From: Acidobacteriota bacterium
GTDB taxonomy: Bacteria > Acidobacteriota > CAIWXX01
DNA length: 64,000 bases
Assembly (NCBI GenBank): GCA_040755995.1
Contig: JBFMAF010000055.1
Coordinates: forward strand, 1-64,000
Direction of reading: 5' to 3'
Every line of letters starts with the position of its first letter. Position 1 is the first letter of the stretch. Below, piece by piece: positions 1-64,000 of this stretch. Both the position numbers and the translations under genes were made by a program. The notes below the pieces were generated by a model. That model saw only the letters and a program-made list of their open reading frames with translations, did not search any database and was not told the origin of the DNA.

Positions 1-164
1 TGAAGAATCCCTACGCGATTCCGCCCAGTTTCTTACGGTTTCCCCAGTCGGAAATGGGGGAAAAGAATTCCGCCATGCCCGGCGAGCCAAACACCACAAC
101 GCTCACCGAGATCGCATTTGCCTCATCGAGATTGTGGCTCCGCCTGAGCTGTAGGAGGTGTGAG

Positions 165-401
165 ATGTACTACTTTGATCTGGATTCCGCAGCACGCGAT
201 GCAGGCCTCGAGCCGGAGAGACTGAAAGCACTCTGCGACTCGATCCTGCGGGAGTTCCCCAGGGATGAGATGCTATACGAGCTTCATGTGCTGCGTGCAT
301 GCATGGCCCTAAGGAACGGTGACGTCAGCTTTGAAGAGCTGGTGCCGGGCGAGAAGGCTGCGAATGCTGCGGCACAGACCGCCGGGAAGACAGCCGCCTG
401 A
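165..401 (+). CDS. Small hypothetical protein (78 aa)
   Basis: ATG at 165 preceded by AGGAGG; protein-like sequence MYYFDLDSAARDAG...REFPRDEMLYELHVLRAC. The ORF-track start at 54 is less likely. Confidence 0.6.
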   Translation: MYYFDLDSAARDAGLEPERLKALCDSILREFPRDEMLYELHVLRACMALRNGDVSFEELVPGEKAANAAAQTAGKTAA

Positions 402-423
402 ATTCGGGCAACTGGCGAGCACT

Positions 424-1701
424 CTATTGGCCTCCCGATACCGATCCGCGGAATTGCACCTGCTGTCCTACGCGCGCTGAAGCCGGTGCCTTTGCGCTGC
501 AGCCGATGCCCAATGTGGTAGCCCGCGCCTCGGATGTCTCCGGCGCCTGGCTTGCTGATATCGTGATCGTTCCGGACTTGCTGCATGAGCCCGCACCTGG
601 GCGGGTCACGTCCATCCTCCATGTGTAGCTGCCCGCGGCTGTGTACGTGTGAATGGGGTTCTGCCACGTGGAAGCCTTCCCGTCGCCGAAGGTCCATGCC
701 CACTTCGTGCCAGTGTACTCGTGAAAAGTCCAGTCGGGATCGCGGTCGCTACGCGGGTTGTGCGTGAGATTGATCATGCCGTCCGGGAATGCAGACGGAT
801 CGGCCTTCATGAGAAACAACTCTCTATTCCCCATCGCGTTGCCGTCGAAGATGATGTAACCGTCGTTGGGGCCGCTGGTCCACGTCGGCCAGAGGTATGC
901 CTCGTTTCCGGCTCCGAACGTGAGCTGGGTGAGGACCATTCCGCTCTGCTTCATCTTGAATATGTTCGCAGGGCCCTTGGCACCAACGTACTGGTGGTAC
1001 AAGATCCACCCGTCCGCCCTGTTGATCCGTCCCATGTACTCCGCATTCTGATCGCCGGAGCCCAGGAGGAGCTTCACGAGGTTTCCGGCCATGTCCTGAT
1101 AGCCGCTATAGGTGGATCTCTTCTCGCCACCGCTGGGCTCACGGGAGAACAGAACCCACTTCTCGTTGTTGGAGATGCCGAAGGAGTGCGTGTAGCCCAC
1201 GTTGGCGCTCGCCGAGCCCGGGCCCCAGTTGGGGATCTCCTCGTCCTCGCCCGTCTCGAGATTCTTCCTGTGCACGACCGCCACTTCGCCAGGCCAGATT
1301 TTCAGGTAGTACAGCCAGTCGCGATTCTTCGGGCTCCAGCATGCACTGTGAGCCTCGTTGCCCGAGCCCGCGTACGAAGTCACCTGCTGTAGATCGGATC
1401 CATCATCGTTGACGAGGTAGACCTCCCAGCTGTACTTGGCGCTCTTGCTCCCGCTGAACGCGATCTTGGTGCCATCGAGCGACCATCTGGGCTCGCCGAC
1501 AGTCTGCAACCCCCACTTCCCTGGGAAATTCGTGATCCTTCGCAGCTCATTGGTGTGCAGGTTGAGAATCCAGAGGTTCCCTTTTCCGGTGCGATTGGAT
1601 ACAAACACCACCCGGCCGCCGATATCTGGAATCGGAGCTGCCGATGCCGAGACGAACGGAAGCAGGGCCAGCAGAGCCAAGAGGCTCGACTTCGGCAGCA
1701 C
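424..1701 (-). CDS. Exported TolB-like (PD40) beta-propeller protein with C-terminal PKD domain
   Basis: Signal peptide after GTG at 1701 (LLALLALLPFVSASA); PD40-type repeats VFVSNRTG, PRWSLDGTKIAFS, LTHNPRSDRDPDW; PKD signature WTFGDG...NPIHTYTAAGSY. ORF-track start 1914 overlaps the next gene. Confidence 0.8.
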   Translation of the reverse strand: MLPKSSLLALLALLPFVSASAAPIPDIGGRVVFVSNRTGKGNLWILNLHTNELRRITNFPGKWGLQTVGEPRWSLDGTKIAFSGSKSAKYSWEVYLVNDDGSDLQQVTSYAGSGNEAHSACWSPKNRDWLYYLKIWPGEVAVVHRKNLETGEDEEIPNWGPGSASANVGYTHSFGISNNEKWVLFSREPSGGEKRSTYSGYQDMAGNLVKLLLGSGDQNAEYMGRINRADGWILYHQYVGAKGPANIFKMKQSGMVLTQLTFGAGNEAYLWPTWTSGPNDGYIIFDGNAMGNRELFLMKADPSAFPDGMINLTHNPRSDRDPDWTFHEYTGTKWAWTFGDGKASTWQNPIHTYTAAGSYTWRMDVTRPGAGSCSKSGTITISASQAPETSEARATTLGIGCSAKAPASARVGQQVQFRGSVSGGQ

Positions 1702-1823
1702 CTTCCACCTTGTCTTCTCGCCCTTCCGGCACGACACTGACCTATCGCGCGAGGAGTCGTCGCGAAACTTCTCCTGCCACCGTGTGCGCGCTCCTGCGTC
1801 GGACATCATCACATCTCCAATCA

Positions 1824-3308
1824 CTACGGAATGGTCCTCACCAGTCGGAATCCCCGATGATCGTTGGCTCCATAGATATCCGCGGTAGCCCTGCCCCGTC
1901 GCGCCGACCGGCAATCGCCCGGCGCCTGACGAAACCCGCCGCCACGGAATATGCGGGTATCTCCACTGCTCCCCCCCTCATAGTTGGTCACGGTGCCCGT
2001 GGGATATGCACCGTATAGATCCCAGCACCATTCGGAAACGCTGCCGTGCACGTCGTAGAGGTTCCAGGGATGCTTCTTGAGGTTCCAGGATCCAACCACG
2101 TGTGTCGTGCCGAAAGAGTTGGCACAGAACCACGCAACAGACTCCAGACCCTTGAGTGCACCCTGCACGCAGTTCGTGCAGTTTGTGTCGAGGAGAGGCT
2201 CCTTTACCCAGAACGGGGTCGCGGTCCCGGCACGGCAGAAGTACTCCCACTCTCCCTCCGTCGGCAGCCGATACCCCGTCGCCGAGAAGTCGCAGTAATA
2301 TGCGCCTCCTCTGTAGTTGCGAACGCTGATCGGAGCGGTCATCGAGCTGTCGGTGTAATAGCAGATCTTCCGTCCCTGCTCGATGGAGAGCAGGTTGGCA
2401 AGAAGCAGCGCCTCGCACCACGGCACAGACTGCACGGGATGATTGGAGCCGCGCGTGCTTCCTTCGAGCGGAAATGACGGGTCGTTCGGCAGAGCCTTCT
2501 GACGCGATTTCAAGTCTGCCCACATCTTGCGTGTCACCTCCGTCTTCATCACTGCTATATTACGCGTAAGAACGTGCCTGAACTGATACTCGTCTACCGG
2601 CGCCACACGGCACAGCTCGCCAGGTTGTGACCCTTCCTTGAATCCGTTTGTGCCGGTCCATGGGACAAAAATCATCGTTCCGACGATGGAATCGTTCACG
2701 TAAACATCACCTGCCAGCAGGGTTCTCTTTCCCACGTGCACAGTTGCCTCTGCCGTGGCTGTCGAGGAATTCGTCCCCGTCGCAGTGAGCGTGTACTTGC
2801 TTGTAGGTTGTATCGGTAGCACTCGGACACATCCCGCCGGCGGGAAGCTGCCGCCCACGCCCGAGATCCTCACCGAGGTCGTGTTCCTGCATTTCCATGA
2901 AAGAGTCGAGCTCTGGCCCGTCTTGATCCAGCTCGGGTCGGCGCCGAAGGCCAGTACGAACGGCCCGGGACCAGCAAGGACCTCGACGGTGGTCCGGGCG
3001 GTCGTTGAAGACGGGCTGTTCCCGGCCGCGGTCAGCAGGTACTCGGTCGTCGCTACAGGGTAGACGTCGTAGGATCCCTCGGCCAGAAACACTCCTGGGA
3101 TGCCGTCAATCGTGACCACGTTCGTGTACAAGCACTTCCAGCTGAGCGTGGACTTCTCCCCCGGGGAAATCCTGGGCGGGCTGGCTTCGAACTTCTCCAC
3201 GACCGGGTCCGTCATTGGTGACCGCGGTGTGGCCGCGCCGGTCGTCGATCCAAGCGCCAGCAGACCGAGCAGGAGCGCGCGGTACCTTCCCCGGGAATGC
3301 ATCATCAT
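1824..3308 (-). CDS. Exported FGE-sulfatase (SUMF1/CLec-fold) domain protein with two N-terminal Ig-like repeats
   Basis: Signal peptide; two repeats FxAxP..I..G..STLSWKC; motifs TEVT, YRLPTEGEWEY, LYDVHGSVSEWCWD, RGGGF, GFRLVR. Confidence 0.9.
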   Translation of the reverse strand: MMMHSRGRYRALLLGLLALGSTTGAATPRSPMTDPVVEKFEASPPRISPGEKSTLSWKCLYTNVVTIDGIPGVFLAEGSYDVYPVATTEYLLTAAGNSPSSTTARTTVEVLAGPGPFVLAFGADPSWIKTGQSSTLSWKCRNTTSVRISGVGGSFPPAGCVRVLPIQPTSKYTLTATGTNSSTATAEATVHVGKRTLLAGDVYVNDSIVGTMIFVPWTGTNGFKEGSQPGELCRVAPVDEYQFRHVLTRNIAVMKTEVTRKMWADLKSRQKALPNDPSFPLEGSTRGSNHPVQSVPWCEALLLANLLSIEQGRKICYYTDSSMTAPISVRNYRGGAYYCDFSATGYRLPTEGEWEYFCRAGTATPFWVKEPLLDTNCTNCVQGALKGLESVAWFCANSFGTTHVVGSWNLKKHPWNLYDVHGSVSEWCWDLYGAYPTGTVTNYEGGSSGDTRIFRGGGFRQAPGDCRSARRGRATADIYGANDHRGFRLVRTIP

Positions 3309-3327
3309 AATATAATGCCAATCCGTG
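3302..3327. promoter_or_regulatory. Putative bidirectional -10 element serving two divergent leaderless genes
   Basis: TATAAT at 3311-3316 (+) is 8 nt before GTG 3325; overlapping TATATT on the minus strand is 6 nt before ATG 3302; no SD on either side. Confidence 0.5.
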
Positions 3328-5496
3328 ACTCGTTCCAGGCTCGTTGCCAGATCATCGAGTGTGCCGCTTCACGCGCCTTGCCCGTGTGTGGCCCGCGCCC
3401 TGCTGCTGGTTGCCGTTCTGTCCTGCACTCAGCTGCAGGCGCAGACAAACGACGAAGGCCTCGCGAACCTGGCGTTCACGTTCTTGAATCCGGGAGCGCG
3501 CGCTCTGGGCATGGGAGGCGCCTTCCTCGGGATGGCCGACGATGCCACAACCGCTCTCGCCAACCCGGCAGGGCTGGTGAACCTGGTGACGCCAGAGGCC
3601 AGTGTGGAGTTTTCTTCGAGCGCCTATGCCAACGAGATACCATGGACGGGCGGTTCCGTGAGCTACATCAAGAACGGACCGGTGAGCAGCGACTTCAGGT
3701 ACACCTTCCAGCCGGCCGACAATCCAACGACCCTGAACTACATCTCGTTTGCGAGTATCGTCTACCCGCTGGTACCTCGCAAGCTCGTCATCTCGGGCTT
3801 TTATGACGGCCAGACAGGTTTCGAGCGCGGATTCAAGACCCTCGGGTTCCGCAAGTTCGAAAACGGTGAAGAGCTCGGACCCTTCCTGCCGAATCAGAAC
3901 GCGCTGTCGATGCACATGCGGAGTCTCGGCGGAAGCCTGGGGTACCAGCTAGGCAACCGGCTGAGCGTCGGAGCTACCCTGGCCTACTCACGGTTCAGCA
4001 TGGATAGCCAGACGACGCGCTTCATAGATGCGGGGATGACTGCACCGTCCAACAGCGAGTCTCTGAAAGGCGATCAGGGCAAACTCACTGTTACAATAGG
4101 GGGGCTATGCCGCATCTCCGAGCGGCTGAGCCTGGGTGCCGTCTACACGAGGCGGCCCGAGTATGACCTGACATCGACGTTCAGAAGCTACCCGGGACCA
4201 GAGAGCTACCCTCTTGCCGTCCGGTTCAAAGTCCCCGACAAGTTCGGGGCCGGCCTGTCTCTTCGTGCGTCAGAGTCGCTCTCAGTCAATCTCGACGTAG
4301 TCCGTATTCTGTCTGCACAACTGATGGACGGTTACTACAATGCGTACTGCAATCCGGACACGAGTCCCGACACGGTGGAGGGCAGGGACTCGTTTGAAGT
4401 CGCAAGCGGGACGGAGCTCCGCATGGGGCTGGAACACACCATGTTGCTCCGCGACTTCCCGGTCGCAGTGCGTGCCGGATACTGGCGAGAGCCCTACCAC
4501 AGCATGGTTCGCAAGGTCGAGGACGCGCAGATAGTGATCTATGGGACCCCAGGGTTCGGCGACGAGCCTTTCTTCTCGCGCAGCTTCATCAACGCCTCGA
4601 ACCATTTCACGGTCGGTGGCGGTATTGCCACGTCGCGCATCTCGATCGACGCAGCCTTCGACTACTCGAAGCCGTCCAAGCGATTCGTACTCTCGGCAGT
4701 CGTGTACCTGCCGGCGCCAAGGCGCAAGGCAGAAGAGGCGCCTGCGCGTCCTCAACGGCCGGCGCCGGGCGTACTCCCGCCAGGTGCCCTGACGTACGAT
4801 CCGTCGAGGGTCACGCAGGTGGGCTCCCGCCTGTCAGTCGCTGTGCTCCCGTTCGAGTGGGCTGGGGCCGCACAGGATTCAATCGAATCGATGCGGGATC
4901 GCCTCACCTCCCGCCTCGACGCCTTTGCCAGATTCCAGATGATTCCGAAAGGAGAGTGGGAGGCACTGCTGCTATCGAGCGGAGCGGCACTCACTGGCCC
5001 TCTCGACGATACGGCCGCCGTCAAAGCCGGAAGAGGGGCCGGGGTCGATGCTGTGATCTGCGGAAGCGTGATCGAGACGGAAGGTACAGGCAGGGTCACG
5101 GCCCGCCTGATCGACACCGAAACCGGGGAGACCGTCGTCACAAAGGAGACGCTGACCTCTGCTGCGGACCTCGCGTCCATCCTGAAGCTCGCCGGGGATA
5201 TCGCTACGTTGATCTACAACGAAATGCCCCTTGTGGAGGGATGCGTCCTCGACGCCGGTCCCGACCGAGTCTATCTCGACGTGGGCCGCGATGCCGGCGT
5301 GAAGATGGGAACCAGATGCACCGTGTTCCGCGAAGGCTCCGACATCTCCGATCCCGTCACCGGCGCGATCCTCGGCAAGAAATGGGAAAAACTCGGCGAG
5401 CTCGTCGCGATCGAGGTCCAACCCCGCATCTCGATCGCCCGGCCCGTCGGAAAGGTCCAGAAGCTCCGCCCAGGCGACCGCGTCGTCCTACGGTAG
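3325..5496 (+). CDS. FadL/OmpP1-like outer-membrane beta-barrel fused to CsgG/HfaB-like and FlgT_C-like domains
   Basis: NPGARALGMGGAF..ADDATT..NPAGL hatch motif; amphipathic strands to ~aa 462; Pro-rich linker; VAVLPF...GVDAVICGSV...ARLIDTETG; VYLDVGRDAGVK.G..DPVTGAILG..GDRV. Confidence 0.8.
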   Translation: MTRSRLVARSSSVPLHAPCPCVARALLLVAVLSCTQLQAQTNDEGLANLAFTFLNPGARALGMGGAFLGMADDATTALANPAGLVNLVTPEASVEFSSSAYANEIPWTGGSVSYIKNGPVSSDFRYTFQPADNPTTLNYISFASIVYPLVPRKLVISGFYDGQTGFERGFKTLGFRKFENGEELGPFLPNQNALSMHMRSLGGSLGYQLGNRLSVGATLAYSRFSMDSQTTRFIDAGMTAPSNSESLKGDQGKLTVTIGGLCRISERLSLGAVYTRRPEYDLTSTFRSYPGPESYPLAVRFKVPDKFGAGLSLRASESLSVNLDVVRILSAQLMDGYYNAYCNPDTSPDTVEGRDSFEVASGTELRMGLEHTMLLRDFPVAVRAGYWREPYHSMVRKVEDAQIVIYGTPGFGDEPFFSRSFINASNHFTVGGGIATSRISIDAAFDYSKPSKRFVLSAVVYLPAPRRKAEEAPARPQRPAPGVLPPGALTYDPSRVTQVGSRLSVAVLPFEWAGAAQDSIESMRDRLTSRLDAFARFQMIPKGEWEALLLSSGAALTGPLDDTAAVKAGRGAGVDAVICGSVIETEGTGRVTARLIDTETGETVVTKETLTSAADLASILKLAGDIATLIYNEMPLVEGCVLDAGPDRVYLDVGRDAGVKMGTRCTVFREGSDISDPVTGAILGKKWEKLGELVAIEVQPRISIARPVGKVQKLRPGDRVVLR

Positions 5497-5517
5497 GGGC
5501 GACGCATGCGTCGCCCC
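5493..5517 (+). repeat. GTAG-family REP-like palindrome
   Basis: GTAG followed by GGGCGACGC-AT-GCGTCGCCC, overlapping the TAG stop between convergent genes. Confidence 0.65.
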
Positions 5518-5588
5518 CGGCGCACGACGCGCACGGCGCGCGGCGCATGCCCCAGGGGACGGCCTCGCGCCGGCGCGGGCCGCCGGGA

Positions 5589-6821
5589 TCATCGCGTCTC
5601 CGCAAACACCTTCAGGATTCTCGGGGAAATGTAGAGCACGTCATGGCGAAGAGACGCATCGAGCTGGCGGGCGCGCGTGAACGCGTCCCGTGCCTTCTGA
5701 AGGAGCGCCGGCCTTTCCCCCCGTTGCCCGAATCCAAGTGCGGCATAGGAGCAGCCCAAGTAGAAATGCCCCTTCGCAGGGTCCGCGCTGCTCCCGGTGA
5801 CCTTCTCGAGCAGCGCTATCGCCTGGCGGTAGTTGCCTGAATAGAAAGCTGTCAGCCCTTCCTCTTGCAGTTGTGTCGCACTCATCCCGGACAGGCCCTT
5901 CTCAACCGCGCCTTGCAAGCTCCTGAGATCGCCATTCTGCGGATCGATCGCCGCGACCTGTCGTGCCAGCCGCTCCGCCCCAGACCAGTCACCTCCGGCG
6001 ACTGCTGCGCGAAGAGCGTCCAAACCCTGCGCGAGCGAGATCTTCTTCAGCGTGTCCTGCGCTCTCGCGTCGTCGACCCCGGTGCCGAGGGCGACCTGGG
6101 CGCTCTGGCGCGCGGCAGCGTAGTCCTTCGTGCGAAGTGCCTGGTCGGCCTGTTCCATTGCAGATTGGAACGCGCCCTGCTTGTTCTTCTCTCCGGCGGC
6201 GGCGAGCGCCTTGGCTTGCTCGGCGCGAATTTCGTCTTCTTTCCGTGCTATCTGCCCGGCGAGCTCTGTGGCCGCCCGATCGTTCGGATTCACCTTTCGA
6301 ATCCGTTCGAGAATTTCTTTCGCTTGATCTATGCGCCCCTGGCTCAGGAGTGATTGAGCTTCTCGGACCAGGGCGGGTATGTCCTCGACAGGTTGGGCAA
6401 TCGCCGTCGATTCGAGCTTCGTGCTGGCGAGTCGGCTCATCTCATCCAGCGCCTTGTACTCGCGGTCGCCTTTCTGGATCACGCCCGACGCGCGTGCCTT
6501 TTCGAAGCGTGCGATGGCGTCTTCGTATCGGCCCTGAATATAGTAGAGGCGCCCGAGCTGGTAGTCCGGGACATACATGTCGACATACTGCATTCCGTAC
6601 TTCTTGACCTTGCGCCCGGGCTCGGGGTGGAGATCCGCCGCCGCCTTCAGCTTCTGTTCGGCTATCGCAAGGTCATTGGCGGCGATTGCCGCGAGGCCTT
6701 CCTCGTAATACTCCCACCATGCCTTGTCGGCAAGAACCGGCAGGGCGGCGAGGAGCAGGCAGGTCGCCGCGAGGCGTCCGCAATATCCCCTGCGGCGCGA
6801 CGTGTGCCCTACCTGTTCCAT
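5589..6821 (-). CDS. Exported TPR-repeat protein
   Basis: ATG at 6821 overlaps the kinase stop; hydrophobic signal LAATCLLLAALPVLA; TPR motifs YQLGRLYYIQGRYEDAIARFEKA and GHFYLGCSYAALG. Confidence 0.8.
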   Translation of the reverse strand: MEQVGHTSRRRGYCGRLAATCLLLAALPVLADKAWWEYYEEGLAAIAANDLAIAEQKLKAAADLHPEPGRKVKKYGMQYVDMYVPDYQLGRLYYIQGRYEDAIARFEKARASGVIQKGDREYKALDEMSRLASTKLESTAIAQPVEDIPALVREAQSLLSQGRIDQAKEILERIRKVNPNDRAATELAGQIARKEDEIRAEQAKALAAAGEKNKQGAFQSAMEQADQALRTKDYAAARQSAQVALGTGVDDARAQDTLKKISLAQGLDALRAAVAGGDWSGAERLARQVAAIDPQNGDLRSLQGAVEKGLSGMSATQLQEEGLTAFYSGNYRQAIALLEKVTGSSADPAKGHFYLGCSYAALGFGQRGERPALLQKARDAFTRARQLDASLRHDVLYISPRILKVFAETR

Positions 6822-9190
6822 TGTCTTGCGATCTTGCCGGCGTCGAACCCCGGCATGGTGAATACAAACTGCTCGTTGGCGCCCGCGCGGGCCTGCATCG
6901 TTTCGCTCCGCGTAGTCGTGAGCAGATAGCACAGCTCGACGGTGTACTCCCCGGGCTGCAACATCAGGTTGCAGGGTGTCGTCATTTCGTCCTCGGGCAC
7001 CTGCGGCGGCGTCATTCCGGGGAAGCTCGGGATCACCTTCACACGGGCCCATGGTACAGCATCGATACTCACCTCGACGAGCTGCGGCGCGCCAGCCGCC
7101 GGCTCGGCCGGAGCAGAGACGGAGGCCGTCGAGCCCTCGTCATGGGGAGGCACGGGAGCCGGATGCTTCCCGCGGTATCCGAAAAACCAGATCGAGAACA
7201 CGGCGACAATCGCGATGCAAACGGCGGCGGCGGGCCACGCCACGCGGGCTGTGAGCGCGCGCGTGGGGACCCCTGGCCGGTGCACCATCTGGGCCAGTGC
7301 CGTTTGCAGTAATTTGTTCCAGTGAGCATTCCCCGGATCGGCCTGAAGCAGAGGCCCGAGCAGCTCTATGGCCTGAGCGTACTTGTGCTCCATCATGAAC
7401 CTGTGGACAAGCACCTCTCGCCCGGCCTCCGCCATCTCGCTCGGGGTCCACACGGCATCGAATGCCTGCAGTAGATCGCCGGCTGTCTGGAATCGGTCAT
7501 CTGCCTTCTTTTCCAGCAGCCTCAGGATGATATGCTCCAGCTCCTTGGGCAAGTCCGGCACGATGCTCGTGGGTCTCGGCGGCGGTGTCTTGATGTGCGC
7601 CAGCATGACCTGGACGGGGGCCGAAGCCGTGAAGGGGAGCTTGCCCGTGAACACCTCGAACATGATCACACCGACTGCGTAGAGGTCCGCGCGCTGATCG
7701 AAGTCGCGACCTTCGAGCTGTTCCGGAGCCATGTAGGACGGCGTCCCGACCAGCATGCCGTCCTGGGTGAGGCGATCCAGCCCCGAGGCAAGGGACAGGC
7801 CGAAATCCATCACCGACGCGTGCCAGTCCGCGCCGACCATGATGTTATGCGGCTTGAGGTCGCGGTGAATCACGCCGGCGTTGTGCGCTTCTCTAAGGGC
7901 GCTCACGACCTGCCGAATCAGCGGGATCCCATCCGAGGGATTCATGCGGCCCTGCAACTTGATCAGCTCGGAGAGCGTCTTGCCTTCGACGTACTCCATC
8001 GTGACGTAGTCGACACCGTCGCCTCTTCCGATGTCGAAGATGCGGCACGCGTTCCGGTGCGCGACCTTGCGCGCGAGAATCACCTCTCGCTTGAGCCGTT
8101 CGAGTGCGACTGAATCGCCGGCAACCCGCGGATGCATGACCTTGAGTGCCAGCGGGACGTGAAGTGTGTTGTCGAATGCCTTAAAGACTCTGCCCATGCC
8201 ACCGGCGCCGATCTCCTTCTCGATCAAGAATCGCCCGGCGAAGAGGGAGCCGGGCGCGAGCACTGGGGCGCCCCCTGCTTTCGCGATCGGCATGGTCAAC
8301 CGCGAGCTGCGGTCTCCAGCGATGCGCTCCAAGTCGGCGAGGAATTCGGTCATCGAGCCATGCCGGTCGGCGCGTTTCTTCGCGAGGGCACGCAGAATGA
8401 TCGCGTCCAGGTCAGCGGGAATCTGCCCGGGCGGGAAGTGTGAGGAAGGCGGTGCCGGTGCTTCGTTCACGTGCTTGATGATGTAGCCTTGGATCGATGT
8501 CGCATAGAAAGGCAGCTTCCCTGTCAGCATGTGATAGAGAGTCGCGGCGAGCGAGTAGACGTCGGAACGCTGGTCTATCACCTCTCCTGGCTCCAGCATT
8601 CCGCACTGTTCGGGGCTGCTGTACTGCGGCTTCCCGACGTACACGCTGGTGGACAGCATGTGCTGGAGGCCTCCTTCGGCAATGGGTTTTGCGATGCCGA
8701 AGTCGATGACCTTCGTAGCTTCCGTGCCATCTGCCCCTGTGACCAGCAGCAGGTTGTCCGGTGAGACGTCCCGGTGGACTATGCCCAGCGCGTGGGCCGC
8801 GGCGAGCCCTCGCGCGGCCTCTCCGACGATCCGAATCGCTTCGTCGGCCGGAATTCTCTCCAGCCGATTGATTCTCTGCAGGACGCTCTCGCCACGAATC
8901 AGCTCTACGACCATGATAAACGATCCATCATCGAGAGTGCCGAATTCATGGAGCTGAACCAGATTCGGATGCCGCAGTCTGACCAGGATCCTCGCCTCCT
9001 GGATGAAGCGATCCACCGGGTTCACACCCTCCGAGACGTCTGGGCGGACTACCTTGATGGCGCGTTCTTCTTCGAGGTAGACGTGACGAGCGCGGTAAAC
9101 CGCGCCCATCCCGCCGCGCCCGATCTGCTCGAGAATCTCGTACTCGCGGAGACGGCTGCCTACTGGCAACCCCGCCCCCTCAACCGCCAT
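6809..9190 (-). CDS. Membrane Ser/Thr protein kinase with two tandem Hanks-type kinase domains and a C-terminal PEGA-like extracytoplasmic domain
   Basis: Domain 1: GRGGMG, AIK, HRDVSPDN, DFG, SPEQ. Domain 2: GAGGMG, ALK, HRDLKPHN, DFG, GTPSYMAPE. TM segment near aa 685; DAVPWARV tail; AGGAGG SD. Confidence 0.95.
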   Translation of the reverse strand: MAVEGAGLPVGSRLREYEILEQIGRGGMGAVYRARHVYLEEERAIKVVRPDVSEGVNPVDRFIQEARILVRLRHPNLVQLHEFGTLDDGSFIMVVELIRGESVLQRINRLERIPADEAIRIVGEAARGLAAAHALGIVHRDVSPDNLLLVTGADGTEATKVIDFGIAKPIAEGGLQHMLSTSVYVGKPQYSSPEQCGMLEPGEVIDQRSDVYSLAATLYHMLTGKLPFYATSIQGYIIKHVNEAPAPPSSHFPPGQIPADLDAIILRALAKKRADRHGSMTEFLADLERIAGDRSSRLTMPIAKAGGAPVLAPGSLFAGRFLIEKEIGAGGMGRVFKAFDNTLHVPLALKVMHPRVAGDSVALERLKREVILARKVAHRNACRIFDIGRGDGVDYVTMEYVEGKTLSELIKLQGRMNPSDGIPLIRQVVSALREAHNAGVIHRDLKPHNIMVGADWHASVMDFGLSLASGLDRLTQDGMLVGTPSYMAPEQLEGRDFDQRADLYAVGVIMFEVFTGKLPFTASAPVQVMLAHIKTPPPRPTSIVPDLPKELEHIILRLLEKKADDRFQTAGDLLQAFDAVWTPSEMAEAGREVLVHRFMMEHKYAQAIELLGPLLQADPGNAHWNKLLQTALAQMVHRPGVPTRALTARVAWPAAAVCIAIVAVFSIWFFGYRGKHPAPVPPHDEGSTASVSAPAEPAAGAPQLVEVSIDAVPWARVKVIPSFPGMTPPQVPEDEMTTPCNLMLQPGEYTVELCYLLTTTRSETMQARAGANEQFVFTMPGFDAGKIARQWNR

Positions 9191-9420
9191 CGTTCATCCT
9201 CCTGCTACCGGCCGGCTGTGTGGAACAATGGCGCAACATCTCGCCGCATTCCATCGATGCTCGACCGCGGATTCGCCTGAGCACCTGAGCGCATGACCCT
9301 GCAATCCATTATACAACCTTGTCGCAGACCCGTAAGGGACGAGAGCGAGAGGTCGGCTGGCTGGGTGAGTCATCTTTCTTGACACGAACCTGGGTTCTTC
9401 CGAGCCCGCAGTCGCGCGAT

Positions 9421-10644
9421 TCAGACCGCCGGTGCCAGCAGCCGTGCCCTCTGCTCAATCTCCTGCGCATGGGCCAGGGCGAAATCGAGGAGGCCGCACA
9501 CGCCGTCGACCTGGCTATCGTTGATCGCCGAGCCGGTCGGAAGGGTGATGACGCGCTGAGCCACCTGGTCGGTCACAGCCAGGTCTTCCCGGGCATCCCG
9601 GCGCTCACCGGCGTACGGCATGGACCGGTGGCATCCGGGATAGAAATAGCGCCGGGCCAGCACGTTCTCCGCTCGTAGAACCTGGACCAGCCGATCCCGA
9701 CCGATCCCGGCCAAGTCGGCATCGACCTCGGCGACCACATACTGGTAGTTGCATCTCTCAGATGGGTCGTACTGGAGCAGCGTGAGGCCCGGCGGTCCTC
9801 CGAGCCGCAGCCGGTATCGCTCGTAGCATCGGCGGTGCTCCTCGATGAAGTACTCGATGCTTTCGAGATTCGTCAGCCCCAGCGCCGCCGCGAGCTCGCT
9901 CATCTTCGCATTTGTGCCCAGGGCTGTCACGCGGTCGACGCCGGTGAAGCCGGAGTTGCGCATCAACCGTGCGCGCTCGGCGATCTCATCGCTGTCCGTG
10001 ACGATGGCTCCGCCCTCGCCCGTGTTCAGCACTTTCGTGGCATGGAAGGAGAAGACCTCGGCGTCGCCGAAGCAGCCGATCATACGGCCGCGATGCGAAC
10101 ACCCGAACGCGTGGGCGGCGTCGAAAATGAGGCGCAATCCGCGTGCCCTCGCGATTTCCTCCATCTCCTCAATCTCGCACGGCCTTCCCCACAGGTGCAC
10201 GCCGATTATGCCGGATGTAACGGGGGCGATGAGATCTGCGATTTTCGCGGGATCGATCGTATGTGTCCGCCGCCCGATGTCGCAGAAGACGGTGTCGAGG
10301 CCCATCCACCGAACGGCGTGGGCAGTGGCGATGAAACTGAAGGCGGGCACGATGACCTCGCCGCTCATCCCAGTGGCCCTCAGGGCGATCTCGATGCCCG
10401 CCGTTCCATTGCAGACTGCGACGCAATGGCGAACTCCGAGGTATTCTGCAACCCGGCGCTCGAACTCCACCACGAGAGGCCCGTCATTAGTCAGCCAGTT
10501 CCGATCGAAGATACCCTCGATCCGTTCGACGAGGCGCGTCCTGCTCCCGAGGTTCGGGCCGCCGACGTGAAGAGGTTCCTGAAACAGCGGAGGCCCGCCG
10601 AAGACGGCAAGCTCCCCGACGGCGCGTTTATGCACGCCGGGCAA
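9421..10644 (-). CDS. DegT/DnrJ/EryC1/StrS PLP-dependent sugar aminotransferase (VioA/DesI-like)
   Basis: CNGT, DAAHAFG, SFHATK (PLP lysine), EGGAI, NAKMSE, RRYFYP; start may be GTG 10635. Confidence 0.95.
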   Translation of the reverse strand: MPGVHKRAVGELAVFGGPPLFQEPLHVGGPNLGSRTRLVERIEGIFDRNWLTNDGPLVVEFERRVAEYLGVRHCVAVCNGTAGIEIALRATGMSGEVIVPAFSFIATAHAVRWMGLDTVFCDIGRRTHTIDPAKIADLIAPVTSGIIGVHLWGRPCEIEEMEEIARARGLRLIFDAAHAFGCSHRGRMIGCFGDAEVFSFHATKVLNTGEGGAIVTDSDEIAERARLMRNSGFTGVDRVTALGTNAKMSELAAALGLTNLESIEYFIEEHRRCYERYRLRLGGPPGLTLLQYDPSERCNYQYVVAEVDADLAGIGRDRLVQVLRAENVLARRYFYPGCHRSMPYAGERRDAREDLAVTDQVAQRVITLPTGSAINDSQVDGVCGLLDFALAHAQEIEQRARLLAPAV

Positions 10645-10722
10645 CCCGGGGCACGGCGAGTGAATCGGAGCCGACCATCGAAGGTATAATACAACACCCT
10701 GTATTGGGGGTCACACGCGAGT

Positions 10723-11682
10723 ATGGCATCTGAAGAGCCGAAGGTCAGCGTCGTCCTGACGACCTACAACCACGAACGGTATATCGCTGCGGCGATCGAG
10801 AGCGTGTTGTGCCAGGAGACGCCCTTTCGGTTCGAGCTGCTTGTGGCGGATGACGGGTCGACCGACGGCACGGCGCAGGTAGTTCGGGCATTTCATGCCT
10901 CGCACCCGGACGTCGTTCGGCCGCTCCTAAGCCCGTGCAATATCGGCATGATGCGAAACTTCTGTAACGCCTATCGAATGTGCCTGGGCGGCTACGTCGC
11001 GTTGTTGGAGGGCGATGATTTCTGGACTTCGACCAAGAAGCTCCAGCGGCTCTCCGACGCACTCGACCAGCACCCGGAGTGGAGCGGCTGCTTCCATTCC
11101 GCGCGTGTTGTCCGCGCGGAAGACACTGCTTCGCCTCATGACTATCCGCGCACTAAGCCGGCTGCGCCGATCAGTATGCCCGACGTCATCAAGCAGAATC
11201 CGGCATGCACCTGTTCCTTGATGTTCAGGCGCGACGTCCTGGCAGACCTCCCGCCATGGCTAGAGGGACTGGCCGTGGGAGACTGGCCCATCATGTTGTT
11301 GCTTGCATCCAGAGGGCCCCTCGGCTTCGTCGATGAGAACATGGCGGTGTATCGGATTCATGCCGGCAGCGGATGGGCGCAGCAAGACATCTGGTTCCGG
11401 ACCTTGTGGACGCTCGAAATGATGAGTTGCGTCGACGAGCATCTCGGATACCGGTTTCATCGGGAGTTCCAACAGAGCATGTGCAGGTTGGCCTGGTCCG
11501 CTGCGCTCCGTGGGCCGGCCGGCTCGGCCCGGCGGGCGGCTCGCCCGGCCATCGCGCAGCTGCTTTCTGCCGCGGATGGGGGCCTCCGTTCGCGCCCGTC
11601 TCACGGTCTCCTGGTGGCAGCCCTGCATGCGCCGCGGCCTCTGACCCTCCTTGTCTCTCGTCTATGGCGCACCGTCGCCTGA
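10723..11682 (+). CDS. GT2 family glycosyltransferase
   Basis: VSVVLTTYNHE, DDGSTDGT, LEGDDFW, GDW, MAVYRIH. Confidence 0.95.
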   Translation: MASEEPKVSVVLTTYNHERYIAAAIESVLCQETPFRFELLVADDGSTDGTAQVVRAFHASHPDVVRPLLSPCNIGMMRNFCNAYRMCLGGYVALLEGDDFWTSTKKLQRLSDALDQHPEWSGCFHSARVVRAEDTASPHDYPRTKPAAPISMPDVIKQNPACTCSLMFRRDVLADLPPWLEGLAVGDWPIMLLLASRGPLGFVDENMAVYRIHAGSGWAQQDIWFRTLWTLEMMSCVDEHLGYRFHREFQQSMCRLAWSAALRGPAGSARRAARPAIAQLLSAADGGLRSRPSHGLLVAALHAPRPLTLLVSRLWRTVA

Positions 11683-12570
11683 TTCCCACCGGAAATCCTC
11701 GAGCTTCACATACTCGTGGGGTATGCCGTGCAGCAGTGTGTCATCGACATGGTCCATGGCGCGGCGGAAGTTCTCCATGCCGTACGTGTAGAGGTCATCC
11801 TGATAGCCCGTCTTGAGCTCGTCGGCGTGGAACAAGACGACCATGAAGCCGAGCCTCTGCAATTCGGGCAGTGCCTCTGCGAGTGCCGGGCGCAGGATCT
11901 CCGGGCGAATCACCGGGTTGATTGCGCGCAGTCTGGGTACGCTATCGTACGAGGTGCGCATCGGCACTGTTGTGATCGGAACCTCGAGGAACGAATGGGC
12001 AGGATCACCGGAAGCCTGGTAGTCATTGACGCTCGGGCGGTACGGCCGGTTCGACGCCCGGCTCCAGTCGTAATGCCGATGCCTGTCCTGCCGGCGGCAG
12101 CCTGCCAGGGCGCTCGAATCGAACCGGAATCCCATGTCTTCGATACACCGCATCACCTCGTTGCCGGACTGTAACGCACCGATCCGCACAGAGGTGAAAT
12201 GACGGAGGAGTGCCGAGGTGCGTGCGAACACATCCAACAACTCCTCGACGATCTCTGTCTCTTCCCGAATCAGGTCGGACCCACCCTCGGTGCATCGGAA
12301 GCAGTGGGGATGCCATCCAAACTGAACATCGGGCCTGCGGCTTGATTCGTAGGCGCGAAGCGCCAGCTCGTGAACGAAGTAGTCGTCGTAGAACCGCGTC
12401 ACCTGCCGATCGATCCGCACGAATACGGTGAGTGGAGTACCGTTGTCGGCGAAGTAGTTGTAAGCTTCGCCCAGCTCTGAACGGTAGTCGAACGCCGGGC
12501 TGTCGATCTCGAATCGCGCATTGTTCTGATTCTCCGCGTCGAGATCGCACGTCACGATGACTTGGAACAT
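11662..12570 (-). CDS. Polysaccharide deacetylase-like (NodB/WalW-type) protein
   Basis: TCDLD, LTVFV, GWHPH, GFRFDSS, LEVPIT, FHADE motifs. Confidence 0.75.
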   Translation of the reverse strand: MFQVIVTCDLDAENQNNARFEIDSPAFDYRSELGEAYNYFADNGTPLTVFVRIDRQVTRFYDDYFVHELALRAYESSRRPDVQFGWHPHCFRCTEGGSDLIREETEIVEELLDVFARTSALLRHFTSVRIGALQSGNEVMRCIEDMGFRFDSSALAGCRRQDRHRHYDWSRASNRPYRPSVNDYQASGDPAHSFLEVPITTVPMRTSYDSVPRLRAINPVIRPEILRPALAEALPELQRLGFMVVLFHADELKTGYQDDLYTYGMENFRRAMDHVDDTLLHGIPHEYVKLEDFRWESGDGAP

Positions 12571-13703
12571 ATGTGCTCGACGCGCCTCAGCGTTTCGTCC
12601 ACCGCAGCGGCGTCCTCTCCCAGGATGATCAGGTATGCATCACGTACGTTGTCCGGATTGCTGACGAACTCCTGAGCGGAGTGGCGGGTCAAGTCGAGCA
12701 CCCCGGGCAGCGCACGAATCGCGTCGATCGACGCCTCCGGCAGTTCCCCGCGCCGGTAGAATTTCAGCAGGGCGCTCCGCTGCGGCATCGGCGGCTCACG
12801 AGCCTCGACTGCGCCCCCGAGGAGGTTCTTATAGAGGATCTCATAGAAAGGGAGCCTGGAGACCCACGGAGCGATGTCCGAGGAGATGCGGAACCCACCG
12901 CCGCGGCACGCGATCTCGTTCAGCCAGAATCCGTCTTCGCCGATGATGTACTCGGCATGGGTGATGCCGAACTGTAGTCCGGAGATGTCAACGAAAGAAT
13001 CATTGCAGTTGGTGAGCGCCTGCGGCAGCGGCTGAGGCCAGGTGAGGCATGATGTCAGGGCCGGCGCCCAGTATGTGCCCTTGCGCGACGCCGTGATGGT
13101 CGCGTGATAACCTCGCGAGCAGGTACCCTCCACGGTCACCTGCATCACGCCGGGGTTGTAAGCCTGTGCTACCAACCGCCCGGCCCGGGAAAATCCGAGG
13201 GCCTTGGGGAAGAGGTGGGCGAGCTCTCGATCGTCGCCGGCACGGTATACGCCGCGGCTGTTGGTGCCGTCGACCGGCTTGATGACGACCGGATAGCCGG
13301 TCTGGCGGGCGAACTCAGCCGCCTCGTTCGGTGTGACCACCTCCCGGAACGGCAGCACCGGGATTCCAAGCGACTGTGCGTAAGCGTACATTGCCGCCTT
13401 GTTCGTGAAGAGCTCCACCACATCTGGCCTGTTCCCCGGCAAGCCAAGCCGCTCGGAGAGAATCGCCACGGGCATCGATGCCACGTCCGACTGGTCTGAT
13501 ACGATGAACAGCGGATCGAGCTCCCGGACGGCCCGGTAGACGGTTTCTATGTCCAGTATGTCAGCCTCGACGTGCCGTGCCAGAGAAGTCGTCTCGGTCG
13601 GTCTCGGATTCACCACGTACACCGTGTGCTTCTTGGCCTGAAGGAAGCGCACGAGGTGCCTCTGATAGGGCCCGCCTCCGAGCACGACCACATTGTCACT
13701 CAT
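12552..13703 (-). CDS. ATP-grasp domain protein (amide ligase-like)
   Basis: VLGGGPYQ, NKAAM, GYPVVIKPVDGTNSRGV, THAEY, NEIACRGGG. Confidence 0.9.
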   Translation of the reverse strand: MSDNVVVLGGGPYQRHLVRFLQAKKHTVYVVNPRPTETTSLARHVEADILDIETVYRAVRELDPLFIVSDQSDVASMPVAILSERLGLPGNRPDVVELFTNKAAMYAYAQSLGIPVLPFREVVTPNEAAEFARQTGYPVVIKPVDGTNSRGVYRAGDDRELAHLFPKALGFSRAGRLVAQAYNPGVMQVTVEGTCSRGYHATITASRKGTYWAPALTSCLTWPQPLPQALTNCNDSFVDISGLQFGITHAEYIIGEDGFWLNEIACRGGGFRISSDIAPWVSRLPFYEILYKNLLGGAVEAREPPMPQRSALLKFYRRGELPEASIDAIRALPGVLDLTRHSAQEFVSNPDNVRDAYLIILGEDAAAVDETLRRVEHICSKSS

Positions 13704-13893
13704 TCGATCCGAGCCCAATCCTTCTGCCGCCGCGGCAGCTTGGTTCCCGTCGCCTGCGGGCCATCGATTGACATGGAAGCGACGTCAGGAGCAATGATGG
13801 TGCAAAGAGCTGCTTCAAGAGGTCCAGCTTCCGAAGCACCGCGTGCGCGACAACAGGCCCGCTCTCCGCAGCGACCGGGTCTGCCTCAGACAT
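13696..13893 (-). pseudogene. Truncated DUF3368/PIN-like toxin remnant
   Basis: Coupled to the upstream UPF0175 gene; N-terminus VAAESGPVVAHAVLRKLDLLKQLF resembles the DUF3368 start, then similarity is lost; only 65 aa. Confidence 0.55.
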
Positions 13894-14137
13894 GCTCGAA
13901 CTCGCGCTTCATCTCCTCCTGGTCGAGATCGGCTACCGGAATGCCCATTCGTCCCGCCGTCGGAATGAAATCGACGCGCCCCGTCTCACAAAGCTGGGCC
14001 GTCTTGCCCGAGGATAGTCGTCCGAGCTCGAAGAGCTTGAGAGCCAGGAGGAACCTGGCCTCCGGGACAAACTCCTCGCGAGACTGGCCGGTCGCCAGGA
14101 GCACGTCCTCGGGAATCTCGATCGTCAGCCGGCGCGT
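13886..14137 (-). CDS. UPF0175 family antitoxin-like protein (ACG at the expected start)
   Basis: LALKLFELGRLSSGKTAQLCETGRVDF is the UPF0175 pattern; AGGAGGAGG SD lies 6 nt before ACG 14137. Confidence 0.75.
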   Translation of the reverse strand, partial: TRRLTIEIPEDVLLATGQSREEFVPEARFLLALKLFELGRLSSGKTAQLCETGRVDFIPTAGRMGIPVADLDQEEMKREFEHV

Positions 14138-14424
14138 CTCGAACCTCCTCCTCGCGGATTCACCGAGAGCGCGAAGGGATGGGAGTGCAAACTCTCTACC
14201 CGATGTCACATCCGGCTTCACCTCTCTCGCTATTCTAGCACACCGTGAGATCGTTCCAGCCTTCGCGAACGATCTGGTCTACTCGTCGAGGTGACTGCGC
14301 CGCTGAAGTCTGCACATCTCAGTGCCTCCAAGAGACCCTGTGCGCTTGGTAGTGCGCGCGAACCCACAGTTGACTACCTGGCCATGGCATGGGATAAGAA
14401 TGGCGTCACGGAGGGAGTCCTAGG

Positions 14425-14922
14425 ATGGACGACACATGGAAAGCGATCGTCTGGCGGCAATTCGGGGCTGCCATCGACATGCTCGAGAATGCGATGCACG
14501 CTTGTCCCGATGACCTGTGGAGCGATCGAGCGCAGCGACCGGAGTTCTGGTACGTCGTCTTTCACACCCTCTTCTTCCTCGATCTCTACCTGTCCGACAC
14601 CTCCGAGGGGTTCACTCCACCGGCCCCGTTCACACTCGACGAGATGGACCCGGCGGGGGTGGTTCCAGAGCGGCCGTACACGAAGGCGGAGCTCCAAGCC
14701 TATCTCGATCATGGACGCGCGAAGTGCCGAAGGAGGATACAAACCATGACGGACGAAAAGGCGCGTGAACGCTGCGGATTCGAATGGCTCGACCTCAGCA
14801 TCTCGGAGGTTTTCTTGTATAACATCCGCCACGTCCAGCACCACGCAGCCCAGCTGATCCTCATCCTCCGGCAGAAGACCGACTCGGCTCCACGCTGGGT
14901 CGCCAGGACGAAGGACGCCTGA
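14425..14922 (+). CDS. DinB family protein
   Basis: QFGAAIDML..CPDDLW, FWY..FHTLFFLDLYLS, YNIRHVQHHAAQL. Confidence 0.9.
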   Translation: MDDTWKAIVWRQFGAAIDMLENAMHACPDDLWSDRAQRPEFWYVVFHTLFFLDLYLSDTSEGFTPPAPFTLDEMDPAGVVPERPYTKAELQAYLDHGRAKCRRRIQTMTDEKARERCGFEWLDLSISEVFLYNIRHVQHHAAQLILILRQKTDSAPRWVARTKDA

Positions 14923-14926
14923 GACC

Positions 14927-15292
14927 ATGCTGATCCCGATTGCCGCCCTCTACGTGGCGCTCTCGGTGGTGCTTGTCGTCCTGGCCGTCGCCAGGAAGAG
15001 CAAAGTGATGCTGGCGATTCTCGACGGCCTGTGGTGGCTACTGGCGTTTGTGTCGGCGTTCTTTGTCGGCTGGGCCTGGATAGAGAGATCGTACTCTGAA
15101 AACTGGGCAATGCTGGGCTTCATCTTCTTCTCGTTGCCGATCATCGTAACCACAGCGGTCATGGCGGTTGTGGTAATCGTGGCCGCAAAGACCAGGAAGA
15201 TCGAGGGGATAAGGACCATCAGCATTTCGCTCTATCTTCTGCTGCTCTTTCTTGCAGTACAGGCTGTGGTAGGCTTCTTGGCCGGCCGGTAG
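14927..15292 (+). CDS. Small integral membrane protein (about 4 TM)
   Basis: Four hydrophobic segments; starts 4 nt after the dinB-like gene. Confidence 0.7.
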   Translation: MLIPIAALYVALSVVLVVLAVARKSKVMLAILDGLWWLLAFVSAFFVGWAWIERSYSENWAMLGFIFFSLPIIVTTAVMAVVVIVAAKTRKIEGIRTISISLYLLLLFLAVQAVVGFLAGR

Positions 15293-15479
15293 ACGTTGAA
15301 CAGAGGAGGATGCCCATGGACACCCCACGCTCGCTGCGAACCACGAACTTGCGCCGTCTCGGAAGCGTCTGTATCATTACAGACATGAGCCCAGTTCGGC
15401 GATCGTCGCACCGCCATCATCCAGCGTGGTTGAGGCGCTCATGGTTGGCGCACAACAGCTCGGGTGAAGGAGGCAGGTA

Positions 15480-15923
15480 ATGACGCAGGACGAAGAACAT
15501 CTGCGGTTGCTTTCAATATTCCATTACGTGGTTGGCGGGCTTGCGGGCCTGTTTGCTCTCTTGCCGATCTTCCACCTGGTCTTCGGCCTCTTCTTTATCC
15601 TCGCCCCGGAGAAGTTCGCCGGCAGAGGACAGCCCCCCATGGCGTTGTTCGGCTGGTTTTTCGTGATCATAGCTGCCGTGTTCATCACGATCGGCTGGGC
15701 CTTCGCAGGCGCTGTCCTCGCAGCAGGACGTTTCCTGGCGCGGCGAAGGCACTACATGTTCTGCCTCGTCATGGGCGGAATCGAGTGTATCTTCATGCCG
15801 TTTGGCACAGTGCTCGGGGTGTTTACCATCCTTGTCCTCGTACGGGAGCCCGTGAAACAGCTGTTCGCCCCCGACACTACACAACAGCCACCTGCCGTTC
15901 GCCCTGCGGCTGCCGGGGAGTGA
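15480..15923 (+). CDS. Hypothetical membrane protein
   Basis: AAGGAGG SD; HLRLLSIFHYV...CIFMPFGTVLGVFTILVL.REPVKQLF. Confidence 0.8.
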   Translation: MTQDEEHLRLLSIFHYVVGGLAGLFALLPIFHLVFGLFFILAPEKFAGRGQPPMALFGWFFVIIAAVFITIGWAFAGAVLAAGRFLARRRHYMFCLVMGGIECIFMPFGTVLGVFTILVLVREPVKQLFAPDTTQQPPAVRPAAAGE

Positions 15924-16264
15924 GCGCCGAGTCGGCCCACCTGCCGGCGATCGGGCCAGGCCCGCATGATTGGCCACCCTGTTCCCCGGCCGCAAGCCGC
16001 TGTTTCAACCCCAGCCCCGGCGCATCGGGAAGAACCAGGCGGCCTCTTTCGACGAGGACTCCGATGTACGGTTCGTTCGAGACGAGCAGGTTGCCGTCGA
16101 GGTCCGCATAGTCGACGAGTGGCGAGAGGTGAGCGATACGCGGGAGCCGCCGAGCAGACGGCGCCAGAGAGCAGGTACACGGCCAGCAGGATCGCCAGAG
16201 GGCGAGGCTGCAGGGCTCCACGAAGCGGCGTTCCGCCGCATCTACACGTGACTCTCTGATCCAT
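15877..16264 (-). pseudogene. Chimeric remnant: signal-peptide N-terminus joined out of frame to the C-terminus of a dipeptide (L-Ala-D/L-Glu) epimerase
   Basis: MDQRV...LAILLAVYLLSGAVCSA in one frame; AHLSPLVDYADLDGNLLVSNEPY.GV...LPDAPGLG (enolase-superfamily epimerase tail) in another. Confidence 0.7.
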
Positions 16265-16286
16265 GGCTTCAGCTCCCACGTCGATC

Positions 16287-16545
16287 TCACAGAACACGGC
16301 CGTAGCTACTCGATGCGCCGACGATCGAGAAGTACCTGAACGCGGCCTCGGCAACCCTCATGACGCCGTCCAGCTCGTCGTCGATCCGCGCGACAGCTGC
16401 CGCGAGCTTCTGCCAGAGCATCCCCTGCTTCAGCGACGCGGCAGCAGCTTCGCTGGATGCAGTCCCCCACCACCTCGCTGACGCCCGGGCTCGCGTGGAC
16501 GCATGACAACCCCAGCAGAACGACTCCACAAAGCAGATCTCTCAT
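16287..16545 (-). pseudogene. Internally deleted, frameshifted class A beta-lactamase-like serine hydrolase remnant
   Basis: GGAGGTG SD and signal peptide; frameshift near a G5 run (16464-16468); KQGMLWQKL..VARIDDELDGVM is directly joined to a C-terminal-like AAFRYFSIVGASSSYGRVL. Confidence 0.55.
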
Positions 16546-16713
16546 GATGTTGCACCTCCCTCGGAATGGAGCGTTCGATCGATCCCGTGAATTGTAGGCC
16601 GCCTCCGTCGCCCGATCAAATGAGGTAGATGGGCGAGGCGATAGCGGCGGGTTCCCCGAGCGCAATCGAGCCGATTCGGATCGGAGACCGCCGTCGATGA
16701 ATGGTCGATTAGC

Positions 16714-16912
16714 TGTCCGCCATTCGGACATCAGGGACTTCGGTCTCTGCGCCCCAGGTCATCCCTTTGGTATCCAGCAGTTAGGGTCTCTCATGCAGTG
16801 CACGAGGCGCGGTACCTGTCCGAAGACCGGACGGCCTGACGTCGGGCGGCATCGACGAACCGGCTGATGTACATGGCCGACGGCATCGCCTCCTGCTGGC
16901 ACGGACCGTGCA
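16714..16912 (+). promoter_or_regulatory. Sigma54-type promoter with two enhancer-like palindromes and an IHF-like site
   Basis: TGGCAC-GGACCGT-GC at 16897-16911 (GG-N10-GC); TGTCCG-N5-CGGACA at 16714-16730; TGTCCG-N5-CGGACG at 16817-16833; TATCCAGCAGTTA at 16771-16783. Confidence 0.6.
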
Positions 16913-17073
16913 AGTCCCGGGTACGGGTTCAGGGACACATGATGGACTTGGAGGCGGGCACAGGGTGCACGATCTGAGAGGGTACTGCTGATGGAGTGCA
17001 GGCCGGTTGTGTGCAGGATCTACCGATCGTTGCTCTGCCTGGAGCTACGCCTCTGGGAGGGGAGGAGATTAAC

Positions 17074-18342
17074 ATGACAAGCGTACTGGCACCGTCGTTA
17101 CTTGATCAGGGGGACGCTCATTCGCCTGAGGAAGATCCGGCCGAGTGCACTCGACCGCCCACCTCGATGGCGGACGAGCTGGACAATCGGCCTCTGGCCT
17201 TTTCGAATGGCATCGGATGGATCGAGGAACGCCGGCGGACAGATTCTCTGTTTCGGCTGCTCGATCACCAAGAGGCTGCCGTGCGCCACGCGAGCGTCAC
17301 AGCACTCGTCTCGCTCAACCCTCCGGATCTGACGGAACGGGCGCGCCTGATGATGCACGATCCAAACCCGCGTGTGCGCGAGTCGGCGGCCGGGATTGCA
17401 GGACACTTGGGGTATTCCGATTGCAGCCGCCGGCTTCTGGAACTCTGCAATGACCCGAGCGAATCTGTGCGATGCGCGGCAGTGGAAGGGCTCGCCGGAG
17501 CCTCGGAGCCGCAAGCACGCCACATGCTGATCCATGCCTTGAGGTGCGATACGCCGCAGGCGCGCGAGGCTGCGGCTCGAGCGCTCGGAAAGGCCGATCC
17601 GGCCACTGCCATCGAACCTCTTATCGAGGCTCTTGATGATCCCGAGCCTTGGGTTCGATACCATGCCGCCCGGTCCCTGGGCAACCACGCGGCGCCGGCT
17701 GCAATCGAGCGTCTGGCACTGGCTGTGCAATCCGACCCTGCCAAGCCCGTTCGTGCGGCCGCCATCGAAGCCGTAGGCCAGATCGGCGGCGACCGTGCAG
17801 CCCACATCCTTGCCCCGCTGGTGCGGTCGGACGATGCCGAGCTCGCACGCGCCGCTCTGCATGCACTCGCGAGACTCGACCACCCCGACGCACTGCCGTC
17901 GATCCAGTGGGCCCTCCACGCTTCCGACCCGGAGATTCGCGCGAATGCTGCGCAGGCGCTGGCCGATCGAGGAGGTCCCGGGGTGGCCGAGGCGCTTGAG
18001 TGGATGGCCGCCACCGATACCGATCCCTGGGCGGTCCTGTCCACGATCAATGCACTGGGGACGATGAAAACCCCCGCCGCCATCGCAGCGCTCATCTCAT
18101 TGAGCGCCGAGCCGGCCCATCGCGAAGCTTGCGTGCAGGCGCTGGACGTGGTGGGAGAGGAGCAGATCGAGGAAGTGGCCAAAGGGCTGCTGCAGCACGA
18201 GGGCGAAGTCCAACGGGCTGCGCGGGAAGCGCTCGGCAGAATCACGCACCCGAAGGCATCAGCCTTGATCGCCGATGCCGCGGGCAGGAATGACGCCAGA
18301 CCGCCGGCCGCAGAAGTGGACGTCGTGGGAAGGGGTGCCTGA
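17074..18342 (+). CDS. HEAT-repeat (PBS lyase-like) protein
   Basis: Repeats DPNPRVRESAA, DPEPWVRYHAARSLG, DPEIRANAAQALA; GAGGAG SD before ATG 17074. Confidence 0.9.
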   Translation: MTSVLAPSLLDQGDAHSPEEDPAECTRPPTSMADELDNRPLAFSNGIGWIEERRRTDSLFRLLDHQEAAVRHASVTALVSLNPPDLTERARLMMHDPNPRVRESAAGIAGHLGYSDCSRRLLELCNDPSESVRCAAVEGLAGASEPQARHMLIHALRCDTPQAREAAARALGKADPATAIEPLIEALDDPEPWVRYHAARSLGNHAAPAAIERLALAVQSDPAKPVRAAAIEAVGQIGGDRAAHILAPLVRSDDAELARAALHALARLDHPDALPSIQWALHASDPEIRANAAQALADRGGPGVAEALEWMAATDTDPWAVLSTINALGTMKTPAAIAALISLSAEPAHREACVQALDVVGEEQIEEVAKGLLQHEGEVQRAAREALGRITHPKASALIADAAGRNDARPPAAEVDVVGRGA

Positions 18343-18554
18343 GCGAACGACTCGACCCGGCCAACTCCGGCCACGGCCGAAAAGCGTCGCACCCCTGCCC
18401 TCGATGCGACCGAGGAAGCCGCGCCACATGTGGCGGCGCAGAAGGTAGCAGGACATTCGCGCCACATCGCTCCTTTGCCCTCCCTCCCACCCATGCCCGT
18501 GTTGAATCGGAGCGCCACACTCAGGATAATGTTGCTCTGAGTACGGGTCGGGTC

Positions 18555-19829
18555 ATGGAGCGCATAGTAATCGTCGGTGGTGGGTTTGCGGGGGCGACGT
18601 GCGCGCAGGAGTTGGAGCGGCTTGTGCCGGCCTCGGCCGTCGAAATCGTGCTAATCAACCACTTCAACTACTTCGTGTTCACGCCGCTTCTGGTGGAAGC
18701 CGGCACGGGCAGCCTCGAACCTCGTCACGCCGTAGTGCCTCTCCGGGATTTCGTAAAGACCGCAACGTTTCGAACAGCAGAGGTCCTCGGCGCCGATCTG
18801 GAGAAGAAGTCACTCCGCTTTCGAGTCGTGGGGAAGGCCGAAGCTGAATTCATCTCGTGGGATCACCTGGTGGTGGCGCTTGGGAGCGTCACTCGGATGC
18901 CGCCCATCCCGGGACTCGACCAGTATGCGTTCGAGATGAAGAGCCTCACGGATGCCGTCGCCCTGAGGGACCGCGCGATCCAGCTTCTGGAGCAGGCGGA
19001 TGCCACGGACGACCCCGAAGAACGTCGCGGGCTGCTCCATTTCGTGGTGGTTGGAGCCAACTTCAGCGGGGTGGAGGTCGCCGGCGAGTTCTTCGTTTTC
19101 CTGCGAGAGGCGGCACGGTACTACCGCAATGTGAAACGATCCGAGTGCGCGGTCAGCGTCGTCGAGATCGCTCCTCGAATCCTAACCACAATCGACGAGG
19201 ATCTCGCAGAATACGCGCTCAAGGAGCTCACGCGTCGAGGAACCCACGTGATTCTGAATGCCGGCGTATCCGAGGTCGGGCCGGACCATGTTGTGTTGTC
19301 GACCGGCGAGCGTCTCCGGACTTCCACGTTGATATGGTGCGCAGGCGTCGCGCCCAATCCGCTCGCCGCTCAGCTCGGCCTTCCGGTCAGCGAGCGAGGA
19401 GCCATCGTCTGTGTGCCTGACCTGCGTGTGTCCGGCTTTCAGCACGTCTGGGCAATCGGCGACTGCGCCTCGATTCCGGACCCGCGAGGCGGTTGGTATC
19501 CGCCCACAGCCCAGCATGCCGTGCGCCAGGGGAAACACCTGGCGCGCAATCTGCTGCGCGTGCTGCAAGGCGTGGAGCCGCAGCCGTGCAGGATCACCTC
19601 GCAAGGCTCCCTCGCTGCATTGGGATGCCGGACGGCCGTTGCGAAGGTGTTCGGGTTGAAGCTCGCGGGCTTCCCTGCCTGGTTCCTGTGGCGCACGGTC
19701 TACCTGTTCAAGATGCCGGGCTGGGCGCGTCGCATCCGAGTGGCGCTCGACTGGACCACCAGCTTGCTGTTCCCGAGGCCCATAGTGCAGCTCGGCGTGC
19801 ACCGAACGCCGGACCGCGGCGGTCCGTAA
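18555..19829 (+). CDS. ndh: Type II NADH:quinone oxidoreductase (NDH-2)
   Basis: IVIVGGGFAG, FTPLL, VVGANFSGVEVAGE, WCAGV, WAIGDCA, PPTAQHA, GFPAWFLWR. Confidence 0.9.
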   Translation: MERIVIVGGGFAGATCAQELERLVPASAVEIVLINHFNYFVFTPLLVEAGTGSLEPRHAVVPLRDFVKTATFRTAEVLGADLEKKSLRFRVVGKAEAEFISWDHLVVALGSVTRMPPIPGLDQYAFEMKSLTDAVALRDRAIQLLEQADATDDPEERRGLLHFVVVGANFSGVEVAGEFFVFLREAARYYRNVKRSECAVSVVEIAPRILTTIDEDLAEYALKELTRRGTHVILNAGVSEVGPDHVVLSTGERLRTSTLIWCAGVAPNPLAAQLGLPVSERGAIVCVPDLRVSGFQHVWAIGDCASIPDPRGGWYPPTAQHAVRQGKHLARNLLRVLQGVEPQPCRITSQGSLAALGCRTAVAKVFGLKLAGFPAWFLWRTVYLFKMPGWARRIRVALDWTTSLLFPRPIVQLGVHRTPDRGGP

Positions 19830-19937
19830 TCCGGCACACGCGCTCCTTTTCGAATCCTGCGCCCGCGCACGACTCTGTATCGACACTGAGTGCGCACGTG
19901 GAGTATTCTTGCGCTCGTGAACAAGCGCATCTGTGCG

Positions 19938-20873
19938 ATGGAGGTTGTGCGCCTGCTTGTGTCGTCGATCTGTGCCGTGCTCCTGGCCGCCTCCGGCTCG
20001 GCGGCAGGCCCGGAAGGAGCGCACGGGTACTTGGGCGCGGGCTTCCGCTATTCGGCATACGGACCGGGCTACGACCCGGGTCCACGTTACTGGGCTGGGG
20101 TGGGGAAGGAGATGGCCGCGCGCTTCGACCGCGCCACCCCCGAGGCGATCTGTGTAATCGGGGTTCTGGACGGAGACGGATGCAAGCTGGGGTTTCCGGG
20201 CAACGGCGAAGATCCTCTGATCCGTTTTTCGGCCGATGATGCCAACGAAGAGGCACTTCAGCTATTCGACCAGCTCGGCTTCAGGGTCTGGTTGCAGGTC
20301 GAGCCCGGCAACGCCTCGGTCGAGACGCTCTTCCACCTCGTATTGAATCGCTACGGGCGGCATGCGAGCGTCGTGGGAGTCGGAGTCGATGTCGAGTGGT
20401 ACCGCTCGACGGAGAAGGCCGACGGCCAGGCAGTGACGGATGCTGAAGCGGCATCCTGGCTGGCCGCCGCCAGATCCCACAACCCGGCGCTGCGGCTCTT
20501 TCTAAAGCACTGGCAGATCCGGAAGATGCCGCCGACGGTGCGAGACGGGCTCCTCTTCATAGACGACAGCCAGACCTTCCCATCCATGGAAGCCATCATC
20601 GATGAGTTCGCTCTCTGGGGCGAGGCATTCGCGCCCGCGCCCGTCGGCTTCCAGTACGGATACGTGTCAGACCGGTCGTGGTGGGAGAAGCTGGCCGATC
20701 CGCCTGGCCTCATCGGCCGGGGAATCCTCGCGCGGGTGCCGAACACCGAGGGGTTGTACTGGGTGGACTTCACGGTGCTCGAAGTGTTTCCGCCGAGGGA
20801 GGACGAGCGACGGAGGGACGCCGGCCCCGCCGCCGAGAAGTCCCTCCGAGCACCCGCCGATGCGCTAAAATAG
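19938..20873 (+). CDS. Exported hypothetical protein, possibly glycoside-hydrolase-like TIM barrel
   Basis: Signal peptide; VWLQVEPG, VGVGVDVEW (DxE), FIDDSQ, aromatic-rich. Confidence 0.65.
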   Translation: MEVVRLLVSSICAVLLAASGSAAGPEGAHGYLGAGFRYSAYGPGYDPGPRYWAGVGKEMAARFDRATPEAICVIGVLDGDGCKLGFPGNGEDPLIRFSADDANEEALQLFDQLGFRVWLQVEPGNASVETLFHLVLNRYGRHASVVGVGVDVEWYRSTEKADGQAVTDAEAASWLAAARSHNPALRLFLKHWQIRKMPPTVRDGLLFIDDSQTFPSMEAIIDEFALWGEAFAPAPVGFQYGYVSDRSWWEKLADPPGLIGRGILARVPNTEGLYWVDFTVLEVFPPREDERRRDAGPAAEKSLRAPADALK

Positions 20874-20895
20874 TAGTTTCAGTGAAGGACTGGCT

Positions 20896-23800
20896 ATGAG
20901 CGAACCTATCGATCGCGGTGCGGCGTTCGGGCCGAATGTGTGGCTTATCGACGAGATGTACAGGCAGTACGCCGAGCGTCCCGAGAGCGTAAGCGAAAGC
21001 TGGCGCGAGTTCTTCTCGGACTATCGCCCAGGTGTCGGCAGGGAGGTGCCGTCGATCCCGCCAGAGCCGGCCGCGATCACGCCGGAGCCTCCTGCCGCAA
21101 CGCCGGCGGCTCCGGCGCCGGCAGGCGTCGCGATCCCGCTGCGCGGCCCCGTCGCGCGCCTGGTCGAGAACATGGAACAGAGCCTCGCCGTTCCGACCGC
21201 CACCTCGGTGCGCGCGATGCCGGTGAAGCTCCTGGAAGAGAACCGCGCCTTGCTCAACCAGCACCTCGCTGAAACCCAGGGTGGCAAGGTCAGCTTCACG
21301 CATTTCCTCGCGTGGGCGATCGTCAGGGCGCTCCAGTCCATGCCTGAGCTGCGTTCCACTTATCAGATGATCGATGGAGTTCCGCATCGAATCACCCCCG
21401 AGCACGTGAATCTCGGTCTGGCGGTCGACGTCCAGCGAAGGGACGGCACGAGGATGCTCGTCGTTCCGAACATCAAACAGTCGGACACGCTCGCGTTCCC
21501 CGCCTTTTTCGCCGCCTACAACGACATGGTGCGCAAGGCCCACGCGAACCAGCTTGTCCCCGACGACTTCCAGGCTACCAACGTAACGCTCACGAACCCC
21601 GGCATGATCGGCACGACGCAGTCGATGCCTCGACTGATGGCGGGCCAGAGCTGCATCATCGCCACCGGCAGCATAGACTACCCTCCTGAGTTCCAGGCCG
21701 CCGATGCGCGCGCCCTGGCCGAGTTCGGGGTGAGCAAGGTCATCACGCTGACCTGCACCTACGATCACCGGGTGATCCAGGGTGCCGAGAGCGGCGCTTT
21801 CCTCGGTCGCATCGAAAGCCTGCTGTCCGGGGAAGAGGGCTTCTACGAGGAAATCTTCGCCTCGCTGCACGTGCCTCACAGGCCGATGTACCTGGCGCGC
21901 GATGCCAATCCGTATCATACCGACGATGCCGAACGAGTCGCTCCGGAGAAGCAGGCGGCGGTCCTCCAGCTCATCAACATGTATCGAGTACGCGGGCACC
22001 TCGTGGCGCACCTCAATCCGCTGGGCAGCGCGATTCCGACTCACCCCGAGCTGGAGCTCGAGCACCACGGGCTCACCATCTGGGACCTGGATCGGGTTTT
22101 CTTCACCGGCGGGCTCGGGGGCCGCCGCCAGGCCAAGCTGCGGGAGATAATCCACATCCTGCGCGACGCCTACTGCGGCGACCTCGGCATCGAGTACATG
22201 CACATGCAGGAACACGAGCGCAAGACCTGGATTCAGCAGCAGGTGGAGGGCACGCGCGCGTCGGGCTGGCTGGATTCGGCGGGGAAGCGCCGGATCCTGG
22301 ACAGACTGAACGTGGCGGAGGCGTTCGAGCGATTCTTGCAAACCAAGTACGTCGGGCACAAGCGATTCAGCCTAGAAGGCGCCGAGGTGCTGATCCCGAT
22401 GCTGGACCGGCTGCTCACCAGGGCCGTGGCACAAGGGATCGCTGAGGTCACCATGGGCATGTCACATCGCGGCCGGCTCAACGTGCTGGCCAACGTGGTC
22501 GGCAAGAGCTATGAGAAGATCTTCCACGAGTTTGAAGGCGATCTCGATCCGCTCAGCCGCGAGGGCACGGGCGACGTGAAATATCATCTCGGGGCATCCG
22601 GGACGTACGAGAGCCCGCAGGGCGGGAGCCTCCACATCACGCTGGCATCCAACCCGAGCCACCTCGAGGCTGTGGATCCGGTTGTCGAAGGGATGACCCG
22701 GGCGGCCCAGGATCTGTCGGGGGATGCTCTGCGCGAGCGGGCGCTGCCGCTCCTGATCCACGGCGATGCCGCCTTCGCCGGCCAGGGTGTCGTCGCGGAG
22801 ACGCTGAATATGAGCGCCCTCTCGGGATACGGCACCGGCGGCACCATCCATGTTGTGGTCGACAACGGGATCGGGTTCACCACGAGCCCGGAGTCGGCGC
22901 GATCCAGCGTCTACGCTACCGACGTGGCCAAGATGGTGCAGGCGCCGATCTTCCACGTGAACGGCGACGATCCCGAAGCCTGCGTCCGTGTCATGGATCT
23001 CGCCTTCGCCTTCCGGCAGACGTTCAAGAAGGACGTCGTGGTGGATGTGATTTGCTACCGCAGGCACGGCCACAACGAGGCGGACGAGCCGGCCTATACG
23101 CAGCCTTTGATGTACGAGCAGATCCGCAACAAACGGTCAGTGCGCAAGCTCTACACCGAGACGCTCGTCAACCGCGGCGACATGGATCTCGCCGAGGCGC
23201 AGAAGGTTCTGGACGAGTTCCAGGCGACACTCGATGCGGCCTTCGCAGCCACGAAGGAATCGGCGCCGCCCGAGGTGTGCCTGCTGCCGGAGGAGCCTGT
23301 GGTGGCTGTGCCGATGGACCCCGCCCCGCCCGTCCCGCGGGACACTCTCGCGACCGTACTCGCGAGCATCACCACTCTGCCCGAGGGCTTTCACCTGCAC
23401 CCCAAGCTGCGCGGCCAGATCAACCAGCGCCGCGCATCTCTTACGCAGGAGTCGCTCGAATGGGGAACGGCCGAGGCGCTGGCGTTCGGATCGCTGCTGC
23501 TCGAAGGAATCCCCCTGAGGCTCTCCGGGCAGGACTCGCGGCGCGGCACATTCAGCCAGCGCCACGCAGTGTTCGTCGATCAGGAGACGGGCGAGGAGTA
23601 CATACCGCTCCAGCACCTCGACCCGAGCCAGGCGCCCTGCATGATATACGACAGCCTGCTCAGCGAGTACGCGGTGCTCGGATTCGAGTACGGCTATTCC
23701 GTCGCGCGCCCCGACGCGCTGGTGCTGTGGGAAGCGCAGTTCGGGGATTTCTCGAATGGAGCGCAGATCATAGTCGATCAGTTCATCGCCGCGGCCGGTG

Positions 23801-24474
23801 AGAAGTGGGGCCAGGGAAGCCGGCTCACGCTGCTCCTCCCGCACGGCTACGAGGGGCAGGGCCCCGAGCACTCCAGCGCACGCCTCGAACGATTCTTGAG
23901 TCTCTGCGCTCGCGGGAACATGCGCGTGGCTGTGCCGACAACGGCCGCGCAGTACTACCATCTGCTGCGCGCACAGGCACATTCGAAGAGTCCCACGCCG
24001 CTCGTCGTGATGACTCCCAAGAGCCTGCTGCGCGCCGAGGCTGCCAGGAGCCGCGCGAGCGAGCTCGCAGATGGCGCATGGCAGGTGGTCATCCCTGACT
24101 CCGCCCCGCCGAGGGACCAGCAGACAGTGCTGCTGTGCAGCGGCAAGGTCGCCTACGATCTGCTTGGCCACCGCCAGCGCGAGACGCGCAGCGACGTAGC
24201 CGTGGTCCGTGTCGAGCAGCTCTATCCGTTCCCGGGCGAGACGGTCAAGAATCTGCTGGGCCTTTACTCCCGCATCCGCGAGATCCGGTGGGTGCAGGAA
24301 GAGCCGCAGAACATGGGTGCATGGGCGTACGTCGAGCCGCTGCTGAGGCGGCTCGGTCTCGCGCCGAGCTACGCCGGCAGAGCCGCCAGCGCGAGCCCGG
24401 CCACCGGCAGCCAGCGCGTGCACCAGGCCGAGCAGGAGAAGCTGATCTCGGAGGCATTCCGCCGCGTTCCGTAG
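20896..24474 (+). CDS. kgd: Multifunctional 2-oxoglutarate dehydrogenase/decarboxylase (Kgd/OdhA type: E2-like succinyltransferase domain fused to E1)
   Basis: FGPNVWLIDEMY N-terminus; acyltransferase motif TYDHRVIQGAESG; E1 motifs KRFSLEG, HGDAAFAGQG, RRHGHNE, LPHGYEGQGPEHSSAR. Confidence 0.95.
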   Translation: MSEPIDRGAAFGPNVWLIDEMYRQYAERPESVSESWREFFSDYRPGVGREVPSIPPEPAAITPEPPAATPAAPAPAGVAIPLRGPVARLVENMEQSLAVPTATSVRAMPVKLLEENRALLNQHLAETQGGKVSFTHFLAWAIVRALQSMPELRSTYQMIDGVPHRITPEHVNLGLAVDVQRRDGTRMLVVPNIKQSDTLAFPAFFAAYNDMVRKAHANQLVPDDFQATNVTLTNPGMIGTTQSMPRLMAGQSCIIATGSIDYPPEFQAADARALAEFGVSKVITLTCTYDHRVIQGAESGAFLGRIESLLSGEEGFYEEIFASLHVPHRPMYLARDANPYHTDDAERVAPEKQAAVLQLINMYRVRGHLVAHLNPLGSAIPTHPELELEHHGLTIWDLDRVFFTGGLGGRRQAKLREIIHILRDAYCGDLGIEYMHMQEHERKTWIQQQVEGTRASGWLDSAGKRRILDRLNVAEAFERFLQTKYVGHKRFSLEGAEVLIPMLDRLLTRAVAQGIAEVTMGMSHRGRLNVLANVVGKSYEKIFHEFEGDLDPLSREGTGDVKYHLGASGTYESPQGGSLHITLASNPSHLEAVDPVVEGMTRAAQDLSGDALRERALPLLIHGDAAFAGQGVVAETLNMSALSGYGTGGTIHVVVDNGIGFTTSPESARSSVYATDVAKMVQAPIFHVNGDDPEACVRVMDLAFAFRQTFKKDVVVDVICYRRHGHNEADEPAYTQPLMYEQIRNKRSVRKLYTETLVNRGDMDLAEAQKVLDEFQATLDAAFAATKESAPPEVCLLPEEPVVAVPMDPAPPVPRDTLATVLASITTLPEGFHLHPKLRGQINQRRASLTQESLEWGTAEALAFGSLLLEGIPLRLSGQDSRRGTFSQRHAVFVDQETGEEYIPLQHLDPSQAPCMIYDSLLSEYAVLGFEYGYSVARPDALVLWEAQFGDFSNGAQIIVDQFIAAAGEKWGQGSRLTLLLPHGYEGQGPEHSSARLERFLSLCARGNMRVAVPTTAAQYYHLLRAQAHSKSPTPLVVMTPKSLLRAEAARSRASELADGAWQVVIPDSAPPRDQQTVLLCSGKVAYDLLGHRQRETRSDVAVVRVEQLYPFPGETVKNLLGLYSRIREIRWVQEEPQNMGAWAYVEPLLRRLGLAPSYAGRAASASPATGSQRVHQAEQEKLISEAFRRVP

Positions 24475-24611
24475 CAGTCCACAAGCCCCGGAGCCATCGA
24501 TTCGGCCGGCGGGGATGGGTGAACGTGAAAGGAGCGGCCCGCAGGCATTCGTTCACGCGGTGCCGACGAGTGCAAGGACGATAACGCGCGAATATGGAAT
24601 GACCCGTTCAC

Positions 24612-24640
24612 TTGACATTCGCGCCTATGGCCAATACATT
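24612..24640 (+). promoter_or_regulatory. Sigma70 promoter
   Basis: TTGACA-17 nt-TACATT. Confidence 0.7.
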
Positions 24641-24646
24641 CGCCCC

Positions 24647-24729
24647 AGGCTGTGTGCTCGATCAGCCCGCGGATTTTCCGTTGTGCCAGCTTGGAGCATA
24701 TCCAGCTCACCTGTCGTGCATCATAGCCT
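24647..24729 (+). ncRNA. Candidate structured small RNA (three-way junction)
   Basis: Starts 7 nt after the -10; the 5' and 3' ends pair over ~17 bp and enclose two hairpins; no convincing + strand ORF follows. Confidence 0.5.
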
Positions 24730-24731
24730 GA

Positions 24732-24978
24732 CTAGCCGCCGGACTTGATGGCTGCCAGACAATATTGGCCGTAGCGGCTGGACCAGCCGTGGACTTCGCT
24801 CTCGGTGTCGACATAGACGTCGGAGTTATAGCAGGTGGGTGTGCGTAGCTTGGGATCGACATACGAATCGCCCGCGGCCACACCAAGGATCGACTTCCAG
24901 CGCCTGGCAGGGCGACAGGCTGAGAATCAGATTGGCGAGAACCGAGGCGGCGAACGGCCCGAGTAGTTCCGATTTCAT
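24732..24978 (-). pseudogene. Frameshifted remnant of an exported protein
   Basis: Signal peptide MKSELLGPFAASVLANLILSLSPCQA, then in another frame WKSILGVAAGDSYVDPK...GQYCLAAIKSGG-stop. Confidence 0.4.
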
Positions 24979-25110
24979 GAGTTCCCCCGCTCGAAGTATG
25001 GAACAGGGGGAAGGTGCAATTCGGCGTTCAACGCACCTCCTCGAGGAAGCTCCGAATCGCCGGCTCGAGTTACCGCGAAGCCGAGCTCGCGCTGCCGCAG
25101 AGCCCAGCGC

Positions 25111-26265
25111 TCAGTCTTCGAAGCAGATCGCGTACTTGCCGTCGCGTATGAGCTGCAGTGCGGCTCCCGACGGCATCCCGAGGTCGACGGAGGCCAGGCG
25201 AACCAGGGGCTGGATGCTGTCGATGTAGACCCTGTCGACATGGACCACTCGGTCCGGGCTGGAGAACTTCGACGGCCCTACCTGGCCGCCGAAGTGATCC
25301 GATCGGCCAAAGGCTATGTGGAGCCCAAGCTTCTCGTCGAGAAGGATCTCTCCGGCCGGCTTCACGCCGAATTCGGCCAGCACCCCCAGCCCGAGCTCGG
25401 CGATGTTGCCGTAGGCCGGCTCCGACGCGAGTCGCTCCGCCTCGGTTGACGACGCGGCCCCGCGCGACAGGACCTCGACGGCGGTGTTGTCTATGACCCT
25501 GTATACCACGACCTCATCCCCAAACTGCACGGGCAGCTCCCCCGCAGTCCGCGACGGGTCACCGGGAATCTCTCCTTCGTATGGCACGATGTAGGCCTCG
25601 CCCGACGGCAGGTTGCCGGCCGTCCCCGGCTCGTGGAGAAGACCGGTCGACTCGTGCGCAGTCCTGTGCCTCAGATCGATCGTGAGGAATGCGGAACCCG
25701 CAGGAGTCCGGAACGTCAAGTCCGCCCTCGCGGACTCGTCGAGCAGCGTCTTGAGCACGCACACGCGCGCGGCAATGGCCTCATAGTTGAGCTTCAACGC
25801 CGGGACCATCTGCGCGGTGAAGCCCGGCATCGTGGCGGCGCGGAACCGGTGCACCCTGGCAGCCACCTTCAGCGGCGCCGTGGCGGAAAACTCCGTCGGG
25901 GCAATCAGCAGCTGATGCGTCGCGAACACGCGCTCAAATGTCGTCTCGTCACCGGTCAGCTCGTCGGCGGCGAGGGGGAGCCGATCAGGCGCGTGCACTA
26001 CGGCCGAAGATGGTAGATCGGCGTTGTTGGCGCGGACGTTGCGATACAGGACGAGGTTCACGGCGCCGAGGCCGAGATCCGGGGCGCGTTCGGCGAGCAG
26101 CCGTGCCCACTCGGAGGCCATCTCGCGTCGCTCTCTCCACGTGGCCGTGTCCGGCACCGCAGCATCCGGAAGGTCGACGAGAATCGCGAGCTGGTGATCG
26201 TCGGGCCGCGGCGCGAAGACGCGCCTGATGAGCTGGACAAGCTCATCCGCGCTTAGCCCGATCAT
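25111..26265 (-). CDS. M29-family (aminopeptidase T-like) metallopeptidase
   Basis: GNLPSGEAYIVP, NIAELGLG, LLDEKLGLHIAFG, VHVD; GAGGTG SD before ATG 26265. Confidence 0.85.
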   Translation of the reverse strand: MIGLSADELVQLIRRVFAPRPDDHQLAILVDLPDAAVPDTATWRERREMASEWARLLAERAPDLGLGAVNLVLYRNVRANNADLPSSAVVHAPDRLPLAADELTGDETTFERVFATHQLLIAPTEFSATAPLKVAARVHRFRAATMPGFTAQMVPALKLNYEAIAARVCVLKTLLDESARADLTFRTPAGSAFLTIDLRHRTAHESTGLLHEPGTAGNLPSGEAYIVPYEGEIPGDPSRTAGELPVQFGDEVVVYRVIDNTAVEVLSRGAASSTEAERLASEPAYGNIAELGLGVLAEFGVKPAGEILLDEKLGLHIAFGRSDHFGGQVGPSKFSSPDRVVHVDRVYIDSIQPLVRLASVDLGMPSGAALQLIRDGKYAICFED

Positions 26266-26338
26266 CAGCCACACCTCATGGAACGAATACCTTCTACGCT
26301 CGATTCTATCAGAATCGCACCACCTCGGCCATCAATCC

Positions 26339-26374
26339 GTCGTCGCGTCGTCGCGTCGTCGCGGTGGTCGTCGC
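26339..26374 (+). repeat. Octamer tandem repeat (GTCGTCGC) x3 plus 1
   Basis: Directly visible in the intergenic region. Confidence 0.7.
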
Positions 26375-26507
26375 TCGGGTTTGTCAATGATATCAAGACA
26401 GTGTGGCATAACCGCGGAATCAGAGTAGCAGGTTTGCCTGGGTTCTGCGCGTATTGAAGTAGGAGAGAGTCAGATCGAGGGCTGGCGATCACAACCAGGA
26501 GTCCCAA

Positions 26508-28631
26508 ATGAGCAAGTCGATGTTTGAGAGTCGCGCCGAGAGGAATACGGATGCGCAGTTTGCTTCACAGCATGCGAAGGGGAGGAGTGTCGGGAGCGAA
26601 GGTGAGGACTTCTCGCGAATATCCCTGGCCCTAGTGAGCGCCCTCGTCTGCGCAGCAGTCGGAGCATATGGAGGTAACAACATCTGGACCAGCAACGGCC
26701 CGTACGGGGGGAATGTCGTGGCCGCAGTTGTCGACCCGTCAGACCCGGCCATCGTCTATGTGGCGGTTTCGTGCGAGTGGCTCCGCAAGAACGCAACTGA
26801 CGGCACACGCCGGGAAGAGTCCGCCTTCTCCAACAGCCAAGCCGTCGCCGGAGTCTTCAAGAGCACAAATGGCGGCGCAAGCTGGAAGGCAGTCAACAGC
26901 GGACTGAAGCATCCTCAGTATTTGACGCTCCTTGCTCTGGCGATGGACCCGTTGAACCGCAGCACCCTCTACCTCGGTGCGACCCTTGGCATGTTCAAGA
27001 GCACCGATGGCGGGGGAAGCTGGAAGATGACGAATCGGGGATTGGAGGAGACGTCCCACTTCGAGGCCATTGCGATAGACGCGTCGAACCCGGTGGTAGT
27101 CTACGCGGCCGCGATCGATGGCGCATACAAGAGCATCGATGGTGGAGGAACCTGGAAGCCGTTGAACATGGGCATGGATGTCACATATGTGTACGACCTT
27201 GCTCTGGACCCGCAAGACCCCGTGACTCTCTACGCGGCCGCGCAACAAGGGGTGTTCAAGAGCACAGACGGAGGTGGAAGCTGGAAGACGATCAATCGGG
27301 GATTGAACAAAGACACCCAGGGCCACGCCCTCGCGATTGACCCCTCATCCCCCGAGATTCTCTATTTGGGGACCTGGTGCGATGGCGTGTTCAAGAGCAC
27401 GAACAGTGGTGGAAGCTGGAAAGCAGCCCCACTTCCCTACGGCGCCAAATGTGTCACCGCAATTGCCGTCGACTCACGGAATCCTGCGACGGTGTACGCC
27501 ACCGCGGATGGCTGCGTGTTCAAGAGCACCGACGGCGGCGGAAGCTGGATGGCGGCAGGTAGGAGCAGCCTAAACAACGCCGGTGTCTCGTCTGTTGCGA
27601 TAGACCCCTCGAACCCGATGCGCCTCTACGCGACGACTGCGCAGGGCGTGTTCAAGAGCATCAGCGGCGGTACAAGTTGGAAGGCGATGAGCACGGGCTT
27701 GCCAACGCGCGCGGTCTACAGCGTGGCCATCAATCCATCGAACTGCGCGAAGCTCTACACGGGGACGGATAGCGGAGTGTTCAAGAGCACTAATCGCGGC
27801 GGCAGCTGGACGTACCAAGGCTGGATGTACCAAGAGTCGATGGAGGTCTATTCGCTCGCCATCGGCCCTCCAAAGCCCTCCACGGTCTATGCTGGAGGAT
27901 GGCACCACGTAGGCGCAACAATGAACACAAGCGACGTGCGCAAGAGCACCAATGGGGGCCGGACTTGGAAGTTGATGTATGCGGGTCTGGGCGGCGGGGG
28001 GGCCCTTGCGATCGCGATAGAACCATCGGATCAAAGGACAATATACGTGGGAACCTATACCAGTGAGGAGGGCGGGGTGTTCAAGAGCACGAACGGCGGT
28101 CGAAACTGGAAGGCGATCAACGCAGGCTTGGCCTATGAGGACTCCTTCTATGCTATTCTAGTTGACCGTTCCAACCCCACGACCCTCTACACAGGGGCAG
28201 ATAGCGGGGTGTTCAAGAGCACCAACAGAGGTCAAAGCTGGAGGGCGATGAATGAAGGCCTGACGAGGGGCGGGGTTTATGCCTTGGCCATGGACCACTC
28301 GGACTCGTCGACTCTCTATGCGGGGACGGACTGCGGGGTGTTCAAGAGTACCAACGGGGGCAAGAGCTGGGAGACCGCAAACGCCGGCCTGAAGACCGCC
28401 AAGGTCAGCTCCCTCGTCGTAAGCCCTTCGACCCCTGCGACGATCTACGTAGCGACCTCTCAAGGAGTGTTCAAGAGCACCAATGGTGGTAGGACTTGGA
28501 GGGCGATGAATGAAGGCTTGAAGGGGTCGGTGAACGCCCTCGCCATAGACCCGTCCGACCCCACGACACTTTACGCCGGCACTGAGGGCGGGGCGTACAG
28601 CATTACCTTCTCAGGTGCCCCGGTTCCTTGA
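26508..28631 (+). CDS. Exported BNR/Asp-box (VPS10/YCF48-like) double beta-propeller protein
   Basis: About 13 repeats of GVFKSTxGGxSW with LAIDPxxPxTLYA; N-terminal hydrophobic segment; AGGAG SD. Confidence 0.9.
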   Translation: MSKSMFESRAERNTDAQFASQHAKGRSVGSEGEDFSRISLALVSALVCAAVGAYGGNNIWTSNGPYGGNVVAAVVDPSDPAIVYVAVSCEWLRKNATDGTRREESAFSNSQAVAGVFKSTNGGASWKAVNSGLKHPQYLTLLALAMDPLNRSTLYLGATLGMFKSTDGGGSWKMTNRGLEETSHFEAIAIDASNPVVVYAAAIDGAYKSIDGGGTWKPLNMGMDVTYVYDLALDPQDPVTLYAAAQQGVFKSTDGGGSWKTINRGLNKDTQGHALAIDPSSPEILYLGTWCDGVFKSTNSGGSWKAAPLPYGAKCVTAIAVDSRNPATVYATADGCVFKSTDGGGSWMAAGRSSLNNAGVSSVAIDPSNPMRLYATTAQGVFKSISGGTSWKAMSTGLPTRAVYSVAINPSNCAKLYTGTDSGVFKSTNRGGSWTYQGWMYQESMEVYSLAIGPPKPSTVYAGGWHHVGATMNTSDVRKSTNGGRTWKLMYAGLGGGGALAIAIEPSDQRTIYVGTYTSEEGGVFKSTNGGRNWKAINAGLAYEDSFYAILVDRSNPTTLYTGADSGVFKSTNRGQSWRAMNEGLTRGGVYALAMDHSDSSTLYAGTDCGVFKSTNGGKSWETANAGLKTAKVSSLVVSPSTPATIYVATSQGVFKSTNGGRTWRAMNEGLKGSVNALAIDPSDPTTLYAGTEGGAYSITFSGAPVP

Positions 28632-28683
28632 ACGGGGGAGTGGGATCGAGCTCCAGCCCCGCACGCGATTCGCCGGCAGGATG

Positions 28684-30135
28684 CTACCGCCCGCGGCCGC
28701 CTCGCCGCCCACCTCGGCCGCGGCCTTCCTTCGGGCGGCTCCGCTCCCGCGCCGGCGGGGACTCGGCCGGCCGGCCTGCGGGCGCATGGAGCATCTGCTG
28801 GTAGTAGTCGTCCAGCAGCATGGCGATGACCGCCGATTCGTCCTCGTTCTCGGCCAGGCTGCGTGCGAGCGGCACGAAGCGCTGGCTGCGCTCCGTCAGG
28901 AGCTTGTCGCGTTCGCGGAGGCGAGCTTCCAGCAGAGCCGTGATGCGCTCCGCCACAACCGCTTCGACATCGGCGTCGGTCGGCAGCGGCCGCTCCTGCA
29001 TCTCGATTCCGTAGTGCCTGGCGATACGGTCGAGATCCAGCTTCTCCATGGGGCTCACGAGCGAGATCGCGACACCGGCTGCGCCAGCGCGACCGGTGCG
29101 CCCGCCGCGGTGAATGTAACCCTCGATGTCCTGCGGCGGTTCATAGAGGATCACATGCGAGAGGGACGGGATGTCGAGTCCGCGTGCGGCAACGTCGGTT
29201 GCGACCAGGTAGCGGAGCGTCCCCTCTCGGACCCGATCCAGAACCCGTTCGCGATCCTTCTGCGAGAGATCGGCGCTGAGCTCGTCCGCGTCGTACCCGA
29301 ACCGCTGCAGCACCACCGAAACATAGTGCACCATGGCTTTGGTGTTGCAGAAGACGATGGCGGAAGTCGGGTTCTCGATCTCGATGATCCGCACCAGGCA
29401 TCGATCCTTGTCCATGCTCGGCACGGCGTAGAAGACATGCTCGGTGTCGGTGACATGGACATGATCGCGGCTCAGCGACAGGAACTCGGGGTCACGCAAG
29501 AACTCGTGGGCGGTGCTCATCACGAATTCTGGAAAGGTGGCCGAGAACATGCATGCGTTGATGGGGCGGTTGGGCAGGAAACGCTGTACCTGCTTCATGT
29601 CGGGATAGAACCCCATCGAAACCATCCGGTCGGCTTCATCGAAGATCAGCATTTCGAGATGATCGAGCGAGAAGACGCGCCTGATGAGGTGATCGAGCGC
29701 GCGGCCTGGTGTGCCGACGACGATGTGGGCACCCTGGCGCAGCGCATCGATCTGCGGGCCGTAGCCGACTCCACCGTACACCGCGACGGTGCGGAGCCCT
29801 GCACCGCCGCAGATCGTCTCCGCGGCGGTCCACACCTGCCGCGCGAGCTCGCGCGTAGGGACGAGGATGAGCGCCTGACAGTGGGGTTGCGCCGGATCGA
29901 TCCTCTCCAACATGGGGAGCAGGAATGCACCGGTCTTGCCGCTGCCGGTGCGGGCCTGGATCATCATGTTGCGTCCGGCGAGAAGGTAAGGGATGGCCCG
30001 GGCCTGCACAGGCATGAGGGCCGTCCAGCCCGCGCGCGCCGCGGCCTCGCGAAGCCGCTCGGGCAGCTGTTCAATCGTCAGGTCAGCCAATGGATTCTTC
30101 GGCTGGTCGGTGGACACGTTCTGTGTTTCAGTCAA
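28684..30135 (-). CDS. DEAD-box RNA helicase
   Basis: Q motif, ARTGSGKT, PTRELA, TPGR, DEAD, SAT, ARGLD, HRGGRTGR; RGG-rich tail. Confidence 0.97.
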   Translation of the reverse strand: MTETQNVSTDQPKNPLADLTIEQLPERLREAAARAGWTALMPVQARAIPYLLAGRNMMIQARTGSGKTGAFLLPMLERIDPAQPHCQALILVPTRELARQVWTAAETICGGAGLRTVAVYGGVGYGPQIDALRQGAHIVVGTPGRALDHLIRRVFSLDHLEMLIFDEADRMVSMGFYPDMKQVQRFLPNRPINACMFSATFPEFVMSTAHEFLRDPEFLSLSRDHVHVTDTEHVFYAVPSMDKDRCLVRIIEIENPTSAIVFCNTKAMVHYVSVVLQRFGYDADELSADLSQKDRERVLDRVREGTLRYLVATDVAARGLDIPSLSHVILYEPPQDIEGYIHRGGRTGRAGAAGVAISLVSPMEKLDLDRIARHYGIEMQERPLPTDADVEAVVAERITALLEARLRERDKLLTERSQRFVPLARSLAENEDESAVIAMLLDDYYQQMLHAPAGRPAESPPARERSRPKEGRGRGGRRGGRGR

Positions 30136-30296
30136 TCTAACCTCGATTCAAATCCTAGTCTACGCCGTTTCGCACGGATGTTCCACTGACCAATTGCGAC
30201 GATTGGGAACCGGCCGGGGCAAGGAACCTGTTGAATTGGCACCGGTCTTCAAGTTAGATTTGTCCGCGGATTCGCTGACGACCCGGAGAGGTGATC

Positions 30297-31199
30297 ATGC
30301 TGACCGGTCTGCATCTGCTGCTCACGTACAAGTGCACCTTCGAATGCGATCACTGCTTTGTGTACAGCAGTCCGTCGGCGCAGGGGACGTTCACTTTCGA
30401 GCAGGTCTGCCGGGCGCTCGACCAGGCGGTTTCATTGGGGAGCATCTTGGAGGTGTACTTCGAAGGCGGCGAGCCGTTCTTGTACTATCCACTGATGGTC
30501 GAGGGCGCTCGCGAGGCACGGAAGCGGGGATTCGAAGTCGGTGTCGTGACCAATGCCTACTTCGCCACGTCCGAAGCCGACGCCGCGCTCTGGCTCAGAC
30601 CGCTCGTCGAGATCGGCATCTTCGACCTGAGCATAAGCGAGGACTCGTTTCACGCTGAGGACGAGCAGGACAACCCCGGAAAACGTGCGCTTGCGGCGGC
30701 GCTGCGGCAGGGACTGCCGGCGACCTCGATCTGCATCGAGCGGCCGGCGGTTGAGCCGGGATCATCGGCGGAGCAGGCGCGAGGCGCGCCTGTCACGGGC
30801 GGCAAGGTGAAGTTCCGCGGGCGCGCCGTTCAGAAACTGTCGGCGGGCGTGCGGCGGCGCCTCTGGGACGAGTTCACCGAGTGCCCATACGAGGATCTCG
30901 CGTCGCCCGAACGCGTGCACGTCGACGCGTACGGCAACGTGCATCTGTGCCAGGGGCTGCTGATGGGGAACATGTGGGAAACACCGCTCCCCGCGCTGGT
31001 CAGTTCGTACGAACCGTCGTCTCATCCGCTGTGCGGGCCGCTGCTCAGAGGCGGCCCGGCGGAGCTGGCAAGGGCCTGCGGAGCAGCACACGAAGACGGC
31101 TACATCGACGCATGCCACCTCTGCTATGACATACGCAAGGCGCTGATCGAAGCATATCCGCGGTACCTCGGGCCGAGGCAGGTGTACGGGTTGGATTGA
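30297..31199 (+). CDS. Radical SAM protein
   Basis: CTFECDHC (CxxxCxxC), GGEPFLY, VTNAYF; additional C-terminal cysteines (CPY, CQG, CHLC). Confidence 0.92.
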   Translation: MLTGLHLLLTYKCTFECDHCFVYSSPSAQGTFTFEQVCRALDQAVSLGSILEVYFEGGEPFLYYPLMVEGAREARKRGFEVGVVTNAYFATSEADAALWLRPLVEIGIFDLSISEDSFHAEDEQDNPGKRALAAALRQGLPATSICIERPAVEPGSSAEQARGAPVTGGKVKFRGRAVQKLSAGVRRRLWDEFTECPYEDLASPERVHVDAYGNVHLCQGLLMGNMWETPLPALVSSYEPSSHPLCGPLLRGGPAELARACGAAHEDGYIDACHLCYDIRKALIEAYPRYLGPRQVYGLD

Positions 31200-31224
31200 A
31201 TCGTCAGGGAATGTAAAGGAGCGT

Positions 31225-33549
31225 GTGGTGGTGTGGAGAAGGGCTCAGGCGATCGGGTTGCTGGCCGTCTCGGTCGTGGCGTACTGGTGTCTGCTGCAGC
31301 ATGGAGCCTTCCCGCCTGGTTCGGAGGAACCCAGGGAGCGGAGAGGTCGAGCTGAAACAGGGGCCGGCCCAGAGCTCGAGCAGGAGGCCACGTCGCCGGC
31401 GCATGGACCCCCCGAAGACTGGATGCTCAGGCAGCGCGCCTATCCGCGGGGGATCCCGGCCGGAGCGCTCAGCCGGGCCGCGACCGCGGCAGATCGGGTG
31501 GATGCGGAAACTGCGAGACACACTCCGGCAGTTCTCGCGCCAAAGTGGACGCTCGTAGGTCCAACGAATATCGGCGGCCGCGTGCTCGACATCGCGCTCG
31601 ATCCCGCGCTTCCGAACACGCTCTACGTCGCGGCCGCCACAGGCGGCGTCTGGAAGAGTGCAGATGCCGGTGCGACTTTCACGCCTCTTTGGCCGTCCAA
31701 CTATCCGCAGGCGATCGGCGCGATAGCCGCCGCATCCGACGGGACGCTTCTTGCCGGCACCGGCGAAGCGTCGGCCGGAGGAGGCAGCCTGGCATACGGC
31801 GGCGACGGGGTGTACCGTTCCACCGACAGAGGCAAGACGTGGGCCAACACCGGGCTCTCCACATCAGGCGCCATCGGGCGGATCGCCGTCGATCCGAAGG
31901 ACCCGAAGCGCGTCTTCGTCGCCGCTGCGGGCTCGCTGTTCAATCCGGGCGGAGAGCGCGGTCTGTACCGTTCGACCGACGAGGGAATCACGTGGACGCG
32001 CGTACGAGCGGGCGCGAATTCGACAACCGGCGCGGTGGACGTTGCAATCGATCCTCTGAATCCGAATCGCGTCTATGTGGCGATGTGGGACCACATTCGC
32101 TCCCCGGATCTTCGCCGGTACAGCGGAGCAGGCTCCGGCCTCTTCCGGTCAATAGACGGCGGGACGAAGTGGAAGAGACTCGGCGGAGGTCTCCCGCCTT
32201 CCACAACGGACCTCGGTCGCATCGGACTCGCCGTGGCGCCATCGAATCCCAGCCGGCTCTATGCGGTCGTTATTCGCTCCGGTGGTGTCCTGGAAGGTTT
32301 CTACTCCTCGTCCAACGGTGGGGACTCGTGGACGAAGCTGCCGTCGGACGTCCAGCTCACGCGATCCCAGGCCACGTACGGGTGGTGGTTCGGGCGGGTG
32401 TGGGTCGATCCTGCGGATGAGAACCACGTGTTTGTGGGCGGTGTGCCGCTTATGGAATCCTTTGAGGGCGGCAGAGGCTGGCGCGAGGAATATGAACCCC
32501 ACGTGGATCATCATGCGATGGTGTGGGATGACAACGTACCCGGCCGCGTGTACCTGGGAACGGACGGCGGTGTCTATCGGTCAGACGTCAATGGGGCCGG
32601 CGAGTGGGTCAAGGCGAAATACGAGCCCTACACGCAGTTCTACACTGTGGATGTGGGCGAGCAGGACTCGACGCACCTGGTCGGCGGCACCCAGGACAAC
32701 GGGTCGTTGCGGTCATACCCCGGGGCGTGGAACGAGTACTACGGAGGCGACGGCCTTGCCAACCTGATCAGCTACGAGGATCTGAACGCTGTCTACGCGT
32801 GCGCTCAGTACGGCTACTGCGCGCGCTCGACCGACGGCGGCGACACGTTTTTCGATTTCACGCGCGCCACAATCTCGGCACGCCGCAACTGGCTCACGCC
32901 GCTGGTCTTCGATCCGAACGATCCGTCGGTGATGTATTATGCCGGCGACCGGCTCAATCGATCCACCGACGGCGGGCAGACGTGGCAGGTCATCAGTCCC
33001 GATCTCGCCGGCGGACCGGGTCGCGACAAGCAGTACCCGTTCGGCACCATCACTACGGTCGCCGCGGCCAAGACAAGTGCGAGCACCATACTCGTCGGTA
33101 CGGACGACGGGCGGCTGTGGTTCACGACGAACCTTGGGCAGGGCTGGACTCATGCTCAAGATCCGGATCTGCCTTCGTACTGGATCACGAGAGTCGCGGT
33201 CGATCCCGCAAATGCCAAGGTGGCCTACGCCACCTATTCAGGATATCGCGCCGGTGTCGACGAGCCGTATGTCGTGCGGACCTCTGACGGCGGCGCAACG
33301 TGGGCGAACATAACGGGCAATCTGCCACCGGCGCCCGTGAACGACATCGTCGTCCATAGTAAGATGCTCTACGTCGGTACCGATGTGGGCGTCTACCTGA
33401 CACGCGACAGTGGGCGCACGTGGCTGAGCCTCGGCCTCGGGCTCCCCCGAACGCCTGTGACAGACATCCGGCTGCATGCGTCGACCAGGACTCTGTTCGC
33501 CGCAACCTACGGCCGGGGCATTTACAGGATCAAGTTGCAGGCCCGATGA
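31225..33549 (+). CDS. Exported BNR-repeat (sortilin/GH74-like) beta-propeller protein
   Basis: GPTNIGGR, GGVWKS.D.G, GTGEA, HVDHHAM, GGTQDNG, GGDG, ATYGRGIY. Confidence 0.9.
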   Translation: MVVWRRAQAIGLLAVSVVAYWCLLQHGAFPPGSEEPRERRGRAETGAGPELEQEATSPAHGPPEDWMLRQRAYPRGIPAGALSRAATAADRVDAETARHTPAVLAPKWTLVGPTNIGGRVLDIALDPALPNTLYVAAATGGVWKSADAGATFTPLWPSNYPQAIGAIAAASDGTLLAGTGEASAGGGSLAYGGDGVYRSTDRGKTWANTGLSTSGAIGRIAVDPKDPKRVFVAAAGSLFNPGGERGLYRSTDEGITWTRVRAGANSTTGAVDVAIDPLNPNRVYVAMWDHIRSPDLRRYSGAGSGLFRSIDGGTKWKRLGGGLPPSTTDLGRIGLAVAPSNPSRLYAVVIRSGGVLEGFYSSSNGGDSWTKLPSDVQLTRSQATYGWWFGRVWVDPADENHVFVGGVPLMESFEGGRGWREEYEPHVDHHAMVWDDNVPGRVYLGTDGGVYRSDVNGAGEWVKAKYEPYTQFYTVDVGEQDSTHLVGGTQDNGSLRSYPGAWNEYYGGDGLANLISYEDLNAVYACAQYGYCARSTDGGDTFFDFTRATISARRNWLTPLVFDPNDPSVMYYAGDRLNRSTDGGQTWQVISPDLAGGPGRDKQYPFGTITTVAAAKTSASTILVGTDDGRLWFTTNLGQGWTHAQDPDLPSYWITRVAVDPANAKVAYATYSGYRAGVDEPYVVRTSDGGATWANITGNLPPAPVNDIVVHSKMLYVGTDVGVYLTRDSGRTWLSLGLGLPRTPVTDIRLHASTRTLFAATYGRGIYRIKLQAR

Positions 33550-34229
33550 CTCTGATGCTTCGCGGCGCGCGAAGAACTCTGTTGGTGGGATGGTCCCTAC
33601 TGTTCGTAGGAGCGGCCTAGGTGCGATCATTCCCGCAGACCAGCAGCGCCCAGACTCAGCCGGAAGAGGTCAGCGTGTCGATCGCAACGATCGCCGTGAC
33701 TGCCGCGGATGCGAAGGGGCGGCCAGTGAGGGACCTGAAACCGGAGGAATTCCAGGTCGAGGATAATGGTGAGGCACAGCGGATCGTGGCTGCCAGCGCA
33801 GTCCAAAGCAGCGCACAGGAGGCGGCCAAACGACCGTCAGGCGGCGCGTTGGAGGCCACGACATTGCCCCGCCATTTTGTGCTCATCTTCGACCTCACGT
33901 TCAACTACGCGAGCGGACTTCGACTGGCGAAGAGCGCAGCGAGTCATTTCATTGCGAAAAGCATTTCGCCCGGGGACGATGTAGCGATCTTGACGCTCGA
34001 CGTAGTCCGCGGCATTCGTGAGATCTGCGGATCGACCAGGGATCGCGCGGTGCTGCTGGAGAGGGTGAGATCGATCGAAGAGTCGCGGCAGGATGAACCC
34101 GAGCCGCTTCCTACAGCGGCCGGTCCAGGGTCGGCCGAGAATGTGGCGCGACACAGAGCTCTCATTCAGCGATACATCGACAGCACAAGCCAGAATTGCG
34201 GCTTTGAACAAGTCGACGCCCCGGTCTGA
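33546..34229 (+). pseudogene. VWFA-related (acidobacterial-type) protein with in-frame TAG and C-terminal truncation
   Basis: ATG 33546 overlaps the upstream stop; signal peptide, TAG at 33618-33620, then in frame VTAADAKGRPVRDLKPEEFQVEDNG and RHFVLIFDL; ends before the VWA core is complete. Confidence 0.75.
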
Positions 34230-35495
34230 CTACTCCAGGCCTGCCGACTGTAACCCGGCGGGCGGCCTAGGCACTGAGGGGGTTGCCGTTATCGTGCCGG
34301 TCTGTCTGGGCGAACTGTCACCTTGGAACCAGAGAGACACCTCATAATCCGCCATCCCGTCGTCGCGGCCGGCGATCCGGATCTCGGCCCAGGTCATATC
34401 CTTGCCGTCGATCCAGGTGCCGGTGTTCACGTAGATAGTCTCCGTCTGGCCCGAATGGTACTGGAACGCGGCCTCGTGAGTGTGGCCGAAGAGGATGATC
34501 CTGGGAGTGAAAGGGTACTGGCCCTTCAGGCTGTTGGGCATCTCGAAGATAAGGTCGGCCGCGCTGCTAAGACTGCCCAGATCGTCCCAGACCGCGTCCA
34601 CCTGCGAGACCGTGTCCTGGCGGGACGGCCACCCGCTGTAGATGCCGTCGTACACAACGGCGATCTCCTCGACGAACGGATCGTAGCCGTACCCGTCCGT
34701 GCCGTCCATCGCAAACGCGTCCCAGGGCCAGAGACCGCTCCACAGCGCGATGGCGTTGAACACGGCGACAATCACCGCGTCGTCGAAGGCCGCGCCTCTC
34801 TCGCCGGCGGGCGCTTTCATGAAACGGTCAAGCAGGTCGGGTGTCGCGGTCACCTGGCCGGTCGCCGCAGCCTTTGAAGCAGCCATCCTGGAAATGAAGT
34901 ACCCCATGGGCAGGTGCCCGTGGACGCGGCTCCACGTGTCAGGAGCGTTGAACAGGCAATAGGCATGGCCATGCTCGGCCCAGATGACGTTGTCTCTCGC
35001 GTAGGCGCCCAGGCCGGGCGACTGCGAGATGATGTTCATCCCTGGAAAGGTGCCGGCCAGGGCCGACACGTTTTCCGCCTGGAATGAAAGCATGTCGTGG
35101 TTGCCGGTCACGTAGGTGACGGCGATGTTCGGATTCTCGCAGATCGTCTTGAGGGCGGCAACGACGCCGGAGTTGGTCCTGGCCGCGAGGACATCGGCGA
35201 AGGACTGCGGGGAACCCTTCGCGGGCGACACCCAGTCATCAACCAGATCTCCCAGGATGACCAGCTCCATCACGTCCTCCCTGGCATTCAAGTCGTTGAG
35301 GAATTGTGCCAGGTCGGCGGCGTGTTCCCTCAGCCATGAGTAGTTCGCGTCCACGTTCATGTGCAGATCGCTGATGAACACAATAGTGTCCCGGTCGGTC
35401 GCGCCGGAAATCCGGGCGATCGACAGCGCGAACAGCGCAATAGAGATCGCGAGTCGCCGCAACAGCATCGTCATCCTCCCTATCGTGAGAGCCAT
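34230..35495 (-). CDS. Exported calcineurin-like metallophosphoesterase
   Basis: SDLH, GDLVD, GNHD, EHGH, GHTH, NTGTW; signal peptide. Confidence 0.9.
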   Translation of the reverse strand: MALTIGRMTMLLRRLAISIALFALSIARISGATDRDTIVFISDLHMNVDANYSWLREHAADLAQFLNDLNAREDVMELVILGDLVDDWVSPAKGSPQSFADVLAARTNSGVVAALKTICENPNIAVTYVTGNHDMLSFQAENVSALAGTFPGMNIISQSPGLGAYARDNVIWAEHGHAYCLFNAPDTWSRVHGHLPMGYFISRMAASKAAATGQVTATPDLLDRFMKAPAGERGAAFDDAVIVAVFNAIALWSGLWPWDAFAMDGTDGYGYDPFVEEIAVVYDGIYSGWPSRQDTVSQVDAVWDDLGSLSSAADLIFEMPNSLKGQYPFTPRIILFGHTHEAAFQYHSGQTETIYVNTGTWIDGKDMTWAEIRIAGRDDGMADYEVSLWFQGDSSPRQTGTITATPSVPRPPAGLQSAGLE

Positions 35496-35549
35496 GAGTC
35501 CATGGGCAGCGCGGCAGCAGGCGGTCCTTCGATGATCCCACGCCCCGGT

Positions 35550-35760
35550 CTACGCCTTCGAGTTGAAGGGACGCGGGTAGGGCAACAGAGCGAGCCCCGC
35601 CATGCACCGGTAGTCACGCTGATTCTTGGTGATGAAACGCGAGCGAGTGGAGATGGCAGTCGCAGCAATGAGTGCGTCGGCGATCAACAGGCCGAGCGTC
35701 CGTCTGAGCCCGGGCTGCATCGACCAGCACGTCTGTGTCGACGAGGATGATCTCAGCCAC
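35550..35760 (-). pseudogene. VapC/PIN toxin with internal deletion and frameshift
   Basis: GTG-AEIILVDTDVLVDAAR in one frame; GLLIADALIAATAI..FITKNQRDYR in another; central part missing. Confidence 0.8.
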
Positions 35761-36001
35761 GGCTCTGCGCCCATTCGCGCTGTCTCAGCGCCCGCAGCCA
35801 ACGCGCACTCGCCCTCAGGTCTCGACGAGATCTCCACATCCCGACGAACGGTTCATCCCTCAGAGCACGACGCTTGATACTTTCGGCGGGCGCCGTTGGT
35901 AAGGCGTACCTTGCTCGGAGAAACGCAATGAAGTCGATGCCCTCCTGCTGCGCTTCGGCTGGCAAAGCGGACATCTCCCGCTGCGACCTCTTCCAGTCCA
36001 T
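35753..36001 (-). CDS. DUF2281-like antitoxin
   Basis: LPAEAQQEGIDFIAFLRARY and FVGMWRSRRDL; GAGGAGG SD; overlaps the PIN start; upstream TTGACA-18-TTTAAT. Confidence 0.75.
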   Translation of the reverse strand: MDWKRSQREMSALPAEAQQEGIDFIAFLRARYALPTAPAESIKRRALRDEPFVGMWRSRRDLRASARWLRALRQREWAQSRG

Positions 36002-36347
36002 GCGCCTCCTCACACACACCATTAAAGGGCGAAGCAGACAACCTTGTCAATAGCCGAATAGCCGCAGTAGCCGCAGCCGAACGCGCCTATGCATCCAAGG
36101 GGCGCGGTCGGGCCGATGCATTCGGCCTGTGGCGGAGGTCCATGCAGTCGTGGATACATGAGGCGCTCTTGTCATGAAAAAACGACCTGTCAGGACGGAA
36201 ATGAAAAACGCCCGGCGACCCCGGACGAGCGGCTCTCGGACTCGTGCGCCAACGGCTTGAATCCGTTCCCGATCGGGCACGCGTGCCGGACTTCGGCCAG
36301 AGTACGGCCGGGAGGTGCATGCTTGGTCGGACTGAGGCGGCGCCTCG

Positions 36348-38435
36348 CTACACCTCCATCGTCTTCGAGTAGGTGCCGCCGATTGTTCCGCCGCGGCAAT
36401 GTGACGAGGTCATGAAGTCGCCCGAGTGTTTCGACTGCACAGCCAGCGCATCGGCCAACGCTACCGCGCAGGAGCCCTGGATGTTGTCCAGGATAGCCCT
36501 GCGGGCGGCCTCTGCGGTGGGGCTCGACGGAGCCGGCAGTCCGGACACTTCGATCGGCACCTTCTCCAGCCTCCCCTCTTCGACCGGCCTCTTGCGTATC
36601 GACGCCTCGCCGCGCGCGATGGACCACGCCGTCTTGATGGCGTCATCCAGCGAACCGGCGTAGTCGACCAGCCATCCCACTGCGTCGCGGCCCTTGACAG
36701 GCCTGCCGCCGAGCAACAGGCCCAGTATCTTCTGCCAGTGCTCCGGTTGCGCCTTGCGCAGCAGCCAGTGGCAGCCCTCCATGCCGGGCACCACCGGCAA
36801 CGTGACCTCGGGCATGCCAAGATCGGCGTTGTCGACTGCGACGACGTAGTGGCAGTGAGTGAGCAGCTCGAGAAAACCGCCGAGGCATCGTTTCCCGTTC
36901 ACGAAGCCGACCGAAGTTGAGAACTCGTTGTGGAGCCGCCGCGCCGTCGTCGACCAGCTCCTCGCGATCTCGACACCCTTTGCGGCGTCGGCGAGCGCCG
37001 GGAAGAAGTCGGCGATGTCTGCTCCGACCATCTGTGTCGAGAGGTGGAAGTCGCCGGTCAGGATCACACGGTCGATGCGTTCCGACCTAAGCCAATCGAT
37101 GGCGCGATTGAGCTCGAGATCGACGTCCCGGCTGTAGCTCTCGCGGCTGATGGAGATGACGCCGACGTTGCCGTCGTGCTCGGCGTTGACGTAAAGCTGC
37201 TGCCATTCAGGCGATCCCACCTGGCGCAGCGCTTCGGCGTGCCATGCTTGCTTCGCCGCGTCGGGGTGCAGGCGGTGGTAGTTTTCCACGAGCTTGATCG
37301 CCGCCTCTGAGCCGCAGCCGCGAACCTGGGCGAGGACCCCCGGACGAAACTGCGCGCACAGCTCACCGATGGCATTGATGTGCGTCAGGTGCGAACGCCT
37401 CTCTTGAACCATCAGGCTTGTCATCTGGAACAGGGCGCCGGCGACCCATGCCCGCAGCTCCTCGATCTCCTCGCCGTCGACGGTCCAGTTCACCAGCGGC
37501 CGGAAGTGGTTCATCGGGTACCAGTCCTGACCGCTGTCCTTGCGTTCGACCAGCGATGAGGCCGGCTTGAACAGGTCGCCGTAGTGTTGGGCCAGATGAT
37601 GCAGGCACGACCATGTGAGGAAGTTCGCGCCCTTGGCTCCGATCGCATCATGCGCCCGGAATGGATTCGGCCCGATGAGCTTCCGCACGTACTTATCGAT
37701 CTTCCAGAACGGCATGTTGGTGGCCTCATGGTACCGGATCGCCGCCAGGGTCAGCCCGCAGAAAAGCACATCCAGCACGAAGGACCAGTGGTCGCTCACG
37801 GGTAGCGGCAGCAATCCCAGCGCCCAGTAGAGCTGCGTGATCGCCGAAGGCTCGGGCTCAACCACCTCCCACACCTTGTTCACCTCGTGTGGGAACGCCG
37901 GGTGAGTGATGCCCACGCCGAGCTGATGCCGCGGGAACCCTGATGTGACCGAACGTATCTCGATCGCCGGATACGCGGTCCTGAATACTTCGTAGTGGGA
38001 TTTCTTGATCTCGAGAATCTCAGGGATCGCTTCGAGCAGAAAGCGCGGCCGGTAGGCGGCGAGCTGCTTCGGCAGATGAGCGCCGTCATATGCCAGCCGC
38101 GCGACATTCGCCATGACATCTGCCGCCTGCCTTTCGCCAAAAGCTCTGACGAGTCCCGGATACTGCTTGCCGATCCCGTCCGGCGCCCCGGGGAAATCCA
38201 GGGCGACAACGGTGACGCCGTATGGCTCGAGCCTCGACCCGAGCTGCATGGTCTTGCCGGCGCCGACGATTCCGTTGGCGCCGGAGATAACGAGAGCGCC
38301 GCGATTGCCGGCGCTCCCGAACACGCGATCCACAAGCTCGGACGTGGCGGCAGGCAACGCGCCCCGCTCGAAGATGCCCAGTACCGATCCGAGCCCGAGG
38401 GTCTCCAGTGTGCTCTGTCTCATCGCTCGCATCAT
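36348..38435 (-). CDS. 3-hydroxyacyl-CoA dehydrogenase / enoyl-CoA hydratase fusion (HADH first)
   Basis: GANGIVG Rossmann motif, EAIPEILEIKK, H-x11-E pair (HPAFPHEVNKVWE); crotonase motifs GADI, GGFLEL, GMPEV..PVVPG. Confidence 0.85.
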   Translation of the reverse strand: MMRAMRQSTLETLGLGSVLGIFERGALPAATSELVDRVFGSAGNRGALVISGANGIVGAGKTMQLGSRLEPYGVTVVALDFPGAPDGIGKQYPGLVRAFGERQAADVMANVARLAYDGAHLPKQLAAYRPRFLLEAIPEILEIKKSHYEVFRTAYPAIEIRSVTSGFPRHQLGVGITHPAFPHEVNKVWEVVEPEPSAITQLYWALGLLPLPVSDHWSFVLDVLFCGLTLAAIRYHEATNMPFWKIDKYVRKLIGPNPFRAHDAIGAKGANFLTWSCLHHLAQHYGDLFKPASSLVERKDSGQDWYPMNHFRPLVNWTVDGEEIEELRAWVAGALFQMTSLMVQERRSHLTHINAIGELCAQFRPGVLAQVRGCGSEAAIKLVENYHRLHPDAAKQAWHAEALRQVGSPEWQQLYVNAEHDGNVGVISISRESYSRDVDLELNRAIDWLRSERIDRVILTGDFHLSTQMVGADIADFFPALADAAKGVEIARSWSTTARRLHNEFSTSVGFVNGKRCLGGFLELLTHCHYVVAVDNADLGMPEVTLPVVPGMEGCHWLLRKAQPEHWQKILGLLLGGRPVKGRDAVGWLVDYAGSLDDAIKTAWSIARGEASIRKRPVEEGRLEKVPIEVSGLPAPSSPTAEAARRAILDNIQGSCAVALADALAVQSKHSGDFMTSSHCRGGTIGGTYSKTMEV

Positions 38436-38443
38436 GCGCCTCC

Positions 38444-39640
38444 CTATGCAACCCTGAAGATGCCGGCGATACCCACGTCACCCGCCGCGCAGCCGAAGAT
38501 GAGCGCGTACCCGCCGCCGAGCGCGACGGCTTCCTCCAGCGCCTCCACGATGATCCGCGTCAGGGTCGGGGCTTGTGGATGCCCCCACACCAGCGAGCAG
38601 CCCGTCCTGTTCATGTTGCGCCAGTCGTAGTTGAGCGTCTTTGCGAAGATGGCGTCGTTAACGGCGAACGGGTTGTGATTCTTCACTACAGCCATGTCAT
38701 CCATCGTCAGCCCCGTTCGCTGCAACAGCTTCTGAACGGCCCTGCCAGGGGCCTCGGGCATCAGCCCGGCTGTGGTTCTCACCTCGGCCTTCGCGATGAA
38801 CTGTATGTCGACCTCGGGCTTCGAGCTGAGCTGGCGGGCCTTCTCCTTCGTGGTCACCAGCAGGGCGGCCATTCCGTCCGATGCGTGAGTCTGGCTCCCG
38901 CTCGTCACGCACGTATCGAGCTCGCGCATGCCCCGCAGCGCCTCCAGCGAGACCTGCCGCACGCCCAGATCGTCATCGACGCAACCGGCCACCTTGCCTT
39001 GCAGATTGAGTATTTCGAACGGAAACAGAACGCGATCGAGGAACCGCGATGACCTCGCCTCGAAGTATTGCTGGTAGCGAAGGAACGTGATCTCGTCGAC
39101 CTCCCGGCGATCGATCTTGTGCTTGCGGGCGGCTGCGCCCGCGGTCGCGATCATCGCACCGCCGGTCGCAGGATCGAACCCGAAGTTGTCCCAGACGTCC
39201 GCGAGCGGGACGGTTCGCTGGTAGGCGCGCCGCTCTGGAAAGACGCCGACTGGCGAATCGCTGGTCCGGTCGAACGTCAGCACGCCTACCACGTCGTACG
39301 CGCCGCCTTGCACCTCTGCGGCGGCCAGGACGGTGGCCTGGAGCCCCGTGGCACACGCCTGCTCTACGTGGTACCCCGGCAGGCGCTGCCCCAGGCAGCT
39401 CGCGACCAGCGGCGCGGTCCAGAACTTCCAGTGCCAGGGGATCGTAGAGCCGATGACGAGGTACTCGAGCTGGTTCTTGGGCACCTTCCGCTTGCCGAGA
39501 ATCCGATTCATCGCCTCTCCCGCGAACTGCCCGATGTTCACCTCGGCCAGCGCGGACATCTGCCACGCGGGGAAGTAGCTGCTTCCCCAGGTGCCGTACG
39601 GAATCCGTGCCCTCGGGAATACCGATTCACAGGCCGTCAT
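38444..39640 (-). CDS. Thiolase family protein
   Basis: EQACATG (Cys), SDGMAA, HNPF, GHPQAPT, GCAAGDVG; AAGGAGG SD. Confidence 0.9.
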   Translation of the reverse strand: MTACESVFPRARIPYGTWGSSYFPAWQMSALAEVNIGQFAGEAMNRILGKRKVPKNQLEYLVIGSTIPWHWKFWTAPLVASCLGQRLPGYHVEQACATGLQATVLAAAEVQGGAYDVVGVLTFDRTSDSPVGVFPERRAYQRTVPLADVWDNFGFDPATGGAMIATAGAAARKHKIDRREVDEITFLRYQQYFEARSSRFLDRVLFPFEILNLQGKVAGCVDDDLGVRQVSLEALRGMRELDTCVTSGSQTHASDGMAALLVTTKEKARQLSSKPEVDIQFIAKAEVRTTAGLMPEAPGRAVQKLLQRTGLTMDDMAVVKNHNPFAVNDAIFAKTLNYDWRNMNRTGCSLVWGHPQAPTLTRIIVEALEEAVALGGGYALIFGCAAGDVGIAGIFRVA

Positions 39641-39671
39641 TCGCGCCTCCTTGTCTGGTCCCTAGATACGG

Positions 39672-39699
39672 TTGTCAGTTGACAGCTGTCAGTTGTCAA
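39672..39699 (+). repeat. Heptamer tandem repeat (TTGTCAG-like) x4
   Basis: TTGTCAG TTGACAG CTGTCAG TTGTCAA upstream of the thiolase. Confidence 0.7.
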
Positions 39700-39987
39700 G
39701 ACCCTGGTCATGGCACTCAGCCATACGATTCGTACTGTACCGATTCTCTCTTGGCGCGTCAATTCGGAGCTGAGACTCCGCTGGTCCCGCGCCTGGAGGC
39801 GAAACCACCGGCTCGGGCCGCAGCCTATGACGGCACAACGAGGCCTGGCCAGCGACGGATGCAAGGCCGGCCGCCGGACTGCGGCACGTGGTGGTATACT
39901 TTCAATAGCGTGCGATAATCTATATAGAGAAAGGAGGGCATTGCGCAGTGACGGGCCGGCCGATCTCGGATTCAGGCCGAGCTCCTG

Positions 39988-41763
39988 GTGACAAGACAGA
40001 TGGACGTTGCGGAGCGATCCTCTACTGATTTCCAGGTCCGGGCCCTCCCCGGCGTCGTCGAGATGATCCTGGACGAAGCCGGGATCATTGTGTTCTGCGA
40101 CGCGGACTCCACTGCCGTCTTTGGTGTGCCCCCTGAGGACCTCCTAGGCAAGAGCGTGGGCATACTCCTTGCGGGCGACAGGCGCGCCGCACTGCTGGAC
40201 GCGATCCGTGCGTGCCGCGAATCGTCCGGCAAGATCGTCATCCGCGCCCTCGGTGTCAAGACGAGACCGAACGGCGAGCAAGTCCTGCGCCCCGTCGAGC
40301 TCTTTGTCTGGACCCCCGGGGACGGCCGGATGCTGCGGATGCTGGCTCGAGAGCGAGTGAATCGTCACGAGCAGCTTTTCGAGAGTGTGCCGTGCGGGAT
40401 GTACATCAGCACCAGGGCAGGGCAGCTCTTGTCGGTGAACCGGGCCCTCGCCGAAATGCTTGGGTATACGCAAGAGGAATTGATAGAGGCCGATTTCGCT
40501 GACATCCTGTCGGCCGGAGATCCTTCCGAGAGACGCCGCATCGTCGAGGAGCTGGAGAGAGACGGCGTGCTGTCGAACCGCGAGGAGGTTCTGAGGCATC
40601 GTGACGGCAGCAAGGTGTACGTGATCGAGAACGCGAGGAGGGTCATGGACAGCACGGGTGAGGTGCTCTACGAAGGCTCATTCGTTCACATCACTGAGCT
40701 CAAGCACCTCATCGAGAAGATCGAGAAATACGCGGACATGTTCGAGAACGTGCCGTGCGGCATGTATCAGACGACGCCGAGCGGCGAGCTGATTGCGGTC
40801 AACAAGGCACTGGTCGAGATGTTCGGGTATTCGAGCAAAGAGGAGCTCGCGGCGGTGGAGGCAGGCTCGCTTTACGTGGATCCTGCCCAGAGGGCGCAAT
40901 CGATCGCGGAGCTCGAGAGAAACGGGGTTCTCGTAAACAAGGAGCTCAACCTGAAGCGTACCTCCGGCCAGCCGCTCGTGGTGACGGAGTACGCCCGGGT
41001 GGTCAGAGACAAGGAAGGGAAACCGCTGTATTACGAGGGATCCCTGGTGGACATCACGCCTCTGAGAGAGGCGATCTCGAATCTCAAGGCCTACAATTCC
41101 GTGGTCGCTCACGACCTCCGGACGCCCCTCAGCGTCATCTCCGGCTACGTCGAGCTGCTGATCGATCATTTCGAAGCCAATGAAGCCATCGGGCCGGAAG
41201 GCCGCACGTGGCTCCAGCACATCTACTCCTCCGCCAAGGTCATGCAGGAAGGTATCGACGCGCTGCTCGAGCTGGCGAGGCTGCGCGAGGAGAGGGTCGA
41301 AGTCGGTCCGCTGGACATGGGGACTATCGTGAAAGAGGTGCTGGACCTGCTGGAACCCAAGAAGATGCAAGCGGGTGCAGTAGTGGATCTCCCGGACAGC
41401 TGGCCGGATGGGATCTGGGGGAACAGGGCCTGGGCCTCCATCGTCTGGAGGAACTACATCGTCAACGCGATCAAGTACGGTGGAGCGGCTCCGCGCGTGA
41501 AGATCGGCTTTGACGACCTGGGAGGCGCCATCCGCTTCTGGGTACAAGACGACGGTGAAGGGCTCTCACAGAAGGACATGGAGAAACTGTTCGGCCTCTT
41601 CAAGCGATTCGGCCCCGGGCGAGTCGAAGGTTTCGGCGTCGGGCTCTACACCGTGAAGTCCATCATCGAGAAACAAGGGGGGAGCGTCGGCGTCGAGAGC
41701 GCGCCGGGCGCCGGCAGCCGATTCAGCTTCACGCTGCCGAAGCAGCCGCCGTCCGAAGGCTAG
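39988..41763 (+). CDS. Cytoplasmic PAS/PAC sensor histidine kinase
   Basis: Three PAS domains; AHDLRTPL H-box; NAIKY, VQDDGEG, GFGVGLY, GSRFSFTLP; no TM segment. Confidence 0.95.
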   Translation: MTRQMDVAERSSTDFQVRALPGVVEMILDEAGIIVFCDADSTAVFGVPPEDLLGKSVGILLAGDRRAALLDAIRACRESSGKIVIRALGVKTRPNGEQVLRPVELFVWTPGDGRMLRMLARERVNRHEQLFESVPCGMYISTRAGQLLSVNRALAEMLGYTQEELIEADFADILSAGDPSERRRIVEELERDGVLSNREEVLRHRDGSKVYVIENARRVMDSTGEVLYEGSFVHITELKHLIEKIEKYADMFENVPCGMYQTTPSGELIAVNKALVEMFGYSSKEELAAVEAGSLYVDPAQRAQSIAELERNGVLVNKELNLKRTSGQPLVVTEYARVVRDKEGKPLYYEGSLVDITPLREAISNLKAYNSVVAHDLRTPLSVISGYVELLIDHFEANEAIGPEGRTWLQHIYSSAKVMQEGIDALLELARLREERVEVGPLDMGTIVKEVLDLLEPKKMQAGAVVDLPDSWPDGIWGNRAWASIVWRNYIVNAIKYGGAAPRVKIGFDDLGGAIRFWVQDDGEGLSQKDMEKLFGLFKRFGPGRVEGFGVGLYTVKSIIEKQGGSVGVESAPGAGSRFSFTLPKQPPSEG

Positions 41764-41919
41764 GCGGGTACGGGCGGCTCACGGGCACTGAAGCCGCGGC
41801 TCCTGCATCGCATCGAACCGGTATCGCCGTCGTCGGCTCCACTCAGCGCGGGCTGCACATCCTGATACACGTCTGTGGCCCCGGGAAGGAGTCGCTCATG
41901 TTGCTGAAAAGATTGAGCC

Positions 41920-41960
41920 GAAATTCACTTGTTGCCATCCCGTCGAATTTCCGGTAAATT
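41920..41960 (+). promoter_or_regulatory. Sigma70 promoter of a leaderless gene with an inverted repeat flanking the -35
   Basis: TTGCCA-17-TAAATT, ATG 7 nt downstream; GAAATTC (41920-26) and GAATTTC (41945-51). Confidence 0.55.
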
Positions 41961-41967
41961 TGACATC

Positions 41968-43137
41968 ATGCTTGCAGCCAAGCTCTACCCCCGCCTGCTC
42001 AAGGCGCCCGACCAAAGCTTCTTCCTATTCGGCATGAGGGGGTCTGGTAAGAGCACCTGGGTTCGACAGGCATTCCCGGCAGCGCCATGCGTAGACCTGC
42101 TGGACGAGGGGATCTTCCAGAGCTACTTGCGTGACCCTCGCCTGTTCGGACGCGAGCTATTGAGGTTCGGCGGGCGCCAGCCGGTCGTGGTGGTGGACGA
42201 AGTCCAGCGCATGCCGGCATTGCTGAATGAGGTTCACCGGTTCATGGAGAGCCATGGCATGAGGTTCGTGTTGTTGGGGTCGAGCGCCCGCAAGCTGAAA
42301 CAGGCGGGCACGAATCTCCTGGCTGGGCGGGCGTTGCTGCGCGTGATGTTGCCGTTGTTGCCCCAAGAGCTCGGAACTGATTTCGACCTGGCGGAAGTGC
42401 TGCGTTTCGGGAGCCTGCCCGTGATCTGGCGGTCACCGGTCAAGGAAGAGAGCCTCGAGTCATACGTACAATTGTACCTGAAGCAGGAGATCCAGGCCGA
42501 GGCGCTTGTGCGTAACTTGCCGGGGTTTGCCCGCTTTCTGCCTCTGGCCGCGTTGTTCCACGGGCAGGTGTTGAGCATCTCAGGGCTGGCACGAGATGCT
42601 GGCGTGGCTCGGACGACCGTCTCCGGCTATCTTGACATACTCGCCGACACCCACCTGGTGTGGCACCTGCCGGCTTACGAGGGCAAGCTCCGGGTAAAAG
42701 AGAGGAGGCACCCCAAACTCTACTGGATGGACCCTGGTGTGATGCGGGCTGTGAAGCGGGAGTTCCACCCGCCGGGCGCGCTGGAACGCGGTGCGTTATT
42801 CGAAGGCTGGGTGGGCGCTCTCCTCAAAGCGTATGGCGAACCTGGCTGTGGCCTGGGCTTGCGGTATGACGGGCTCTTCTACTGGGCGCCCGTGGCCGGC
42901 GGGACCGAGGTGGATTTCCTGGTCAGACGCGACAATGAGTTTGCGGCAATCGAGGTCAAGGCCAAGGAGAGCCTGGTATCGAGCGATTTCAGCGGGGTGA
43001 AGGCCATTGCCGGCTTGAATGGGCTCCGGCGGCGTTTGCTGGTCTTCATGGGAGACCGCTCTTTCAACACGGAAGATGGTATTGAGGCGCTGACGGTAAG
43101 GGATTTCCTGCATGAGCTGCAGGAGAAGAGGATTTGA
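41968..43137 (+). CDS. AAA_14 ATPase with DUF4143 and C-terminal PD-(D/E)xK-like motif
   Basis: GMRGSGKS, VVDEVQR, LGSSARKL, LAGRA, HPKLYWMDPG, EVDFLV..AIEVK. Confidence 0.92.
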   Translation: MLAAKLYPRLLKAPDQSFFLFGMRGSGKSTWVRQAFPAAPCVDLLDEGIFQSYLRDPRLFGRELLRFGGRQPVVVVDEVQRMPALLNEVHRFMESHGMRFVLLGSSARKLKQAGTNLLAGRALLRVMLPLLPQELGTDFDLAEVLRFGSLPVIWRSPVKEESLESYVQLYLKQEIQAEALVRNLPGFARFLPLAALFHGQVLSISGLARDAGVARTTVSGYLDILADTHLVWHLPAYEGKLRVKERRHPKLYWMDPGVMRAVKREFHPPGALERGALFEGWVGALLKAYGEPGCGLGLRYDGLFYWAPVAGGTEVDFLVRRDNEFAAIEVKAKESLVSSDFSGVKAIAGLNGLRRRLLVFMGDRSFNTEDGIEALTVRDFLHELQEKRI

Positions 43138-43149
43138 GTGTGCGGGGTG

Positions 43150-44163
43150 TCACGGGCGGACGCCCGCCTGTTCAAAGACCCGTAGCATCTCAGGATCGCC
43201 ATCCTGCGTGGCTGCCCTGAGCGGCGACCGACCGTACCGGTCTTGATGATGGGGGTCCGCCCCCCGGCGCAGCAACTCCGCCACGACCTCCGGATGGTTG
43301 TCGTAGACGGCGGCCATCAGCGGAGTGAACCCCTGATCGTCTTCGGCGTTCACGTCAGCACCGCGGTCCAAGAGGCTCCGCACGAGGCCCATGTGGCCTC
43401 CAAGGCATGCGCCCATGAGAGCGGTGCGACCGTCGCGGTCGCGCACGTCTACTCCGCCGCACCCTCTGCGAAGGATCACCTCGATTACATCGGCGTACCC
43501 TTTTCGCGCCGCAGTCGAAAGTGCGGTGGATCCGTCGCGGAAGGAATCGTCCAGGTACCGCGATCCGTGTTCGATCAGAAAGATCGCGAGTCGCGTGTCT
43601 CCCTGTTCGACGGCATATTCTATGGGCGATCCACGCGGATCGCTGCAATCGGCATTCACACCGGCCAGAACGAGCAACCTGACGAGAGCACTGATGCCGT
43701 GGCGGGATGCAGCTAGAAGGATGGGGTAGCGAGCCTCATACACGCAGCCGAGGAGTACCAGGACTCCGATGACCCAGATGACAGCCAGGATGGTGGTTCG
43801 GTCCAGGCGCCGGAAAATCGCCGGCGGCTGCGGCAGCCATCGCGAACCTGCCGGAGCTCGCTTTCTCTTCAACCAGACAAGCGAGCCCACGGGAACCACG
43901 ACCAGCAGGATCGTCAGCACGGCGCAGGCGAGCGGCGCGCGGCGGATCGCCTCGGCCGAGTGACTGAGCCCCGCAGCCACCAGTACAGCCATGCACGCGA
44001 CGTAGTCGAGAACGCACAGTCCCATGCCGATGCCCAGAATATGTCTCCATCGGATCTCCTCGTCCCGCCGGATCCTCCTGACCACCGAGACGGCAAGAAT
44101 CACGAGCCCGATGAACGCCGCAAGGACGAGGAGCGACAGAAGGGGGAAGATGCCAGTCACCAT
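43150..44163 (-). CDS. Membrane protein with C-terminal ankyrin repeats
   Basis: Four TM segments, then GRTALMGAC..GH, GFTPLMAAV..NH, GADVNAED. Confidence 0.88.
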   Translation of the reverse strand: MVTGIFPLLSLLVLAAFIGLVILAVSVVRRIRRDEEIRWRHILGIGMGLCVLDYVACMAVLVAAGLSHSAEAIRRAPLACAVLTILLVVVPVGSLVWLKRKRAPAGSRWLPQPPAIFRRLDRTTILAVIWVIGVLVLLGCVYEARYPILLAASRHGISALVRLLVLAGVNADCSDPRGSPIEYAVEQGDTRLAIFLIEHGSRYLDDSFRDGSTALSTAARKGYADVIEVILRRGCGGVDVRDRDGRTALMGACLGGHMGLVRSLLDRGADVNAEDDQGFTPLMAAVYDNHPEVVAELLRRGADPHHQDRYGRSPLRAATQDGDPEMLRVFEQAGVRP

Positions 44164-44357
44164 TTCACCTCACACGATCCTACAACATCTCCAGGCATTC
44201 GACCATCCAGGCGGCGGGCGGGCGGGTCTATGCCGGCCGGCTCCCTGGCGCCTTGCACTCGGTGGCGGCAACGCCCGCTTCGGGCGCTGCTGCCTGTTTC
44301 ATCCGCCGGGCCAGATCGCCGCGCCAGCCCCGGCGCCTGGCCACCGCACAACGGTCG

Positions 44358-44576
44358 TCAGGCCGCGGTCTCGTGGCTGCCAGAACTGGTCGGCGTGTTG
44401 TGCGAACGCGTCCTCTTCTTGACTTGCTCATAGCGGAACTTGAGGCCATGCTTCCGCTCCACATCCTGGACAATCCGGTGCACGTTCTGCGCATATAGGC
44501 GCAAGTCATCGCCACCCTGTTCGGCAAAGCTGCGTTGGACTCGGTATTTCATCTCCAACAGCTCATTCGTCAACAT
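44358..44576 (-). CDS. Small antitoxin-like protein downstream of a PIN toxin
   Basis: GGAGG SD; coupled to the toxin stop; ELLEMKYRVQR..AEQGGDDLRLY. Confidence 0.6.
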   Translation of the reverse strand: MLTNELLEMKYRVQRSFAEQGGDDLRLYAQNVHRIVQDVERKHGLKFRYEQVKKRTRSHNTPTSSGSHETAA

Positions 44577-44780
44577 AATCAGCCTCCGTGAATAGCTCCA
44601 ATGGCGTGACAATCTCCGGTGTCGCCAGATTGAGCCGAGCGTTGACAATGCGGATATGTTGCCGCTTGTTCGCATTCGCCAGATGATTGCAATTCCAGGT
44701 CAACAGGAAGTCGCATTTGTAAAAGGCGGCGTACGCAGGTAGCTGGGAATGGTCGCGTCGAGGTAGACTGTCTTCTTCAT
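44563..44780 (-). pseudogene. PIN-domain toxin with internal deletion and frameshift
   Basis: MKKTVYLDATIPSYL joined out of frame to AYAAFYKCDFLLTWNCNHLANA...PEIVTPLEL. Confidence 0.8.
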
Positions 44781-44972
44781 GGAACTTGTCCCACCTCCGC
44801 GATTCGTGGTACTCCGACGGCCCAGCCAACGTGCACTCCCCAGGGAGATCCTCTTACCTTGGCTATCCTCACAGATCATACAGGGGCCGGGAAACAGCGT
44901 CAACGGGGCGCCATCGAGCCATCGAGCGAGGCCATGGAGGCATCGGGATGCCTACTTGGCTCTGATAGACTG

Positions 44973-45001
44973 TTGACAGATCGTGGCCTCGATACTATGT
45001 T
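44973..45001 (+). promoter_or_regulatory. Sigma70 promoter of a leaderless gene
   Basis: TTGACA-17-TATGTT with ATG 45008 six nt downstream. Confidence 0.65.
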
Positions 45002-45007
45002 CTCGCG

Positions 45008-46648
45008 ATGCCAGGAGAACAGGCGGTAGTAAACTCTGAGCCCGCCGCGGTCGAGAGGGTGGCCCCGCGGGCGACTCGCGTTCTTGTGCGCCGCTTCCTG
45101 TTCGCACTGGCTCCGTTGCTCGTCTTCCTGGTGTTCTTCACGCAAGACAGGCGGGTGCGCCTCTGGGATCCCGATGAGAGCTACTATGCGCGCGCCGCGC
45201 GAGAGATGGCGGAGCGGCATGAGTACATGGCCGTTGTGTTCAACGGCGAGCGCTTCTATCACAAGCCGGCATTCTTCTATTGGCTGGTGCTGCTGTGCCA
45301 GTGGATCGGCGGTGTCACCGAACACGCGATTCGCTTCACCTCCGCCCTCGCGGCGACCGGCTGCGTAATAATCGTCTTCCTCTGGGCTCGGCGGGGGCGA
45401 GGCGATGCAGCGGGCCTGGCTGCGGCTCTGATAGCATCGACGTGCGTCGAGCTCTTCGTCTTCTCGCGCATCGCCACGCCGGACATGACCCTCACGTTCT
45501 TCATTCTTGCCTGCCTCTACGGTTTCCTTCTGCACATGGAGTATCCGGGGCGACCGCGGGCCTTGCTTCTGGCTTGGGCCGCTGCGGGGCTGGGCTTTTC
45601 CACAAAAGGCCCTGTTGGAGTCGCGCTGCCCGTCCTGTGCGCAGCATCATACTTGCTGGTCACGAGGCGGCTGCGTCAGATCAGATCCCTGTTCCGCCCT
45701 CTCCCTCTGCTGATGTTCCTACTCTGCGCGGTCCCTTGGTACGCATACATGGCTGTACGGCATCCGGACTACGTGCGGGCTTTCTTCCTGGAGCACAACA
45801 TCCAGCGATTCCTGAGCCCCATCCATCATCATGACTACCCGTTCTGGTTCTTCCTACCCGTCTTCATTGGCGGTCTCTTTCCGTGGCTCTTTCACCTCCT
45901 GTCGGAAGTGCGGGCCGGTCTGCGCGAGAGGGAACGCCTGTTCGCGCTGACATCGGCGGTGGTGATCATCCTCGTCTTCACGCCGTCGGAATCGAAGCTG
46001 CCAGGCTACATCCTCGCCTCGTTCCCCCTCGCTGCGGTCGTAGCCGCACCGGCGGTTCTCTCCGGGGGCCTCCGCGGCCTGATCATGAACGTCCTGCCTG
46101 CTCTGCAGATTGTCTTGATCGTCGCGGCTACTCAGACCGCGGCCTTCGCGCGGCAGCTGCCGCTATTCACCGATCCGGCATATCCTGGCCCGCTCATCAT
46201 TCTCACAGTGCTTCTCGCGGCGGCCGTGTCTTGCATGCTGCTGCCGAAGAGAGCCTGGGCACAGGTTGCGGCCGGCGCGGTCGCAGTGGTGTTGTACATC
46301 TCGACGTTGAACGGCCTCGAGCCCTACAAACCGGCCGAAATGATTCTCCGGGACGTCGCCGAGCGCGGCAGTCCTCCCTTCGCAACGCTTCAGTTGCAGA
46401 GACGCCAGGAGCCGTTCTTGCCGAGCCTCGTCTATTACAACGGCGCGAACATAACCGAGTTGCATGATCGCACGGAATTGACTTCGTTCCTCAAGCGAAG
46501 CGAGCGGGTCCTCATTGTCCTCAACGACGAGGATTTCCGGCAAATACCTTGGGTGGAGAGATGGGTTCCTGTCCACAGAATCGCCGACTACACCGACATC
46601 AACTTTCGAGCCGCCATGATCTCGAACCGGCCTGACGGATCGAGGTGA
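45008..46648 (+). CDS. ArnT/PMT_2-like GT-C membrane glycosyltransferase
   Basis: WDPDESYYARAAREM, FYHKPAFFYW, TKGPVG, PWY, SKLPGYIL; many TM segments. Confidence 0.92.
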   Translation: MPGEQAVVNSEPAAVERVAPRATRVLVRRFLFALAPLLVFLVFFTQDRRVRLWDPDESYYARAAREMAERHEYMAVVFNGERFYHKPAFFYWLVLLCQWIGGVTEHAIRFTSALAATGCVIIVFLWARRGRGDAAGLAAALIASTCVELFVFSRIATPDMTLTFFILACLYGFLLHMEYPGRPRALLLAWAAAGLGFSTKGPVGVALPVLCAASYLLVTRRLRQIRSLFRPLPLLMFLLCAVPWYAYMAVRHPDYVRAFFLEHNIQRFLSPIHHHDYPFWFFLPVFIGGLFPWLFHLLSEVRAGLRERERLFALTSAVVIILVFTPSESKLPGYILASFPLAAVVAAPAVLSGGLRGLIMNVLPALQIVLIVAATQTAAFARQLPLFTDPAYPGPLIILTVLLAAAVSCMLLPKRAWAQVAAGAVAVVLYISTLNGLEPYKPAEMILRDVAERGSPPFATLQLQRRQEPFLPSLVYYNGANITELHDRTELTSFLKRSERVLIVLNDEDFRQIPWVERWVPVHRIADYTDINFRAAMISNRPDGSR

Positions 46649-46696
46649 TTCGGCGGGGGGGCACGGAAGAGTGCGGCGGATGGTCTGAGCGGGCCG

Positions 46697-47992
46697 CTAC
46701 ACGCGACCGGCTACGGTCACATCCAGGCCGACGTCGGCGACTCCGGAACGCTCCTGTTCGAACCAGCAGATCCCTTCGTTCACCATGTCGACTCGGACGA
46801 AATAGCGTCCGGGAGATACAGGAGCCTTGAGATGTAGCGTCACGCGTGCCGATCGACTTGCTGGGAGGTCCTCGGGGAGGTCGGCGCGGCCGTAATCCAG
46901 CTCGAGCAGTTTCTTCTCGTTGCTCAGCAGGTGTGCCCCCACACGAACACGGCCGCGCCCTCGCCATCCTTCCCTCAACCACGCCGTGTCCGTTGGATTT
47001 GTGACGTGCACTACCAGATCGAACTCGCAGGCCGCTCGGCTGGCCACCGAAACGGGCGCAGGCCGGACGAGTGCCCGGTGGGACCGTGGATGGATAGAGG
47101 TCACCCGATACGGTCCCTTGCGTATGATCCCGATGGGCGCTGTGAGAAGACCCAGCCTGGTGAAGTTGGCCGGGACCAGCCAGGAGAGCCCACGCAGGAA
47201 CCAGCGGACCCGCGGCATGGAGAGGGTGAGCGTGTGAGGGTGGATGCCGGTGACGAAAAACTCAACGTCCTCAAAACCGGCGGCGCGTGCGGTCAGGAAC
47301 AATCGTTCCAGGTCCACGTCTTGTTCGAGAATCCCGTGGCCCGTCTCGGCCGCCGAGATCTCCGCGCCGGCGTGGCCGATCCCCGGCTCGGCGAAACCGA
47401 GTCTTCCGTGCGGCGAGAGCACGCGGTGGAGCTCGCACAGGACCGAGCGGGGATTGGGAACATGGTGGAGGGCGTCGAAAACGACGGCGAAGTCGAAGTA
47501 CTGATCGGGCGCCGGGATGCGATCGCCTGCGAAGTGCTCGAACCGGGGGTAGGCGCCCTCCGGGGACTTCCCCCATGCCGCCGCACTCTCTCTCGCCAGT
47601 TCCAGAGCGTGCGTCGAGATGTCCATGCCGACAACGGCGGCCCCAGTGCGCGCCAGCATGTGCGATGTCCAACCGGTGCCGCAACCGAAGTCGAGGATCC
47701 GGTCAGCCGGGCCTGGGTCGAGGCCGCTCAGCAGGAGACCGAACCTCCAGAGATGCCATCCGGCCTGCCCGCGATCAGAGAAAGGCTTGCTCAGCCAGTA
47801 GTCCCTCAGCTCGGTGCGCTCGAAATACCTCTGCGAGGCCGCGTTGATCCGCGTGACCTCTGCCGCAGCGAGGTCGGACAACGGCGATCGTGGAGCCGCC
47901 CCGAAGAGACGAAAATGAGCCGGCCGGATGCGTCGCCATTCTCTCCTCGCGCTGCGAAAGTGAGGGAAGAGTCGTTGCAACAGTCTCGGCAC
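46697..47992 (-). CDS. Class I SAM-dependent methyltransferase with C-terminal Ig-like domain
   Basis: ILDFGCGTGW, GMDIS, DALHHVP, LSPHG; tail VTNPTDTAW...APVSPGRY.VRVDMVNEGICWF. Confidence 0.88.
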   Translation of the reverse strand: MPRLLQRLFPHFRSARREWRRIRPAHFRLFGAAPRSPLSDLAAAEVTRINAASQRYFERTELRDYWLSKPFSDRGQAGWHLWRFGLLLSGLDPGPADRILDFGCGTGWTSHMLARTGAAVVGMDISTHALELARESAAAWGKSPEGAYPRFEHFAGDRIPAPDQYFDFAVVFDALHHVPNPRSVLCELHRVLSPHGRLGFAEPGIGHAGAEISAAETGHGILEQDVDLERLFLTARAAGFEDVEFFVTGIHPHTLTLSMPRVRWFLRGLSWLVPANFTRLGLLTAPIGIIRKGPYRVTSIHPRSHRALVRPAPVSVASRAACEFDLVVHVTNPTDTAWLREGWRGRGRVRVGAHLLSNEKKLLELDYGRADLPEDLPASRSARVTLHLKAPVSPGRYFVRVDMVNEGICWFEQERSGVADVGLDVTVAGRV

Positions 47993-48254
47993 CGCCTCAC
48001 TCTACACCGCGCATGTCGAGCGTTCAAACCGGCTCACCGGCTCAATGACATGCGGACAACATATCCCTATCCGACGAGGCGACACGGGCACTCCTTGATT
48101 GCGGGACAGTAGACACCCACAGTGAGCCTCGATTGGGGAATCCGAAACCCGGCGGCATCGAGAGCCCTCACGCCGCGGTGGATCGCAAGGCGGCAGAGGT
48201 GTGGAGGAGCGCCTGCATCCGCTCCCGTGCGCCGGTCGACGCTCGCCCCGCCCC

Positions 48255-50459
48255 TTATCCGCAACCGGATCGGACAAGGAACCCGTGAAGGGCGATAGCG
48301 AGACTCGGATTTTCAAGCTCGAGCAGGACGCGGGCATCGGGGGAGAGGAGCGCCGTCCTGCAGTTCGAGTCGGCCCGGACGGTGGTCGTTGCAGTATAGC
48401 TTGCGAACGCAGCGGTGGCGGCTATGACGCTTCCTGGCGACAAAGAGCGCACCCGGCTGCCGGTGTCCGGGTCGATCTCGCTGGCCGTTCCCCAGGTAAG
48501 GAGGCGAAGCCCTGCGGGCGTTTCGCCTTTGGCCAGGATTGAGCTCCCTGCAGGGTGCTCCTGCTTTTCCAGCCAGGGGGCAAGGCCATCCAGCAACTGC
48601 TCAAAACGCTCCTGTTGCTCAAGATGAGCCATGACGTCATCCACCGATTGGTGAAAGAGCGCTTCGCGCATCGAGGCGCGATGCTCGCGGTTCGAGAGAG
48701 TTCGCTGGATGAGCTGATCTTCGCACCATTCAAGACCGCGATCGAGGTCCGTGAAGAAGACGAGTGTGTTCATAACCCCGTCGGACAGGCCTCGCTTCAG
48801 CGCCTCCACGAAGTGGTCCGGCAGGGCCGTGACGACAATGGTCGTTCGCGCCGCCGAGGCGTTAAGGGCCAGTCGATGGAAGTGCTTGACGGCTGAGACA
48901 TCGAGGCCCGAGACCCGCGCGAAATCAAGAAGGATGAAATCGGGGTGCGGTTCCGACCTAAGGGCGCCCTTGAGTGATTCCACGAGTGTGGTGGCCGATC
49001 CGAAAAAGATGTAGCCGGACAAGGCATAGCCCCTGACGCGCTCTCCCGTGGCGCTCAACACCTTGCGATGAGGCACGGACCGCGCTCTGCTGCTGCGGCG
49101 ATCCAGGGCGGAAAATTCGATTTCGACCACGGGCACGCGGCTGAAGCGCACCACAAAGAAGATCACGGTGGCGACCAAGCCGACGGCCACTCCCTCCAAA
49201 TATCCACGGGCTGCAATGACAAGGAAGATCACGACCACTACAAGATAGTCGGGCCACGGCAGCCCCTTCCGGCTCGTCAAGAGCCATTCGTGAATCAAGG
49301 AAGAGCCTACCAGCACGAGCATCCCGCCGAGTAACGCGGTGGGAAAATACCCCAAGGCCCTTCCACCGAAGACCAGCACTCCTGCCGCGATCAAGGCGAC
49401 AACGAGCCCTGTGTACCGGGAACGAGCCCCGGTCTTCACGCCGAGGAACGTCAGTGAGATCACCGGGTATCCCGGGAAGCATCCACCAACCCCTGCGAGG
49501 CAGTTGCCCACGCCGCCGCTCACAAACTCGCGGTTCATGTCCAACTCTTCTCCCGCGGCAAGCTCGACACCACTCATGTTGAGCAGCATTCCAACGACGG
49601 TAACCAGGGCCACCGAGAACATGCCCGGCAGCTGTTGCCAGACCACTGACCAGTCGATCAGGGCGATCTCTCCTATCGCAAAGGGCGGAAAGAGCCTTCC
49701 GATCGGAACGCCAGAAACCAAGAACCCTGCCGCTCGGGCGCCATCAAGTGACATCCCGGTCATCGGAAGGAGTACATAGAAAAGCGCCGCGACTGCCGCC
49801 AGTGATCCGGGCAGGATGAGGAAATGGGAATGCCGCCGCGTGATCGCGAACAGAGCCACGCCAAACGCCACACCCGGTAACCATCGAATAACCGTCTCCG
49901 GTGTGACCAGGCGCCCGAACGTCTCCGGAGAAACCGGCACGCCGCACATGACGGAGACACCGCCAGCCACCAACACCCAGCCAGTCCCGGCGAGGAAGCC
50001 ACCCAAGACCGGGTAGGGCATAAAACGGAGTAGGTTCGCAAGATGGAACTTGCCGATGATGATGAAGACCGCACCGGTAAGAACCGCTGAGAGAGTCAGC
50101 ACTGCGGCCACGGTCATAAACTTGGCTTCCATGGGGGCTTGCTCCCCGAGGGTGGCGGCGATCGTGACGGCAACAGTTGAAAGAACGGCGGCTGGAGCGT
50201 CTTGCGCTCCAGAGACTGTCCCCTGAAATGAGCTGGTCAGGGCAGCGCAGATGCAGATAAGGCATCCTCCGCAGAGCGCGAGGCCAGCAGCCCGGGCCGA
50301 GAGCGCGGAAAGACTGCCGGAGTAGATCATTGCGGCGAGCGAAACCTGCAAGATGATGAATGGGGCGGCCGCGACAATACCCGTGCCCACGGCGGGAAGA
50401 ATCCTTTTCGATGTTGCGTCTTCCAGTAGTTCGGAGATCAACGATCTGTTCATGGTCAC
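48255..50459 (-). CDS. SulP/SLC26 anion transporter with STAS and cNMP-binding domains
   Basis: LRFMPYPVLGGFLAGTG; LSGYIFFGSA..LDFARVSGLDVSA (STAS); DLDRGLEWCE; degenerate cNMP domain. Confidence 0.93.
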   Translation of the reverse strand: MTMNRSLISELLEDATSKRILPAVGTGIVAAAPFIILQVSLAAMIYSGSLSALSARAAGLALCGGCLICICAALTSSFQGTVSGAQDAPAAVLSTVAVTIAATLGEQAPMEAKFMTVAAVLTLSAVLTGAVFIIIGKFHLANLLRFMPYPVLGGFLAGTGWVLVAGGVSVMCGVPVSPETFGRLVTPETVIRWLPGVAFGVALFAITRRHSHFLILPGSLAAVAALFYVLLPMTGMSLDGARAAGFLVSGVPIGRLFPPFAIGEIALIDWSVVWQQLPGMFSVALVTVVGMLLNMSGVELAAGEELDMNREFVSGGVGNCLAGVGGCFPGYPVISLTFLGVKTGARSRYTGLVVALIAAGVLVFGGRALGYFPTALLGGMLVLVGSSLIHEWLLTSRKGLPWPDYLVVVVIFLVIAARGYLEGVAVGLVATVIFFVVRFSRVPVVEIEFSALDRRSSRARSVPHRKVLSATGERVRGYALSGYIFFGSATTLVESLKGALRSEPHPDFILLDFARVSGLDVSAVKHFHRLALNASAARTTIVVTALPDHFVEALKRGLSDGVMNTLVFFTDLDRGLEWCEDQLIQRTLSNREHRASMREALFHQSVDDVMAHLEQQERFEQLLDGLAPWLEKQEHPAGSSILAKGETPAGLRLLTWGTASEIDPDTGSRVRSLSPGSVIAATAAFASYTATTTVRADSNCRTALLSPDARVLLELENPSLAIALHGFLVRSGCG

Positions 50460-50518
50460 CTTCTCGACTCCCCGTCCGGAATCTTGTACTATGGTTGGGG
50501 TCGATCCGCGCGGCGCTC

Positions 50519-50547
50519 ACTAAACAGGCTTGCCTGGTATTTGTCAA
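50519..50547 (-). promoter_or_regulatory. Sigma70 promoter for the sulP-like gene
   Basis: TTGACA-17-TTTAGT on the minus strand. Confidence 0.5.
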
Positions 50548-50602
50548 GCCGTTTGGGCACAGGGCGCACGCCGGGGAGCTCGGGGAGACAGGGAGGCCAT
50601 TC

Positions 50603-50944
50603 GTGGAGATACGAGTCAAGCAAGAGGATGGGGTCGCGCTAGTCATGCTCGGAGGCCGCTTAGACGCTGCCTCCTCACCAGAACTCGAAGAGCGTCTCTC
50701 GGAAGTGCTTCACAGCGGCGCTTGCGCCCTGGTTTTGAACGTTTCCGGCCTGACCCATATCAGCAGCGCAGGTTTGAGGTGCATTCTCTTTGCGGGAAAG
50801 ACGATCAAGGCCCGGAATGGCCGGATCGCCCTGACCGGCGCACAGGGAATGGTGATGGACGTGTTGAAGACATCCGGCTTCGCCGATATTCTCCCGACCT
50901 ACCCATCCGATGAGGATGCGCTGGGAGACCACAGCGAGTGGTAA
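50603..50944 (+). CDS. STAS anti-sigma factor antagonist
   Basis: GGAGG SD before GTG 50603; GRLDAASS, HISSAGLR phospho-Ser motif, VLKTSGF. Confidence 0.92.
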   Translation: MEIRVKQEDGVALVMLGGRLDAASSPELEERLSEVLHSGACALVLNVSGLTHISSAGLRCILFAGKTIKARNGRIALTGAQGMVMDVLKTSGFADILPTYPSDEDALGDHSEW

Positions 50945-51034
50945 TCGGGTTGATTTCGGACTCCGCGGATACGTCCACGCAGTCCAAGGATCGCCACCCA
51001 CGTTGCCGGCGGAAGAATATGTGTAGGGCACCTC

Positions 51035-51133
51035 GCGGGTGGTCTCCTGCTCGGTTTTCATGATCTGGGCCTGGTCCTGGATCGTGAAATCGTCCTCCTT
51101 GCCGGCCCTGAGCCTGTGGCTCCTGCGCAACAA
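51035..51133 (-). pseudogene. Short fragment resembling a MacB-type ABC permease periplasmic segment
   Basis: LLRRSHRLRAGKEDDFTIQDQAQIMKTEQETTR. Confidence 0.45.
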
Positions 51134-51202
51134 TGGGGCCAGTGCATCGGGGAGCTCCCACATGGACTCGGGCCCGTCCGCCTGCACTAGGATGCTCTGC
51201 AG

Positions 51203-52951
51203 GTGAACGACCTTGAACACGCGGGTCATCGTTTCTCGCCAATCCTTCTCGCAGCTCTCGCCTGTCTGCTCACGCTGCCGGCCCTGAAGGCGGGCCTCAT
51301 CGCCGACGACTACTTCCACCGTACCGTGCTGCTCCATCGGGGCGAACTGGCGCCGTTCATGCATCCCGTCATGGACCTGTTCGCTTTCGTGAAACAGGGT
51401 GAGCCGGCAGACTTGATGCGCGAGGTCGGCTACCTGCCCTGGTGGTCTGACGCCGGTGTTCGCATCTCGCTCTTCCGGCCTCTCACGGCGTTGACCCACG
51501 TTCTTGACTACGCCCTGTGGCCGGATGGAATCGTCTTGCAGCACCTGCACAGCCTCGGCTGGTTCCTTCTGGGCGTTCTTCTCGTTGTCGCTCTCTACCG
51601 GATGGTCCCCGGCATGTCCATCGCCGCGGCATCTCTTGCCGGCCTGTTCTTCGCCGTCGAGGACGCGCACGCGTATCCTGCCGGATGGATTGCCAACAGG
51701 AACGCGCTGCTCTGTCTCGTGTGCGGGACGGCGACTCTCATGTGTCACGTCCGATGGCGAGCCACCGGCCGCGCACGGTGGCTGGTTTTCGCCCTGCTTG
51801 TGTTCGCGGCGGGCCTTGGCTGCGGCGAAGCGACGCTCGGGACGCTGGGCTACCTGGCCGCGTGGCAGCTGACCATGGAGCAGAGGCAACAGCGAATACG
51901 TTCCACGGCCGTCTTGCTGTCGTACGTCGGTCTGGTGTTCCTCTGGCGATTGCTCTATGACACGCTCGGTTACGGCGTCACAGGCTCACGCCTGTACGTC
52001 GATCCGGGTCAGCGACCGCTGCTGTTTCTGCAGGGGCTGGCTGAACGCTTGCCGGTTCTCGTTGCCGGTCAGTGGTTCCAGATACCGGTCGACCTGTGGA
52101 TCCTGCTGACAGGTGCACAGCGAATCGCGGTCTCTCTGGCCTCCGCAGTTCTCGCCGCAGCCATCTTCTGGCTCCTCTGGCCGCTGCTGAAACGCCCTCT
52201 CGCGCGTTTCTGGGCGACCGGTATGGCCCTCTCGCTTGTCCCCCTCTGCGCCGCTTTTCCAATGGACAGGCTCCTCATCTTCTCGGGCATCGGCGCTTTC
52301 GGCCTCCTGGCGCTGTTCGTCGATGCCTACTTACTTTCCTCGCCGGTCTCAGCCCGCTGGCGCAGGCGCGCAGCGATCGTTTTGCTGGCGCTCCACGGCC
52401 CGATCGCGGCAATCCTGCTCCTCCTGGGGACATTGGGATTGCCGGTGTTCGGGGACTTCTTCAGTGCGGCGGCGCGGCGCAGTCCCACCGGCCCCGAGAT
52501 CGCACAACAGACTTTCGTCTACGTGAATGGGAACGATTTCCCCGTAGTCTACAGCCGCGTCGTTCGAGTCGCCAACGGCGAGCCGGCTCCGCGACGCGTG
52601 GCGCAGCTCGCGTCGATGACGGACACGAACCAGATCTACCGCAAGGACATCAACACGCTGGTCGCTACGCCCGGCGACGGGTTTCTAGCGCATCCCATTG
52701 ACCGCCTGCTAGCGAGCGAGGACCGTCGCTTCCATCCGGGTGACCGAATCGAGCGTCCCGACTACCAGGTGGAAGTTGTCAGCGTCACCAGGGACGGGCG
52801 CCCGGCCAGCGTGTCTTTCAAGTTCCGTCAGCCGCTGGAGGACCCATCTCTCCGCTGGCTCTACTGGAAGGACCACCGCCTGCAGCAGTTCCCGCTTCCG
52901 GTAGTCGGAAGCTCAGTCCTGGTTCCAGCTATCAGGTTCGATCCTTTCTGA
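51203..52951 (+). CDS. Multi-pass membrane protein, GT-C-like
   Basis: GLIADDY, FRPL, HLHSL, WIANRNAL, ~11 TM segments and a C-terminal soluble domain. Confidence 0.75.
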   Translation: MNDLEHAGHRFSPILLAALACLLTLPALKAGLIADDYFHRTVLLHRGELAPFMHPVMDLFAFVKQGEPADLMREVGYLPWWSDAGVRISLFRPLTALTHVLDYALWPDGIVLQHLHSLGWFLLGVLLVVALYRMVPGMSIAAASLAGLFFAVEDAHAYPAGWIANRNALLCLVCGTATLMCHVRWRATGRARWLVFALLVFAAGLGCGEATLGTLGYLAAWQLTMEQRQQRIRSTAVLLSYVGLVFLWRLLYDTLGYGVTGSRLYVDPGQRPLLFLQGLAERLPVLVAGQWFQIPVDLWILLTGAQRIAVSLASAVLAAAIFWLLWPLLKRPLARFWATGMALSLVPLCAAFPMDRLLIFSGIGAFGLLALFVDAYLLSSPVSARWRRRAAIVLLALHGPIAAILLLLGTLGLPVFGDFFSAAARRSPTGPEIAQQTFVYVNGNDFPVVYSRVVRVANGEPAPRRVAQLASMTDTNQIYRKDINTLVATPGDGFLAHPIDRLLASEDRRFHPGDRIERPDYQVEVVSVTRDGRPASVSFKFRQPLEDPSLRWLYWKDHRLQQFPLPVVGSSVLVPAIRFDPF

Positions 52952-53061
52952 ATCGGGCAGGCAACCACTAACCAGCGGATCGCGCGGGGATTCGATCTTG
53001 GGCACTCCCGGGATTGAAGTGGCTGGGCATGAGGGGTTGTGGTCGCCAGATCCGGGCTCAT

Positions 53062-53093
53062 CACCGCGTCTCCGTGTCCCCGCGTCGCCGCAT
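53062..53093 (+). repeat. Degenerate octamer repeat (CNCCGYRT) x4
   Basis: CACCGCGT CTCCGTGT CCCCGCGT CGCCGCAT. Confidence 0.5.
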
Positions 53094-53143
53094 CTGTTCC
53101 ATCGGAGCACGACAGCATCCAAGGTCCGTGCACTCTCAAGATT

Positions 53144-54202
53144 CTATCGTGGGCACCGGTCATCCAGGAGGAACTCCTGGATGTAGCTGACGCCGATCAG
53201 GGCGCCGGTCACGGTTGAATTGTCGAGGATGTGCCTCATGTCAATCATGCGGCCGTTTTCGATGACTCCCCTGATCTCAGCTTCGAGGCTGGCGGCTTTC
53301 TCAGGGAGCGGCATCGCGGAAAAGATCACGGCATGCTCGTGGAGAAGCTCGGTCTTGGCTCCGATGTTTGCCGGATGGACGTAGAACACGGCATTGAATC
53401 GGTCCTTGGAGAACGCCGATAGATCGGCTGTCAGGTCGACACCTACGCCGCAGATCAAAGCAGTGACGTCTTTGTGCCGGGGTTCCTTGTCCAACTCGAA
53501 CCACTCACTCACGTTCGAAGCGTCCGTGATCATCTCGCCGTTCTTAGGGGCGAAGTCCTTTACGGGGGATATCTTGACCGCCGATCCGTAGATGCCCGAC
53601 ATCTGGGCTCGCGCTACGACGCCGATCACACCCTTGTAGTCAGGGCGGCGGGAGCGATACATGTCGAACAGCGATCGGTACACCGACGCCATGTTCGTCC
53701 CGCCCTTTTCACTGCTCTTGAACAGGATCAAGTCATCGAAGCCACCGCTCACCGACACATTGAACGCCGTCTTAATCGTGGCTTTCTCCACGCCCTTGTC
53801 GAAGCGGAGGCAGTCCGGCGAGTCCTTGCCGTCGGCCGGCAGACAGTACATGTTGCCGTCGACGGTGATCATCTCACCAAGTTTCGGGTAGCAGTCCTCG
53901 ATCTGATCGCCCAATGCCCCGAGCCCTATCGAGTACCTTATCTCAGCAGGATGCCTCAGGCAGACGTCCTTTCTCTCGATGCTGGCTCGTAGGACGTTGT
54001 TGACGTTGCCGATGACCTTCACGACTCCATCGGCCTTGTCGCTCCTGATCCGCTCGAATGAGCCATGCTGGTCTTCGATCCGAGTTATGCCGGGTTGGGC
54101 AGGAAGTTGCATTTGCGTGTCCTCCTTGTGGGATGTCTCTTGCGCGTATGGCGCGGAGATCAGCGCCAGGAGCATCAAATGAAGAGCTGGGATTGCGAAC
54201 AA
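53144..54202 (-). CDS. Hypothetical protein with divergent alpha-acetolactate decarboxylase-like fold
   Basis: IGLGALG..LGEMITVDGNMYCLPADG, KTAFNV, LHEHAV, RHILD match the order of ALDC motifs; signal-like N-terminus; alternative ATG at 54112 with AAGGAGG. Confidence 0.7.
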   Translation of the reverse strand: MFAIPALHLMLLALISAPYAQETSHKEDTQMQLPAQPGITRIEDQHGSFERIRSDKADGVVKVIGNVNNVLRASIERKDVCLRHPAEIRYSIGLGALGDQIEDCYPKLGEMITVDGNMYCLPADGKDSPDCLRFDKGVEKATIKTAFNVSVSGGFDDLILFKSSEKGGTNMASVYRSLFDMYRSRRPDYKGVIGVVARAQMSGIYGSAVKISPVKDFAPKNGEMITDASNVSEWFELDKEPRHKDVTALICGVGVDLTADLSAFSKDRFNAVFYVHPANIGAKTELLHEHAVIFSAMPLPEKAASLEAEIRGVIENGRMIDMRHILDNSTVTGALIGVSYIQEFLLDDRCPR

Positions 54203-54272
54203 TCGTCACCTCGAAATTCAATGGAAGTGGTGGGGCAATCCGAAGCCTCGGCGCCGGGGCCAGGCACGGCGC

Positions 54273-55997
54273 TCATGCCATGTCGAGTCGCTTGACGTAG
54301 TTCTTGGAACCCTCGACGTACGACGACAACGGAGGCACCTCGTCGCGGTCGATTACACAGTCGATCACCGCAGGCCGCTTCGCCGCGATCGCTTTCGGCA
54401 GCATCTCCTTCAGCTCATTCGGCCTGGTGGCCCTGTAGCCGACGGCTCCGAACGCCTCGGCGATCTTGGCAAAATCGACGGGCTTGAAAGACGATGCGAC
54501 AGGTTCGATATTCACCATCTTCTGAATGTCATAGGCCATGCCCAGCTTCCCGTTGTTATGGATCACCCAGACCACGGGAATACCGTATTCGACGGCAGTC
54601 GCGATTTCCATCCCGTTCATCAGGAAGCAGCCGTCGCCGACCAGCGCCACCACGGGTCTGTCTTTGGCCGCCACTTTCCCGCCGATGGCTGCGGCCGTTG
54701 CGTAGCCCATCGGGAGCATTCCGAATGCGCATATGAAGCTGCCCGGCCGGCGGACCTTGAGATAGTGCACGGCCCAGTCGGCGTGATTTCCGGTATCGAC
54801 AAACAGTATCGCGTCTTCGGGAAGCGATGCTTCAAGCTCCTTGATGGTGCGCTGGGGCTTGAGCGGAACAGCCTCGGAAGTCATCTTCTCCGGCTCGAGA
54901 TACATCCCCACTTTCCGTCTCAGACTCTCCAACTCCCTCGCGCGTTCGTCCTTTCTCGCTTCGGATTCTCCCATGTACCTCAGGATCCGGAACGACATCT
55001 CGCTCACGACCGTCTGGGCGTCTCCGACCAGCGGGATGTCGGTCTTGTAGTTCTTGCCTATTTCGGTCGGGTCGATATTCACGTGGATGAGGCAGTCGGT
55101 CGGGGAGATCCTGGGGTCCCAGCTCATGGTAGTAAGCTGGTTGAGACTGGCGCCCACGACGAGCAATACGTCGGTCTTGCCCGACTCGATGTAGGCCTCC
55201 GCCAGCGGCGAGCCGCACAGGCCGATCACGCCGAGCGCCAGCGGGTGATCTTCAGGGAAAGCACCCTTGCCTTTTGGAGTAGTGGCCACGGGAATCCCGA
55301 GCATCTCCGCGAGCTCGACGATCTCTCCGGTGGCGCCCGAGACGACCGCGCCCGAGCCGACGATCATCGCGGGCGAACGGGCGGCGACGAGCTTCTTGGC
55401 CGCCTCGATGACGAGCGTGCGGTCGAAGTATTCCCGCGGATAGCGATAGGGTTGTGGAGGCCCGAGGTCGGCGGAAATCTCACCGCCGATCACGTCCTTC
55501 GGCATGCTCAGGTGGACCGGCCCCCGGCGACCGCTCATGGCGATCCTGATCGCCCCCTTGATCTCGTCCTCCATCTTGTACTTCGAAAGCACCATCGAGC
55601 TGTACTTCGTGATTGGATCGAATATCGCCACCGAGTCCACACCCTTCCTCGTCGAGTCCTGGAACGTGCCTTTGCCGTAGTCCAGAGTCGACACCTGTCC
55701 CGTCAGGACGACGATCGGGATGTTGTCGGTGTACGCCGTTGCGACACCCGTGACCAGGTTGGTCGCGCCGGGTCCCGAAGTGGCGTAGCATGCGCCGAGC
55801 GTGCCCTTGACTCGCGCGTACCCGTCGGCCATGAACGCGGCGCCTTCCTCGTGCTTCGTCAATATCGGCTTGATGTTCGGATTGCGATTGAACGCCGCCA
55901 GGAAAGGATTGAGTGCCGCCCCCGAGATTCCGAAGATATAGTCCACACCCTCGTTTTCCAGGTACTTCAGCAGGAGATCGGCCGCAGTCATCTTCAT
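54273..55997 (-). CDS. ThDP-dependent acetolactate synthase-like enzyme
   Basis: HEEGAAFMADGYAR, SGPGATN, KGAFPEDHPL, GDGCFLMNGME...HNN. Confidence 0.93.
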   Translation of the reverse strand: MKMTAADLLLKYLENEGVDYIFGISGAALNPFLAAFNRNPNIKPILTKHEEGAAFMADGYARVKGTLGACYATSGPGATNLVTGVATAYTDNIPIVVLTGQVSTLDYGKGTFQDSTRKGVDSVAIFDPITKYSSMVLSKYKMEDEIKGAIRIAMSGRRGPVHLSMPKDVIGGEISADLGPPQPYRYPREYFDRTLVIEAAKKLVAARSPAMIVGSGAVVSGATGEIVELAEMLGIPVATTPKGKGAFPEDHPLALGVIGLCGSPLAEAYIESGKTDVLLVVGASLNQLTTMSWDPRISPTDCLIHVNIDPTEIGKNYKTDIPLVGDAQTVVSEMSFRILRYMGESEARKDERARELESLRRKVGMYLEPEKMTSEAVPLKPQRTIKELEASLPEDAILFVDTGNHADWAVHYLKVRRPGSFICAFGMLPMGYATAAAIGGKVAAKDRPVVALVGDGCFLMNGMEIATAVEYGIPVVWVIHNNGKLGMAYDIQKMVNIEPVASSFKPVDFAKIAEAFGAVGYRATRPNELKEMLPKAIAAKRPAVIDCVIDRDEVPPLSSYVEGSKNYVKRLDMA

Positions 55998-56095
55998 GAT
56001 TCACCTCAGCTCGGATCGATGTTTCTGACTGCCGGCGATTTCAGCGGGACAGGGGCCTCGCTGAGGGTTGCCTGGCAGTACCTCGTTGCGGTGGC

Positions 56096-56180
56096 AACGT
56101 AGCACCGCGCTGGAGGTGAAGTCAACAAGGCGCCGCCCGTGACATACTCCTTGACAGCCTCGTGGATTCGCCCACATAAT
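56096..56180. promoter_or_regulatory. Back-to-back sigma70 promoters
   Basis: Minus: TTGACT-18-TACGTT (56125-56096). Plus: TTGACA-18-CATAAT (56151-56180). Confidence 0.6.
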
Positions 56181-56267
56181 GCCGCTTCTGGTTTCGACCA
56201 GGAGTAGCAGGGCATCAAGGAGTCGGTCGAAGCGGGCGAGTAGGCTGGACTCCCGGAGGATCGTCAA

Positions 56268-57839
56268 GTGGGCAATCAACTCTTTGCACGGAAGCCGCTC
56301 GAGCTGCTGCTCGAAGAGATGGCTGGTGAGCACAGGCTGCGTCGCATTCTCGGTCCGGTGCAGCTGTCGAGTCTCGGCATCGGAGCGATCGTCGGGACGG
56401 GGATCTTCGTTCTGACCGGCGTGGCAGCGCACGACAGGACCGGGCCGGCGCTGATGCTTTCGTTCGTCGTCTCCGGAGTTGCCTGCATCTTCGCGGCGCT
56501 GTGCTATGCGGAGTTCGCCTCTATGGCGCCTGTGGCGGGCTCAGCCTACACGTATGCCTACGCGACCTTGGGCGAGCTGTTCGCGTGGATCATCGGCTGG
56601 GACCTGGTGCTCGAATACGCGGTGGGCTCCTCCACGGTGGCGCACGGCTGGTCCCACTACTTCCAGGACTTCATCGGCATCCTGGGCTTCCACCTCCCCG
56701 CCTCTCTGAGGAACGCTCCGTTCGACTACGACATGGCCACCGGCAGACTCATTTCGACGGGCACGATTCTGGATCTGCCGGCCGTGGTCATCACGTTCGT
56801 CATCACTGCAATCCTTGTCAAAGGTATCAGAGAAAGCGCCAGCTTCAACGCCACGATGGTCATGCTGAAGGTATCCATCGTGATCTTCGTGATCGTCGTC
56901 GGAGCCTTCTACGTCAACCCCGCCAACTGGCACCCGTTTGCTCCGTTCGGACTTACGGGGATCAGCTTCTTCGGCAAGACCCTGGCGGGCCAGACGGGGC
57001 CGGGTGGCGAGCCAGTCGGCATGCTCGCCGGAGCCGCGATCATCTTTTTCGCATACATCGGATTCGATTCAGTGTCGACACACGCCGAGGAGGCTCGCAA
57101 GCCTCAGCGCGACGTACCAATCGGCATCGTCTCCTCCCTGATCATCTGCACGATACTCTACATCGCCGTCTCAGCCGTTCTGACGGGCATGGTACCGCAT
57201 GACCAGATCGATATCAGCGCGCCCGTGTCGAAGGCCTTCGAGAAAGTCGGACTGCACTGGGCGCAGTTCTTGATCTCACTTGGAGCCGTCGCGGGCATCA
57301 CGTCGGTTCTTCTGGTGATGATGTTGAGCCAGCCACGAGTCCTTCTGGCGATGGCTCGTGATGAGCTCATTCCCAAGAGCTTCTTCGGCGCGGTGCACCC
57401 GCGTTTTCGCACTCCATGGAAATCGACCATCTTGACCGGTCTGTTCGTCGCCTCTCTGGCGGCGTTCCTGCCGCTGCGGATTCTGGCCGAGCTGGTCAAC
57501 ATCGGGACCTTGCTGGCATTCACTATCGTCTGCGCCGCGGTGCTGATCATGCGAAGAACATACCCGGATGCTCAGCGGCCTTTCCGCGCTCCGTGGGTGC
57601 CCGTCGTGCCGATCCTCGGCATCCTCTCCTGCCTACTGCTCATGTTCTCGCTGCCAGCCGAGAACTGGCTGCGGCTCTTCGTCTGGCTCGCGATCGGCCT
57701 GCTCATCTACTTCTTCTATGGCCGGCGGCACAGCGTAATGGCCCGCTACATCGCACACGAGATTTCCGCCCACGGCGTGTCGCCGGCCGGGTCCCTCGCT
57801 ACCGACGTCGACGAGGATTTACCCGAAAGCAAGAAGTAG
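56268..57839 (+). CDS. APC-family amino acid permease (CAT/YhdG-like)
   Basis: GAIVGTGIF, LCYAEFAS..PVAGSAYTY, GWDLVLEY, FFAYIGFD, NIGTL. Confidence 0.96.
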   Translation: MGNQLFARKPLELLLEEMAGEHRLRRILGPVQLSSLGIGAIVGTGIFVLTGVAAHDRTGPALMLSFVVSGVACIFAALCYAEFASMAPVAGSAYTYAYATLGELFAWIIGWDLVLEYAVGSSTVAHGWSHYFQDFIGILGFHLPASLRNAPFDYDMATGRLISTGTILDLPAVVITFVITAILVKGIRESASFNATMVMLKVSIVIFVIVVGAFYVNPANWHPFAPFGLTGISFFGKTLAGQTGPGGEPVGMLAGAAIIFFAYIGFDSVSTHAEEARKPQRDVPIGIVSSLIICTILYIAVSAVLTGMVPHDQIDISAPVSKAFEKVGLHWAQFLISLGAVAGITSVLLVMMLSQPRVLLAMARDELIPKSFFGAVHPRFRTPWKSTILTGLFVASLAAFLPLRILAELVNIGTLLAFTIVCAAVLIMRRTYPDAQRPFRAPWVPVVPILGILSCLLLMFSLPAENWLRLFVWLAIGLLIYFFYGRRHSVMARYIAHEISAHGVSPAGSLATDVDEDLPESKK

Positions 57840-57863
57840 CCCGCCTGCGGCCCGTGGTGGAGC

Positions 57864-58805
57864 TCAACCGCAGGACTTCCGATGCCGTCGGCCCTGGCGC
57901 GTTACCCGTTGCCACAGGTTTCGGATGCGCTCGATCACGCGCTCCGCCGTCGTCTGCATCAGCGTGAACTCGACAACCGCAGCCGAGATACTGACGGCAT
58001 GGGATCCATACCGCTGCTTCAGATCATGGAGCCGGTCCATCACGAAGAGGTACAGGTCCGCCTCGGTTCGCTTCGGGAACTCCTCCAGAACACCGGTCTC
58101 TCGTATCGTGCCGACAACGGGGCGATACAGCGTGTCCCGCCATGACGCAACCGCCTCGTCCCAACCGATCGCCCTTCCCATGTCGACTCCGAGCAAGTAG
58201 CGGTGGACGCTGATGTGGTCCAGGAGGCGTTCGTATCCATTCGGCTCCGTGACACGATAGTCGTCGGGGTCCACAGGCACGAGCCCGGTTGCCTCCAGGA
58301 AATCCGCGAGCCCTTCCTTCATGAGGACCTCCTCGATCGAGGCATCTGGTGCGAGTGGCACCGGCGTCAGAAACTCCTTGACGTGCGCCTCGATGGCCGG
58401 CGCTTTCATGGACCTGGCCACGGAGACGCGATGATGGCCGTCGACCACGAAATACGCCTCCCCGACCCTGTACAGCTCGACAGCCGAGAAGCCCTTCGGT
58501 CCTTCCGCAAGTTCCCGCACGTCCTCCCACCGCTCCCGAAGCGCCTCCGCACGTGGCAAGAACGCGCGGTTGAACTCGTGTTCCCGCCCCCGCCCCAGTG
58601 TCCCGACCACCTGGTCCAGCGGCACCTCCATCACGCCACGGTCCACGATCCTCTTCAGCCGCAATCGCTCGCGCACGCGCTCGAACGACAACAGGTCACG
58701 CGGCCGCCGCGTGATATGCGTGATGATGTCTCGCATCAAGGCCCCGCGGCGCGCGGCATCGAACTGTGTCATGACAGGATCATCCCCGTTCACGCGGACG
58801 TGCAC
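57864..58805 (-). CDS. ParB/Srx-like N-terminal domain protein (DUF4032-associated type)
   Basis: VPLDQVVG, FNRAFLP, ELYRVGEAYFVVDGHHRVSVAR, LLDHISVHRY, FPKRTEADLYL; start uncertain. Confidence 0.8.
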   Translation of the reverse strand: MHVRVNGDDPVMTQFDAARRGALMRDIITHITRRPRDLLSFERVRERLRLKRIVDRGVMEVPLDQVVGTLGRGREHEFNRAFLPRAEALRERWEDVRELAEGPKGFSAVELYRVGEAYFVVDGHHRVSVARSMKAPAIEAHVKEFLTPVPLAPDASIEEVLMKEGLADFLEATGLVPVDPDDYRVTEPNGYERLLDHISVHRYLLGVDMGRAIGWDEAVASWRDTLYRPVVGTIRETGVLEEFPKRTEADLYLFVMDRLHDLKQRYGSHAVSISAAVVEFTLMQTTAERVIERIRNLWQRVTRQGRRHRKSCG

Positions 58806-58926
58806 GTGGACGGAAGCAGTGCAACCGGATTGCGCGGTCTCTCATGAAATCTTGCTCAGACGATCGCCTAAGGATAGCATAGAGCCCGGGGCGCTGAGGC
58901 GCCGCGGAACGAGTCAGGAGGCAACG

Positions 58927-60585
58927 ATGAACGCAGGTACCCGGTTGCTGCCATGTCTGGTCGCGTTGGCGACACTCGCAACAACGTGCGTGTGTAGCCA
59001 TCTCGCGGAGCCGAATCCGGTTCGGGCTTCCGGCCCGGTGCCGCAGTGGAAGAACGACTGGAGCCGTGGGGCGGTCTTCTACGAGGTCTTCGTCCGAAGC
59101 TACTACGATTCCAACGGGGACGGCATCGGCGATCTCAAGGGACTCATCGCCAAGCTCGACTACCTCAACGACGGCAAGCCGCAGACCTCGTCGGACCTGG
59201 GAGTGGATGCGCTGTGGCTCATGCCGATCTTCAAGTCGCCGAGCTATCACGGGTACGACGCGCTCGACTACCGGCAGGTCAACCCTGACTATGGGAAGAA
59301 CGCGGACATGGAACTGCTCCTGAAGGAGGCGCATCGGCGCGGCATCCGGGTCATACTCGACCTCGTCATGAATCACACAGGCTCCGATCACCCGTGGTTC
59401 GTCGAATCCTCCTCCTCGCCCGCCTCGGCGCGCCGAGAGTGGTATGTGTGGAGCAAGACGGATCCGGGCTGGATGCCGCCATGGGGAGGGACGAATCAGA
59501 CGTGGCATCCGAAGAACGGGTACTACTACTACGGGGTCTTCTGGAGCGGCATGCCGGACCTCAACTATCGCACGCAGGCTGTGCGCAAGGAGATGAAGCT
59601 CATCGCCAAGTACTGGCTGGGCAAGGGGGTCGATGGATTTCGCCTGGACGCAGCGCGGCATCTAATCGAAAACGGGGCAGGCCAGTCGCAGGTTGACACG
59701 CCGGAGACGCACGCATTCTGGAAGGAGCTCTCGACACACGTGCGCAAGGTCAAGCCCGAGGCGACGCTTGTTGGCGAGAACTGGACCGACACGCCGATCA
59801 TCGCAACCTACTTCGGCTCAACGGCTGTAGTGAAGGGCGGCGATGAGTTCCCGATGAACTTCGACTTTCCCCTGGCTTCGAGCATCATCCAGGGGGTCAA
59901 CGCGAGCAGGGCCACCGGCATTGCCGCCAAGATCGCCGAGGTGAAGTCGCTCTATCCCGCCGGATCTACCGACGCTCCGTTCCTGACCAATCACGACAAC
60001 GTGCGATTGGCGACGCAGCTGGGCGCCAACACGGGCAAGCTGAGGAATGCCGCGGCGATCCTGCTCACCGTGCCCGGCTCACCTTTCGTTTACTATGGCG
60101 AGGAGGTGGGCGTCCAGAACGGAACAACATCGGGCGACGAGGCGAAGCGGACGCCAATGCCATGGGATGCGAGCGACAAGGGCGGATTCACGACGGGAAC
60201 GCCGTGGTATCAGTTCGCGCCGGGCAAGGAAACGGCGAACGTCGCACTGCAGAAGAACGATCCGTCTTCCCTGCTCGCCATGTACCGCAACTTGATTGCG
60301 GCGCGAAAGAGATCCACGGCGCTCACGAAAGGCGGAATCGAGCTGCTGACGGCAACGACCGGCGCATCCTCGGTGCTCGCGTACGTGCGTACGGACGGCG
60401 CCGAGCGCGTGCTGGTCGCGCACAACCTCAGCGACACCTTCGCGGTCGGCGGCCCATACGCGATCAGCGCCACCACCGCCGAGAAGCTCTTCGCGTATCC
60501 GAGTGTGACGAATCCAACAGGCGGGCCCGGGTCCTGGAGCATCGCCCTCCCGCCCCGCGCCACCGGCGTCTGGCGGATGGAGTAG
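58927..60585 (+). CDS. Exported GH13 alpha-amylase family protein
   Basis: AGGAGG SD and signal peptide; DSNGDGIGDL, SYHGYD, DLVMNH, GFRLDAARH, GENW, FLTNHD. Confidence 0.95.
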   Translation: MNAGTRLLPCLVALATLATTCVCSHLAEPNPVRASGPVPQWKNDWSRGAVFYEVFVRSYYDSNGDGIGDLKGLIAKLDYLNDGKPQTSSDLGVDALWLMPIFKSPSYHGYDALDYRQVNPDYGKNADMELLLKEAHRRGIRVILDLVMNHTGSDHPWFVESSSSPASARREWYVWSKTDPGWMPPWGGTNQTWHPKNGYYYYGVFWSGMPDLNYRTQAVRKEMKLIAKYWLGKGVDGFRLDAARHLIENGAGQSQVDTPETHAFWKELSTHVRKVKPEATLVGENWTDTPIIATYFGSTAVVKGGDEFPMNFDFPLASSIIQGVNASRATGIAAKIAEVKSLYPAGSTDAPFLTNHDNVRLATQLGANTGKLRNAAAILLTVPGSPFVYYGEEVGVQNGTTSGDEAKRTPMPWDASDKGGFTTGTPWYQFAPGKETANVALQKNDPSSLLAMYRNLIAARKRSTALTKGGIELLTATTGASSVLAYVRTDGAERVLVAHNLSDTFAVGGPYAISATTAEKLFAYPSVTNPTGGPGSWSIALPPRATGVWRME

Positions 60586-60656
60586 TTGTAGCGGGCCCAC
60601 CGATCTGCGGACCCCGCGCCGCGCGGCACCGGCGCGCCTGGGTGGCCTGTGCGTCC

Positions 60657-61661
60657 CTACCGCGACGCAGGCTTGGTCTGCGACGCGGCGCCGCGGCCTG
60701 CCGGTATGACGCCGGGCAGACGAACCGGCCGTCCCGATCGGAGGTCGTAGTCGTTCAGGACCGCCTCCTGCTTCTTTCCTTCCGGGACGATGACGTCCAC
60801 GAGCGGAGGCAGCAAGTAGTCATCCTCACCCGCTCCGCCGAATCGATCCGCCCACGTGCCGTACGCGATCGGAATGATCATCAGCCTGGGAGCCGCGCCC
60901 TCGGTGATGTGGAGGATGCCGCCGACGTCGAGCTCCTGCTCGTAGTCTGCTCCCGAGACAGCCACCACGTAGCTCCACGACGCTTCAGCCTGCCCGCCCA
61001 GGAACATCGCCGGCACGAAAAAGCGGATGATCGGGCCGATCACGTTGATTCGGGTCGGGAAGAAGTACTTGGACGGCATCTCGGCCGCCAATCTCGCCGT
61101 AGCAAGATCAAGCTTGGCATCGTCAATACTCCCGTACATCGCCTTCATCTGCCTTTTGGCATTGGCCTTCATGATGCGCTGCAACGCTTCAGCAGCCTCG
61201 AAGGGACGCGGCGTCAGGCAGATCACCTTCTCCCAGGCGTTGGCCGAATCGATCTCGGCCAGCCGCCCGGGAAGCGTCATGACCTCTCCCGAGCCGTCAA
61301 CGCCGTCCTTGTCCACATAGATGTCGATGTTGAGTGTGTAGAAGTTGAAGCGGCACACGGTGTCGAGACTGCCGCCGCCCACGTCGATCGTGCGGCGATC
61401 GGTGGGCGCTATTTTCCGAGCGAACACCGCTTCGAACAGCGTCCCCTCCCCCTCGGGGCGCGCTGAAAACGAGATCAGGTCCAGATCGCCGGGGTGCAGA
61501 TCGTCTCGCATCGGATAGATGAGCTTCCCGTTCCCGTGATCATCACCGCGTGGATCGTCCAACACGAAGATCGGAGCAGCCTCCCTGGCGCTCATCCACC
61601 CGGACGAGACCACGATCAGAAGCAGTGCCACTGGAATCGACCTACATCCCAACTCCCTCAC
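60657..61661 (-). CDS. Exported glucodextranase DOMON-like domain protein
   Basis: Signal peptide; DDPRGDDHGNG..YP, LDLISF, NIDIYVD, PGR..AWEK, PPLVDVIVP. Confidence 0.8.
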   Translation of the reverse strand: MRELGCRSIPVALLLIVVSSGWMSAREAAPIFVLDDPRGDDHGNGKLIYPMRDDLHPGDLDLISFSARPEGEGTLFEAVFARKIAPTDRRTIDVGGGSLDTVCRFNFYTLNIDIYVDKDGVDGSGEVMTLPGRLAEIDSANAWEKVICLTPRPFEAAEALQRIMKANAKRQMKAMYGSIDDAKLDLATARLAAEMPSKYFFPTRINVIGPIIRFFVPAMFLGGQAEASWSYVVAVSGADYEQELDVGGILHITEGAAPRLMIIPIAYGTWADRFGGAGEDDYLLPPLVDVIVPEGKKQEAVLNDYDLRSGRPVRLPGVIPAGRGAASQTKPASR

Positions 61662-61836
61662 GACCTACCTCCCTTCGTTCCTGAACCCCACCGATCCTCA
61701 GAGAGTGCCTTCCTCCGCTCAGCGCCCTCCAGCCCATGTGCTATTCTACCACCGCCCTGCTCTCACGGTGCCCGTCAATGGTGGTGGGGCCTGCAGAGGC
61801 CCCGCGTCGGGCACGACCAGCCGCACGACTCCTCCG

Positions 61837-61892
61837 CAACTGCCAACTGCCAACCGTCAACTGCCAACTGCCGACCGACAACTGTCAATTCG
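61837..61892 (+). repeat. Heptamer tandem repeat (CAACTGC-like) x8
   Basis: CAACTGC CAACTGC CAACCGT CAACTGC CAACTGC CGACCGA CAACTGT CAATTCG. Confidence 0.8.
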
Positions 61893-61952
61893 ACCTCAAG
61901 GGCCCGGCAGCCGAAGCCGCCGGGCCCTTGATAGCTGGCCTGTGCTCTGCGT

Positions 61953-64000
61953 CTAGAACTGCACCTTCATGAACGCCTTGATGCGTTGTTGCGCGAACTC
62001 GCGCTTCATCAGGCTGTTCCAGCCACCCCATGGGTTCATGAAACCGGGTGATCCCACTGGGACGTGGACATTCTTGGCAGTTTCCTCGCTGGCGTACTGC
62101 ACAACGAACCCATCGCCGAAATCCGGTTCGAACGTCCCGAATGCATACATGTATTCGAACCCCAGCTCAGCGCCCGCCAGATTGTACTTGGCCTTGATCT
62201 CCAGCTTGTTCTTGTGGTGCTTGCCGGATGCCATCTCATGCAGCTTGTAGGCCATGAAGGCAGTGTTCCCGTCCTTCAGGTCTGCGTTGTAGTACTCGTA
62301 CTGAATCAAGCTGTAGAGGTCGTTGGAGAGCTGATAGCCGGCGCCGACCAGGAGCATCATGTAGGACAGGTCGCGGTCGTCATCACTGATCGAGTTGAAA
62401 GGCTTCCACTGGTAACCCGTGACGCCATTGACCGTGATAGTCGGGGGAGCTGGCCAGACGGCAGAGGACGTGTTGTTGCCGTAATAGTAGTTGACCGAGC
62501 CGTCGGGCTTGTAGGGAAGGTACCTGGTATCGTCCATACGGTTGTCTTGTTCACTGATGAACTTGACCTTCCCGAAGAGATCCACACCCTTGCCGACATT
62601 TGCGAGGTACTTGAACTTGCCGAGCGCGATCTGAGTCTTCTTGTCCTGGAACGGCGCGTAGGCGGACCGGAAGTTGTGGCCGACACCGGTGTCTAGCTCG
62701 GCTGCCGGCCAGTCGGTATTCTCCAATGAGCGCGTGTCATCGCCCCAGGCCTGCCAGTTGGTGTCGTAAGTGAGGTAGGTGTACTCGCCTGCCAGGTCGA
62801 AGCCGGCCTTCGATAGGGTCGGGACAATGGTCAGGCCCTGCCAGCCGATGCACGTTTCGGCCATCGGTTCGTCGAAGTCGGTGAACTCGTTGTCGACGTT
62901 GAGTGTCGCCACCTGCTGGGCGTTGCCGTCCCAACCGCCGTATCCGATGCGGGTCGCATTGCCACCCCAGATCCCATATGAGGCGTTGGACGGGCCCGGG
63001 AACGCCCAGGTAGAATCATGGCCCTCGGTCAGCAGCACGTCGTTCTCACGCCGTGAAGCCATGATCGAGGTGTACCCTGCGCCGATGCTGAATCCCTCGA
63101 CGTTGAGCGAGAACCCTGCATCGAACGGGTCATTCAGGTCGAAATTGATCCTGAACGCTTCATCCTGATGCTTTCCCAAGGGCACCGGAGAATACCCATT
63201 AATGCCGAAGTGGTCCCACGGAAGGTACTTGGGGTCGCTCTTCACATCCGAGTAGTAGATAAGGCCTCGAACATCCATCTTCGGGCTCGGATGCACGCCG
63301 ACCTTTCCACCCAGGACCCAGTTGCGGGAGCGCATAGCCAGGTCCCTGCCGTCGTCCCAATCGTAATCCTTCGCGTTGATCTCCTGATCGTTGACGTATT
63401 CGAAGATCCCGCCGAAGTCGATCTTGTCGGTGGCCACGTACTTCGTCTGCAGCCCATATGCCGCGTCCGACGCGTGGTACGTGCCGGTGCTCCAGTTCGG
63501 CCCGGCCCAGAGCTTCGGCAACGAAATCCTGGCGGCATCCCAGGTCCATCTGCGGTCCATGCCAGATCCCTGGAACAGGAGGCCGGAAGCGTTATCGCGG
63601 TCGATGTAACGGATGCGGCCTATGACGAATGGATCGAACATGCCCCAGTCACTCGCGCCGATTGTGGCCGAGTTGATCCAACTGTATCCCGGCGTCAGTG
63701 TCACTGCGACGCCACGGAGCTTCACGTACTGATTCGAACGGGGATCGAATTCGCCGCAGTCCCCGGATGTGCATGGGTTCTGAATGTCGCTCCTGCCGCC
63801 CCACCCGCCGAAGTTGGTCCAGAAGTTCTGGCTGAAACGGCTATGCAGACGGCCTTTGACTTCGACCTGCTTGGAAAGCTTTGCGTTGATCAGGAGCTCG
63901 ACTTCCGAGCCCTGGCCGTTGTCGCCCCAACCCTCGCCCGGAACCGTCGTGAAATTGTACAGGCTTCCCTGGTCCCGCTGGTTGCCCCAGAGCCACTTCG
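61953..64000 (-). CDS. Outer-membrane beta-barrel protein (5'-partial), putative carbohydrate channel
   Basis: Frame stays open from 63725 to the window edge (KWLWGNQRDQG...NQYVKLRG); alternating-strand patterns, W/Y/D/N-rich; ends in IKAFMKVQF (C-terminal Phe). Confidence 0.8.
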   Translation of the reverse strand, partial: KWLWGNQRDQGSLYNFTTVPGEGWGDNGQGSEVELLINAKLSKQVEVKGRLHSRFSQNFWTNFGGWGGRSDIQNPCTSGDCGEFDPRSNQYVKLRGVAVTLTPGYSWINSATIGASDWGMFDPFVIGRIRYIDRDNASGLLFQGSGMDRRWTWDAARISLPKLWAGPNWSTGTYHASDAAYGLQTKYVATDKIDFGGIFEYVNDQEINAKDYDWDDGRDLAMRSRNWVLGGKVGVHPSPKMDVRGLIYYSDVKSDPKYLPWDHFGINGYSPVPLGKHQDEAFRINFDLNDPFDAGFSLNVEGFSIGAGYTSIMASRRENDVLLTEGHDSTWAFPGPSNASYGIWGGNATRIGYGGWDGNAQQVATLNVDNEFTDFDEPMAETCIGWQGLTIVPTLSKAGFDLAGEYTYLTYDTNWQAWGDDTRSLENTDWPAAELDTGVGHNFRSAYAPFQDKKTQIALGKFKYLANVGKGVDLFGKVKFISEQDNRMDDTRYLPYKPDGSVNYYYGNNTSSAVWPAPPTITVNGVTGYQWKPFNSISDDDRDLSYMMLLVGAGYQLSNDLYSLIQYEYYNADLKDGNTAFMAYKLHEMASGKHHKNKLEIKAKYNLAGAELGFEYMYAFGTFEPDFGDGFVVQYASEETAKNVHVPVGSPGFMNPWGGWNSLMKREFAQQRIKAFMKVQF

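Follow-up and report, generated by a model that had tools for sequence, protein, structure and literature searches.

The window analysed here, a stretch of 64,000 nucleotides from an Acidobacteriota bacterium, contains two neighbouring minus-strand genes, one for a ThDP-dependent carboligase-type enzyme and one for an orphan protein, which raise the question of what the two proteins do together. The preferred answer, with a probability of roughly 0.45, is that the carboligase and a rebuilt acetolactate decarboxylase (ALDC) yield an acyloin, in this locus detached from a partner switch. The ThDP enzyme would join two small 2-oxo acids to an alpha-hydroxy-beta-keto acid, and the ALDC-fold protein would decarboxylate that product to acetoin or an analogous acyloin. 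The pair would supply the enzymes of a module that is wired, in relatives, to an RsbU/RsbV/RsbW-type switch. In such a module, a sensor phosphatase and an RsbW kinase would determine the phosphorylation state of the STAS domains adjoining or fused to both enzymes, and the enzymes would be either the output of the switch or the makers of its input.

Layout of the locus

The ThDP gene (54273..55997, minus strand) encodes 574 aa and belongs to a STAS-linked clade related to BbmA/CsmA. The orphan gene (53144..54112, minus strand, 322 aa from the ATG at 54112) is STAS-less, and no STAS domain lies next to the pair or is fused to it. A check of the ORFs agreed with the preliminary description on the strand of both genes and on the end of the orphan at 53144. 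The motifs it had listed for the ThDP enzyme and for the orphan (GLGALG..GEMITVDG, MYCLPADG, GSAV, KTAFNV, LHEHAV and RHILD) are all present in the translations. The 70-bp gap that it gave between the genes stands if translation begins at the TTG at 54202, but not with the ATG at 54112, a second plausible start. The ATG is preceded at 8 nt by a Shine-Dalgarno-like AAGGAGG (54121..54127, minus strand) and coincides with the start of an 80%-identical homologue (P0002, 322 aa, 160-bp gap). The TTG follows a GAGGTG (54212-54207, minus strand) at 4 nt, an arrangement identical to that at the ThDP gene's own start. The 30 codons from the TTG (54113..54202, minus strand) are an open frame and a candidate N-terminal extension, which by eye is hydrophobic and possibly signal-peptide-like.

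The promoter that had been assigned to the ThDP gene reflects only its head-to-head layout with an amino acid permease gene, and a scan gave no minus-strand promoter. The promoter of the pair should lie in this divergent intergenic region (55998..56267), where the sole strong promoter consensus (56151-56180) is oriented toward the permease. A structure scan found no terminator-like or unusually stable structure between or after the two genes. RsbW and SpoIIE are missing from the window locus, and the genome's matches to them are confined to other contigs. A STAS gene (50609-50944) lies 2.2 kb from the pair on the opposite strand; its assignment as a partner is not supported, and in a weakly resolved comparison it falls outside both the ThDP-adjacent and the fused STAS groups. 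A horizontal origin, which had been raised, finds no backing in codon usage, which gives no recent foreign signature; among 3,666 long ORFs, the GC3 values of the two genes rank at the 38th and 62nd percentiles. The ThDP clade was nevertheless not found in 300 other genomes of the phylum, with four candidates scored per genome.

The ALDC-fold protein and its family

The orphan sequence has no match in Pfam, NCBIfam or the PDB, with none in Pfam at E-values up to 1. A STAS-free profile of its family has no significant match in the PDB, PF03306 (ALDC) has no match anywhere in the genome, and a search of the ESM Atlas, whose own model was poor, gave no usable match. The proposed ALDC fold is upheld by two AlphaFold models (pLDDT 91.8 and 92.4), with a Foldseek E-value of 4e-8 and a VIA-align Z of 18.1 among 48,161 chains, the next unrelated fold scoring 3.0. 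The Z of 18.1 is to 4bt2, with 211 residues aligned at an rmsd of 2.9. The second model reaches Z 18-19 to nine ALDC entries and Z 15 to PTD012. The likeness is barely visible in sequence: hhalign against 11 canonical ALDCs gives a probability of 5.5%, with the N-terminal GE region alone in register. The orphan family (407 representatives at 50% identity) is, on the predicted models, a further branch of the ALDC/C11orf54 fold.

The orphan is a predicted metal protein that would bind zinc through three His residues. The putative ligands His258-x-His260 (53333..53341, minus strand) are kept in 112/114 and 111/114 close homologues and in 87/106 and 92/106 distant ones. The third, His294 (with Arg293 at 53231..53236, minus strand), is kept in 113 of 114 close homologues, and all three lie on strands in the predicted model. 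Glu80 (53873..53875, minus strand), the ALDC Glu65 equivalent by register and conservation, is Glu in 113/114 close homologues. The Glu and three His are retained together in 137/143 close and 80/106 distant homologues.

Elsewhere the protein departs from ALDC, much as had been described. The C-terminal Glu tail is gone: the last residue (322) aligns to residue 233 of 4bt2, 20 before Glu253 (numbering from PMC9090609 and the 4bt2 sequence). The insertion between the His ligands is likewise present, with 34 residues from H260 to H294 versus 11 from H196 to H207 in the 4bt2 sequence. The position of ALDC Arg145, mapped by strand order, is plausibly Ser177 (GSAV), a residue that is Ser in 118/143 and Ala in 21/143 family members. 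Arg293, conserved in 114/114 close but only 20/106 distant homologues, was considered as a stand-in, but it may point away from the metal because it adjoins His294 on a strand. Further candidates to take over from Arg145 or Glu253 are H246, N249, D94 and D97. In a covariation analysis of the family, over 249 rows, most of the signal was gap noise.

The beta-keto-L-gulonate decarboxylase C11orf54/PTD012 (1xcr) has the fold predicted for the orphan, a three-His site like the putative one there, and replacements of the ALDC Arg and Glu (plausible in the orphan for Arg, by strand order). It differs in being a protein of a eukaryotic sugar-acid pathway, 11% identical to the orphan and with its own H217/R263 pair. 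With both ALDC catalytic residues replaced, C11orf54 still decarboxylates a beta-keto acid (PMC12337341).

A search for STAS fusions among the orphan's homologues, as the preliminary description had proposed, was strongly positive. A STAS domain is present in 110/116 homologues, the fusion is in-frame at 75 of the 79 ALDC-like genome loci, and a phospho-Ser motif was found in 106 of the 114 homologues scanned. By sequence, the window orphan represents a domain that usually comes fused to STAS but here lacks it. The Glu and three His persist in members without STAS, namely the window protein, P0002 and a ~285-aa stand-alone subfamily. Other family members are fused to TCAD9, to Ser/Thr kinases or to a SIR2/deacetylase protein. 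A distant subfamily occurs within ABC importer operons, with the ALDC-like gene between binding-protein and permease genes (L218, L219) or immediately before the permease (L217, L223, G000 C43).

Gene neighbourhoods of the two families

The ThDP clade is closely associated with partner-switching genes. After de-duplication, STAS, RsbW or SpoIIE genes adjoin 27 of 28 clusters of the clade and none of 33 more distant clusters. A STAS gene stands directly upstream, typically by 0-30 nt, in 28/40 close-clade loci versus 0/40 distant loci, and one protein (P0353) is a STAS-ThDP fusion. The archaeal copies form STAS-ThDP-phosphatase-RsbW operons (SpoIIE and RsbW in 8/8 loci, a whole STAS ORF in 7/8). 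The preliminary idea of a stand-alone two-gene pathway does not agree with this pattern, as the constant partner of the ThDP clade is a STAS gene and the orphan family is normally STAS-fused. The STAS domain would presumably contact the enzyme; a complex prediction for a ThDP protein and its adjacent STAS (the L090 pair, one chain each) scored 0.01, which is evidence neither way.

The linked phosphatases often carry a 5TM-LYT domain of the type found in BtsS, a LytS-type pyruvate receptor (PMC10653868). R72, R99 and C110 of BtsS are kept in 33/33 rows, duplicates included, while the S113 position is Ala in 26/33, and the domain is fused to a SpoIIE phosphatase, not to a histidine kinase. Genome G000 has no match to a BtsS-type 5TM-LYT protein.

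Linkage of the ThDP clade to ALDC-fold genes is rarer and recurs within the window's own subclade (support 1.0), which holds all of the nearest cases. In the closest metagenome relatives (L102, L103, L109; 69-71% identity, one lineage), a canonical PF03306 ALDC lies ~20 nt or less downstream, in the orphan's place, and in L103 and L109 it is followed by STAS. In a second lineage (L118, L209), a canonical ALDC lies just upstream of STAS-ThDP. Canonical ALDC thus adjoins the clade in two separate lineages and in 0/33 more distant clusters. In five further loci, a STAS-ALDC-like gene lies less than 8 kb from the ThDP clade, co-directional and contiguous with the ThDP gene in L052 and on the opposite strand in L061, L063, L099 and L101; the ThDP genes of L052 and L061 are interrupted. 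Indirectly, among the eight closest ThDP homologues, four come from a contig of the same size (three exact, one within 1 base) as that of a STAS-ALDC-like protein of the same source, versus 0.07 expected.

Co-occurrence of the ThDP clade and the orphan family, for which a survey had been proposed, is borne out as this recurring linkage, but the orphan family is mostly found without the ThDP clade, which speaks against obligate pairing. The close ThDP clade occurs in 1/50 whole genomes carrying an ALDC-like gene (incomplete MAGs, three genomes of known linkage left out) and at 3/79 ALDC-like loci, and an ALDC-fold gene lies in the fetched flank of 4/28 ThDP clusters. Among 79 genomes of an archaeal class, 8 have the ThDP clade and 9 an ALDC-like gene; the two coincide in 3 (p = 0.044, with non-independent kin). 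In the class of G429, 2/251 genomes have the ThDP clade and 3/251 an ALDC-like gene; the two double positives are the starting genomes.

The exchange of canonical ALDC and orphan beside one ThDP subclade argues for the acyloin reading, as do the retained Glu and three His and the decarboxylase activity of C11orf54. The preliminary description had proposed a non-acetoin product. In close relatives, the partner of this ThDP subclade is a canonical ALDC, once within a glycogen/glycolysis cluster, and this would suggest plain acetoin. The arrangement recalls alsSD/budBA (PF03306; 4bt2, 6j92, 5yho, 5xne), where a ThDP gene is likewise followed by an ALDC-fold gene with Glu and His-x-His...His, with neither IlvH nor IlvC alongside. 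In contrast, the window ThDP enzyme is not AlsS (NF006378, 320.8 bits; cut-off 510), the orphan is 10-16% identical to ALDC with two insertions, no PF03306 match, no Glu253 tail and probably no Arg145, and both window families are tied to STAS/RsbW/SpoIIE genes.

Alternative functions and a wider circuit

The lost Glu253 tail and the probable Ser at Arg145 weigh against the acyloin reading, as do the sensor-like importer-operon placement, the kinase and SIR2/deacetylase fusions, the scarcity of genomes and loci with both families and the interrupted ThDP genes of L052 and L061. The mostly Ala residue at BtsS S113 and the ungrouped window STAS gene weigh against its switch part. The ALDC-fold domain might be a metal-site ligand sensor that usually signals through a fused STAS. 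Its ligand would be a 2-oxo or hydroxy-keto acid, in the window perhaps what the ThDP enzyme makes, and the pair would be a signal synthase and its receiver. This is unlikely, but it is the main competitor. The frequent STAS fusions with their phospho-Ser motif, the TCAD9 and kinase fusions, the importer operons, the lost tail and the scarcity of the ThDP clade among the family's genomes would all fit a sensor. It is harder to reconcile with the intact canonical ALDC that takes this place at sister ThDP loci, with the Glu and three His kept in STAS-less copies, and with C11orf54, where catalysis survives such replacements.

The two genes could instead be independent accessories of one partner-switching cassette, with no substrate-product relation. 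Each family is far more tightly tied to STAS/RsbW/SpoIIE than to the other, and four loci have the two genes on opposite strands. The window pair, however, stayed together and co-directional without switch genes, and canonical ALDC adjoins the ThDP clade in the two lineages but in none of the distant clusters; this reading is improbable.

The ThDP enzyme itself has the Pfam domains TPP_enzyme_N/M/C and intact HEE and GDG...NN motifs. Its closest solved relatives are the alpha-hydroxy-beta-keto acid synthases BbmA, CsmA and CybE (8x3x, 8xod, 8x3z), with BbmA the best PDB match (E 8e-148, versus 4e-74 for the best AHAS). It shares with them KHEEGAAFM and an S-W-D-P region in place of RFDDR. CybE couples ketoisovalerate and hydroxyphenylpyruvate (PMC12395478), a precedent for a step in which larger (branched or aromatic) keto acids are coupled to build a natural product with no part in signalling, and the divergently transcribed amino acid permease would suit such a role. 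The window clade (members at least 55% identical to the window enzyme; support 0.994) is separate from the group at 42-49% identity, typically has STAS upstream, and no furanolide-type tailoring or partner genes were recognised among the scanned neighbours of the pair. In an ungapped reading, Ile492 replaces BbmA Gly484, presumably a residue of the acceptor pocket, suggesting a smaller pocket. A natural-product step is quite improbable.

The departure from biosynthetic AHAS that had been described is confirmed, as the ThDP enzyme forms its own clade, with the AHAS RFDDR motif and Trp both replaced, and falls under every NCBIfam cut-off among the 25 matches listed, including TIGR00118 (AHAS large subunit, 448.8 bits against 538.35) and AlsS. 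A biosynthetic AHAS for branched-chain amino acids is very improbable: both of the genome's only TPP_enzyme_N matches over cut-off belong to this clade, but the 99.84%-complete genome has no IlvD family match (control detected 14/14) and only a weak, partial KARI_N match.

The preferred acyloin reading can be extended, tentatively, to a sigma-independent circuit common to anaerobic bacteria and archaea, of which the window pair would be the enzyme arm. A phosphatase with a 2-oxo-acid-type sensor and RsbW would act through STAS directly on the ThDP carboligase and the ALDC-fold decarboxylase. Such a circuit could work as a phospho-gated valve for pyruvate overflow, or it could form a loop of synthase and receptor around an acyloin signal. 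The relatives' operons share with RsbU-RsbV-RsbW and SpoIIE-SpoIIAA-SpoIIAB, including archaeal sets (PMC2686161), a phospho-Ser STAS, an HATPase_c_2 kinase and a SpoIIE phosphatase in one operon. They differ in adding the ThDP enzyme and ALDC-fold domains, and some belong to archaea, a domain of life without sigma factors. Neither kinase nor phosphatase is encoded at the window locus. Since the relatives adjoin phosphorylation-switch genes, a small-molecule pathway, not a sigma factor, may be what these switches control or sense.

Titles and abstracts of the literature, with subscription journals mostly outside the scope, described no STAS-linked ThDP clade or STAS-ALDC-fold protein. The targets of archaeal anti-sigma-type switches have been called undeterminable from genome sequence (PMC2686161), and the archaeal STAS-ThDP-phosphatase-kinase operon is a concrete, testable candidate for such a target. 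The exchange of canonical ALDC and orphan beside one ThDP subclade also hints at the class of substrate that this widespread but unannotated domain may use. If the circuit reading is true, the window pair would be the first substrate clue for the STAS-ALDC-fold family and, being STAS-free and full-length, it is a convenient form to assay.

The gene pair and its ThDP enzyme

Translation of the window places both open reading frames on the minus strand where the preliminary description had them. The ThDP enzyme (54273-55997, 574 aa) is followed by the orphan gene, whose 3' end is at 53144 and which may start at either of two codons. ATG 54112 (322 aa, the form used for residue numbers) has AAGGAGG 8 nt upstream and is the start used by the 80%-identical homologue P0002. 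TTG 54202 (352 aa) has GAGGTG 4 nt upstream, the arrangement seen at the ThDP gene start, and adds a hydrophobic stretch that resembles a signal peptide by eye. The ThDP gene had also been credited with its own promoter. The head-to-head layout with an amino acid permease gene (56268-57839, plus strand, 11/12 sigma-70-like site at 56151-56180), divergent from the ThDP gene, fits this claim, but a scan of the pair region found no minus-strand promoter above threshold. The permease could be a source of 2-oxo acid precursors. Converging on the pair is a 582-aa hydrophobic protein (51203-52951, plus strand) with no Pfam or NCBIfam match.

The ThDP enzyme scores below all 25 NCBIfam cut-offs listed, including TIGR00118 and AlsS. 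It retains the catalytic Glu and the ThDP motifs and has other residues at the RFDDR and Trp positions of AHAS, in agreement with its proposed departure from biosynthetic AHAS. Judged by sequence, it appears to be neither AHAS nor AlsS. The closest solved relative is BbmA, presumably the enzyme printed elsewhere as 'BpmA'. CsmA and 'BpmA' are CybE homologues that make alpha-hydroxy-beta-keto acids, according to excerpts of PMC12395478. A second enzyme of the same clade in this genome (L080 9938-11665; C28:94937-96658; 59% identity) lies between glutamine synthetase, immediately upstream, and a repeat array that looks CRISPR-like by eye, with no STAS match within ~45 kb. Members of a more BbmA-like group with 42-49% identity (L110, L141, L143, L153) adjoin genes resembling response regulators and sensor kinases by eye, which suggests that ThDP carboligases have repeatedly been recruited to signalling loci.

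Fold, site and family of the orphan

The orphan sequence has no match in Pfam, NCBIfam or the PDB. AlphaFold models from two different alignments have pLDDT values of 91.8 and 92.4, and the top Foldseek matches are ALDC structures (E 4e-8). In an exhaustive comparison with 48,161 chains, Z scores were 17.8-18.1 for ALDCs, 15.2 for PTD012 and 6.8-8.9 for PPC-type proteins, and beyond these no chain had Z >3.0. The second model scored 18.1-19.0 against ALDCs, so the ALDC fold first recognized from motifs is upheld.

The putative site is well conserved among 114 close homologues (E80 in 113, H258 in 112, H260 in 111, H294 in 113). Across a broader collection of 249 domains, length-selected out of 282, the three His and the Glu are present in 137/143 close and 80/106 distant members. 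The structural alignment stops at residue 233 of the ALDC structure 4bt2, before Glu253; therefore the orphan model has no counterpart of the Glu253 tail, as the preliminary description held. By strand order only, ALDC Arg145 probably corresponds to S177 (residue roles from excerpts of PMC9090609; numbering verified against the chain sequence).

A STAS domain occurs in 110 of 116 family matches, the orphan included, answering the earlier question of STAS fusions. In the genome loci the domain is fused in-frame to STAS in 75/79, and 25/79 have an RsbW-like match in the flank. Since the family is mostly STAS-fused, the orphan is a STAS-less form of a domain normally part of a switch protein. Other fusions are to TCAD9 or Ser/Thr kinases and to a SIR2/deacetylase protein (P0228, 1837 aa, with SIR2-like, NACHT/AAA and histone deacetylase domains and the ALDC-like domain at its end). 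A stand-alone subfamily of ~285 aa also exists. A distant STAS-fused subfamily lies within PF04392-type ABC importer operons, directly before the permease (L217-L219, L223 and a second copy in this genome, L081 8646-11647 on C43), with the PF04392 binding domain alongside in L217-L220. In L002 (2275-6189) a glycosyl hydrolase 3-SLH-sensor-domain protein is fused to a canonical ALDC domain, and a long ORF of L003 (1450-4773) resembles it and ends in ALDC; a STAS-ALDC-like gene is 1.5-2 kb away in both loci.

Partner-switching genes and linkage of the pair

Partner-switching genes accompany the ThDP clade. In a metagenome scan (best 80 of 588 loci; 40 with at least 55% identity and 40 more distant), STAS, RsbW, SpoIIE or 5TM-LYT genes flank 36/40 close loci vs 0/40 distant loci, for which a comparable length of DNA was covered, and a STAS gene is directly upstream in 28/40 close loci. 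The gap is 0-30 nt in every directly adjacent pair measured, and there is a single STAS-ThDP fusion (P0353). When these loci and nine genome regions are clustered at 90% identity, switch genes lie beside 27/28 close-clade and 0/33 distant clusters. In one archaeal class the clade is present in 8/79 genomes; SpoIIE and RsbW follow the ThDP gene at all eight loci, and at 7/8 a whole STAS ORF lies upstream. Excerpts of PMC2686161 report SpoII-type sets in Methanomicrobiales and call their targets undeterminable. The 5TM-LYT domains of the ThDP-clade loci keep 3 of 4 BtsS pyruvate-site residues (defined in excerpts of PMC10653868), a count that includes duplicate rows and has no family-wide control. 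A PCC/DUF296 protein of ALDC's structural superfamily directly follows one STAS-ThDP pair (L100 3807-4217), a single case. NMT1/THI5-like binding proteins among the switch genes of L097, L103 and L114 possibly provide a thiamine-precursor input.

The RsbW-type kinase and phosphatase genes of the window's own genome are on other contigs than the pair. A single-domain STAS gene (50609-50944, plus strand) and a divergent SulP-STAS-cNMP transporter (48255-50459, minus strand) lie 2-5 kb downstream, and no link of either to the pair could be demonstrated.

The subclade that includes the window's ThDP enzyme has support 1.0. One of its branches (L102, L103, L109) has, directly downstream of the ThDP gene, a canonical ALDC that keeps its Arg and terminal Glu. 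The L109 pair lies amid genes resembling, by eye, glycogen debranching enzyme, GAPDH, phosphofructokinase and pyruvate kinase, which suggests pyruvate as a substrate. In the other branch, 4/8 of the closest ThDP homologues are on contigs that match in length, three exactly and one to within 1 base, the contig of a STAS-ALDC-like protein (0.07 expected), an indirect indication of linkage from contig size rather than contig sequence. On one such contig, just 3,640 bp long, the two genes would have to adjoin. The survey of co-occurrence proposed earlier gave a divided result: the clade and STAS-ALDC-like genes are directly linked in L052, L061, L063, L099 and L101, but only 1/50 genomes with an ALDC-like gene has the close clade (50 of 79 loci, excluding L052, L061 and L063), and only 4/28 ThDP clusters have an ALDC-fold neighbour. 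Co-occurrence in the archaeal class is modest (3 vs 0.9 expected). The link is recurrent but optional.

Proposed function of the pair

The reading we favor, at a probability of roughly 0.45, is that the pair forms the enzymatic part of a switch built on STAS and makes an acyloin from small 2-oxo acids. The ThDP enzyme would carboligate the 2-oxo acids, and the orphan would decarboxylate the product in a metal-dependent reaction; if this holds, the chance that the pair converts pyruvate to acetoin is about one half. The switch may control both enzymes or may sense their product.

The main rival, that the orphan is a non-catalytic sensor domain, is unlikely yet the strongest of the alternatives. 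Excerpts of PMC12337341 describe C11orf54 as an ALDC-fold protein that decarboxylates a beta-keto acid with ALDC's Arg and Glu replaced; therefore the rebuilt site of the orphan need not be inactive. It is doubtful that the pair are co-travelling accessories, and a secondary-metabolite step for the BbmA-related ThDP enzyme is quite improbable. A role as biosynthetic AHAS is very unlikely, since the genome (99.84% complete) has no IlvD match, its only ThDP enzymes of this kind are two members of the close clade, and this one is below the TIGR00118 cut-off.

The orphan may function like an ALDC, yet it is outside PF03306. The open-access text covered, including excerpts of a STAS review (PMC8256260), describes neither the STAS-linked ThDP clade nor the STAS-ALDC-fold family, although supplementary tables outside that text may list them. 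The locus adds a STAS-coupled ThDP clade and the exchange of the orphan with a canonical ALDC.
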